From the NCBI GenBank assembly GCA_049969855.1, contig JBMFOB010000012.1:1-41505 (forward strand): DNA of 41,505 bases, given 5' to 3'. Both the position numbers and the translations under genes were made by a program. The number at the start of each line of letters is the position of its first letter. The stretch's first letter is position 1. This document shows positions 1 to 41,505 of this stretch, in pieces. Below the pieces are notes generated by a model. The model saw only the letters and a list, made by a program, of their open reading frames with translations, ran no database searches and was not told the origin of the DNA. The stretch comes from Candidatus Bathyarchaeia archaeon (GTDB lineage: Archaea; Thermoproteota; Bathyarchaeia; Bathyarchaeales; Bathycorpusculaceae).

Positions 1-213
1 GTAGATCACCACAATGTAGTCAGACACTTCACCATGTAACCTTTTTAAAGCGTGGAAAGCTCCTGTCGGGTCAAAGTATAACTCGTCTGGATTGGCTACA
101 GTGTCCAAAACGAGGGAAAATTTGTTTTCCAGTTCTGGATGCCTTAAAACTATGTGTTTCCATCTTTCTTCTGTGAGCAAAACTTTAGTTCCGTCAGACG
201 CTTTTACACTCAT
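1..213 (-). CDS. Partial (3' end outside the window) BECR/RelE-like nuclease-toxin-family small protein
   Basis: Read by hand: MSVKASDGTKVLLTEERWKHIVLRHPELENKFSLVLDTVANPDELYFDPTGAFHALKRLHGEVSDYIVVIY..., open to base 1. The LTxERWxHIxxRHPEL pattern resembles archaeal PBECR2/DUF4258-like toxins. Alternative TTG start at 222. Confidence 0.6.
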   Translation of the reverse strand, partial: MSVKASDGTKVLLTEERWKHIVLRHPELENKFSLVLDTVANPDELYFDPTGAFHALKRLHGEVSDYIVVIY

Positions 214-319
214 TAGCAGCAACCTTGAAAACAAGAAAATGTGAACTGCATTTAAAATTTGCTCGTTTTAGCACAAAATGGTTTGGATGGTTTTTATGTT
301 ATCGTATTGCAGGTCGATT

Positions 320-1624
320 TTATGCTGTTTTCCTTATGAGTATTTTGCCTGATGGGAGGACTGCTTGGACATCCCATCCTTTGGCTAAGTAGCGTTCAAG
401 CTCTTTTTCGTCTACAATCTTTTTTGGGTCGCTGTATGAGTTTTCCTTCAGCTTATAACTTTCTAGACTTAGCTTCCTTATTTCTTCCATGGCTTCGTCT
501 ACTGTGGTGTATTTGGCTAATGCTTCTTCGACACTTTTAATCTTCTCTTCTGGGAAGCCGAGCAGACGGACCATGTCTAATATTTGTCTCTTTCTAAACT
601 GTTCTGTGGATGTTGTTTGTGGGAAGAAGATGATTTGCGAATACTTTTTCCTAAGCTCTTCAACTTTACTATAGTCGTAGTAGGCGTCTTGACTGCCTGG
701 TAGTATGTGTCCCATCAGAAATTCCTGGTCTTTGATGTCTAATCCGGCGTTTCTAAGGGCTGATTCAAAGGCTTTCCTTAAACAGTGGGGGTAAACGTCC
801 ATCCAACGTTTTATTCCAGCCTTTTTCGCAGCTTTTTTAACCATGGCTTCAAGACTTTTTTTCATTACTGGTGTGCGTCTTCGGATGTCCGCTTTGATGT
901 ATTTGCTTTCAGCTATAAAGAGGGGTTCATTGTCCGCTATGCCTCCATATATTTTCTTCCTTTCCTCAAGATATTGGCGCAGCGTTTGGACGGCTTCTCT
1001 TGAAATGAACGAGTAGTATGGTATGTTGCCCTTGCAGGCTCCTGGATCAACCTTCTTCATTTCAGGATAAACTGGAACTTTAATTATTTCTAAACCAGCT
1101 TCCAATTCATCTTTAATGTCCCTATAAAGGAGTGCCCGGAGGCTGGAGTTTCTAAGTCCGCTTGTGTAGAGGCATAGGATTAAAGCCTTGTTTCGCAGGC
1201 TCCCAGATGCGAGAGCCATGGCGTAGATCTCGTCGGCTGTAGGGATATATTCGCTTCTTTTTCTATATCTGGAAGGCTGATGGTGCCTTTCAACCTCAAC
1301 TTCCCTATTGCCTTTGAAACCGTTAACCCTGAAGAAAGTTTTAAGATAAGCCAAAGAAACGTTCACATAGCGGACACTGAAACCCTTCTCAGCCAAGCCG
1401 TCAACATAATCCTGCAAAAGCTTAGAAGCCTCCTTCGGAGAAAGCCTAACAAGCTCATCTGGACTCTTGCCGGCAAAATCGCAGAAAGACTTCAAAGTTA
1501 CACAAATGTTCTCGCGAGTTTTAAGGCTCCTAGACTTACGCGCATAATGCCTAAGAAACAAGTTAACGCCCTCATAATCACTTCCCCAATCCCTAACCTT
1601 AAGAAAACCCTCCCAACTTTTCAA
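320..1624 (-). CDS. Tyrosine recombinase / site-specific integrase
   Basis: Catalytic motifs LYTSGLR, HCLRK, LMGH and YY, plus an N-terminal core-binding region. Start moved from 1711 to TTG 1624 because it follows GGTGG and a TTTATAAA box at about 1656-1663. Confidence 0.92.
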   Translation of the reverse strand: MKSWEGFLKVRDWGSDYEGVNLFLRHYARKSRSLKTRENICVTLKSFCDFAGKSPDELVRLSPKEASKLLQDYVDGLAEKGFSVRYVNVSLAYLKTFFRVNGFKGNREVEVERHHQPSRYRKRSEYIPTADEIYAMALASGSLRNKALILCLYTSGLRNSSLRALLYRDIKDELEAGLEIIKVPVYPEMKKVDPGACKGNIPYYSFISREAVQTLRQYLEERKKIYGGIADNEPLFIAESKYIKADIRRRTPVMKKSLEAMVKKAAKKAGIKRWMDVYPHCLRKAFESALRNAGLDIKDQEFLMGHILPGSQDAYYDYSKVEELRKKYSQIIFFPQTTSTEQFRKRQILDMVRLLGFPEEKIKSVEEALAKYTTVDEAMEEIRKLSLESYKLKENSYSDPKKIVDEKELERYLAKGWDVQAVLPSGKILIRKTA

Positions 1625-1691
1625 CTTACCACCCAATAAGAATAAGCCTTTGCAGTTTATAAATGTTAGGGTAACCATCCAAAGGGAACTA

Positions 1692-1714
1692 TACCAGGCT
1701 AGGGCAGCCACCCC
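1692..1714 (-). repeat. tRNA 5'-end fragment (acceptor strand plus D-arm), candidate att site
   Basis: Minus strand GGGGTGGC-TG-CCCT-AGCCTGGTA fits tRNA positions ~1-21 (U8, D-loop AGCCTGG). No anticodon arm or T arm follows. Confidence 0.55.
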
Positions 1715-2025
1715 GCAATGATACCCTTAAATCTTTTATTTTTCAGATTTCTGGTCATTGAATTGTTTACGTGCTATTTTTGTTTTTCTTCTATAGCTTT
1801 GCTATTGCTCTATTATTGTTTCTGCCAATGTTCCTCATAATTTTTAATGGCGTCAGCTTTGTCCTCTGCTGGGAAAACGTAAGTTTGGCAAAATTGTTTG
1901 TGGATAAATGGATGGGGGGCGCAAGTTTTCTCGCCTTGTCGAAGAGAAGGGAGAAGGGAGAAATTTGTGTGAATTTCCTACTTGCACCCAAGTTTAATTA
2001 GTTGGTTTTTGTATAGAAAAAGTTT

Positions 2026-2042
2026 ATGAAACATTGTTTCAT
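2026..2042. promoter_or_regulatory. Perfect palindrome, candidate transcription-factor site
   Basis: ATGAAACA-T-TGTTTCAT in AT-rich intergenic DNA upstream of the 2144 ORF. Confidence 0.4.
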
Positions 2043-2143
2043 GGTTTGGTCGGATTCAGAATCTTAGTTTATGATACATCAGAAAGGGAAACATCCTTTA
2101 AAACCTAAAAATTAAATTTAGATGGCGTTAAGAGGGTTGAAAA

Positions 2144-2305
2144 TTGAAAAAGAAAAAGGCAATAATAACGGTTGAGTTGGTCGCTGAAAGCGTTGCTGAA
2201 GATGATGGAAAAATAGTAAGGGAATTGTTTGACTGGTTCAGAGAAGATGCGATTTGTGTTCCTTGGGTGAAGAATGTTAAAGACATAGTTGTGAAGGAAA
2301 ATTGA
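2144..2305 (+). CDS. Small hypothetical protein, 53 aa (not in ORF track)
   Basis: TTG start after GAGGG; MKKKKAIITVELVAESVAEDDGKIVRELFDWFREDAICVPWVKNVKDIVVKEN has a protein-like beta-alpha-beta pattern. Confidence 0.7.
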   Translation: MKKKKAIITVELVAESVAEDDGKIVRELFDWFREDAICVPWVKNVKDIVVKEN

Positions 2306-2307
2306 AG

Positions 2308-2424
2308 CTAGAACCTAAGATAATGGGTCAAAAGATAGCCGATAGAAGCGAAAGTCATAAAGCATAATATCAATAGAAACTTCTCTTTCTTTTCAAATTC
2401 AACATTATTTTCTAGGCTACTCAT
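2308..2424 (-). CDS. Small single-pass membrane protein, 38 aa (not in ORF track)
   Basis: MSSLENNVEFEKKEKFLLILCFMTFASIGYLLTHYLRF; AGGCGAG RBS-like motif upstream; abuts the convergent 53-aa ORF. Confidence 0.5.
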   Translation of the reverse strand: MSSLENNVEFEKKEKFLLILCFMTFASIGYLLTHYLRF

Positions 2425-2550
2425 AAATTACTCGCCTTTGCTTTGAGCTTTTTGAGACGTTTTAAGGAAAGATTTTATGAAATCAGAATAAGTATTTCAA
2501 ATTCTATAGCAAAGATTATGAGAGTTAGAGAATTAAAAATAGGATTGGAA

Positions 2551-2624
2551 GGGCCTGTGGTCTAGTTGGTTAGGACGTCGCCCTCACGCGGCGAAGGTCC
2601 CCGGTTCGAATCCGGGCAGGCCCA
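2551..2624 (+). tRNA. tRNA-Val(CAC)
   Basis: Acceptor GGGCCTG/CAGGCCC, anticodon arm TCGCC-CT-CAC-GC-GGCGA, T loop TTCGAAT; no intron; CCA not encoded. Confidence 0.97.
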
Positions 2625-2638
2625 TTTTAAAATTTGGT

Positions 2639-2935
2639 TTAGTGGAAGAAGTATTCGGTTTTTTCTTCCTCTTGAGGTTCGGAGATTAGTGGGCGTTCTT
2701 GTTTCTTTTCTTGTTCCTTTATTCTTTTTTCGAGTTCTGTGATTTTGGATTCCAGTTGCTCCACAGAGTCATGTTTGACTTTGAGGTTTTCTTCTAGTTC
2801 TTGAATGGCGAGTCTTTCTTGCATTATTCTTGCTTTTTCCTCTAATGTTCTTTCTTTTTCTTCTAGGGAGTGGAGTTGGAACTCTAGTTCTGCCCTTTTC
2901 TTTTGTAAATCTTCAAGTTCATGCCAAGCGCTCAA
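2639..2935 (-). CDS. Hypothetical coiled-coil protein
   Basis: E/K/L-rich heptads; GGTGA RBS before the TTG start. Confidence 0.75.
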   Translation of the reverse strand: MSAWHELEDLQKKRAELEFQLHSLEEKERTLEEKARIMQERLAIQELEENLKVKHDSVEQLESKITELEKRIKEQEKKQERPLISEPQEEEKTEYFFH

Positions 2936-3136
2936 ACTATGTTCACCGAAAATTCCATATTGTTAAGGAAATAATAAGGTTGTGAAGGCAGAATCTGTAT
3001 CGAGAATTATAAGGTGGAAGTTGGATTTTAGTTAAATTTACGCTTCATGTGTGCTTGTGTCTTTTTGTTGAAAGTGTACGCAAAAAGATTTATTAAATAT
3101 CAATATTTGATATACATATGCCTTGAGGGCTCAAAA

Positions 3137-3499
3137 ATGGAAAAAAGCTTAACTTCATTGAAGTTGGGGGATGAAAACCAAACATTGTTTAGATGCAGCG
3201 GATGCAACGGAACATTTCAGAAGCCGATTTTGGCAACAGTCAATTCTCACGGGCATGTTCAAACATATTATGCGTGTCCACGTTGCCTTGCAAAAGTTGC
3301 TGAAGTAAAGGATTCTAGAGATAAAGAAAACGAGGAGGTTTCGCCTTCTATAGAAAAAATCAAAAAGGCTGAAGTTAAACATGAAAATGTTGTTGAGTGC
3401 AAGCATTTTCTTGGATATTTAAAGAAGCGTCCAAAGGGCACTTCGATTCCAGATGAGTGTTTGGTATGTGACAAGATGGTTGAGTGTCTCATTCATTAA
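3137..3499 (+). CDS. Hypothetical protein with two Cys-rich (likely Zn-binding) modules
   Basis: CSGC...CPRC ribbon and C-terminal CKHFLGYL...IPDECLVC...C. Start moved to ATG 3137 after GAGG. Confidence 0.8.
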   Translation: MEKSLTSLKLGDENQTLFRCSGCNGTFQKPILATVNSHGHVQTYYACPRCLAKVAEVKDSRDKENEEVSPSIEKIKKAEVKHENVVECKHFLGYLKKRPKGTSIPDECLVCDKMVECLIH

Positions 3500-3544
3500 A
3501 CATAAATAGTTTGTAAGAATTTTACTCAGTTCAGTGAATGCCGT

Positions 3545-4258
3545 GTGCTTCCGCTTAGAGATTTAAATAAGTCTTTGACAACTCCCCACGTGAACCGCCT
3601 AATTCTAATTGCAAACGTCGTCATTTTTACGGTATATTGGCTTTCAAGCAACAACATTTTTTTGAATTATCAATTTGCAGATGAGATGGAGCAGAGGTTT
3701 GTGATGGTTCCAAACGAAATTGTTCATGGGCAGCGGCTTTACACGCTTTTTACTTCCATGTTTATGCATGCTGGATGGCTTCATTTGTTGGGCAATATGC
3801 TTTTTCTTTATGTTTTTGGAGACAATGTAGAGGATGTTTTTGGTCATGTTGGTTATATATGCTTCTATTTGCTTTCTGGGTTGGCTGCAGCATTCGCCCA
3901 TATTTCAAGCATTGTCTTTGCACCTGTGATAAGCGATTTAACGGGTATACCCATGTTTTCTGATTTAAGTGTGGGTGTTGTGGGTGCTTCTGGAGCAATT
4001 TCTGGAGTTTTAGGCGCATATTTTGTGCTTTATCCACGGGCTAAGATTTTGACTTTGGTTTTTTATGCTATTTTGCCTTTGCCTGCCTTTGTTTTTTTGG
4101 GTTTCTGGTTTGTGTTGCAGTGGTTTTATGGAATTTTTGATATAGCTGGCGGGGTTGCTTATTGGGCGCATGTTGGCGGTTTTGTTGCAGGAATGTTTTT
4201 GGCTTTAATTTTTGGATTAAAAAGGAAGAAGGCTAGGGAAGCCCGTTTACGTTTATAG
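3545..4258 (+). CDS. Rhomboid-family intramembrane serine protease
   Basis: HxxxxHLLGNM, GASG (catalytic Ser), AHVGGF (catalytic His). Confidence 0.95.
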   Translation: MLPLRDLNKSLTTPHVNRLILIANVVIFTVYWLSSNNIFLNYQFADEMEQRFVMVPNEIVHGQRLYTLFTSMFMHAGWLHLLGNMLFLYVFGDNVEDVFGHVGYICFYLLSGLAAAFAHISSIVFAPVISDLTGIPMFSDLSVGVVGASGAISGVLGAYFVLYPRAKILTLVFYAILPLPAFVFLGFWFVLQWFYGIFDIAGGVAYWAHVGGFVAGMFLALIFGLKRKKAREARLRL

Positions 4259-4268
4259 CGTAGAGGTT

Positions 4269-4336
4269 TTGGGGTCTGTCCGTCATGAGTTCCTCATCTG
4301 CATAAATCAGACTGGGACGGCTACATCATCCCCCAA
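4269..4336 (-). ncRNA. Box C/D methylation-guide sRNA candidate
   Basis: Minus strand: TTGGGG-G-[C: ATGATG]-TAGCCGTCCCAGT-[D': CTGA]-TTTATGCAG-[C': ATGAGGA]-ACTCATGACGGA-[D: CAGA]-CCCCAA, closed by a 6-bp terminal stem. Confidence 0.8.
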
Positions 4337-4367
4337 GGTATAAACTGAAAACTGTCAAATAAGCTTT

Positions 4368-4697
4368 CTATGAAGGCATATTTTCCAATTTCTTGTAGAG
4401 TGCTTTTATTGTCCCAGAAACCGTTAACACATGGATGGCTGCTGGTTTATTTCCAATTTTTGTTATGGAGGCTAAGGCTGTTCTAACAATTTTAACGGCT
4501 GTATGTGTAGTGCGTATTATGGCAAAACCTTTTTCCATATCATAATCAATTAAGGCTAAGCCTGTTTGGCTTGCGCCATATTCTCCATAAAGTTTTGAAA
4601 CTGCACTCCAAACAGTGTCCATAAAATCTTTTGAGCTAAAAGTTCCATCGGAATCTATTTTTAAGGCTAAGTAACGCCTTTTAACTTTTTTCAACAA
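4368..4697 (-). CDS. rnp2: RNase P protein component 2 (Pop5/Rpp14)
   Basis: KRRYLA...VSGTIK motifs; follows rnp3. Confidence 0.92.
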   Translation of the reverse strand: MLKKVKRRYLALKIDSDGTFSSKDFMDTVWSAVSKLYGEYGASQTGLALIDYDMEKGFAIIRTTHTAVKIVRTALASITKIGNKPAAIHVLTVSGTIKALYKKLENMPS

Positions 4698-5425
4698 TCC
4701 TTCCCCTTGCGGATTATCTTTATTCCAGGCGCAACAAACCTTGGGCTGAGATTTTCTCTGTTCCTTTTAACGATTTGCATTGGATTTTTTGAAACAGCGT
4801 TTATTGCTGAAACTTCATCCAAGTCGAAAAGTGCAGCCAAAGCAGCCATATCCCTTGGCTTTCGCATGAGGAATTTTTCTGAAACTCCGCTTGAGATGAC
4901 TATTGGAACATGAAATTTTTGAGCAGTTGCCGTTTCTCTCCGTAAACTTGAAAGAAGCCTAACCCTTGCTGGACCCTCTAAGGCGAGGAGCGGTTTTATG
5001 TCAATTTCAAAGGAAGCCAAAGCTTTTGAAGCCAATTCAGCCTCTGCGGCGTCAAAGAATCTTCCATGTGGATTGATGGATGAAAAGTTTAGGAGGTCTA
5101 CACGGCGGTCTTTTGCTGCTTGCCTTGCCACAGTTTTGGATTCACATATTACAGCAATTATTTCGAATTTTCTCCTAAGTTTTCTCAGATTGTAAATTAG
5201 CTCCTTTGGAGTTCTTGGTTTTAAATCCACTCTAGAAGCCAAATCTATTTTGGATTCTCTGCTGATGTTTCGTATTTTGCCGATTTCTTCTTCCTTTGCG
5301 TTTAGTGGGAAAGTTATGGTTATAAGATGATATCCAAGCGTTGAAGCTTTTCTTATCATGCTGGAAACTTGTTCCAAGTCTCTAAGGTTTGGACATAAAT
5401 GTAGGTCAGCATAAATTTTTTTCAT
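4691..5425 (-). CDS. rnp3: RNase P protein component 3 (Rpp30)
   Basis: PHP-like DLH start, ISSG...MRKPRD; ATGA overlap with the upstream stop sets the start at 5425. Confidence 0.92.
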   Translation of the reverse strand: MKKIYADLHLCPNLRDLEQVSSMIRKASTLGYHLITITFPLNAKEEEIGKIRNISRESKIDLASRVDLKPRTPKELIYNLRKLRRKFEIIAVICESKTVARQAAKDRRVDLLNFSSINPHGRFFDAAEAELASKALASFEIDIKPLLALEGPARVRLLSSLRRETATAQKFHVPIVISSGVSEKFLMRKPRDMAALAALFDLDEVSAINAVSKNPMQIVKRNRENLSPRFVAPGIKIIRKGKDC

Positions 5426-5880
5426 GGGAGCAACCCGAATTTTCTGCAAATTTCCACTATTTCCTCTGGGTTATGCTTTTGGAAGTGTATTCTGAAGTGG
5501 ATGGGGTCTGTTGTGCATAGTTTAACTTCATTTAGGTATGCTGATTGTTTATCAAGCCTAATGTATAGGTTTCCTCCATCCAAATGCTGCCTAATCTCAT
5601 TTCTTAACAATTCTTTATCTAACGGGCTTAAGCTGGAGGCTAATTTTTCAAAAACTGCTTGAACGGCGTTTTTCTCTTTAACCCTTGCTTCTAAAAGGGT
5701 TATGGGGTTTCCATGGTGTCCAGTTAAATTTGTTTTTTTAAATGTAATTGTGTCAGCCAATTCCGCTGGAAGAGTGTTGCGAACTGCAGTTAAAATTTTG
5801 TCCACTTCCTCTGTGGCGTGGGCAAAGACCCGTATATCAATGTATCCTATTGGAATTTTAGAAGACAAAACCTTCATCAC
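5422..5880 (-). CDS. RNA-binding domain protein (predicted exosome-associated, COG1325/DUF54-like)
   Basis: HATE, GHHGNPI and LYIRLDKQ motifs; usual position between rpl15e and rnp3. Exact start uncertain. Confidence 0.85.
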   Translation of the reverse strand: MMKVLSSKIPIGYIDIRVFAHATEEVDKILTAVRNTLPAELADTITFKKTNLTGHHGNPITLLEARVKEKNAVQAVFEKLASSLSPLDKELLRNEIRQHLDGGNLYIRLDKQSAYLNEVKLCTTDPIHFRIHFQKHNPEEIVEICRKFGLLP

Positions 5881-5899
5881 TGCATCTTATTAAAGCAGT

Positions 5900-6133
5900 T
5901 TAACTTTTAGATTTTCCCTTAGATTTAGGCTTAGCTTTCTCTTTTTCCATGAAAGCCTTAACAGCTTCAACGTTTTCGTTGTGGATAGTTCTTCGCCTAA
6001 AGTCCACTGGAATGCCAAACTTTAAGGCTTCTTTTAGGTTTATTCCAGCCTTTTTCAGTTCTTCGCGGCTGAAACCTTTTCCGCAGCGTTGTTTTCCGTC
6101 TTTCTTGAAAACTTTCGGTTTGAGAGTCATCAT
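5900..6133 (-). CDS. rpl13e: 50S ribosomal protein L13e (short archaeal form)
   Basis: RxGKGFSxEELKKAG...IPVDxRRRT...NVE. Confidence 0.9.
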   Translation of the reverse strand: MMTLKPKVFKKDGKQRCGKGFSREELKKAGINLKEALKFGIPVDFRRRTIHNENVEAVKAFMEKEKAKPKSKGKSKS

Positions 6134-6138
6134 GAATG

Positions 6139-6717
6139 TTACTTTTCTCCTTTAGCGGCTTTTTTGCTTGGTCTAAGTTTTTCTGCGCCCCATCCTTTTC
6201 TTCTTAGGCCTCTAACTTTTTTGCCTGCGCTTGTTAAGCCTCTGAAAACTCTTCTTTTGTGCTGTTTTTGGCTTATCCAGTTAATGTCTTTGTCAGCTGT
6301 GATTGCTGGGTGGTTGGGGTCAACCATTATGATTTCGAACCATTTTGAGCGACCGTCTTCGCCTACCCAGTAAGAGTTTAAAACTTCAAGGTTTGGAAAT
6401 TTTCTTGCCGCTCTTTCCTCGGCAATTAATCGCATGCTTTTGGCTGGTTTAAACTTTTTAACACCCATGCGTTTGGGTCTTCTTCCAGCCTTAGGCCTCT
6501 GCTTTCTTAATCCTCCTCTTCTAACGCGAACACGAACTATGATGAACCCTTGTTTTGCTTTGTAACCCAATTTTCTGGCTCTGTCAAGCCTCGTTGGCTT
6601 TTCCACGCGAGTTATTGTTGGTTGTCTGCGCCATTCTATTAGCCTTTGGCGCATTAACTCATCTACGAAGGATTTTTCAGGTTTCGCCCATGCTTCGGCA
6701 ATATATTTATACGCCAT
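6139..6717 (-). CDS. rpl15e: 50S ribosomal protein L15e
   Basis: [31 protein letters not shown]; ATG 6717 after GAGGTGA. Confidence 0.98.
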
Positions 6718-6741
6718 ATTTTCACCTCTCAATTAGTTTAT

Positions 6742-6792
6742 GGTTCAGCCTTTTGTAGGCTACATCCCAGCGGACGATTTATCCGCCAGTGC
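6742..6792 (-). promoter_or_regulatory. Structured 5' leader of rpl15e (ribosomal-protein leader candidate)
   Basis: Two hairpins, CUGGCGGAU/GUCCGCUGG and AGCCU/AGGCU (the second flanked by GGAUGU and GAACC), between a TTTATTT box (~6820) and the RBS. Confidence 0.65.
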
Positions 6793-6897
6793 TTCTGTTT
6801 GATAGCACTTTCGCGTGAAATAAACTTTTCCAATAAAATATTAAGGCTTAGCTTAAAACATGTGGTTATCTGCAAAATAAAATTTGGAAAATGGAAA

Positions 6898-7365
6898 CTA
6901 TTTTTTGTGGGTTACTGCTTTTCCTTCTTCCAGTTCCTTTACACGGGTTTCTATGAATTCTGTGACTTTCTCTTGGCTATACTTTTTCTCTTCTTCCTGC
7001 TTCTTCAGTTGCTCCTTAATTGTTGCCAGAACTTTGTCCATGTCAAAAGGTTTCACTATGTAGGCGTCTGCTCCTTGGTTTACCGCTTCTATAGCGTTCT
7101 GTATTGAAGGATAACCAGTGATGATTATTTTCCGCATTTTTGGCACTGTGTCTTTGATTCTTTTCAGAAGTTTAATACCCTCCATGTCTGGAAGTTTAAC
7201 GTCTATTAAAGCTAAGTTGTAGAATTTTCTGTAGGATTTTCTGATTGCTTCCTTTCCGTTGGCAGCCGTGTCGGCGCTGTATCCTTCATCTTCCAGTATG
7301 GTTTTTAGGACTTTTCTTATGTCTTCGTCGTCGTCAACGATGAGGATTCTGGCGCGTTTATCCAT
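6898..7365 (-). CDS. Response regulator (REC domain with short helical tail)
   Basis: ILIVDDD, LIDVKLPDMEG (phospho-Asp), IITG, KPF. Confidence 0.95.
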   Translation of the reverse strand: MDKRARILIVDDDEDIRKVLKTILEDEGYSADTAANGKEAIRKSYRKFYNLALIDVKLPDMEGIKLLKRIKDTVPKMRKIIITGYPSIQNAIEAVNQGADAYIVKPFDMDKVLATIKEQLKKQEEEKKYSQEKVTEFIETRVKELEEGKAVTHKK

Positions 7366-9299
7366 ATTTTTTCACCTCCTTCCACAATTTTTGTTTCTAT
7401 AGGAACAATGATGGTAACCGTTGTGCCTTCTCCAACTTTGCTTTCCGCTGAGATTTTGCCGCCGTGGGCTTCCACTAGGCGTTTGCAGATTGGCAAGCCT
7501 AAACCCATACCCTTTGATTTAGTTGTGAAAAATGGTGTCCAAATTTTCTCTAAAACATCTTTTGAGATGCCCGTTCCAGTGTCGGTGAAGGCTATTTCAA
7601 CATTGCCATTTGATTCCTTACTTGTTATTGTAAGTTTGCCACCTTTTGGCATGGCGTCTACTGCGTTTTTTATTATGTTGCCGAAAACTCTTTTCATTTT
7701 GTCAATGTCAACTTTTATTTTTGGTTTGTCTTGGGTTAAGTCTAAAATTTGTATTCCTTCTGGAACCTCAACCGTTAGCAATGTTTCCGCTATTACTGCT
7801 TTTGGAGTTGTTTCTGTGAGCTCCAATTTTATTTCTCGTGAATACTCCATAAGGTCTGAAACTATGTTATTTGCGTATTCCACGTTCTCCTCAATAAGCT
7901 TCAGCATTTCTCTAACATTTTCATCTGTGTGCGAACCTAACTTGTTTTTTAGGTAGTAAACTGCACCTTTTATGCTAGTTAATGGATTGCGAAGGTCATG
8001 TCCAACCATGGCTGCAACTTGTCCAATTGTGGCAAGCCTTTCAGATTTGATGAGTTGTTCTTGGGCTTCTTTTAGTGCTTTAGTTCTCTGCTCAACAAGT
8101 TCCTCAAGGTGCTGCGCATACTCTTCAAGTTTCTTTTGCATTTGCTTCCTTTCTGTTATGTCCCTTGCAATGCCTATAATCTCAATTTTTCCACCACTAG
8201 TTACAGGGATTACGGATATTTCAGCAAAGATTTTTCTGCCATCCTTTCTTATTAATTCAAATTCGTCTGGTCCATATCTTTCTCCTCGCATGTTCTTTTC
8301 AATCGCTTCTTTAACTTTTGGCAAGCATTCTTCCGAGTATATTCCAGTTTCAAGTATGTTTTTTCCAATAAGCTCTTCCTTTTTGTAGCCAATTAAAGCC
8401 TCTGCCTGCTTGTTACCATCTATAAAGTTGCCGTTTACATCGTTAATGTAAATGGCGTCAGGAGCATATTCTATTAAGCGTTTAAACCTCTCCTCGGATT
8501 CTTTGAGTTTTTCCTCCATCTTTCTACGTTCAGTGACATCCATTATGATGCTGATTGCGCCCACATATTCGCCCTTCTCATTCCAGAGGGGTGACGCTGA
8601 AACTTGGATAATGCGTGGTTTGCCATCTCTATGATGCAGAGTGATTTCGTAACAGCTGGTCTTGCCTCGTTTTCTAATTTCCGTTTGTTCCTTTATCATT
8701 TTGAAACTTTCTTCGTCAACAAATCTTCGCAGATTTACCCCTATAAGCTCACGTTCATTGTAACCAAGAATTTCCGCAAAAGCTCTGTTTGCAAAAGTGA
8801 TGTTTTCATTTGCATCTACTGTTATTATGCCTTCAGAAGCTGTTTCAAAAATTGTCTCAAGTCTTTTGTTGGTCTCAATTAACTTCTTTTCAATACTCTT
8901 AAGCCTAGTTATATCCACTATTATTGCTTGGAAACCAACAGTTTTGCCATTAATCATGAAACGTGTAGGTTTTGACCATAAATTTAGGATTTCGCCGTCT
9001 TTACGTAAAGCTCTAAACTCTAAGTCTCTGGGTTGTCTCCGCAGTATGATAATTCTGATGAATAAGCGGGTTACTTTGGCTTTGTCTTCTGGATGTAGAA
9101 AAAATGTGAATGGACGACCAAACATCTCTTCAGCAGAATAGCCCAACAAATCAGTCATTGCCTTATTAACATACACAAATCGTCCCCTAGTATCCGTAAT
9201 ACCCACTGCCGCCGCTGCATTTTCACACAAACTACGGAAACCATGCTCAGACATCAAAAGCTCTGCAAACTCAGTTGCGGCATTGGCTCCTTTTGGCAT
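7317..9299 (-). CDS. Cytoplasmic sensor histidine kinase with three PAS domains
   Basis: Three PAS/PAC repeats ending DIT/DVT, H-box HDLRNPL, N/G1/F/G2 boxes, no TM segment. Start uncertain. Confidence 0.95.
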   Translation of the reverse strand: MPKGANAATEFAELLMSEHGFRSLCENAAAAVGITDTRGRFVYVNKAMTDLLGYSAEEMFGRPFTFFLHPEDKAKVTRLFIRIIILRRQPRDLEFRALRKDGEILNLWSKPTRFMINGKTVGFQAIIVDITRLKSIEKKLIETNKRLETIFETASEGIITVDANENITFANRAFAEILGYNERELIGVNLRRFVDEESFKMIKEQTEIRKRGKTSCYEITLHHRDGKPRIIQVSASPLWNEKGEYVGAISIIMDVTERRKMEEKLKESEERFKRLIEYAPDAIYINDVNGNFIDGNKQAEALIGYKKEELIGKNILETGIYSEECLPKVKEAIEKNMRGERYGPDEFELIRKDGRKIFAEISVIPVTSGGKIEIIGIARDITERKQMQKKLEEYAQHLEELVEQRTKALKEAQEQLIKSERLATIGQVAAMVGHDLRNPLTSIKGAVYYLKNKLGSHTDENVREMLKLIEENVEYANNIVSDLMEYSREIKLELTETTPKAVIAETLLTVEVPEGIQILDLTQDKPKIKVDIDKMKRVFGNIIKNAVDAMPKGGKLTITSKESNGNVEIAFTDTGTGISKDVLEKIWTPFFTTKSKGMGLGLPICKRLVEAHGGKISAESKVGEGTTVTIIVPIETKIVEGGEKIWINAPESSSLTTTKT

Positions 9300-9497
9300 T
9301 CTGGCACTTCCGCTATTATTTAAACAATTCAAGTGAATTTTCTCGAGTTTTCAGAATTTAACTTGTATGAATGTGGAGTCTAAATTAGGAGTAAACATAC
9401 ATATTCAGAAGCAGAATCGGACCATGAACAAAAATAGGGTTATAAGAAAGAAATCATCAAATATGGAAAATCAATTAGGAATTCAGCTGGATACGCA

Positions 9498-10280
9498 ATG
9501 TCAGAACCAAAAATTGGCTTATCCACGCTTCACTGTTTAAGCCAACCATTCAAAAAAATGACCAACAAAATACTCGAAACTGGAACAAACTACATAGAAG
9601 TTGTTGACGACGGCTTTCATACGTTAAACAAGCAAAGGGTTCTAAAATTAAAAGAGATAAGCGAATCTCACAACTTGAAATATTCTGTTCACGCACCATT
9701 TGCAGACATAAACATCGCTTCACCCTCAAAACCCATGTTGAATGCCATGCTCAAAAGACTGGAAAAATCAATGGCTTATGCAAACGCCCTAAACGCTTCC
9801 GTTTGGGTCTTCCACCCAGGGCTAAAAACAGGCGTTAGCATGTTTTATCCAGACATGGATTGGCTTCAAAACTTGAAAACAATACGCTTACTGCTTAAAA
9901 AAGCACAGGATTATGGCGTTAAAATAGCCATAGAAAACGTGCCAGAACCCTATCCGTTCCTTATGAAAAGTGTTCAAGATTTCGCAAAGTTTTATGAAGA
10001 GATTGGCGAGGAGATAGGCTTAGCTTTTGATGTTGGACATGCCAACCTGAACGGACAAATAGATAGTTTCCTAACAGTTTTCAAAGATAGGATTGTGCAT
10101 GCGCATTTGCATGATAATGATGGAAAAGCAGACCAACATTTAGGAATAGGCCGTGGCACAATAAATTGGGATGACGTTGCAAAATTATTCAGAAAAATTT
10201 GTTACAACAAAATCTTAATTGTTGAATCAGTTGAGCATGTTGAAGAAAGCATGCAAAAATTAAGTAGGCTGTTCCTCTAA
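9498..10280 (+). CDS. Sugar-phosphate isomerase/epimerase (AP endonuclease 2 TIM barrel) family protein
   Basis: SVHAPF, HPG, IEN, DVGHA, HLHDN...DQHL, E metal ligands. Confidence 0.9.
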   Translation: MSEPKIGLSTLHCLSQPFKKMTNKILETGTNYIEVVDDGFHTLNKQRVLKLKEISESHNLKYSVHAPFADINIASPSKPMLNAMLKRLEKSMAYANALNASVWVFHPGLKTGVSMFYPDMDWLQNLKTIRLLLKKAQDYGVKIAIENVPEPYPFLMKSVQDFAKFYEEIGEEIGLAFDVGHANLNGQIDSFLTVFKDRIVHAHLHDNDGKADQHLGIGRGTINWDDVAKLFRKICYNKILIVESVEHVEESMQKLSRLFL

Positions 10281-11200
10281 ACATCTGGAAGCGGAATCTC
10301 TATTCGCATAAAGTCCTCTGCAACTTTCGTGTTTTTGAAAATTTTCTTTGCTTGCTCCAAAAGTATGCTTGTATCATCGTATCTTGCGCTAACATGCGTT
10401 AAAATCAACTGTTTCACTTTTGCTTTTTTGGCGTTTCTCGCCGCTTGTTCTGGTGTAGAGTGCCCATCCTCTTCAGCTCTCTCAGCCATTTCATTGTCTA
10501 ATGTGGCGTCATGAATGAGCAAATCTGCGTCGGAAGCAAATTTCGTAAGACCTTTAAACGGTCTTGTGTCGCCAGTGTAAACGATTTTTCTTCCAAGTCT
10601 CGGTGGTCCGGTAACATCTTCTGGTTTGATTATTCGCCCATTGGATAGCTTAACCTTTTTTCCATGCTGCAGTTTTGACCATAAGGGACCCTCTGGAACG
10701 CCCAAGGCTTTTGCTTTTTGCGGGTAGAATTTTCCTGGGCGAGGTTTTTCGATGAAAGCGTATGCCAAACTTGGGATTACATGGTTTGCCCAAACGGCTT
10801 GGACAAAATATTCTTCCTCTTCGCAAATGATACCAGCCTTTTGTATTTCGTGGATTTCAACTGGAAATGTCAAGACAAACTGAACTGTTTCCCTAATGCC
10901 ATCTAAAAAGCGCTTTATTCCTGACGGCCCATAAATGTCAAGTTTTTTTTCTCTGTCAAGCAATGCCATGGTTTGCAGTAGCCCGGGCAATCCTAGAACG
11001 TGGTCGCCATGCATGTGTGTTATGAAGATTTTCATTTTTTTGTGGAATCCAGCCTTGGCTTTTACCATTTGTCTTTGCACGCCTTCGCCGCAATCGAACA
11101 TTATTTGTTCTCCTTTGCGTTGTATGAGGATGGATGGTAGGCTTCTTTTTGGTGTTGGAACGCTTCCAGCCGTGCCTAAGAAAGTTATGTGTAGGCTCAT
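10277..11200 (-). CDS. rnz: Ribonuclease Z
   Basis: FLGT..P, DCGEG, THMHGDH, GP exosite, GDT, HST, LTHVSARY. Confidence 0.97.
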   Translation of the reverse strand: MSLHITFLGTAGSVPTPKRSLPSILIQRKGEQIMFDCGEGVQRQMVKAKAGFHKKMKIFITHMHGDHVLGLPGLLQTMALLDREKKLDIYGPSGIKRFLDGIRETVQFVLTFPVEIHEIQKAGIICEEEEYFVQAVWANHVIPSLAYAFIEKPRPGKFYPQKAKALGVPEGPLWSKLQHGKKVKLSNGRIIKPEDVTGPPRLGRKIVYTGDTRPFKGLTKFASDADLLIHDATLDNEMAERAEEDGHSTPEQAARNAKKAKVKQLILTHVSARYDDTSILLEQAKKIFKNTKVAEDFMRIEIPLPDV

Positions 11201-11206
11201 AGGTGT

Positions 11207-12244
11207 TTACACCTTTTCGAATACTGCTATTTCTCTTGTTAGGCTTCTGTGAACATAAACGAAATGGGATTCTAAATGTTTATAGCCTAAAATTGTGCCT
11301 ATTCTTCCAATGTTTATTGTTTTTGGCGCAGCCATGCAAACCCTTTGTCCTTTGCTGAGAATGCTGTAAACAGTCATTAATGCTTCTTCAACTATTTGTT
11401 TTGTGGTTCGTTTAAGAGTTGTTGCGGACCTTCCATACGGCGGGTCTGTTACTACACAGTCAACTTTCCTTATTGGTGCGGTTCTTGCGTCGGCAACTAT
11501 TAGGCCTTCTGGTTTAATGTTTAAGTGGGTCATGTTTTTGAGGCTTCCCTTTACCATGCGCCGCTGAATATCCGAACCCAAAACACTACAACCAATAAGC
11601 GCTGCTTCTATGAGCATGCTTCCTGTGCCGCAAAATGGGTCAAAGACTAATTCTTCAGTTTTTGGTTTGGCAAGGTTCACCATGCATCTTGCAAGTTTTG
11701 CTGGCATGGCTGATGGATGAAAGAAAGGTTTTTTCTTTGGGCGTCTCTCCATAAACTGTGTTGGCGAAATTTCAGCTAGTTTTATGCCGAAAATGAATTT
11801 TTTGTCTGTTAGGATTCCAGTGAAGGTTTTTTCTGGATTTTTTAGGTTTACTTTTGCTTTTGCTTTTTTGTTGAGGATGAGCTCTCCAATTTTTCTTTCA
11901 AGAACCAGGCTGTTAATGTTTGGAACATGGTTTTTTATGCGTTTTACACGGACTGCAAAGCTTTCGCCATCTTTTAAAACCTCGTTTGGGCTTAAGGAAA
12001 CTGCAGCTTTAATTATCTCGTTTATTTCGGCTTCACAATTGAAAAGTTCTAACCCGCAAAGCCTTGTGAGAGCTGCTCTGCGTTTTAAAGCGTCTACACA
12101 GTTTGGTTCTGCTTCAAGCCTTAAAACTTGGTCAAGTTTCTCTAATATTTTAAAAGCATAGCCTTCTGCTTCAAGGATAGCCTTTAACTCGGAAACTGGT
12201 AGGGTTTCATGTTCGCCTGAAAATAGAAAGAATAGTTTAGCCAC
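11207..12244 (-). CDS. THUMP-domain tRNA G10 N2-methyltransferase (Trm11/TrmG10)
   Basis: SGEH start, THUMP domain, DPFCGTG, TDPPYGR, HRSLTR. Confidence 0.9.
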   Translation of the reverse strand: MAKLFFLFSGEHETLPVSELKAILEAEGYAFKILEKLDQVLRLEAEPNCVDALKRRAALTRLCGLELFNCEAEINEIIKAAVSLSPNEVLKDGESFAVRVKRIKNHVPNINSLVLERKIGELILNKKAKAKVNLKNPEKTFTGILTDKKFIFGIKLAEISPTQFMERRPKKKPFFHPSAMPAKLARCMVNLAKPKTEELVFDPFCGTGSMLIEAALIGCSVLGSDIQRRMVKGSLKNMTHLNIKPEGLIVADARTAPIRKVDCVVTDPPYGRSATTLKRTTKQIVEEALMTVYSILSKGQRVCMAAPKTINIGRIGTILGYKHLESHFVYVHRSLTREIAVFEKV

Positions 12245-13121
12245 TTTTATGCTCCCGAATTTCTTTACTTATTAATGGCGCAATAGAAACTTTGCTCACA
12301 TGGCTTGGAACAGTATCAGTGCCAACAATTTCTTCAACCCCAGCTTCGAAGATTCGCTTTTCAGCATCTCCAATAAGTAGCGGGTGAACACAAGCGGCAC
12401 AAACCCTTTCAGCTCCAAGTTCTTTCAAAACTTTAGAAGCAGCCACTATTGTGCCGCCCGTGCTTATAATATCGTCAAAAATTATTGCAGTTTTTCCTCT
12501 GACATCAAATGTTTTCTTTTCAACGCTAATTTGCCCAGTGTAACGGTCTCTTTGTTTTTCTAAGTAGCCACATTCTCCGCCCAAAACTTTTTTGGCTTCT
12601 TCGGCAATTTGCATTGCGCCTTTGTCTGGTGCCAGCACAAAAGCTCCCACATAACCCTTGTTTTTGAAATGTTCTGCTAACAGTGAGATTGCCGAAACAC
12701 TCTTTGCTGGGAATGGAAATTTCGTTAAAACTTTTTCTTGGTGAACGTTCACGGTTATTAGGCTGTCAATTCCAGCCGCCTTTAGCATTCGTGCAATTGT
12801 TTCGATGCTTATGGCTTCGCCTGGCAGAAAAGCCTTGTCTTGGCGTGCATAAGCCAAATAGGGCACGATGGCTGTTACTTTTTTTGCGCCGTTTCTTTTG
12901 GCTGCGTCTGTGATAAAGGCTAATTGTATAAGTTTGGGGTCTTGGGGCGGGCTTGTGGTTTGCACTATGAAGGCTTCTTCGTTTTGCACTTTGCCTTCTA
13001 ATCTTATGTAGGATTCGCCGTCTGGAAATGTTTTGAAGGCGACTGGGACTGTTTCTGCGTTTAGGAGTTCTGCTATTTTTTCGCCTAATTGTTTCGATGC
13101 TGGTCCAAGAACTATTTTCAT
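12237..13121 (-). CDS. prs: Ribose-phosphate pyrophosphokinase
   Basis: FPDGE, PYLAYARQD, APDKG, DDIISTGGT. Confidence 0.97.
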   Translation of the reverse strand: MKIVLGPASKQLGEKIAELLNAETVPVAFKTFPDGESYIRLEGKVQNEEAFIVQTTSPPQDPKLIQLAFITDAAKRNGAKKVTAIVPYLAYARQDKAFLPGEAISIETIARMLKAAGIDSLITVNVHQEKVLTKFPFPAKSVSAISLLAEHFKNKGYVGAFVLAPDKGAMQIAEEAKKVLGGECGYLEKQRDRYTGQISVEKKTFDVRGKTAIIFDDIISTGGTIVAASKVLKELGAERVCAACVHPLLIGDAEKRIFEAGVEEIVGTDTVPSHVSKVSIAPLISKEIREHKSG

Positions 13122-13155
13122 TTTTTTCCCATGTTATGATTCGGTCGCTTTTCTT

Positions 13156-14433
13156 TTAGACTTTTCCAGTAGCTTTATACTGTTCTATGAGTTCTTTTGC
13201 TCTGTCCATGCGGATTTTGCGTTCTTCAACCATTTTTTCAGCCACCAAATCTATCAGCTCGTTTGTGGCGCCTGCGGCTATGGCTATGTTTCTTGCGTGA
13301 AGCGACATGTGTCCGCGTTGTATTCCTTCATGGGCTAAGGCTCTCAAGGCGCCTAAATTTTGGGCTAAGCCTACAGCGGCTAAAACTTCGCCGAGTTCGT
13401 TGGCTGTTTTTACGCCTAAGATTTTTAGGGCTATGCGTGCTATTGGATGGGTTTTTACGGCTCCACCTATTAGGCCTACTGCCATTGGTAGTTCTATTGA
13501 GCCGATTAGGTCGCCGTTTTCGTTTTTCTCCCATGTGGATAGTGTTGTGTAGTGTCCGTTTTTTGCTGCGTAGGCGTGGGCTCCTGCTTCTATGGCGCGG
13601 TGGTCATTGCATGTGGCGATTATTACGGCTATTATGCCGTTCATTATGCCCTTGTTGTGTGTTGCTGCTCTGTATGGGTCTGCTGCTGCGAAAGCCCAAG
13701 CGTTTACGATGCCGTCTACAACTTCTTCTCCGCCAACTGATTCTTTTGGCACTGTGCACCATGCGCGTGCTAAGCGTTTAACAGCCAAATTTGAAATTAT
13801 GCGTAAATAAACGCGCCCGCCTGTTATGCGTTCTATTAGGGGTGCAACGGCTTCTGCCATTGTGTTTACGGCATTAGCGCCCATAGCATCGCGACAGTCC
13901 ACGTGCAATTCTGTGATAACCATGGGTCCTTGGGTTGTTTGGATTACTTTTGCTTCTAAGTCTTTTGCTCCACCACCAACCGAAACTAAGACTGGATCTT
14001 GGTCATTAGCCTTTTTCAAGATTTCTTCTTTTGCTTGGATTACTCGCATTTTAGCCGCGTAGGGGTCTTTTATGCCTATGGCTTGGATTTGTCCAATCAT
14101 TATTGGCGGCGTGCTACTCGTATGGAAGCCTCCGCCATCACGCGCCATTTTCGCAGCATAACTTGCCGCAGCAACAACAGAAGGTTCTTCAATAGCCATT
14201 GGAATCAAATAGTCGCGCTTGTTTATCATGAAGTTTACAGCTATGCCTAATGGTATGGGAATGGCGCCAACAACATTTTCTATCATGCGGTCAGCCAAAT
14301 CTAAGGGCAAAGAACCAGTATTCTGCAATAAAGCTGCTTCATCATCAGTTAAATTGGCAAACTTCTTAACAAAATCTAAACGCTCTTTTGGACTAAGCTT
14401 ATAGAAACCCGAAACCAAAGACGACTTACCCAT
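13156..14433 (-). CDS. mvaA: HMG-CoA reductase, class II
   Basis: ENVVG, EEPSVVAA, DAMGAN, RAATHNKG, GIQRGHMSLH. Confidence 0.95.
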   Translation of the reverse strand: MGKSSLVSGFYKLSPKERLDFVKKFANLTDDEAALLQNTGSLPLDLADRMIENVVGAIPIPLGIAVNFMINKRDYLIPMAIEEPSVVAAASYAAKMARDGGGFHTSSTPPIMIGQIQAIGIKDPYAAKMRVIQAKEEILKKANDQDPVLVSVGGGAKDLEAKVIQTTQGPMVITELHVDCRDAMGANAVNTMAEAVAPLIERITGGRVYLRIISNLAVKRLARAWCTVPKESVGGEEVVDGIVNAWAFAAADPYRAATHNKGIMNGIIAVIIATCNDHRAIEAGAHAYAAKNGHYTTLSTWEKNENGDLIGSIELPMAVGLIGGAVKTHPIARIALKILGVKTANELGEVLAAVGLAQNLGALRALAHEGIQRGHMSLHARNIAIAAGATNELIDLVAEKMVEERKIRMDRAKELIEQYKATGKV

Positions 14434-14746
14434 ATACATCACTTTAGCGATTTCGGTAACAGCAATGTCCTCGTATGCTTTTAAACTTTAGCAAAATATG
14501 GGTTTTCTGATATTTAGCTAACGGTTTCTTTCAGCTTTGTTCTCTCTTTTATTTTGTCTTTTATGGCTTCCTTAGCAGCCTTAATGGCTTATTTTTTAAT
14601 GCTTTCATTTTTCTTTGAACGCCTGTGGAATTTTTGTGGAAAACTTTTGCATACTTACGCAATTCTCACCAATTGATAATACAAAACCTAATAAAAATGA
14701 AGTTTTTCCAATGATTTTTAGAGGTATAGGCAATGTTTTTTAAAAA

Positions 14747-14758
14747 AATAAAGGGGGT
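14747..14758 (-). terminator. Pyrimidine/T-tract terminator candidate
   Basis: Minus strand ACCCCCTTTATTTTTTT directly after the 14759 stop codon. Confidence 0.45.
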
Positions 14759-15259
14759 TTAGTATGCGACTGTTATCTCGAAGCCATAGTTACCTGGTAC
14801 TGCATCTGATTTAGCTTTGATTTCAAAGTCAAACCTGAAATAACTATTTAATGATTTGTTGAGTAATGAAGCGCTTGTAAGAGCATCTAATGTTCCAACG
14901 GTCGTCCATGTACCTGGCACTGTGGAGTTCTCATAGACATATACATTGCAGGTATCAAATACACTCGTCGAGGCTGGGTCTGTCACTGTAATGTTTACAT
15001 TAGTAGTTGCACCGGTGTTCTTTAGATATAACGTCTCGTTAAACCAAGTATAAACACCTTGTTGGACTGTAAAAGTCATATTTACAGTACCTCCAGGGAC
15101 TATCGAACCGTCTTTAATCCAGACTATTTGTTGCGAAGTTACCGTTATTCCAACACCCATGAACAGGTAGGTGTATGTATACGCGCTTGCCGTTGCTATA
15201 AGCAATGATGTTATTAGCAGTGTCAGTAGTTTCAAGCTTTTCTTAATATTTGTTTTCAT
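14759..15259 (-). CDS. Secreted all-beta protein; TasA/AbpA/cannula-like fibre-subunit candidate
   Basis: Signal peptide ending ATASA, long N-terminal beta-strand, LYLKNTG motif, several N-x-S/T sequons, no C-terminal anchor. Confidence 0.6.
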   Translation of the reverse strand: MKTNIKKSLKLLTLLITSLLIATASAYTYTYLFMGVGITVTSQQIVWIKDGSIVPGGTVNMTFTVQQGVYTWFNETLYLKNTGATTNVNITVTDPASTSVFDTCNVYVYENSTVPGTWTTVGTLDALTSASLLNKSLNSYFRFDFEIKAKSDAVPGNYGFEITVAY

Positions 15260-15963
15260 TTTGTGTTTTCACCTCCTTTTCTTCTTTTTCTTTCTTTTAG
15301 GGTTTCTATCCAAATTTTTGCGAGGACGTATATGCTTACGCCTAGGACTAGGACGCAGGCTATTGCTAGGGCTATGGCTGAAGTTACGAAGGCTGCCGCT
15401 CCCCAAGAAGGCTTAAACAAAGCGTATAATGTTGCGCCAGTTATTGCTGCGCCTGCGCCTAGGGCTATGTACCACCATTTCGGCTTGAAAAACACGTACG
15501 TGCCAACCCCCACTACTAAAGTGTCGAAGGCAACTATACCCACAAAGGTGGCTTCCCAAGACATCTGCGGAGCAATTATGAACGGGTGAACAGCAACTTC
15601 CGCATAACTTGTTAAGAAGAAGACTGTTAATGTTAGGGCTGGAAAGGTTACTGTGAACATGAAAACCTTCGCATAATTCAACAGTTTCTTCATTAAGCCA
15701 AGATAAGCGTTGACGGCAATTATGTTCGCCAAAGCCACTATTAGATAGAGGAGGCTGTACCAAAAGCGCATGTACTCGCCAAAGAATGCTATGAACTCTC
15801 TGCTAACGAGCAGTTGTCCAAAGCCAGCCAAAGCAGCCAACTGGTAAATGTACGGCAAAGCCCATGGAAAATGTCTGTCTAAGAGGCATGTTAATAGGCT
15901 TATGGCTAGGAAAAGGTCTATGCCCAACAGTGCGAAGAACTCTGGTTGTAGTGGGGAGGGCAT
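15256..15963 (-). CDS. Hypothetical polytopic membrane protein (~7 TM)
   Basis: About seven hydrophobic segments and a basic C-tail; ATGA overlap with the downstream gene. Confidence 0.8.
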   Translation of the reverse strand: MPSPLQPEFFALLGIDLFLAISLLTCLLDRHFPWALPYIYQLAALAGFGQLLVSREFIAFFGEYMRFWYSLLYLIVALANIIAVNAYLGLMKKLLNYAKVFMFTVTFPALTLTVFFLTSYAEVAVHPFIIAPQMSWEATFVGIVAFDTLVVGVGTYVFFKPKWWYIALGAGAAITGATLYALFKPSWGAAAFVTSAIALAIACVLVLGVSIYVLAKIWIETLKERKRRKGGENTK

Positions 15964-16010
15964 TTTGGTATCGCACTCGAATGTCTGGTTTCTTTTTATT
16001 TAAGTCGTAT

Positions 16011-16035
16011 GAATTCGGAATTTGAATCCGAATTC
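16011..16035. promoter_or_regulatory. Perfect 9-bp inverted repeat, operator candidate
   Basis: GAATTCGGA-N7-TCCGAATTC about 7 bp upstream of a minus-strand TTAAATA box (15997-16003). Confidence 0.55.
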
Positions 16036-16105
16036 TACAATAGAGAACGTCGAAAGAAAAGATAAATATTGTGTAGTAATACACAATACACACACTCTTT
16101 AACCT

Positions 16106-17119
16106 CTACCTTTTCGGAAGCGCCACAGCACCAATCCCAAAACGCCTACGAATCTCCCTCGCAAGAGTCTCAGCATAACCAACACGAAAATTATCAGTAA
16201 CAACAAACTTAGGCTTAGAACGCCGAACATACTCCATCAAACCATCAAAATCCGAATGATCACTTAAGGCTACAACATATTCTCTATCAGAAATTTCACG
16301 ACAAGGAGAATCAAACTCCCAACCACTAACATAAACCCGAAAAACATCCCCACCAAACCTCTTCCGAGAACCCATATGATAAAAAGCCACACAAGGCAAA
16401 TTCTTCTCCAACAATTCACGGGCTTCCCTTTCCTCAGAAAGCATCAAACGCCCAATACGCATACCATGCTGCTCACAAATTCTCGAAACATGAAGAACCC
16501 TCTCAGGAGCAACAAAAGGCGCCTTAACTTCAGCCTCATGCAAAATCTCCATAACCTCTTGAAGTTTTCCATGATAACCAAAAACATAAACAGAACCATG
16601 ACGCAAACCCTCATTTACTAAGGAAACAAGCAAATCCTCAACATTCTTATCAAAAGAACGCCTACAAGATGGGCTTCCATAAGTAGCTTCCATAACAAGA
16701 ACATCAGCCTCCAAAACAGGAGTCTTATCAATCCTAAAATCCCCAGTATAAACAATCCTCGTCCCCTCCGCATCCTCAACAAGCACTTGGGCAGCACCCA
16801 AAATATGGTCTGCATGGAAAAAAGTCACGGCTTCATCCTCGTAACGAAGGGTTTTACCATAATCAAGAGCCTCCACAAACCCACCCATAAGAAAAAGCGG
16901 ACCCCTCATAACATCAATCAAATCTTTAGTGGCGCTCGTCATCAAAACTTTCTCGCATGTTCTAAGACTTTGATGCAAACCAATCAGATGATCAGCATGC
17001 GCATGAGTTACAACCCTCAACGGTTTGGTTTCATCAAAGGCGTCACAAGCCACATAATTCCCAAGCAGAACAGCTCCACGAGGAGTTATTGCAGCTTTCA
17101 AAGACAAAAACAACACCAA
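16106..17119 (-). CDS. MBL-fold / beta-CASP-type nuclease
   Basis: THAHADH, HILG, YTGD, EATYG, LSDHSD. Confidence 0.9.
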   Translation of the reverse strand: MVLFLSLKAAITPRGAVLLGNYVACDAFDETKPLRVVTHAHADHLIGLHQSLRTCEKVLMTSATKDLIDVMRGPLFLMGGFVEALDYGKTLRYEDEAVTFFHADHILGAAQVLVEDAEGTRIVYTGDFRIDKTPVLEADVLVMEATYGSPSCRRSFDKNVEDLLVSLVNEGLRHGSVYVFGYHGKLQEVMEILHEAEVKAPFVAPERVLHVSRICEQHGMRIGRLMLSEEREARELLEKNLPCVAFYHMGSRKRFGGDVFRVYVSGWEFDSPCREISDREYVVALSDHSDFDGLMEYVRRSKPKFVVTDNFRVGYAETLAREIRRRFGIGAVALPKR

Positions 17120-17189
17120 TCAACAAACAAAATCATTAATTAAAACTGCAATATTTCTATAAACCTTCTCTGAACCCATTTTAATTCGC

Positions 17190-17591
17190 CTACGCTGTTT
17201 TTGGGGCAAGCCAATCAATTAATTCTTTGGGATTGTCGCATTCTATTTTAACCTTTACTGGTCCTAGAGGCGATTCTGCCATTTCTTCAGAAAATGAAAT
17301 GTGCCCAGCATAAGCCACTTGCTTATTTAAACAAAAACTTATCGTATTTCCACTTAATCCCTTGAAAAGGACCCCTCGAGCAGCATCTCGGATGCGTTCT
17401 CTTCGCAGAAGATTATAGAGTTTTGTTAAGGCTTCCAAACCCTTTGCCTCTGCTGTTAGCAAACTTCCTTTATTTAATGGTTGAGTTTTTATTTGAATAT
17501 TGCCGAAAACATTTTCCACAGCCCTTTTCACTTTCTCTTCCGATTCTGTTGGATTAATTTCAGTTTCAACGTAAACGCTTACTTCATCCAT
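17190..17591 (-). CDS. DUF54/UPF0201-family RNA-binding-fold protein
   Basis: NPTES..KV, IRDAAR, LNKQVA, SPLGP. Confidence 0.88.
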   Translation of the reverse strand: MDEVSVYVETEINPTESEEKVKRAVENVFGNIQIKTQPLNKGSLLTAEAKGLEALTKLYNLLRRERIRDAARGVLFKGLSGNTISFCLNKQVAYAGHISFSEEMAESPLGPVKVKIECDNPKELIDWLAPKTA

Positions 17592-18145
17592 TTCTCCTCA
17601 ACCTTTCTCAAAACCGCTCTAACCTTTCCCTTGACAATATCCAAATTCTCTTCATTCACTATTAAATATTCAGCCATAGCTATGGCTTTTCCCAACCCAA
17701 CACTTAATTCACGCAGGTCCCTTTCATGGAAAATTTCCCAGTTCTTCGGGTCGTCGCTTCTTTGCCTATGATAAAGCCTTTTAAACCTTGTTTCTGGACA
17801 CGAGTGTATGGCAATTAATGTGAAGTTTGGAAATTGCCTTTTAAATTCCTCAACTTCGCTTAGACTTCTTATACCGTCAACAATAACTTTGCTTTCTCTT
17901 ATATTTTCCATTTTTGGGATACACCTTTTAGCTATGACGCTTTCACCTTCTTTCTGCCTCAGCTCAAGCATTATTTTTCCAAGATTTTCTGGACTTGGCT
18001 CCAAACCTCTATTTGCCGCTTCTTCCCTCACAACATCACCCATAACAACAACGCCATAACCCATTTCCTTAGCCACAGAAACAACTAAAGATTTGCCAGC
18101 CCCAGGCATCCCAGCCAAACCCACAATAAGCTTATTAAAGACCAT
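17579..18145 (-). CDS. UPF0200 P-loop kinase (dephospho-CoA/nucleotide-kinase-like)
   Basis: GMPGAGKS, MGDVVR, DGIRS, RxRSDD, RDxREL; ATG 18145 after GAAGGGG. Confidence 0.88.
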   Translation of the reverse strand: MVFNKLIVGLAGMPGAGKSLVVSVAKEMGYGVVVMGDVVREEAANRGLEPSPENLGKIMLELRQKEGESVIAKRCIPKMENIRESKVIVDGIRSLSEVEEFKRQFPNFTLIAIHSCPETRFKRLYHRQRSDDPKNWEIFHERDLRELSVGLGKAIAMAEYLIVNEENLDIVKGKVRAVLRKVEEKWMK

Positions 18146-18244
18146 TTTACCCCCTTCCCGCTGATTCGCAATGTTATTAACAGATAGCTTTTTACTCATA
18201 AATGCTTTAATGTAAAAAGGTAAAATGCGCGAAGGAATTCCAGA

Positions 18245-18814
18245 ATGCCCGAAATGATAAGAAGTTTTATAGCATTTGACATAGACAACGAATCAATCTT
18301 GAAAAGAATAACCGAAGTTCAAAACTTGATAGTCAAAACTGGAGCTGACTTGAAACTTGTGGAACCCAAAAACATTCACATAACCGTCCGCTTTCTTGGA
18401 AACATCACCACGCCTATGGTGGAAAAAATTTACGAAGAAATCAAAAAAGTTCAGTTCACACCCTTTAATGTTAAAATTCAAGGAGTTGGCGCCTTTCCAA
18501 ATCTTCGCTACCCAAGGGTTGTTTGGGCTGGAATAACCGAAGGCGCCGACCAACTTCGAAGCATCTTCAACCAGTTAGAACCTCGATTGCGTGGTTTAGG
18601 GTTTGCACCAGACCCTAAAGGCTTTAGTCCACACCTAACAATCGCCCGTGTCAAGTCTGGAAGGAATAAGGCTGAACTTGCCAAATGCCTCACTGAAAAC
18701 ACAAGTTACGAATTAGGCGTTGTAAATGCCGCGTGCTTGAGGCTGAAGAGAAGCGATTTAACACCAAAAGGCCCCATATACTCAACTCTTAAAGAGTTTT
18801 GTCCACAAAAATAA
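18245..18814 (+). CDS. thpR: RNA 2',3'-cyclic phosphodiesterase (2'-5' RNA ligase)
   Basis: Two HxT motifs (HITVRFLG, HLTIARVK); upstream of cca. Confidence 0.95.
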   Translation: MPEMIRSFIAFDIDNESILKRITEVQNLIVKTGADLKLVEPKNIHITVRFLGNITTPMVEKIYEEIKKVQFTPFNVKIQGVGAFPNLRYPRVVWAGITEGADQLRSIFNQLEPRLRGLGFAPDPKGFSPHLTIARVKSGRNKAELAKCLTENTSYELGVVNAACLRLKRSDLTPKGPIYSTLKEFCPQK

Positions 18815-18834
18815 AGAGAAAAGGGCAAAAGAAC

Positions 18835-20277
18835 ATGCAAAATAAAATTCAAAAAATCTGTGCAACTGTTCTGGAAAAAGTTACGCCTAAAAAATTGGAA
18901 CACACAAAAGTCGAAGAATTAGCTAAAAAATTGGAAGAGAAGGTTTCAGAAACCGCAAAGGCTTTCGGCGTCAAAGCCAAAGTTCGCATTGAAGGTTCAG
19001 TGGCACATGGTACATGGTTAAGCGAAGATCCAGAAATTGACGTTTTCATGCGTGTTCCAACAACTATACCGCGCAAATCTTTGGGAGATGTATGCCTAAA
19101 GATTGCAAGAAAAGCCACAGAAGGCTCAAAACAAATTGAAAGATTCGCCGAACACCCTTACTTGGAGGCTTTTGTTGAAGACGTTAGAGTGAACATTGTC
19201 CCATGTTATGATACGAAGCGAGAAGAGTGGTTAAGCGCCACAGACCGCACACCCTACCACACAGACTATGTGAAAAAACATTTGAATGAGCAAATGCGTG
19301 GAGAAGTGCGCTTGCTAAAGAAGTTTATGAAGGGAATAGGCGTTTACGGCGCAGAAATAAAAATCGGCGGATTCAGCGGATACCTATGCGAACTCCTAAT
19401 TTTACATTACAAATCCTTCGTGAAGACGCTTGAAGCTTTTGCTAAGCATAGAAAAAGGATAACAATAGACATTGAAAACCATTACAAAGGAAGAGAGAGT
19501 GAACTGCAACTCCTCTTCCAAGAACCATTACTAATCATCGACCCAGTGGATAAGGGAAGAAACGTAGCCTCAGCGGTGCAACCGCAAAAACTCTACAATT
19601 TTATAGCCGCCGCCAGACTTTTCCTAAAAAACCCAAGCTTAAACTTCTTTTACCCACCAGAAACAAAAGCCCTAACAATAAAAGAGCTTAAGCATAAACT
19701 AGCAAGGCATGACTCAACGCTTATCTTTTTAACTTTTCCAAAAGTAGAAGCAGTTCCAGACGTTTTATGGGGACAACTTTACAAATCGCAACGCTCACTG
19801 CACAAACTTCTAAAACTTAACGATTTCACCATACTAAGAGACTTGCCATGGAGCGACGAAAAAAGCATTAACATGTTCATCTTTGAACTTGAAAAGCGCT
19901 TCCTTTCACCAGTCAAGAAACATTTGGGACCGCCCTTAGAAAAGGAAAGCGAATGCGAAAAGTTCTTGAAAAAACATTTAGACAATCTTGGAACTGTTTC
20001 TGGACCCTACATTGAAGATGGAAGATGGGTTGTAAACATTAGACGAAAAGATGTGGATGCAATAGCTTTGCTTAACGAAAGATTGAAAGATGGAGGACGA
20101 AGCGCAGGTGTTGCCGAGCAAATTTCCCAGATTCTCCGTAAAGGGTTCAAAATCTTCGTTGACGACGAAATAGTTGAGGTTTATGAGAAGAACAAGGATT
20201 TTGCGGTTTTTTTAACAGAATTTCTCAATGGAAAGCCGAAATGGCTAGAAGCTGCCAAAACTGAATATAATAGATAA
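18835..20277 (+). CDS. cca: CCA-adding enzyme (class I)
   Basis: GS..GTW..EIDVF, AEHPY, DRTPYHT, YGAE..GFSGYLCE, DPVD..RNVA. Confidence 0.96.
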   Translation: MQNKIQKICATVLEKVTPKKLEHTKVEELAKKLEEKVSETAKAFGVKAKVRIEGSVAHGTWLSEDPEIDVFMRVPTTIPRKSLGDVCLKIARKATEGSKQIERFAEHPYLEAFVEDVRVNIVPCYDTKREEWLSATDRTPYHTDYVKKHLNEQMRGEVRLLKKFMKGIGVYGAEIKIGGFSGYLCELLILHYKSFVKTLEAFAKHRKRITIDIENHYKGRESELQLLFQEPLLIIDPVDKGRNVASAVQPQKLYNFIAAARLFLKNPSLNFFYPPETKALTIKELKHKLARHDSTLIFLTFPKVEAVPDVLWGQLYKSQRSLHKLLKLNDFTILRDLPWSDEKSINMFIFELEKRFLSPVKKHLGPPLEKESECEKFLKKHLDNLGTVSGPYIEDGRWVVNIRRKDVDAIALLNERLKDGGRSAGVAEQISQILRKGFKIFVDDEIVEVYEKNKDFAVFLTEFLNGKPKWLEAAKTEYNR

Positions 20278-21039
20278 TAATGCAACAAACCAGCAATAAA
20301 AGGCAAAAAAGTAAAACTTTTGAACGGCGAGGATTTTCCAAAGAAGTTTTAAAGCAAAATAGCCTACAACCATCGCCACAAAAGCGCCCATTAGAAACTC
20401 CATCCAACCATATTCAGCAGAAACTAACACACCCGCTTCTTTAATCAATTCCAAGCCAAAAGCGCCAAGGATCGCTGGAATCGAGAGCAAAAAAGAAAAT
20501 TTGAAGGCTTTTTCACGTCTTATTCCCAACAAAAGTGCAATAGCGATTGTTGCTCCGCTTCTTGAGATGCCAGGAATTATGGCTATGCCTTGGGCTACAC
20601 CAATCATAAAGGCGTTTGAAAAGTTTATGTTGTCGGTTTTTTCTTTTCCAGCCTTTGTAGAATAGAGGATTATGCCACATAAAATGAAAGCTATGGCTAT
20701 TGGTAGGGGATTTTGGAAGACACCTTCTATAATGTCGCCAAAAACTAAGCCTATTAGGGCTGTTGGCAGTATTCCAACGATTATTAGTGGTATAAGTTTC
20801 CCATTTTCTGATTTGAAATCAAACCGTAGAAAAGCTGAAACTATCTCTTTGATTTCTTTCCTGAAAAATAGTAAGATTACTATTAACGTTCCAATATGTA
20901 ATGTAATATCAAAAAGTATTGGAACTGGCAAGCCTAAAAAATGCTCAACCAGTTTTAGGTGTCCGGTGCTTGAAATTGGAAGCCATTCTGTTAAGCCTTG
21001 AATTATGCCGAGGATTATTGTTTCTATTAACTGCTCCAA
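20245..21039 (-). CDS. uppP: Undecaprenyl/polyprenyl-diphosphate phosphatase (BacA)
   Basis: QGLTEWLPISSTGH, PGISRSG, FSFLL. Confidence 0.95.
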   Translation of the reverse strand: MEQLIETIILGIIQGLTEWLPISSTGHLKLVEHFLGLPVPILFDITLHIGTLIVILLFFRKEIKEIVSAFLRFDFKSENGKLIPLIIVGILPTALIGLVFGDIIEGVFQNPLPIAIAFILCGIILYSTKAGKEKTDNINFSNAFMIGVAQGIAIIPGISRSGATIAIALLLGIRREKAFKFSFLLSIPAILGAFGLELIKEAGVLVSAEYGWMEFLMGAFVAMVVGYFALKLLWKILAVQKFYFFAFYCWFVALLSIIFSFGSF

Positions 21040-21138
21040 ATATTGTTCGCCGCTTTTATCCCTTTATTTTGTGGTTAAGGTTTAAAAGGTTAATTAATAT
21101 AGCATTATTCCTCTAAAATTGCAGCTGGTGCCAATTAT

Positions 21139-21681
21139 ATGAGCGAATATCCGCTTGGAAGCGTTGAAGACCGTGAGATGCTGGCTAAAATGTCCCTTGA
21201 AAAGTTGCTTGACTACTTTTTCCTTCAAATCCGAAACCTGTGGAGAGTTGACGGTTTATACTTTTTAGGCATAGAAAAGAAGTTTGGAACAGAAGCGGCG
21301 ACGGAAGTTGATGCTGGAGTTTGGGAGGCTATGGCGGCAATAGAAGCCAAAAGCCTACAAAAAATGTTTAAGGTTGGCGAAAACCCGGAAATACCAACAA
21401 TAATGGAGCTTTTGCGAAAGTCAAGTTGGGCTTTAGACCAACCTTTCAAGACAGTTGAAATAAGCAGTAAAAGGGCGGTTTTGAGCATCAACCGATGCAG
21501 AACACAGGAAACCCGTCTAAGCAAGGGATTAAGCGAATTTCCATGCAAAAAAGTGCGGTTTGGCTATTTGAAAAATTTCGCAAAAACATTAAACCCGAAT
21601 GTGGAGGTAAACTGCATAGTTTGTCCGCCGGATAAGCATCCAAAAGATTTATGGTGCAAATGGGAATTCAAACTTCCCTAA
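21139..21681 (+). CDS. DUF6125-like / V4R-related protein
   Basis: W..DGL.F...E, CRTQ..R, FPCK, CIVCPPD.HP...CKWEF. Confidence 0.75.
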   Translation: MSEYPLGSVEDREMLAKMSLEKLLDYFFLQIRNLWRVDGLYFLGIEKKFGTEAATEVDAGVWEAMAAIEAKSLQKMFKVGENPEIPTIMELLRKSSWALDQPFKTVEISSKRAVLSINRCRTQETRLSKGLSEFPCKKVRFGYLKNFAKTLNPNVEVNCIVCPPDKHPKDLWCKWEFKLP

Positions 21682-22061
21682 ACTTCGCCTTCTTCTGGAA
21701 TTGTGTTGTCCACAACTTTAATCCATCTTGTGGCTAAAATCTGGTTGAAGTCTTCGCTTTTTGGGTCAAGATCACTTGCAACCAAGTGCCAATGGTCGTT
21801 TATTGTGGCGAAAGTTGAATCCATAATGACAAATTTTGGAGTGTAACTGAAAACTTTTCTACCTATCTTTGAAAGAATATCCAAAGCTCGTTCAACAGCC
21901 TTATACTGTATTGTATGCTCATGCTTCCTATAAACTATCATAATCCTTTCTCTGTGGCCCTTCAAAGTTTTTGTTCTCAAAACAATGAAGGATTGATCCG
22001 CATAGAATATTTTCTCCTTCTCTAAATCCAATTCGCATAGTGGACAATTCAAGGCTTTCAT
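21678..22061 (-). CDS. HIT-fold-like hypothetical protein
   Basis: N-terminal CPLC, KHEH, degenerate triad TINDHWHLV. Confidence 0.65.
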   Translation of the reverse strand: MKALNCPLCELDLEKEKIFYADQSFIVLRTKTLKGHRERIMIVYRKHEHTIQYKAVERALDILSKIGRKVFSYTPKFVIMDSTFATINDHWHLVASDLDPKSEDFNQILATRWIKVVDNTIPEEGEV

Positions 22062-22142
22062 GGAGTTCTGCCCCTACAATTTATCTGTAACTTTCAAGAT
22101 ATAAAGAAACCTCTAAAGAGTGAGTGAGGAGAAGCGATTAAG

Positions 22143-22424
22143 TTGAGGATATTGCTTGACGAAATGTATGCAGGTTTGAAGGAATATTTTGAAACCTTCG
22201 GCTGGGAAGTTCTAACCGTTCAAGAGGTTGGACTTCAAGGAGCACGAGATAAGGATGTGGTGGAATATGCAAAAAAGAACAATTTACTATTGGTCACGCA
22301 GGACCAGAAGCCAGCGGAACTTGCAGAGCTCATGGGGGTCAAATATGTTTTGATTTCTAATGCCATGATTGCTAAAATAGCAAATGAAAGGATAAAAGAG
22401 AAATATCCGGACATAGAACCTTAA
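22143..22424 (+). CDS. DUF5615 / Mut7-C PIN-like protein
   Basis: ILLDEM...GARD..V...LLVTQD. Confidence 0.85.
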   Translation: MRILLDEMYAGLKEYFETFGWEVLTVQEVGLQGARDKDVVEYAKKNNLLLVTQDQKPAELAELMGVKYVLISNAMIAKIANERIKEKYPDIEP

Positions 22425-22438
22425 TGCAGTGAGCGCCT

Positions 22439-22699
22439 ATGTCCACAATTGAAGTTAAGGTTGTGAGTCAGAAGGGAAAATGTGCCTTCGGACATAAAGT
22501 GGGTGATAAAATAGTTTTTGATGGAAAATCTGTGAAGGGTGACATTTGCTATAGTGCCCTTTTGGTTGTGCTGCCCAAAGTTTATGCAATGCGTTATGGC
22601 GTTGAGTTTCCATGGAGCAAGGATAAAGATGTGATGTTCAATGCTTGCCCAGATGCGGAAAACCCCGTTGTCTTTGAAATTCGAAGAGTAAAAAAATAG
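22439..22699 (+). CDS. TIGR04076-family protein
   Basis: GKC..GHKVGD, IC..A, CPD..NPVVFEI. Confidence 0.85.
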   Translation: MSTIEVKVVSQKGKCAFGHKVGDKIVFDGKSVKGDICYSALLVVLPKVYAMRYGVEFPWSKDKDVMFNACPDAENPVVFEIRRVKK

Positions 22700-22712
22700 A
22701 ATTGCCTACTTG

Positions 22713-23786
22713 CTAAACGAGTGTTTTTTGTTTTTCTGCCGATGTAAAGTTTGAAACCCTAACGCCTATCAATCTTATTTTTCTGTCAGCCTTCAAATAT
22801 GTCTGCAATAATTCCTTTGACGTTTTCTTTAACTCTTCTAAGCGGTTTGTTATTAGAGGCAAGGTTTTGCTGTGGGTGTGGGTTTCAAAGTTTTCGTAAC
22901 GCACTTTAACCGTGACAGTTTTAAAATAGAGCCTTTGGTTCAAAACGTCCTTGTGCACTTCTTCTGAAAGCTTATCCAAAGTTTTTAAAACAAGTTCAAA
23001 ATTTGAAGTGTCTTCTTCGAAGGTTGTTTCGCGGCTTATGGATTTTATTTCTCCTCTTTCCTCAACCTCACTCTTGTCAACGCCATGCGCCATCAAATAC
23101 ATTTGGGTCCCCATAACGCCGAAAACTTCCGCTAAAGCCGTGGGGTCGTAGTGAGCCAAATCGCCTATGGTTGTTATTCCCATAGTCTTCAGTTTTTGCT
23201 CAGTTTTTCTTCCAACCCAAAGAAGCTTGCGCACTGGTAATGGTGCTAGAAATTTTTCAGTTTCCTCTTCCCTAACGATGGTTAAGCCGTCTGGTTTTTT
23301 ATAGTCGCTTGCGATTTTGGCGACAAGTTTGTTTGGACCTACGCCTATAGAACAGGTAAGCCCCTCCCTCTCGTAGATTTCTCTCTTAATTTCTCTTGCC
23401 AAAGCTTCAGCTTCTGCATAATCCCTAACTTTTGATGTTACATCCAAGAAAGCCTCATCTATGCCCCATTGTTCAAATTTGTCCGCATATTTCCGTAGCA
23501 AGTTCATTATTCTTTCAGAAACTTTCGTGTAAAGCTCAAAATTTACTGGAAGATAAACGGCTTGTGGACAGATTTTCCAAGCTTTGGAGATGGGCATTCC
23601 AGACCGTACGCCAAATTTTCTTGCCTCATAATTGCATGTGCTTACAACTCCTCTTCCCTTTCCAGCTTTCGGGTCTGCGCCCACAATCACTGGTTTTCCC
23701 TTATGTTCTGGATGTTCCCGCTCCTCAATGGCTGTGAAGAAGTGGTCCATGTCCACGTGGAATATTATTCGTCTTTTTTCGCTCAT
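22713..23786 (-). CDS. dinB: Y-family DNA polymerase IV
   Basis: HVDMDHFF, YEARKFGV, IDEAFLD, KIASD..KPDG, little-finger IRLIGV. Confidence 0.96.
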   Translation of the reverse strand: MSEKRRIIFHVDMDHFFTAIEEREHPEHKGKPVIVGADPKAGKGRGVVSTCNYEARKFGVRSGMPISKAWKICPQAVYLPVNFELYTKVSERIMNLLRKYADKFEQWGIDEAFLDVTSKVRDYAEAEALAREIKREIYEREGLTCSIGVGPNKLVAKIASDYKKPDGLTIVREEETEKFLAPLPVRKLLWVGRKTEQKLKTMGITTIGDLAHYDPTALAEVFGVMGTQMYLMAHGVDKSEVEERGEIKSISRETTFEEDTSNFELVLKTLDKLSEEVHKDVLNQRLYFKTVTVKVRYENFETHTHSKTLPLITNRLEELKKTSKELLQTYLKADRKIRLIGVRVSNFTSAEKQKTLV

Positions 23787-23964
23787 AATTTTCTTTTCCG
23801 ATATGGTTGCTCTAATTTTAGAAATTGATTGTTTGGTGATTTGAATCTATCGCAAAGAGAATGTGTACGAAATTTAGACTATGTTTAACTATACTAACGA
23901 TTTTCCATTCATAACCCTTAATGCCACCCAAACCAAAAAATAAAGAAAAGCTGGAGGAAAAAGC

Positions 23965-24192
23965 ATGAAGGAAATATCCCATGAGGCTGCCCGTCAAATA
24001 GCCATAGAATTCCTTAAACAGAGAAAAAAGACAGAGAAAATAGAAATTTCCACGGTTGAGCAGAAAGGCGACTGTTGGATTGTAAGGGGCACATGTCCAA
24101 TAGATTTAGAAGGGCATCCTTGGGCTGAAAAATTCGAAGTTTTCGTTGACCAGAAAGGAAAAATCAAGTCAACAGACTTTGCACTACTGTAG
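23965..24192 (+). CDS. Small hypothetical protein (helix plus three strands, PepSY-like)
   Basis: GGAGG RBS; 75-aa protein-like ORF. Confidence 0.75.
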   Translation: MKEISHEAARQIAIEFLKQRKKTEKIEISTVEQKGDCWIVRGTCPIDLEGHPWAEKFEVFVDQKGKIKSTDFALL

Positions 24193-24200
24193 AGTCTTTT

Positions 24201-24875
24201 TCAGCTTTGAATTTTTATTTTTCCATCATGAATCGTATAAACTGCATCGGCCACATCAACTATTTTTTCATCATGTGTCGCCACAATAACTGTTTTTTCT
24301 TCATTTCTGTTTATGTCAAAAAGCAAAGCAATAATTTCTTTGGCAGTTTTTGAATCCAACTCGCCAGTAGGCTCATCGGCAATAATCAATTCTGGATTGT
24401 TGGCTAATGCTCGGGCTATGACTACACGCTGCATCTCACCCATGCTTAACTCTTTGGGTCTATGATAAAGCCTATTGCCTAAACCAACAGCATCAAGAAG
24501 CCTAACCGCCCTTTCTCTCTGCTCTTCTTCGGGTTTGCCAGCCAAAGCCATGGGTAGCTCCACATTTTCTAGGGCAGTAAGTGTTGGCAGCAAATTGAAA
24601 GATTGAAAGATAAAACCTATGCGGAAAAGTCTAATTTTTTTACGTTCGCTGGTTGAAAGAAGTGAAGTGTCGATGTTGCCGATGAAAACTTTTCCAGAGG
24701 TTGGATAATCATTTAATCCTATAAGGTTTAAAAGAGTAGTTTTTCCAGAACCTGTGGGTCCAACTATTGCGACGAATTGTTTTTCGCCGATTTCAAAGCT
24801 GATTTTATTAATTGCAATTATTTCTGACAAGCCCAATGTGTATATTCTTGTTAAGTCCACAGTTTTGATTTTCAT
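24201..24875 (-). CDS. ABC transporter ATPase (LolD/MacB type)
   Basis: GPTGSGKTT, FIFQSFNL, LSMGEMQR, ADEPTGELD, ATHD. Confidence 0.95.
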   Translation of the reverse strand: MKIKTVDLTRIYTLGLSEIIAINKISFEIGEKQFVAIVGPTGSGKTTLLNLIGLNDYPTSGKVFIGNIDTSLLSTSERKKIRLFRIGFIFQSFNLLPTLTALENVELPMALAGKPEEEQRERAVRLLDAVGLGNRLYHRPKELSMGEMQRVVIARALANNPELIIADEPTGELDSKTAKEIIALLFDINRNEEKTVIVATHDEKIVDVADAVYTIHDGKIKIQS

Positions 24876-26038
24876 TAGTATTCAGCCTTCAAGATTTCGG
24901 AAATTCGAATTTTTGAAGCGTTTATTGCTGGAATTATGCCTCCAACACAGCATGAGGCAATTACCAGCAACATCACCTCAACCATATATAATGGCTGGAC
25001 AATGACAAATATGCTTGATAAGAACTGACCAATCGGGATTGCCGTGTAAAAACTTGCCAAAAAAGCAGCAACTATCACGCCAAAAACTATTCCTAAAATG
25101 CTTCCTACAAAACCAATTAAAGAATTTTCTAAGAGTATTATTCGAAAAATATGGCTGGAACTTGCGCCTATAGCATCCAAAGTTGCAAAATCCCTCCTTC
25201 TTTCTGAAACACTCATAATTCCAACAATAGCGGTTAAAACCATGCTTAAAGACAAGAGAATCGCTTGAACCGCAATTTTCCAACTTTCTACAAAATCAAT
25301 AATGGGCTTTGTTAGAATGTTCCGCTCCTCATCAGTTAAAGCCATAACATAACTTATTTTGTTTTCAATTTCGCTTGCAATTTCATCTTGTACAGCGCCC
25401 TCCTCGGAATCCACAACAGCCATATTTATCATCATGGGATATCTTAACACATCTTGCGCTTCTTCTAAACTCATAATTATCGAACGTATGAGAAGGGCAG
25501 AAGGACCTTCAAGGATTCCGCAGACACGAAATTCCTTTCCTTTTATATTTATCTTTGAACCAACAGAGATGCCATACTGGTCGGCTATTGAACAGCCAAC
25601 AACAACTTCGCTGGTGGAGTTGGGCATTTGTCCTTTTAGCGTTGCAGAACCTAATATTAGCGACATTTCTTTAACTGGTAAGCCTATGGTTACATTAACG
25701 GGCATTATTGCTGGGTTTCCGCCAAGTTCAAATCCGAAATCCACTATCATCGGAACAACCTTTTCAACGCCATTAATCTTGCTTATATCATAAATTGTAT
25801 CCTGGGGGAAAGGGCCTCCTCCAATTGGGAATCCCTGAATTATGATGGCACCCCTTGGGGCAACCACGATTTTTCCACGGAAAAACGTGTTCATTTCAGT
25901 TATGATTTCTACATATCTGGAAGTTGTGGCGCCAACAGCGATTATGAAGCATGTTGCTATGGTTACTCCAAAAATGCAGAGGGAAGTTCTAAGTTTTCTA
26001 TGAGTTAAGTTTCTTAGACAAATGGCGGTTAGGCGCAT
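24875..26038 (-). CDS. ABC transporter permease (FtsX/MacB type)
   Basis: NL..RKLRT, extracytoplasmic domain, SVSERRRDF..L.AIG, C-terminal PA..AS. Confidence 0.92.
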   Translation of the reverse strand: MRLTAICLRNLTHRKLRTSLCIFGVTIATCFIIAVGATTSRYVEIITEMNTFFRGKIVVAPRGAIIIQGFPIGGGPFPQDTIYDISKINGVEKVVPMIVDFGFELGGNPAIMPVNVTIGLPVKEMSLILGSATLKGQMPNSTSEVVVGCSIADQYGISVGSKINIKGKEFRVCGILEGPSALLIRSIIMSLEEAQDVLRYPMMINMAVVDSEEGAVQDEIASEIENKISYVMALTDEERNILTKPIIDFVESWKIAVQAILLSLSMVLTAIVGIMSVSERRRDFATLDAIGASSSHIFRIILLENSLIGFVGSILGIVFGVIVAAFLASFYTAIPIGQFLSSIFVIVQPLYMVEVMLLVIASCCVGGIIPAINASKIRISEILKAEY

Positions 26039-26128
26039 TTAGGCTCTTCCTCTTATGATGCAGTATTCATTTATATTGATAAAGCATTTAAAGACATCAT
26101 TATACAATGTATGCAAGGTGAAAGAACA

Positions 26129-28273
26129 TTGAAAGGTTTTAAAATTTCCATAGAAAGAATTGGGGCAATTTGTTTAATAATTCTGATGATTTTAGGATTC
26201 AGCTACATTCCAGCATATGCAACGCCTGACACTACACGCACAAATGCCGAAGTGAAGTTTATTGTCTATCCAGACGGTACAGTTGACATATCCGGTAGAG
26301 GCAACTCAACCATTGAAACCAGCAATCCATCAATTGAATTGAATGCACAATTTAGCAAAATCGTTGACAAGTACAATGCTTTAGTAAATGCTAAAGTAAC
26401 AGTCCCGCCAGACCAAGCAACAACTTTTCCATTCAATGCGACAACAGCAACAGTAAATATGCAATGCGAAAACAACATAACAACCACTACACTTGATGCT
26501 GCGCTAACACTATGCGACTCATTTAGCGGAATCGACTTCAACAGTTTTCCATTCAACTCTACAGACTTGTCAATAAGCGGAAACTATGCAAATCAAGAAT
26601 TCAATGGAACAATTACCATCCTTTTGATTCCAGGTTTAACCCTCGGCGACATTCAAGTAGATTTTGAAGGAAACCTCACTCAAGTCACAATTGACGATTC
26701 TGTAAGGGTTTATTACAATTACACTCTGCCAATTAAGTTTCCAGAAATAAACGAAACAACACTTAACGAATTTCTACTGATGCTAAACACAACAATTCCA
26801 GGAACAGGAGAAGACTCACTTTATAACATGACTGAGGGCATGCTCACTTGCACAACTTTTAACACAACAATAACGCCGATAGACTCGAATAGCGCAGATG
26901 TTTATTTCTGGGTAATCATTGAAGGAGACTTCACTCAAATTATAACAAACACGCTTACCCGCCAAGGCATAAGCTTACCAAACCTATATTCATTCATTAA
27001 CGCCACCATCTACTGCATAAAAAACGGCGAATTTTCACTGTCTTACTCCAAATCTGCCAAAAACGTTGCTTTCCATTTGAGTTTTACGCAGAATGCGACA
27101 GAATGTTTGAATGTAACCGCTGAATTTGCACCTGGCATGTATCCACCTGAATTGCAACCGTATATTGAATCACTGCTAAACACGACATACGCATCAATTT
27201 ACTCCTCTACAGAAACAATCACCTACTCCAACGGACAAGTTACATATAACGGAAACTACACTTTGTCGGGCGACTTAAATGCGCAAGTTAACTATGCCAA
27301 AAACGTATATGTGGATATAATGAATGCGACAATGCCGGGACCGGAATGGCTAATAAACACCATAAAGGGCACCGACGTAGACATTACAAATCTAAAACTG
27401 GACATGAACATGAACAGCACTTTTCAACAATGGAGCATGGAAGGCGTTAAGCTTGCACCACCCGTTAACTACATAAACTCTACGTCCTTTAGGCTTGAAA
27501 ACTTCTTTAATGTTACATCCACTTTGCCCGGAGGCGTTCCAGAACCTCCAGCATCAAATGAAACACTTAAACTCACTGTCCAAGGAGGAAGCAACGGAAC
27601 CCACACAGTTACATTACACATTGACCCAACATACCCCGATGGAGTGCCCGAACCAGACGAGTTCTTAAGCGAAAACACTATGGTATGGAATAATCAAAGC
27701 ATAAGCAAACTCAAAAGCCTAATCTTCAAGATTTGGGAAGGAAAAGCTGAAACCGTTTATAATCCAGAAGCGATCACCACAAACAATCCATACACGATTG
27801 ACGCCAAACAAGAAACCAACTGCATATTAACCATAAACGGCATATCACAATCCACAACAATAAACATCAAAAACGCCACAACACCAGATGTTGCATTGCC
27901 GGGAACATACAAGCTTTTAGGGACTTGCGTGCAAATTTCATCAAGCGAAACTGTAACCACCATCAATGCCACAATACGCATTTACTACACGCCAGAACAA
28001 TTATCCGCATTAGGACTCGATGAAAACAGCCTGAAAATATTCTATTTTGACGCAGCATCCAACAAATGGGTAGAGGTGGAAACACAAATAAACACATCCG
28101 AACATTACGCACAAGCAACAATTAACCACTTAAGCCTATGGGCACTCTTTGGACAACCCCTCACACCATTATGGCAGGAATGGTGGTTCCTAGCAACAAT
28201 AGCCATAATTGCAATTGCTGTAATAGTTGTGGCTGCGCTTCTCTTAAAGAGAAAACAACAGAAGCCTAAATAG
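26129..28273 (+). CDS. Large surface glycoprotein with signal peptide and C-terminal TM anchor
   Basis: T/N-rich with many N-x-S/T sequons, C-terminal LKIFYF...W...HLS.W beta domain, TM plus basic tail. TTG start after GGTGA (alternative ATG 26111). Confidence 0.85.
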   Translation: MKGFKISIERIGAICLIILMILGFSYIPAYATPDTTRTNAEVKFIVYPDGTVDISGRGNSTIETSNPSIELNAQFSKIVDKYNALVNAKVTVPPDQATTFPFNATTATVNMQCENNITTTTLDAALTLCDSFSGIDFNSFPFNSTDLSISGNYANQEFNGTITILLIPGLTLGDIQVDFEGNLTQVTIDDSVRVYYNYTLPIKFPEINETTLNEFLLMLNTTIPGTGEDSLYNMTEGMLTCTTFNTTITPIDSNSADVYFWVIIEGDFTQIITNTLTRQGISLPNLYSFINATIYCIKNGEFSLSYSKSAKNVAFHLSFTQNATECLNVTAEFAPGMYPPELQPYIESLLNTTYASIYSSTETITYSNGQVTYNGNYTLSGDLNAQVNYAKNVYVDIMNATMPGPEWLINTIKGTDVDITNLKLDMNMNSTFQQWSMEGVKLAPPVNYINSTSFRLENFFNVTSTLPGGVPEPPASNETLKLTVQGGSNGTHTVTLHIDPTYPDGVPEPDEFLSENTMVWNNQSISKLKSLIFKIWEGKAETVYNPEAITTNNPYTIDAKQETNCILTINGISQSTTINIKNATTPDVALPGTYKLLGTCVQISSSETVTTINATIRIYYTPEQLSALGLDENSLKIFYFDAASNKWVEVETQINTSEHYAQATINHLSLWALFGQPLTPLWQEWWFLATIAIIAIAVIVVAALLLKRKQQKPK

Positions 28274-28343
28274 CCCCATCTCTTCTCTTTTTCCGCAAAT
28301 TATAAAGGGAAAACTGGTAATCTTTGTATATGAGGTTAACAAT

Positions 28344-28853
28344 TTGTTTCAGAAAATTTTGGTACCACTGGATGGTTCTGAACATTCTATAAAAGCATTA
28401 GAAATCGCCATTCAGATTGCCAAAAAGTTTGGTGGAAAAATAACCTTAATCCACGTGTACTCTGTCACCGTCAGACCTGTTATAGTTCCTGAACCAGCAA
28501 CCCTAACCCCTTCAGGCTTTCCAGTGATGACCTCAACAGACGTTTCTAGAGTGGTGGAGGCTGCCCGCAAGAGTGGAAGTAGCATTTTAGCGGATGGTGA
28601 GCAAAGGGTTAAAGCCGAGGGTGTTGAGGTGGAATATTTGTTGAAGGAGGGCCACACAGTTCAAGAGATTGTTAAAACGGCTAGGGAAGGCATGTTTGAT
28701 TTGATAGTTATAGGGGCTAGGGGTATAAGCAAGATAAGGGAGCTACTCTTAGGAAGCGTAACTGATGGAGTAATTCATCACGCCACATGCCCAGTTTTGG
28801 TTGTTAAATTGGCTCAGCAATCAGAAGATTGTGCTTGTTCGCCACAATCCTAA
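28344..28853 (+). CDS. Universal stress protein
   Basis: KILVPLDGS, DLIVIGARG, LLGSV, CPVLVV. Confidence 0.95.
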   Translation: MFQKILVPLDGSEHSIKALEIAIQIAKKFGGKITLIHVYSVTVRPVIVPEPATLTPSGFPVMTSTDVSRVVEAARKSGSSILADGEQRVKAEGVEVEYLLKEGHTVQEIVKTAREGMFDLIVIGARGISKIRELLLGSVTDGVIHHATCPVLVVKLAQQSEDCACSPQS

Positions 28854-29811
28854 CCTTCAATTTGGCTCCAACAGGGATTTCCTCAGCGTTAACCAGAGTT
28901 AAGCTTCTGTCCCCTCTTTGTGTAACTGCCAGCTTCTCCTTTTTAAGCCAGCCGGGTCCAACAACCTTAACTTTTACTGTTTCATGTTTTCTGTATGGAA
29001 TTGGAAGCATATCCCTTTTATGGATTCCAAAATCCCTTGGACTTAAAACAAGTTTAACTTTAAAATGGCTTTCCCAAATCCTTAATTGTTCATAGAATCT
29101 TTTCCATGAGAGTGGTTTGGCTTCCTTAACTTTTCTTCCATGTTTGTGAATTTCATATTTTTGGATTCCTAAAGAAGGAGATTTTGTTTTGCACATGTCC
29201 ATTGTTAGGCGTATTATTTTTGGGATTTCCTCATCGTTTATCCCTGGAATCCAAACGGGTGCAACCAGCAATTCGGTTTTGGTATTTGAAACTATGTGCT
29301 GCATTAACTCAACAACTTTTTCAACATCATACCATTCTGTGTCAGCCAATTTCTTAGCCAAAGCTTGGTCTAAAGCGTCTAAGGAAAGGTTTATACGTTT
29401 CAAGCCAGCGTCGGAAAGGGCATCCATAAGTTCAGTGCTCAGTATGGAACCGTGCGTTTGCATGGAGACTGTTTCTACGCCATCTATATGGCTTAAGGAT
29501 GAAACAAGCTCAACAATTTTTGGGTATGTAATTGGATCTCCAACAGTGTCTATGTGCGCTTCAATGTAGCGTCTCCCTTTATAAGCTACAATTTTCTCGA
29601 ATTCTTCAACTAAATAGTCAAGGGGCAATATGTATTCTGTTTGGCGTATTTTCGATTTTGAACCAGCATTTGTGGAGCAGAAAATACATGAGAGTGGGCA
29701 TGTTGATATTGGGCGCACTTGGATTATGTTTGTTCCTCTGTCGATTAGCCCAAAGGCTATACAACCAATTAACGGAATAGAATTTGAAACTTCAAATAGC
29801 CTTTTTTCCAT
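28804..29811 (-). CDS. Radical SAM protein (COG2100-like, C-terminal TRAM-like domain)
   Basis: IPLIG..AFG.IDRGTN, CPLSCIFC. Confidence 0.92.
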   Translation of the reverse strand: MEKRLFEVSNSIPLIGCIAFGLIDRGTNIIQVRPISTCPLSCIFCSTNAGSKSKIRQTEYILPLDYLVEEFEKIVAYKGRRYIEAHIDTVGDPITYPKIVELVSSLSHIDGVETVSMQTHGSILSTELMDALSDAGLKRINLSLDALDQALAKKLADTEWYDVEKVVELMQHIVSNTKTELLVAPVWIPGINDEEIPKIIRLTMDMCKTKSPSLGIQKYEIHKHGRKVKEAKPLSWKRFYEQLRIWESHFKVKLVLSPRDFGIHKRDMLPIPYRKHETVKVKVVGPGWLKKEKLAVTQRGDRSLTLVNAEEIPVGAKLKVRIVANKHNLLIAEPI

Positions 29812-29947
29812 TACATGCCATATTCTCCGAAAGGTTTATCTTAAACTTTTAAGGCAAAAATTTTGCCACAATGGAGGCAAGCCGACTAAATAATGTTCGC
29901 GTATGAATTGGATGACATGCGCGCTTTGCAGATGAGAGGGAGCACAT

Positions 29948-30490
29948 ATGCCGAAATCTTCAGCACTGCTCCTCATAGCCCTAAGTACTTTAAACTCTTT
30001 AGGAGTCGGCTTGCTAGGTCCAGTATATCCAATATTTGTTGTTAACCGGTTTTCAGCTTCATTTGTTGACATAGGCTTGTTGTATGCCGTTTTCTGTTTG
30101 GTTGCAGCATTTTTTAAGACACCCGCTGGGAAACTTGTTGATGCCCATGGAGAAGAAAAAGTCTTCTCTGTGGGCGTTATGGTTGGCGCTGCATGCTCCT
30201 TAGCTTACATTGTTGCTTCCAATTTGATGCAGCTTTATATTATCGAGTTCTTCTTTGGAATCTCCTATGCCCTTCAGCGTCCCTCCCTTCTCGCATTGGT
30301 TAGTAATCTTGGTAAAGAAAAGAAGGGCTTGTTTTTTGGCATGTTTGAATCCTTTTATGATGTTGCTGAGGCTGTTGCCGCAGTGTTATCCACACTTATA
30401 GCAAGCAAGGTTGGATTTGAACCATTATTTTTAATATGCTCTGGATTTCAAGCGACAACTGGGTTTTTTGTTTGGAAAATCAGAAAATAA
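29948..30490 (+). CDS. Half-size MFS-type transporter (~6 TM)
   Basis: MFS motif A (GKLVDAHGEEK); only 180 aa. Confidence 0.75.
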   Translation: MPKSSALLLIALSTLNSLGVGLLGPVYPIFVVNRFSASFVDIGLLYAVFCLVAAFFKTPAGKLVDAHGEEKVFSVGVMVGAACSLAYIVASNLMQLYIIEFFFGISYALQRPSLLALVSNLGKEKKGLFFGMFESFYDVAEAVAAVLSTLIASKVGFEPLFLICSGFQATTGFFVWKIRK

Positions 30491-30616
30491 GGCGTGCAAT
30501 GCTTTAAAACGCAAATTTTAGTGCAATTAACCTAAACTGGATTTGAATTTTCCCTTTCACGAACGGAAAAACTTTTCTCTAATTAAAAGTAATTATGCTT
30601 GGTGTGAAAATTTAAA

Positions 30617-31642
30617 ATGGAGAGAAAGGATTTTCTTCAAGAACCAGTAAAACACATAAGAATCAATGGAAAAATAACTGTGGACCAACTAATTCAACAG
30701 TTCAAAAATTCCGGTTCTTTTGGGGCTGGAAGACTTTCTACAGCGTGCGACATATATGAACGGATGGTGCGAGACGAAAATTGCACAGTTTTCTTGTCTT
30801 TGGCTGGCGCCCTTGTCCCCGCTGGAATGCGCTCCCTAATAGCGGATCTCATCAGAGAAAGACTTGTTGACGTTGTTGTAAGCACGGGCGCAAACATGGT
30901 TCATGACGCCATAGAAGCCATGGGCGGACACCATTATAAGGGACACTGGAACGTGGATGATTATGCCCTTTACAAATATCACATATATCGAATATACGAC
31001 GTTTTTGTGCCGGAAGAAGACTTCACAAGAATGGATTATAGGCTTGCAGAAATGTTTGATGAAATAGCAGCTGAAAACGTGGGTAAAACGCTTTCTTCAA
31101 GGGATTTTACTTGGGAGTTGGGGAAAAGACTTAGGGATCCGAACTCTATTTTGAGGGCTGCTTATGAGGCGAAAGTGCCAATTTTTCTCCCAGCAGTTCG
31201 GGACTCAGAATTTGGTTATATCCATTGGCTTCATGCGTCAAGGGAGAAATGTCAAAACACGCTTGTTTTGGATGCTTTCAAAGACGTGCCACAAATAGTT
31301 GAAATTTGTAAGCGTTCTCTGAGAAATGGCATGATAGTTCTTGGCGGAGGAGTACCCAGAAACACTGTTCAATCCGCAGCTCTTGCATCAAAAAAGGGCA
31401 TGGACTACGCCATAATAATAACTATGGACCGTCCCGAAACTGGAGGATTATCTGGCTCAACCTTAGAGGAAACAGTAAGTTGGGGAAAAGTGAAAAGCAA
31501 AGCCAACAAGGTCATGGTTATCGGAGACGCCATGACACTTTTCCCAATAATCGTCGCTTCCGTAATTGAAAGGCTTGGCGAAGATTTCAAGCGGGCGCCA
31601 TCTCAAAGCACAGAAGCACTTATGCTGATGGAGGCACATTAA
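30617..31642 (+). CDS. dys: Deoxyhypusine synthase family protein
   Basis: STGAN..HD, DSE.G, GGGVP, GGLSG.T.EE.VSWGK. Confidence 0.9.
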   Translation: MERKDFLQEPVKHIRINGKITVDQLIQQFKNSGSFGAGRLSTACDIYERMVRDENCTVFLSLAGALVPAGMRSLIADLIRERLVDVVVSTGANMVHDAIEAMGGHHYKGHWNVDDYALYKYHIYRIYDVFVPEEDFTRMDYRLAEMFDEIAAENVGKTLSSRDFTWELGKRLRDPNSILRAAYEAKVPIFLPAVRDSEFGYIHWLHASREKCQNTLVLDAFKDVPQIVEICKRSLRNGMIVLGGGVPRNTVQSAALASKKGMDYAIIITMDRPETGGLSGSTLEETVSWGKVKSKANKVMVIGDAMTLFPIIVASVIERLGEDFKRAPSQSTEALMLMEAH

Positions 31643-31843
31643 ATGAAGGCGAAACAAAAGTTTTGCGGAAACTGTGGCAATCACAGCACCTATGAATATC
31701 CAGAAAAAATCTTCTGTTCCAAACGCTTCTCAAAAAATGAAGACCCAATAGTAGATACGTTATGGTGCTGCCCAGAATGGAACCCAAGCAGCCAAGAATG
31801 CTACTGTGTCGAAGAAGCCCTTAAGAAACAGAATAGAAAATAA
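31643..31843 (+). CDS. Small Cys-rich (metal-binding) protein
   Basis: CGNCxxH, C, CC, CYC in 66 aa; ATG directly after the dys stop. Confidence 0.75.
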   Translation: MKAKQKFCGNCGNHSTYEYPEKIFCSKRFSKNEDPIVDTLWCCPEWNPSSQECYCVEEALKKQNRK

Positions 31844-31906
31844 TCTCCCATTTTTCTTTGATTCGACACTAAGGTTATTATGTAGATTTTAAGAGTTTAT
31901 TAATGA

Positions 31907-31982
31907 AGCCCGGTGGTGTAGCGGTCAAGCATGGAGGCCTCTGGAGCCTCTGACGAGAGTTCGAATCTCTCCCGGGCTACCA
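31907..31982 (+). tRNA. tRNA-Gln(CTG)
   Basis: A1-U72 acceptor AGCCCGG/CCGGGCT, GAGGC-CT-CTG-GA-GCCTC, TTCGAAT, encoded CCA. Confidence 0.97.
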
Positions 31983-32120
31983 TTCTATCGTGGGCAGGTC
32001 AAGGTTTAAATTATCGCTTTTGTTCAAAGTCAAAATCTGGGCAATAGATGCCAGAAAAAAGTCTGTGTCAATATTTTGTGGGAGAAAAGGGAAGGCATGT
32101 TTTGTTGTAGGCTTTTCTGA

Positions 32121-33011
32121 TTATGCAGGCAGCGCTATCACAGTTAATGTTCTCTCACCTACGATGCCCCTTGTCGCTGAAGATGAAATCAGCCACTGTA
32201 TCTTGACTGTGTGGACGCCCACGGTGACATCTGGTAAGTTGAAGGTGAAAGAATAAGATCCTGCGTTGTTAAGAGTCGCCTTTGTTAAACCTACTACCAT
32301 TGGATAAGGTATCGGAGTAGTCGAGGTTGGAACGTAAGCTCGTATATTAAGAGAGTATCCAGCCGTCTCCACATAAGCAAAACCACTGAACATAATAATC
32401 AAGTGGCTTGTTCGTGCCAAGGTTATGTTGACAGACATGTCAGGCATGTCTACCCATGATGTTGATGTTGTCACTTCTGAATATGGGCTGACAGCATAAG
32501 CGAAGGGAATTGCCTCCGATGCGAGTTTGATGTTAGTTACTGCGTAGTCACCTATTGTAGTTGTTGTAACAGCACCGTCAGCTATTTTGATGGTAGTGAC
32601 AGCTCCTGTAGCCAAGTCTGCAGCTGTCACGCTTCCATCTATTATCTTCGCAGAGGTAATTGAATTGTCGGCTAACTTAATTGTTACAATGGCGCCGTCT
32701 GCAATCTTGGCACTGGTTATTGAGCCGTCAGCTATTTTGGTTGTGGTTATTCCGCTATCAGCAATTTTCACAGCAATGATGGAGCCATCTGCCATGTCGA
32801 CCGCTGTTATTGAGCCATCCAATATTTTTGCCGAGGTAACACTTCCATCAGCTAACTTTGCAGTTATGACAGCATTGTCCGCAATTTGATTTGTTCCAAT
32901 AAGGACGGAGGGAGTGAAGTAAACAATAGCCAGAGTAGTAATTAAAGATAGAATCCATGTCGCTGCGATTATGGGAATTGCCTTCTTTATAGGAATTGTT
33001 ATTTCACTCAT
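32121..33011 (-). CDS. Membrane-anchored decapeptide-repeat (IADGSITxxK) fibre-like protein
   Basis: N-terminal TM, 12-13 ten-residue repeats, C-terminal beta-sandwich head. Start uncertain (33011, 33029 or 33044). Confidence 0.8.
   Translation of the reverse strand: MSEITIPIKKAIPIIAATWILSLITTLAIVYFTPSVLIGTNQIADNAVITAKLADGSVTSAKILDGSITAVDMADGSIIAVKIADSGITTTKIADGSITSAKIADGAIVTIKLADNSITSAKIIDGSVTAADLATGAVTTIKIADGAVTTTTIGDYAVTNIKLASEAIPFAYAVSPYSEVTTSTSWVDMPDMSVNITLARTSHLIIMFSGFAYVETAGYSLNIRAYVPTSTTPIPYPMVVGLTKATLNNAGSYSFTFNLPDVTVGVHTVKIQWLISSSATRGIVGERTLTVIALPA
32508..32885 (-). repeat. Degenerate 30-bp coding tandem repeat
   Basis: IADNAVITAK/LADGSVTSAK/ILDGSITAVD/.../IGDYAVTNIK. Confidence 0.85.
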
Positions 33012-33411
33012 TTTCTTTTTCTCCTTCATAATGTTGCCAGTCAATTTCTTTTGGTTTGTTTAAAAGGTTTTGCAATACTTTAGAGAATGTGATTTTTGGT
33101 GTCTTTTCTGGGTTTTCCATTGGATATTAGTTTAAAAATTCTGTCCAGAAAAATGGTATCAATTTAAAAAATAAAAGTTCTTTTCACTTATAGTATTCAT
33201 TCAAGCTCATTTTATGGCTTTTTAACAGAAAAGGTCGTAAATATTGTCTTAACCCCGATGTTTTAAACCGATATTTGAACCTATCCCGGGATACTATAAG
33301 ATTTTCTTTAATTTCGATGAAAGCCGAGAAGTCGCCATGATAGTTTATGGAAAACCTAGAGGGGGGAGGTCCATATTGGTTTGATTTCACGCCAAAAGTA
33401 TGGAGAAACTT

Positions 33412-33657
33412 TTACGTTGGCTTTATTAGTTTTTTGCCGAAAGTGAATATTAGCCATGTAATGACGCCGTAGATGACTCCGTTAAAAATTGCTGTAACTA
33501 AAACTGTGGCTGAGACGCCCAAGACTGGATAGTCGGTTTCTGGGACCCCTAAAAATCCATAAAGCATTTCTCCCGGCGGAATATTTGGAACAGCTAATGT
33601 TGCCAATAGCAAAATTAAGAAAACGATTATGAAGACTATGGCTCCTTGTCCCCTCAT
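33412..33657 (-). CDS. Small two-TM membrane protein
   Basis: Two hydrophobic helices around a PPG...Y..LG loop. Confidence 0.75.
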   Translation of the reverse strand: MRGQGAIVFIIVFLILLLATLAVPNIPPGEMLYGFLGVPETDYPVLGVSATVLVTAIFNGVIYGVITWLIFTFGKKLIKPT

Positions 33658-33716
33658 GTTTAAACAAGCTTTATTCACCTAAAGGCGCATTTATCACATA
33701 TAAATCTTGTCAATTC

Positions 33717-35147
33717 TTAAGCTGTTGATTTTTCAATTTTCCATTTTACGCCTTGAGGTGTATCCTCAATTGTTATGCCCATAGCCTTAAGTTGTTCCCT
33801 AATTTTGTCTGCTGTTTGCCAATCTTTGGCTTTTCTGGCTTCCTCTCTTTTACGGATTAGCTCTTCAGCCTCCTTAGGCAGTTTCTCCTCCTTCTTAACT
33901 TCGCCGATAACCCCTAAAACTTTGTCAAACTTCATCATTAAACGGTAAACTTCCACTGCTTCATCCTTGCTGAGCACGTTATCATCCATAAGCTTGTTTA
34001 CTTCGGATACAAAGTTGAACAAGGCAGCTAATGCAACGCCAATGTTCAAGTCGTCATCCATAGCGTCTCCAAAATCTTTTTCCACATGTTGCATGAGCTC
34101 TTTTATCTTTTTTCCGCAGCCTTTTCCATCAGCATCCAATAGTCTATAAACAAAATTTGTTAGACGGTCAACAGCGCTTTTTGCTGCTTTTAATCCTTCA
34201 AAGGTGAAGTTTAACTGTTGCCGATAATGGGTTGACATGAGCAAGTAACGAACAGCCTTGGGGTTGTAGCCCATTTTGATTAAATCCCTCAAAGTGTAAT
34301 AGTTGCCAAATCGCTTTGCCATCCGCTTTCCTTCAACAAGCAAATGCTCATTATGAAGCCAATAATTCACAAACTTTTTACCCGTTGCTGCTTCACTTTG
34401 GGCTATTTCATTTTCATGATGGGGAAAAATTAGGTCAACCCCGCCGCTGTGAATGTCTATTGTTTCGCCAAGATACTTCATCGCCATAGTTGAACATTCA
34501 ATGTGCCATCCAGGTCTTCCCTTGCCAAGTTCAGTTTCCCAGAAAACGTCGCCGTCCTCTTCATCCCAAGCCTTCCATAAAGCGAAATCGCAAGCCTCCT
34601 CCTTCTCATACTCTTGCACTTTCACCCTAGCGCCTGCTTTAAGCTCTTTAACCTTGAATTTTGAAAGCTTTCCATAATCTTTAAACTTTGAAATGTCATA
34701 GTAGATTGAGCCATCTTCAGCCTTGTAGGCGTAGCCTTTCGCTATCAGTTTTTTAATTAATGCAACCATTTCTGGGATGTGCTCAGTTGCTCTTGGATAA
34801 AAATCCGCCTTCTCAATGTTAAGCATAGTTATATCTTCAAAAAAAGCTTGAATGTATTGTGCCGTGTGCTGTTTAAGCGGAATCCCAAGTTTACTGGAAG
34901 CCTCAATGGTTCGGTCATCTACGTCTGTAAGGTTCATGACTTGCGTTACCTTGAAACCCCGATACTCCAGCCATCTTCTAAGCAGGTCTTCAAAGATGAA
35001 CGCTCTAAAGTTTCCTATGTGGGCAAAATCGTAAACTGTGGGTCCGCAAGTGTACATTTTAACCTTGCCCTTTTCTAAAGGGATGAACTTCTCCTTTTTG
35101 CGGGTCAAAGTGTTAAAGAAATGTAAATTTTCAGCTGAGTCGTTCAT
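33717..35147 (-). CDS. cysS: Cysteine--tRNA ligase
   Basis: CGPTVY, HIGN, DFALWK, GRPGWHIECS, FPHHENE. Confidence 0.98.
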   Translation of the reverse strand: MNDSAENLHFFNTLTRKKEKFIPLEKGKVKMYTCGPTVYDFAHIGNFRAFIFEDLLRRWLEYRGFKVTQVMNLTDVDDRTIEASSKLGIPLKQHTAQYIQAFFEDITMLNIEKADFYPRATEHIPEMVALIKKLIAKGYAYKAEDGSIYYDISKFKDYGKLSKFKVKELKAGARVKVQEYEKEEACDFALWKAWDEEDGDVFWETELGKGRPGWHIECSTMAMKYLGETIDIHSGGVDLIFPHHENEIAQSEAATGKKFVNYWLHNEHLLVEGKRMAKRFGNYYTLRDLIKMGYNPKAVRYLLMSTHYRQQLNFTFEGLKAAKSAVDRLTNFVYRLLDADGKGCGKKIKELMQHVEKDFGDAMDDDLNIGVALAALFNFVSEVNKLMDDNVLSKDEAVEVYRLMMKFDKVLGVIGEVKKEEKLPKEAEELIRKREEARKAKDWQTADKIREQLKAMGITIEDTPQGVKWKIEKSTA

Positions 35148-35202
35148 GGTTTTCCGTTTTTAAAAATGCTGATGCAAGATTTAAGGATTTTATCTAAACA
35201 GA

Positions 35203-35349
35203 CTAATCGTATTTTCTTAGTTTTATCATTTCTCTGAAGTTCTTAAGGTCTTTAGCTACATACCTAAGAAAGTGCAGCTCCTCCATCATCTTTGCAAATT
35301 TCACGAATTCTTCGTTGATTTTCTGGAGGTGATGTTCTTTTTCGCTCAT
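35203..35349 (-). CDS. Small helical protein, 48 aa (not in ORF track)
   Basis: MSEKEHHLQKINEEFVKFAKMMEELHFLRYVAKDLKNFREMIKLRKYD; AAGGCGA RBS-like motif upstream; amphipathic pattern. Confidence 0.65.
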   Translation of the reverse strand: MSEKEHHLQKINEEFVKFAKMMEELHFLRYVAKDLKNFREMIKLRKYD

Positions 35350-35365
35350 TCATTTTCGCCTTCAT

Positions 35366-35510
35366 GTATGCTTGGAGTGAAGGGCTTTCATTGTTTTTTG
35401 GCTAAACCCGCAGCCATTTCCGTCATCGAGGAGAAAGGAGAAGGCTTCGAAAAACGGAAAAACAATTCTCGGCTGCTTGTGGTTTAGCCTTCAACCTCAG
35501 CCCTCCATAC
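35366..35510 (-). ncRNA. Structured RNA of unknown class (nested rod-like hairpin)
   Basis: Six nested helices: GTATG/CATAC, AGGGCT/AGCCCT, GGCTAAACC/GGTTTAGCC, GCAGCC/GGCTGC, TTTCCGT/ACGGAAA, TCGA/TCGA. Minus-strand TTTTATA box at about 35541-35547. Confidence 0.65.
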
Positions 35511-35589
35511 TGCATCGTAAGACTTAAGACGCTTTACGCCTATAAAAGCATTACTGAATAAAACGAACATACAAACATCAAAATAACGT

Positions 35590-36144
35590 TTAGCCTATAG
35601 CCAAAATACCTTCCAAAATCTTCTTCTCAGGAATTTCCAACTGCTTAGAAAGCCAAGTCTTCAGCAAAGCCGTAGATTTTGGAAGTTCGCCACTGTAGGT
35701 TATGATTTGATTGTCCTTTAATGCGTCAACCTGAAAGGTTTTTTCAGCTTCTCTGTAAAGGAAAGACAAAGTCTGAGCTTGATGAGCTAAAGTTTGGAAA
35801 TCCTCCCACTGTTTGCAACGCAAGATCACAGGCGGTCCACGAATTTCCTTAACTTGTAATGTCTCAGATTTTTGTTCCTGCACTCTTGGCGATGGCGCTG
35901 CTGAGGCTTCGCGAGGAGTTGATAAATATGTTATTAACCCCATTATTTCATTCTGTAATGATGTTAGCCTCTCTTCCACCTTCTCTATTTTACCGCTTAA
36001 CTCGCCAGCATCGCCCAACCTTTCGGTTATGTTTCCCAACTCATTTATTAGTCTGTCCAAGTCCTTCTCATGCTCTTTTAAGACGTTAACTATGAAATCT
36101 AGGGCTTCGAAAGCCTCGTCTTTCGATGGGGCTTTTTTAGACAT
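35590..36144 (-). CDS. Hypothetical protein (coiled coil plus alpha/beta domain)
   Basis: 184-aa ORF, AAGGTAG RBS-like motif, heptad N-terminal half. Confidence 0.8.
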   Translation of the reverse strand: MSKKAPSKDEAFEALDFIVNVLKEHEKDLDRLINELGNITERLGDAGELSGKIEKVEERLTSLQNEIMGLITYLSTPREASAAPSPRVQEQKSETLQVKEIRGPPVILRCKQWEDFQTLAHQAQTLSFLYREAEKTFQVDALKDNQIITYSGELPKSTALLKTWLSKQLEIPEKKILEGILAIG

Positions 36145-36324
36145 GGTTTTTCTACCTTTCCTCTGACATATTAATGCCTTTCTTTATAAATAAGCATAGC
36201 GAATCCTTAAAACTTATCCACATGAAGACATATCCATACTTATTGAAAATTAAAACTATTACAGAGAGTTAAAATATCTGTTCTAAAATGAAATAAAACA
36301 CCTCGCAAACAAGGGAGTTTTCCC

Positions 36325-37743
36325 ATGCAAGGAATGCTGAATTTCACAGAAAAAGAAGAAATAGTCAATTTTGTTTCAGAAAAAGGCATCAGAATCCTAA
36401 ATTTATGCCATATCCCAGAGGATGGAAGACTCAAGACTTTAAGCTTTTCAGCAACAGATAAACGTAGAGTTTATGAAATTTTAGAGTTCGGCGAAAGAGT
36501 TGACGGTTCAAGCTTATTCTCTTTTATCGAACCTGGAAAAAGCGACATTTATATAATGCCCCAGCCAAATCGAGCTTTCATTAATCCCTTTTCTCAAACT
36601 CCGACATTAAACATTTTATGCGATTACTTGGATGAGAACGGGAAATTATTGGAAGTTTCTCCAAAAAGCGTCTTGATTCGGGCTGAAGAAAAACTGCGCT
36701 CTTCAGCTGGCATTGTTCTAAAAGCTTTAGCTGAGCTTGAATTTTACATAATATCCAAGCAGAATAACCAAATACTATTTCCATGCGCACCTGACAAAAA
36801 TTATCATGAGTCCACCCCTTTCACAAGGTTTGAAGATTTAAGAAATCAAATTTTAGCAGTATTGGCTGAGGTTGGCATTGCCACAAAGTATGGACACAGC
36901 GAAGTCGGCAATGTGTTAACTAAAGACGGCGTGCTTATGGAACAGCATGAAATTGAACTTATGCCTCAGAATTTGGTGGAAATGGCTGAAAAAATCGCCA
37001 TCACAAAGTGGATCATTCGAAATATTTGTGCAAAATACGGAGTTTCTGCTTCCTTCAGCCCCAAAATATTTTTGGAACATGCTGGAAATGGTATGCACAT
37101 CCACTTGTGCGGATTAAAAAACGGCAAAAACATAACTGCAAATCAAGACGGAACCTTAAGCACTGAAACCCTAAAAATGATAGGTGGAATACTGAGGTTT
37201 GCTTCAAGCCTCACAGCCTTTGGAAACCCCACACCAGCATCCTACCTTAGGTTTGCTGCACAGAAAGAATCTCCAATGCATATTTGCTGGAGCTTCAGAA
37301 ACCGTCTAGCTTTGATACGCATACCATTATGGTGGAGCTTCAGAAAGAAACTTGAGGAAATGGAAAGTTGCAGAGAAACCTTCGAATATAGAGGACCAGA
37401 CCCATTAGCAAACCCGCATTTACTTTTTGCGGGAATAACAGTTGCCATAAACTATGGTTTTGAAAATCCAAAAGAAGCCCTAAAAACAGCTGAGGATTTG
37501 CATGTAGAAGAAGCTGGCAAGCGAAAAAAACTGAAAATTTTGCCACGCTCCTGCAACGAATCTGCAAAAAACCTTAGAAAAGAAAGAAAATTCTATGAGG
37601 CAGATAGTGTTTTTCCAAAAATTTTAATTGATAAGACAATAAACAAACTGAAAAGTTACAAAGACAAAGATTTATGGAAAAACTTGACTGATAAGCCAGA
37701 AAAAATTGAGAATATTCTGAAGCAATATTTACATAACGGCTAG
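36325..37743 (+). CDS. glnA: Glutamine synthetase family protein
   Basis: DGSS, ELEFY, HSEV, QHEIE, GNGMHIH, NR...RIP, FEYR.PD. Confidence 0.88.
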   Translation: MQGMLNFTEKEEIVNFVSEKGIRILNLCHIPEDGRLKTLSFSATDKRRVYEILEFGERVDGSSLFSFIEPGKSDIYIMPQPNRAFINPFSQTPTLNILCDYLDENGKLLEVSPKSVLIRAEEKLRSSAGIVLKALAELEFYIISKQNNQILFPCAPDKNYHESTPFTRFEDLRNQILAVLAEVGIATKYGHSEVGNVLTKDGVLMEQHEIELMPQNLVEMAEKIAITKWIIRNICAKYGVSASFSPKIFLEHAGNGMHIHLCGLKNGKNITANQDGTLSTETLKMIGGILRFASSLTAFGNPTPASYLRFAAQKESPMHICWSFRNRLALIRIPLWWSFRKKLEEMESCRETFEYRGPDPLANPHLLFAGITVAINYGFENPKEALKTAEDLHVEEAGKRKKLKILPRSCNESAKNLRKERKFYEADSVFPKILIDKTINKLKSYKDKDLWKNLTDKPEKIENILKQYLHNG

Positions 37744-37788
37744 CCAAGCTTGAACCATAAAATGCGAGGACTTAAGACGCTGCGATAC

Positions 37789-39216
37789 TCATTCTTTCCA
37801 AATGTTGAGAGGAGGCTTAAGGTCTGGAGGTATCGGCGATACATATTTCTTATTGCCTATTCTTCTGTGATGCTCCTCTTTTGCTTTCTCTAAAACATCT
37901 TTATCCTTTAAGAGTTCAATAGCTGTAGCAGCCATGACTTTCGCTGCAAATATCAGTGACCTATGTCCAATTCCAACACCACTTTGAGCTACTGCTTGCC
38001 ATGAGTGCGCAGGTGTGCCCAAAACCCAAGTTGCAGTGCCAAATTCCACAGTGGGCGTTTGCCAACTAACGTCAGCCACATCAGTACTACCATGACTAAC
38101 TTCGCCTTCCCCCCAAGGATCTGGAATCTCATCGTCAACCAGTTTATCTACAAGTTTTTCCCAGCCAGGACGTTTTGATTTCTTTAGTTGTGCAATTTTT
38201 GTTTCAGAGGTGATCGTCTTAGCAATTTCCTCAGCGAACTTTAAATCTTCGTTGCTGTACGAAGGAAGCCCAATTTCTCGCATATTCTTAACGATGAGTT
38301 CCGCTATGGTCTTGTTAGGAATAACATTGTAAAGTCCATCAATGAATTCCACCTTCAACTCGGTTTTCGTCATCATCGCAGCACCTCTGGCTATGTCAAG
38401 AATCCAATCGTATATGAATTCCACCTGATCCCTTTCCGGGGCTCTCACATAGTACCAACTTCTAGCGTATGATGGCACGATGTTCGGTTGGTCTCCACCC
38501 TTTTCAATTATATAATGTACTCTTGCATCTTGGATTATGTGTTCTCTAAGGTAATTCACTCCAATGTTCATTAATTCAACAGCGTCTAATGCACTTCTGC
38601 CATGTTCCGGGGAAGCTCCAGCATGAGATGCTATGCCATAAAAATGAAACTTTGCCGAGTTAATGGCTAAGCTGCTAAACATGGAAACATGATACATGGA
38701 ATCTGGATGGTGACTAATTACGGCGTCAACATCTTTGAAACATCCATCCCTAACCATGTAGACTTTGCCAGAAAAATTCTCTTCAGCAGGACATCCAAAA
38801 AATTTGATAGTGCCCCTTATCTTAAATTTTTCCATAGCCTCTTTCACCGCTATGGCAGCTGCCATACCGCTGCTTCCGTGAATATTATGTCCACATCCGT
38901 GTCCAGGTTTTCCAGATTCTAATGGTTCTTTCCGTGGAGTTCTTTTTTGTGATAGCCCTGGCAAAGCGTCATATTCGCCCATTATTCCTATAACTGGTTT
39001 CCCATCTCCCCATGTAGCTATGAAGGCTGTGGGCATTTCCGCAATTCCTCTTTCAACTTTGAATCCATTTTTTTCCAATTCATCTGCCAAAAGTGAAGAA
39101 GATTTAAACTCCACCAAGCCTAACTCGGCAAATTCCCAGATTTTGTCGCTTATTTCGATTATTCTACCCTTGCTATTCTCAATACATTCAAAGGCATACT
39201 CCTTCTCCGTAGGCAT
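37789..39216 (-). CDS. M20 amidohydrolase, AbgB-like
   Basis: EYDALPGLSQ, HGCGHN, PAEE, GSTDV.DVSW. True start is MPTEK (39216); the longer ORF runs through tRNA-Ala. Confidence 0.92.
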   Translation of the reverse strand: MPTEKEYAFECIENSKGRIIEISDKIWEFAELGLVEFKSSSLLADELEKNGFKVERGIAEMPTAFIATWGDGKPVIGIMGEYDALPGLSQKRTPRKEPLESGKPGHGCGHNIHGSSGMAAAIAVKEAMEKFKIRGTIKFFGCPAEENFSGKVYMVRDGCFKDVDAVISHHPDSMYHVSMFSSLAINSAKFHFYGIASHAGASPEHGRSALDAVELMNIGVNYLREHIIQDARVHYIIEKGGDQPNIVPSYARSWYYVRAPERDQVEFIYDWILDIARGAAMMTKTELKVEFIDGLYNVIPNKTIAELIVKNMREIGLPSYSNEDLKFAEEIAKTITSETKIAQLKKSKRPGWEKLVDKLVDDEIPDPWGEGEVSHGSTDVADVSWQTPTVEFGTATWVLGTPAHSWQAVAQSGVGIGHRSLIFAAKVMAATAIELLKDKDVLEKAKEEHHRRIGNKKYVSPIPPDLKPPLNIWKE

Positions 39217-39359
39217 AAATAACCACCTAGAATTAACAAATGAAAATGCGAATACTATTAAAAAGTTTATGTTCAATCCGCAGAACTCAGAGAGAACTGC
39301 TGAGCGAGCATAAGCTAAAACGAAAATACTTGATTTATCGATGAATAACAGCAAATTAG

Positions 39360-39434
39360 TGGACCGGGCGGGATTCGAACCCGCGGCCTCCACGATGCCA
39401 ACGTGGCGATCATTCCAGACTGATCTACCGGCCC
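39360..39434 (-). tRNA. tRNA-Ala(GGC)
   Basis: GGGCCGG/CCGGTCC with G3:U70, CCACG-TT-GGC-AT-CGTGG, TTCGAAT. Confidence 0.97.
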
Positions 39435-39554
39435 TCGACAGAGTTAAACAGAACAAAAAACTATTAAGTATTTTGCATAACGTCAGCGGATAATAGAGAA
39501 TATCTTCCAAAATTTAGTATTAAAAATGAAAAAGGAGTAGAGGTTGAAAAATTG

Positions 39555-41126
39555 TTATACGTTGCTGGCGGGAGGCATTTTTTTCCTAGTCACTAGAAGT
39601 ATTGCAACAGCTGCAACAGCGCCTACCACTACAATCAGCACCAGAATTATTACCCATACATCGCCTAATGTTGGACCTTGAGCTTGCAAGACATTCAAGG
39701 TTGCGGTTCCAGATTTGGCTGTGTATCCATCCGCATCTGTCACGTTGAGATATATTTCGTATGTGCCACCGCTTGTTGGAGTGAAAGTCAAGCTGCTTGA
39801 AGTTGCACCTGAAATGGCTGTTCCATTTAAGTACCATTGATAAGTGTATGGTGAGGCTCCACCACTTACTGAAGCGGTTAGGCTTACTGATTGACCCATC
39901 GTTATTGATGAGGTTAATGGCGTTATGGTTGCGCTTGGAAGCGGGACGTCTTCTCCACGGGCAATGGCTGCGTTACATTCTTTTATTAAGGCTTCTGCTC
40001 GCCAATGATAATCAAAAAGTCCAGTGCAGACCTCAAATTTCTGCTTCGCAGCCGAATAATGCTTGTCATAGTAATACTGTAAGCCTTGAAGAAATGCCTC
40101 ATCAACTGGACCTAGTTTGTTTTTGCTTTTTACGTTTGCCTCCTCTAAAAGGCTGTTTGCAACATTGCTTTCAATTAAGAAGTTGAACCCAGCAACCTGA
40201 ATTCCTTCTCGCACTGCTCCCATGCTACAAATTCCTATAACTTCGCCTTTATCGTTCAATCCTGGTCCACCGCTCATTCCATAAGTGAGGCTGGCGCTTG
40301 TTTCGAAGCATGGCGTCTGAGTGCTCGTCAATCTTTTTTGGCTTATTCTTCCTTCCTTCATTGATGGAGCCAAGAGAGTTTCAACACCTAATTCTTCTGC
40401 AAAAACAGTGACATCAGCGAACCCGAAAGAATACACGTTAGAACCAGTTGTAACGGTGGATGAGTCGCCCATGAGCAAAACTGGACAATAGTTTGATGGC
40501 GGCTCAATTTTCAATAAGGCTATGTCTCTCTCATAGAAGGGACTTACATCAATGATACGTGCAATCCATCCCTTGCTTTCCACCTCAGTCAATGTTGGTC
40601 TAACTTCGCCGAGAACGGCATATATTTGCCGAAAAGAGTCTTTTATTTCTCCATAAGCCACAATGTAGTTCCAAAGCGTTTCTTGCTCTTCAGGCGTAAT
40701 ATAGTAACCTGCATTTTCAAGCTCTTGAATAATGACCGTAAAAGCTGTCTCTATCAGGAAATATTTCGTATACAAATCTTGTGTTATGTCTTTGTGGGTG
40801 AAACAGAAAATGACATGCCCAGCCGTAACTATGTAACCGTCTGCACTGACGAAAAATCCGGAACCCACCGCTGATACGCTTACGGGAACAAGGAAATACG
40901 TGGTTGTAGGCACCCAGTTCGCATCTGGATAATACACTTTGATGTTGGCGTCAATCTGCGAGTAAATAAGCACGGTGGAAGCCTCGCCTAACTCAGCGAT
41001 CAATGAAGGCGAATATGTTGTGGTGGCGGCAGCGTTGCCTAATTGCACTTTCGCCAAGAAGTTCATGGCTGTCACTAAGAGCAACAGCATTGTCGCCTTA
41101 GTTATGGCTGATTTCTTTATTTTCAT
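39555..41126 (-). CDS. Membrane-anchored trypsin-like (S1) serine protease with PKD/Ig-like domain
   Basis: Signal peptide, GSGF..TAGH, DIALLK, GMSGGP, helical segment, PKD-like GGxxPYTYQW, C-terminal TM. Confidence 0.9.
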   Translation of the reverse strand: MKIKKSAITKATMLLLLVTAMNFLAKVQLGNAAATTTYSPSLIAELGEASTVLIYSQIDANIKVYYPDANWVPTTTYFLVPVSVSAVGSGFFVSADGYIVTAGHVIFCFTHKDITQDLYTKYFLIETAFTVIIQELENAGYYITPEEQETLWNYIVAYGEIKDSFRQIYAVLGEVRPTLTEVESKGWIARIIDVSPFYERDIALLKIEPPSNYCPVLLMGDSSTVTTGSNVYSFGFADVTVFAEELGVETLLAPSMKEGRISQKRLTSTQTPCFETSASLTYGMSGGPGLNDKGEVIGICSMGAVREGIQVAGFNFLIESNVANSLLEEANVKSKNKLGPVDEAFLQGLQYYYDKHYSAAKQKFEVCTGLFDYHWRAEALIKECNAAIARGEDVPLPSATITPLTSSITMGQSVSLTASVSGGASPYTYQWYLNGTAISGATSSSLTFTPTSGGTYEIYLNVTDADGYTAKSGTATLNVLQAQGPTLGDVWVIILVLIVVVGAVAAVAILLVTRKKMPPASNV

Positions 41127-41347
41127 TCCCTCCAAATTCTGTGTGGTTTCAATTAAAACAAGTGTTTATAAATAGTTTATTAAGTTCTAATAAAAAGCTG
41201 AATTATTAACTCTTATTCATCGAAAGTTAGATTCTGAATTAGAACAATAATCAATTTCACAAAAATTCTGAAAGCAATACAAACTGATCGCCATGCACAA
41301 GCCCTTTTCGCAGTTCACCCTTAAAATATCGTCCAGACACCACATGA

Positions 41348-41505
41348 GCCCGACACCTCGGGCGGTTGGGGGCCGCAGGCTGAACCGGTCGGCCGAAGCC
41401 TTCCGGCTTACACCCCGGCTCCATCAAACCCATCTTCTATGGGAGCCCTCGTCCCCTCGGCACGGGCTGTTGCCAGCCCAGCCATTTAGGGGATTGGCTG
41501 CCTAT
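41348..41505 (-). rRNA. rrl: 23S rRNA 3' end (partial)
   Basis: Reverse complement ...CGAGGGCTCCCATAGAAGATGGGTTTGATGGAGCCGGGGTGTAAG...GGTTCAGCCTGCGGCCCCCAACCGCCCGAG matches archaeal domain VI (H98-H101). Exact mature end approximate. Confidence 0.93.

Follow-up and report, generated by a model that had tools for sequence, protein, structure and literature searches.

Y RNAs are small RNAs whose ends close in a long stem; a conserved bulge or internal loop near the base of this stem binds the protein, a pyrimidine-rich loop caps the opposite end, and in prokaryotes the Y RNA gene adjoins the gene of its protein partner (YrlA beside rsr). Orphan, lineage-specific RNAs with linked protein genes include OLE RNA, linked to OapA, and 6S RNA, a ligand of bacterial RNA polymerase (the sigma70 holoenzyme) that is linked to ygfA, an adjacency for which we know of no functional meaning. 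CsrB and RsmZ carry many short protein-binding motifs per RNA, and the C-rich loops of RsaE/RoxS in Firmicutes pair with Shine-Dalgarno (SD) regions. We know of no Y RNA/Ro60 pair and no CsrA-like partner in archaea. Bathyarchaeia are among the most abundant archaea of sediments and hot springs; to our knowledge no member has been studied genetically, and the RNA biology of the group is almost unexplored.

Within a stretch of 41,505 nucleotides from a Bathyarchaeia genome (the window), an unclassified rod-like RNA coupled to a 48-codon reading frame had been proposed from the sequence alone. Judged by fold and by comparison with related genomes, the observation is confirmed, and the flagged stretch holds as a genuine structured small RNA gene with the following neighbours and parts.

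32081-32096, minus strand: GCCTTCCCTTTTCTCC, which differs from the apex motif by 2 mismatches, some 25 nt past the stop of a surface-protein-like ORF (32121-33044)
35203-35349, minus strand: ORF48, a basic 48-aa protein with conserved homologues (alignment A6)
35368-35518, minus strand: rod RNA of about 150 nt, placed by minimum free energy (MFE) fold, z-score, covariance-model match and covariation, its ends predicted
35512-15/35368-71 (P0) and 35499-507/35378-86 (P1): basal helices of the rod, followed by the conserved internal loop
35481-89/35400-08 (P2), then P3 and P4: helices beyond the internal loop, followed by the apical loop
35382-35402, minus strand: 3' strand of the internal loop, GCC-AAAAAACAAUGAA-AGCCC, consensus CCAAnAAnCRRUGAA
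35487-35498, minus strand: 5' strand of the internal loop, GAGGUUGAAGGC, with AGGTTGA(A/G)GGC nearly invariant in 124 sequences
35428-35450, minus strand: invariant apex UCGAAGCCUUCUCCUUUCUCCUC, 23 nt
35430-35447, minus strand: apex core AAGCCUUCUCCUUUCUCC, kept in RNA homologues of most families
35513-35529, minus strand: conserved element TCTTAAGTCTTACGATG, nearly invariant, spanning the predicted start (A at about 35518)
35540-35559, minus strand: predicted archaeal-type promoter, TTTATA (35541-35546) after conserved ATTCAGTAAT, its role as promoter putative
35590-36144, minus strand: ORF184, a 184-aa conserved hypothetical protein adjoining the RNA upstream

The rod RNA shares with Y RNA/Ro60 pairs a size of about 100-150 nt, a terminal stem, a conserved basal internal loop, a large pyrimidine-rich loop and a neighbouring protein gene. 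Unlike Y RNAs, it has neither a tRNA-like module nor an Rfam Y RNA match, and its neighbour encodes an acidic protein that combines a coiled coil with an eL38-like domain; Ro60 (TROVE, PF05731) gave no match at E <= 0.01 in the organism's own genome, which is 93% complete. With SRP9-14 on the SRP Alu RNA and eL38 on rRNA, the locus has in common a small protein domain paired with a structured RNA, and ORF184 is predicted to end in a domain whose fold is of the same alpha-beta-beta-beta-alpha type. However, the rod RNA is unbranched and lacks an Alu fold, nothing in the 23S rRNA is like the rod, and ORF184 is acidic, carries a 70-residue coiled coil and has no sequence similarity to these proteins. 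Like OLE and 6S-type orphan RNAs, the rod RNA comes from comparative genomics, is conserved within one lineage and has a characteristic flanking gene; it differs from OLE in being much smaller, archaeal and a single hairpin-like rod. As the 6S-ygfA adjacency has no known meaning, it stands as a warning for the ORF184 link. The display of a short motif in a hairpin loop is shared with the Csr and RsaE systems, in which the motif (Csr) or its complement (RsaE) also occurs in mRNAs, and the likeness to Csr extends to the recurrence of the rod motif, in the same sense, past a surface-protein stop codon. The rod RNA presents one 18-nt motif, in contrast to the many motifs of 4-6 nt in those systems, and no complementary target was found. 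This single CU-rich copy per RNA, in place of many repeats, led us to reject a sponge of the CsrB/RsmZ type.

The fold of the minus strand is strong and specific. The segment 35360-35515 folds on that strand with an MFE of -56.0 kcal/mol (z -4.0), well outside the range of shuffled sequences (-38.9 +/- 4.3 kcal/mol; 0/200 as good as the native sequence), and the plus-strand fold is weaker (-50.4 kcal/mol, z -2.6, 2/200 shuffles as good). Five of the six nested helices originally proposed are present in the minus-strand MFE: 35400-08/35481-89 (a perfect 9 bp), 35410-15/35471-76, 35417-23/35454-60, 35426-29/35447-50, and 35381-86/35499-504, the last as part of the 9-bp P1 (35378-86/35499-507). 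The sixth, 35366-70/35506-10, is absent from the MFE; it is the alternative register that had also been suggested, a rival of P1, and covariation supports the register of P1 instead. The 17-nt apical loop, AGCCUUCUCCUUUCUCC, matches its earlier description. The only large loop between the stems is one-sided: its 5' strand has 9-12 variable nt, its 3' strand 0-3 nt. G.U pairs are common at several paired positions (at alignment columns 25/158, for example, in 74/99 sequences). We take the minus strand to be the RNA strand because these G.U pairs would read as C.A mismatches on the opposite strand and because the minus strand also bears the TATA box.

Compensatory change is abundant among relatives. 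The covariance model R1, which matches the window at 35375-35509 on the minus strand with 146.3 bits, was used to align 99 sequences, and 30/40 base pairs carry compensatory changes. In this alignment 90.3% of cells pair, as opposed to 80.3% in shuffles (0/500 shuffles match the native value), figures to be read with the caveat that the alignment was fitted to R1 itself and that kinship among the sequences inflates the shuffle test; with the partner column shifted by 1-3, pairing fell to at most 50.6% of cells. RNAalifold on a plain MAFFT alignment of 124 sequences recovered only 8 pairs, in two invariant segments and with 0 compensatory changes, a poor yield that reflects misalignment of the variable stems by MAFFT and is the reason that the covariance-model alignment was used. 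Counting P2 pairs from sequence anchors likewise failed beyond 3 pairs because of bulges.

Judged from the genomes and databases searched, the RNA family is uncatalogued so far and confined to one order of uncultured Bathyarchaeia. Rfam 15 holds no match at the gathering score (the best sub-threshold match has 21.5 bits, with a cut-off of 38), which bears out the expectation that the RNA lies outside known families, and the statement that it is no tRNA, SRP RNA, RNase P RNA or C/D guide agrees with the lack of any Rfam match at the locus. Canonical SRP RNA (C2:88366-88680, 181.5 bits) and RNase P RNA (C9:39285-39590, 190 bits) lie elsewhere in the genome, and neither model matches the locus. 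Mimicry of rRNA was also rejected; a BLASTN-short comparison of the rod with 16S and 23S turned up chance 7-11-mers only. Nothing favours the suggested 6S-like promoter mimic, as the MFE fold contains no large central bubble of the 6S type and no Rfam 6S model matches. Taken with the fold and the covariation, the proposal that this RNA is conserved, structured, previously undescribed and provided with a predicted promoter of its own is supported. A listing-level literature search returned nothing relevant on Bathyarchaeota non-coding RNA or Bathyarchaeia ribonucleoproteins, and the 15-nt motif, as DNA or as RNA, was found in no paper.

The organism's own 1.28-Mb genome contains one full-length copy, the next best match being 19 nt. 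Homologues at E <= 1e-16 occur in 20/24 genomes of the same family, at one locus each and in conserved synteny. The R1 model found the RNA in 21/81 genomes across the order (14/15 in family f1 and 3/3 in f2), and in other families, where 14 stretches downstream of ORF184 were inspected, 6 held divergent homologues. The exact 23-nt apex was matched in at least 120 public stretches; almost all of these bear a Bathyarchaeia label. One class of the RNA stands alone: its ends pair (GUUAGUG/CACUAAC), ORF48 is missing, and A/T-rich runs follow it.

Sequence conservation within the element is concentrated in one internal loop, the apex core AAGCCUUCUCCUUUCUCC and the predicted BRE/TATA promoter, all nearly invariant, while the stems vary. 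The apex is identical across all 20 relatives found by BLASTN, which were collected without selection on the apex pattern, and divergent versions of the RNA in other families retain a CU-rich core. The AGGTTGA(A/G)GGC strand of the internal loop is also retained in divergent relatives from other families; the RTGA part of the opposite strand is present in 83/124 distinct loci, and the stand-alone class has an extra helix in its place. The TATA-like box noted earlier upstream of the rod is the minus-strand TTTATA, and it is kept in relatives together with the block upstream of it, both in an alignment of 20 sequences and in the 123 distinct loci printed. Transcription and both RNA ends are predictions: applying the usual archaeal TATA-to-start spacing places the likely start at A ~35518, the 23rd nt past the TATA box. 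In some relatives the element TCTTAAG-T-CTTAAGA is palindromic.

The steadiest neighbour of the RNA is ORF184, which the original prediction overlooked, and not the 48-aa ORF. ORF184 lies directly upstream on the same strand at 131/140 RNA loci, with a constant 50-60 nt between its stop and the rod. The RNA occurs without ORF184 at 9/140 loci, among them an outlier class (L050, L130, L131, L069 and L096). In genome G092 the order is reversed, with the RNA 219 nt ahead of ORF184, and since the two remain side by side there, their adjacency survives rearrangement. ORF184 is found in 57/81 genomes of the order, in contrast to a detectable RNA in 21/81, and in one genus that bears ORF184 the RNA was not found in 3/3 genomes.

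ORF184 itself belongs to a large family (2439 clusters of homologues) with no entry in Pfam or NCBIfam and no Pfam match at E <= 0.1, and a search of the ESM Atlas returned only Bathyarchaeota hypothetical-protein clusters. The predicted structure (AF2, pLDDT 76) consists of a long acidic N-terminal helix (8-75), its roughly 70 residues forming a coiled coil, a linker (76-101) that is disordered and, at the C-terminus, an alpha/beta domain (106-178) of eL38/SRP9-14-like fold. Foldseek matched this domain to SRP9 (1e8o_A, 7nfx_w) and eL38 chains with E-values of 5e-3 to 2e-2, and the top match of VIA-align was the eL38 chain 9e6q_Ae (Z 7.9, with 66 residues superposed at an rmsd of 2.5 A). The genome encodes a separate canonical eL38 elsewhere (35.6 bits), and ORF184 is not eL38 (PF01781) by sequence: no profile matched, and hhalign against the genome's own eL38 gave a probability of 0.3%. 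The modelled likeness to eL38 and SRP9 is thus one of fold only, with no sequence signal. The pI of ORF184 is about 5, its C-terminal domain being roughly neutral. A predicted complex of ORF184 with ORF48 scored 0.02, which speaks neither for nor against binding.

Tentatively, and at somewhat less than an even chance, we interpret the element as a new small RNA that acts in trans, probably within a ribonucleoprotein, with its loop as a sequence-specific recognition site and with a partner linked to a neighbouring gene. The protein partner and the mechanism that we infer are as follows. The RNA would be transcribed on the minus strand from its own BRE/TATA promoter, and the transcript of about 150 nt would fold into a rod with its 5' and 3' ends paired. 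The rod would serve as a scaffold, its stem sequence free so long as pairing holds, that displays an asymmetric basal internal loop (AGGUUGAAGGC opposite CCAAnAAnCRRUGAA) and a large apical loop bearing the constant AAGCCUUCUCCUUUCUCC. Within a ribonucleoprotein the RNA would then work in trans, the apical loop being a sequence-specific site for a protein or a conserved piece of cellular machinery. The binding partner is most likely tied to ORF184, with its coiled coil and eL38/SRP9-14-like domain, and in this lineage also to the basic ORF48 product, encoded on the same predicted transcript. The fold type of the ORF184 C-terminal domain, known from RNA-binding proteins, supports this reading.

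Further copies of the apex motif also support this reading. Over 18-20 nt, the motif recurs in six genomes past the stop codon of a surface-protein gene; the genes are orthologous and come from 3 genera, and the distance from the stop to the copy is 1-3 nt in 5 genomes and about 50 nt in the sixth. It has the same sense as the motif in the RNA and lies within a small hairpin. Because a same-sense motif follows the stop codon of the surface gene, the RNA and the surface-protein mRNA probably share a binder, for which they might compete or by which both might be marked, an arrangement of decoy or titration. The window's own genome holds an exact 19-nt copy of the motif at C18:18422-18440, and at <=1 mismatch the motif gave 59 matches in 41 genomes vs 4 for a reversed control. 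Exact extra copies are sporadic, present in some genomes only. A more elaborate proposal, which we consider rather unlikely as a whole, is that the rod RNA, ORF184 and, in some lineages, ORF48 make up a new archaeal ribonucleoprotein whose loop is read by conserved machinery, for instance the ribosome or an mRNA-handling factor, and which controls or marks a few mRNAs that carry the loop after their stop, notably that of a major surface protein.

Certain observations sit less comfortably with a trans-acting ribonucleoprotein. An RNA-binding protein would not usually be acidic, as ORF184 is; ORF184 occurs in more genomes than the RNA has been detected in; and conserved adjacency alone proves no physical or functional link. 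The motif is single in the RNA, as opposed to many in classical protein-sponge RNAs, and its extra genomic copies are scattered as described above.

Several features mark the RNA as functionally important: covariation in its stems, its own predicted promoter, an apex as invariant as rRNA across many genera, and a fixed neighbour gene that is itself without known function. The family is new to Rfam and would improve the annotation of hundreds of metagenome-assembled genomes, and the ORF184 family (2439 clusters) gains its first functional lead. The locus also raises a testable question, namely what reads AAGCCUUCUCCUUUCUCC, a sequence found on an RNA and behind a surface-protein gene. With the ribosome or a translation factor as partner, the system would amount to a new type of translational control in archaea, and if the ribonucleoprotein reading is true, the locus would represent a post-transcriptional system without a described archaeal counterpart.

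The rod could alternatively be a cis-acting 5' leader that controls the translation or stability of ORF48, for example by binding ORF48 or ORF184, a reading close to the cis-regulatory leader or switch of the original prediction. ORF48 is, on the strength of its conservation, a real conserved gene, with 53 distinct homologues among the matches listed, a consensus of ..EEFxKFxKTMEELxxLKxVAxDLKSYRxMIxLKKYD and a pI of about 9-10; a basic product would suit such a role. P1 ends at 35378, about 14 nt ahead of an SD-like GAAGGCG (35357-35363) and 29 nt ahead of the ATG, and since neither a TATA box nor a T-run lies between the RNA and ORF48 in the window, ORF48 is probably co-transcribed from the predicted promoter of the RNA. 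The same arrangement recurs at 87/140 loci by BLASTP (101 by clustering), with the ORF48 start 90-113 nt past the apex. The RTGA motif and ORF48 also tend to go together: among 124 distinct loci, 75 have both, 37 neither, 8 the motif only and 4 the ORF only. We nevertheless consider a leader role quite unlikely, and in our reading the RNA is more than an ORF48 leader. The stand-alone class retains the promoter, rod, internal loop and apex with no ORF48 nearby, and in 5/5 of its genomes ORF48 was not found anywhere, so that coupling to the 48-aa ORF, as first described, is not a general rule. Distant relatives in other families bear RTGA, and ORF48 was found in 0/7 of these loci (within short flanks), which is why we read the association of RTGA with ORF48 as phylogenetic. 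Pairing of the conserved 5' element with the ribosome-binding site was no better than chance (mean z -0.36; z < -2 in 4/34), so sequestration of that site was not detected, and an invariant loop of 18-26 nt exceeds the needs of a lineage-specific leader.

Another possibility, anticipated in part by the suggestion of an anti-SD seed loop, is a base-pairing sRNA whose CU-rich loop, with its two CUCC motifs, blocks translation at the purine-rich SD (GGAG) of one or more mRNAs. The loop is indeed unpaired in the MFE and complementary to GGAG/GGAGG, and the 16S 3' end of these archaea (...GGAUCACCUCCU) leads one to expect GGAGG-type SD sequences; this much of the suggestion stands, but no conserved target was found. 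A genome-wide duplex scan with the loop gave nothing above ordinary purine-rich coding sequence except the antisense of the motif-bearing loci themselves. Scores against 16S, its flanks and 23S fell within the range of shuffled loops (-29.3 kcal/mol for the 16S region of G012, shuffled minima -24 to -35; -25.5 kcal/mol for 23S, shuffled -24 to -30). An 11-nt complement of the loop, GAGGAGAAAGG, lies in the 16S 3' trailer of G012 and G023, and we rejected the trailer as a target, given that the complement occurs in only 2/151 sampled genomes of the order (100 having the 16S end) and is absent from the window's own genome (-15.6 vs a shuffled mean of -12.7). Moreover, the extra genomic copies of the motif are same-sense rather than complementary, and an SD seed requires 6-8 nt, in contrast to the 18-26 invariant nt here. 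We therefore think a base-pairing role distinctly improbable.

A small probability attaches to the rod being a 3'-UTR or intercistronic stabiliser or processing site within a transcript of an ORF184-(RNA)-ORF48 operon. The invariable distance from the ORF184 stop on the same strand would fit, as would the window's lack of an obvious terminator between ORF184 and the rod. A conserved BRE/TATA block at fixed spacing between the two speaks against it, however, as do the swapped order in G092 and the loci without ORF184, and a stabilising hairpin would not require an invariant loop sequence.

We regard as very improbable an L7Ae-type K-turn RNA akin to box C/D or H/ACA ribonucleoproteins, in which GAUGA boxes opposite UUGA/UCGA would act as C'/D'-like K-turns or a K-loop. 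The rod RNA shares with archaeal H/ACA and C/D sRNAs its domain of life, a similar size, a hairpin-based architecture and GAUGA-like boxes; the boxes, pocket or guide geometry and rRNA complementarity of those RNAs are not matched. Most members have GAUGA past the CU loop, and the basal loop holds a second (C/A)RAUGAA facing UUGAA, so that GAUGA/UCGA and GAUGAA/UUGAA could form tandem G.A pairs, but with bulges of 5-7 nt where 3 are expected. The boxes are lost or changed in many members, the apical GAUGA becoming GAUA, GAACAA, GAAUG and others, and the basal box is lost in the stand-alone class. As a box C/D RNA, the rod would carry D-like boxes on its 5' strand and C-like ones on its 3' strand, and neither 12-nt guide spacers nor a guide complementary to rRNA were found; CUGA at 35498-35501 is GCUA or GCUU in relatives, and Rfam C/D families gave nothing above 19.4 bits at the locus. 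As a box H/ACA RNA, it would lack an ACA box at a fixed place (9-11 nt past the P2 3' strand, many members have the triplet ACA and others GCG, ACG, GCA or GGC) and a two-sided pocket, its loop being one-sided, and its 16S/23S complementarity does not go beyond shuffles.

That the stretch encodes no functional RNA and is instead a MITE, a coding stretch or a protein-binding palindrome at the DNA level is hardly credible: a 30-aa ORF (35423-35515) does overlap the rod and the palindromic element of some relatives is as noted, but the single full-length copy per genome in conserved synteny is not that of a dispersed repeat, the stem indels are not multiples of three, the changes are compensatory and not synonymous, and the G.U preference is strand-specific. 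In the contigs of four sequencing runs, a depth peak at 35384-35497 reflects only cross-species conservation; two contig sets labelled metatranscriptomic are probably DNA, covering the stretch as the DNA run of the same study does.

The rod RNA, a predicted minus-strand RNA of about 150 nt (about 35368-35518) whose helices P1 to P4 run from base to apical loop, is a real, new RNA family. It lies in an archaeal window, in which an Rfam search identified an LSU rRNA 3' end (41346-41505), three tRNAs and an eL15 leader, and it has the following neighbors:

35590-36144, minus strand, ORF184 (184 aa), on one flank of the flagged region
33717-35147, minus strand, cysS (tRNA-synt_1e match, 387 bits), on the other flank
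35203-35349, ORF48 (48 aa), between cysS and ORF184

The fold predicted for positions 35360-35515 of the minus strand is an unbranched rod with an energy of -56.0 kcal/mol, below the energies of dinucleotide shuffles (-38.9 +/- 4.3 kcal/mol; z -4.0; 0 of 200 equal the native fold), while the plus strand of the same stretch reaches -50.4 kcal/mol (z -2.6; 2 of 200 shuffles as good). The structure proposed in the original prediction thus withstood shuffling, and five of its six helices are present in the minus-strand fold; the outermost (35366-70/35506-10) occurs only as an alternative register that competes with a 9-bp P1 (35378-86/35499-507).

A covariance model, R1, was built from 17 class-A sequences (the class that includes the window) and their common MFE architecture, and matches 99 of the 100 loci searched. 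Standard pairs occupy 90.3% of 3713 cells in the R1 alignment; column shuffling lowers this to 80.3%, and 0 of 500 shuffles match the native value. The difference is to be read with the alignment being fitted to R1 itself and the shuffle test being inflated by sequence relatedness. Changes occur on both sides in 30 of 40 pairs across the 99 sequences, and sliding the partner by 1-3 columns lowers pairing to 27-51%. The drop in these slid controls, together with how many pair types occur, speaks for a real covariation signal. It is found in P1, P2, and P3 alike; the apical helix is invariant and therefore without signal, and its UCGA/UCGA pairing is missing in 11 of 99 sequences. G.U pairs are common (e.g., 74 of 99 sequences at columns 25/158), which together with the TATA orientation fixes the minus strand as the RNA strand. 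The stem indels have lengths not divisible by three, and the 30-aa ORF that overlaps the rod is therefore not coding.

At gathering score the flagged locus has no match in Rfam 15; the best permissive hit is BsrC, whose 21.5 bits fall short of the cut-off of 38. The description of the RNA as unclassified holds. Its separation from SRP RNA and RNase P RNA is likewise confirmed, as both genes sit elsewhere in the genome. The possibility of a MITE, raised with the expectation of many dispersed copies, is ruled out because the 1.28-Mb assembly contains a single full element, whose sole other match is a 19-nt identity. For every known class compared (H/ACA, C/D, SRP, RNase P, Y RNA/Ro, and 6S RNAs, Csr-type sponges, cis-leaders, and MITEs), the rod RNA lacks at least one of the defining features tested.

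Relatives of the flagged stretch in public data are almost all labeled Candidatus Bathyarchaeia or Bathyarchaeota. When 35150-35600 was compared with 40 relatives by BLASTN, matches at E <= 1e-16 came from 20 of 24 same-family genomes and from 2 of 16 belonging to the order's other families; a further one of the latter matched at 2.4e-5. Across the order, 21 of the 81 genomes sampled contain an RNA that R1 detects (14/15 in family f1, 3/3 in f2, 1/5 in f3, 2/15 in f6), with none among those from the remaining families. Class-wide, the 18-nt core of the apex occurs with at most one mismatch in 9 of 101 sampled genomes (6/7 in f1; 1/82 outside the order). Judged by these two surveys, the rod RNA belongs to one order, and chiefly to one family within it, and is not class-wide. 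The exact 23-nt apex is present in at least 120 stretches when one genome per species is scanned, and these together with earlier loci bring the total to 140, of which 123 differ from one another over 340 nt. Two loci titled Acidiferrales or Acidoferrum (L040 and L058) hold the Bathyarchaeal ORF184-RNA-ORF48 module accompanied by glnA or cysS relatives; this archaeal gene set on bacterial-named contigs indicates that they are probably misbinned.

In a 20-locus alignment the stems vary, and an apical stretch of about 35 nt is identical in 20 of 20. Also conserved are a TTTATA box and the block upstream of it, the 17-nt element TCTTAAGTCTTACGATG, and both strands of the basal internal loop. In class A, the 3' strand of this loop reads CCAAnAAnCRRUGAA, and ORF48 follows the RNA after about 35-45 nt with no T-run between. 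Class B has an extra helix in place of the RUGAA part, and ends that pair as GUUAGUG/CACUAAC ahead of A/T-rich runs, with no ORF48 following. Other families have distant homologs too, in 6 of the 14 stretches next to ORF184, on its downstream side, that were examined; these keep the predicted promoter, GUCUUACGAUG, GAGGUUGA, and CCAACAAACGAUGAA, with diverged CU-rich apices (e.g., GCUUUCUCCUUUCUCUU, CUCCUUUCUCUCUC). In L054 and L056 the apex is the only part in common. In family f7 (L235 about 175-200 in G030; L236 in G089), the conserved 5' element forms a perfect hairpin of its own ahead of P1, GUCUUAC-GAU-GUAAGAC, which suggests that GUCUUAC belongs to the transcript there. In the window, TATA spacing places GUCUUAC at or before the predicted start site.

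The original prediction coupled the RNA to ORF48. Its view of a new, structured RNA stands, although the RNA is not primarily a leader of this small ORF: ORF48 lies downstream in 87 of 140 loci (101 by clustering), and was found in none of five class-B genomes searched throughout. Downstream cysS occurs in 57 of 140 loci and glnA in 30. ORF184, by comparison, directly precedes the RNA in the same orientation at 131 of 140 loci; outliers without it nearby include L050, L130, L131, L069, and L096. In one genome (G092) the RNA instead lies 219 nt upstream of ORF184, a reversed order indicating that their adjacency outlasts rearrangement. ORF184 extends more broadly than the detectable RNA: 57 of 81 genomes have a match at E <= 1e-5, and for 44 it is full-length. 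Genomes of genus g36 carry ORF184 with the RNA in 0 of 3.

No Pfam or NCBIfam family matched ORF184; its homologs form 2439 clusters with names such as Bathycorpusculaceae, and ESM Atlas returned Bathyarchaeota clusters only. In the AF2 model (pLDDT 76), residues 8-75 form a long helix, which a disordered linker joins to a beta-alpha-beta-beta-beta-alpha-beta domain. Foldseek matched SRP9 and eL38 chains (E 5e-3 to 2e-2), and the top rank in VIA-align was Pyrobaculum eL38 (9e6q_Ae, identity confirmed; 66/66 residues, rmsd 2.5 A, Z 7.9, where a Z under 8 is middling). No sequence similarity to eL38 was detected, and the window's genome has a separate eL38. ORF184 is acidic (pI about 5) and ORF48 basic (about 9-10), making RNA binding by ORF184 itself less likely.

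The 19-nt apex sequence AAGCCUUCUCCUUUCUCCU has an exact second copy in the window's genome (G000 C18:18422-18440; locus L002 about 1500-1520, minus strand). In a small hairpin 1 nt past the stop of a 486-aa repeat-rich membrane/surface protein, this copy makes up the loop. The hairpin follows orthologous genes for 483-498-aa proteins in six genomes of three genera (G000, G001, G003, and G004, the four examined in the genus, plus G007 and G010 from two further genera), the motif starting 1-3 nt after the stop in five and about 50 nt after it in G010. Besides L002, the loci of this arrangement are L184, L189, L193, L165, and L186. With at most one mismatch, the 16-nt motif occurs 59 times in 41 genomes versus 4 for the reversed control. 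All extra copies read in the same direction as the loop of the RNA, and so point to a shared reader of the sequence and not to mutual RNA-RNA pairing. In the window, a copy with two mismatches (32081-32096, minus strand) lies about 25 nt past the stop of ORF 32121-33044. The 307-aa product of this ORF is surface-protein-like, carrying a membrane helix at its N terminus and repeats of the ADGS(I/V)T type.

There is no convincing complementary partner for the loop among the targets scanned. A genome-wide duplex scan returned only the antisense of motif-bearing loci, and the conserved 5' element pairs with the ORF48 ribosome-binding site no better than chance. The window's assembly has only the final 16S bases, at a contig start (G000 C7:106-125), and its 23S is truncated by the window end (41346-41505); an rRNA-based test on this genome alone would be blind, and relatives were used for the rRNA comparisons. 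Duplex scores with 16S plus flanks and 23S of G012 fell inside the shuffled-loop range, and comparison of the rod with 16S and 23S found no rRNA mimicry. The 16S 3' trailer of some relatives holds a conserved CUGGAGGAGAAAGG in a predicted processing stem (L198 about 2570-2585 in G012, L196 in G023, L199, L200), about 25-30 nt past the mature 3' end, with 11 nt complementary to the loop. This complementarity, seen in G012 and G023, was rejected: it occurs in just 2 of the 151 genomes sampled from the order, of which 100 include a 16S end, and is poor in the window's own genome. In the near-complete G012, 16S (C1:1372047-1373541) and 23S (C1:545363-548402) are unlinked, with no 23S in the 6.5 kb downstream of 16S.

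The likeliest mechanism, which we propose tentatively, is that the rod RNA would act in trans within an RNP, its invariant loop serving as a recognition site common to the RNA and a few mRNAs; we infer its transcription, ends, and partner. The GAUGA boxes may alternatively mark a candidate K-turn. Y RNAs are small RNP RNAs with a protein site on the terminal stem and a pyrimidine-rich loop, and from general knowledge these features place them functionally among the nearest analogies, as does OLE, an orphan structured RNA with a linked protein gene.

In some genomes ORF184 is present twice, or there are two RNA loci that differ in class, or both (L068 and L075 in one MAG; L050 and L076 in another; G020 C2 and C11), so the module is duplicated in places. 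Elsewhere in the window, the eL15-Euryarchaeota leader (6737-6786, minus strand; 45 bits) falls outside the group that names its Rfam family. A 573-aa ORF (37789-39510, minus strand) overlaps a tRNA gene (39360-39434) at its 5' end, and the true start of this amidohydrolase/peptidase-like gene must therefore lie downstream of the listed one.
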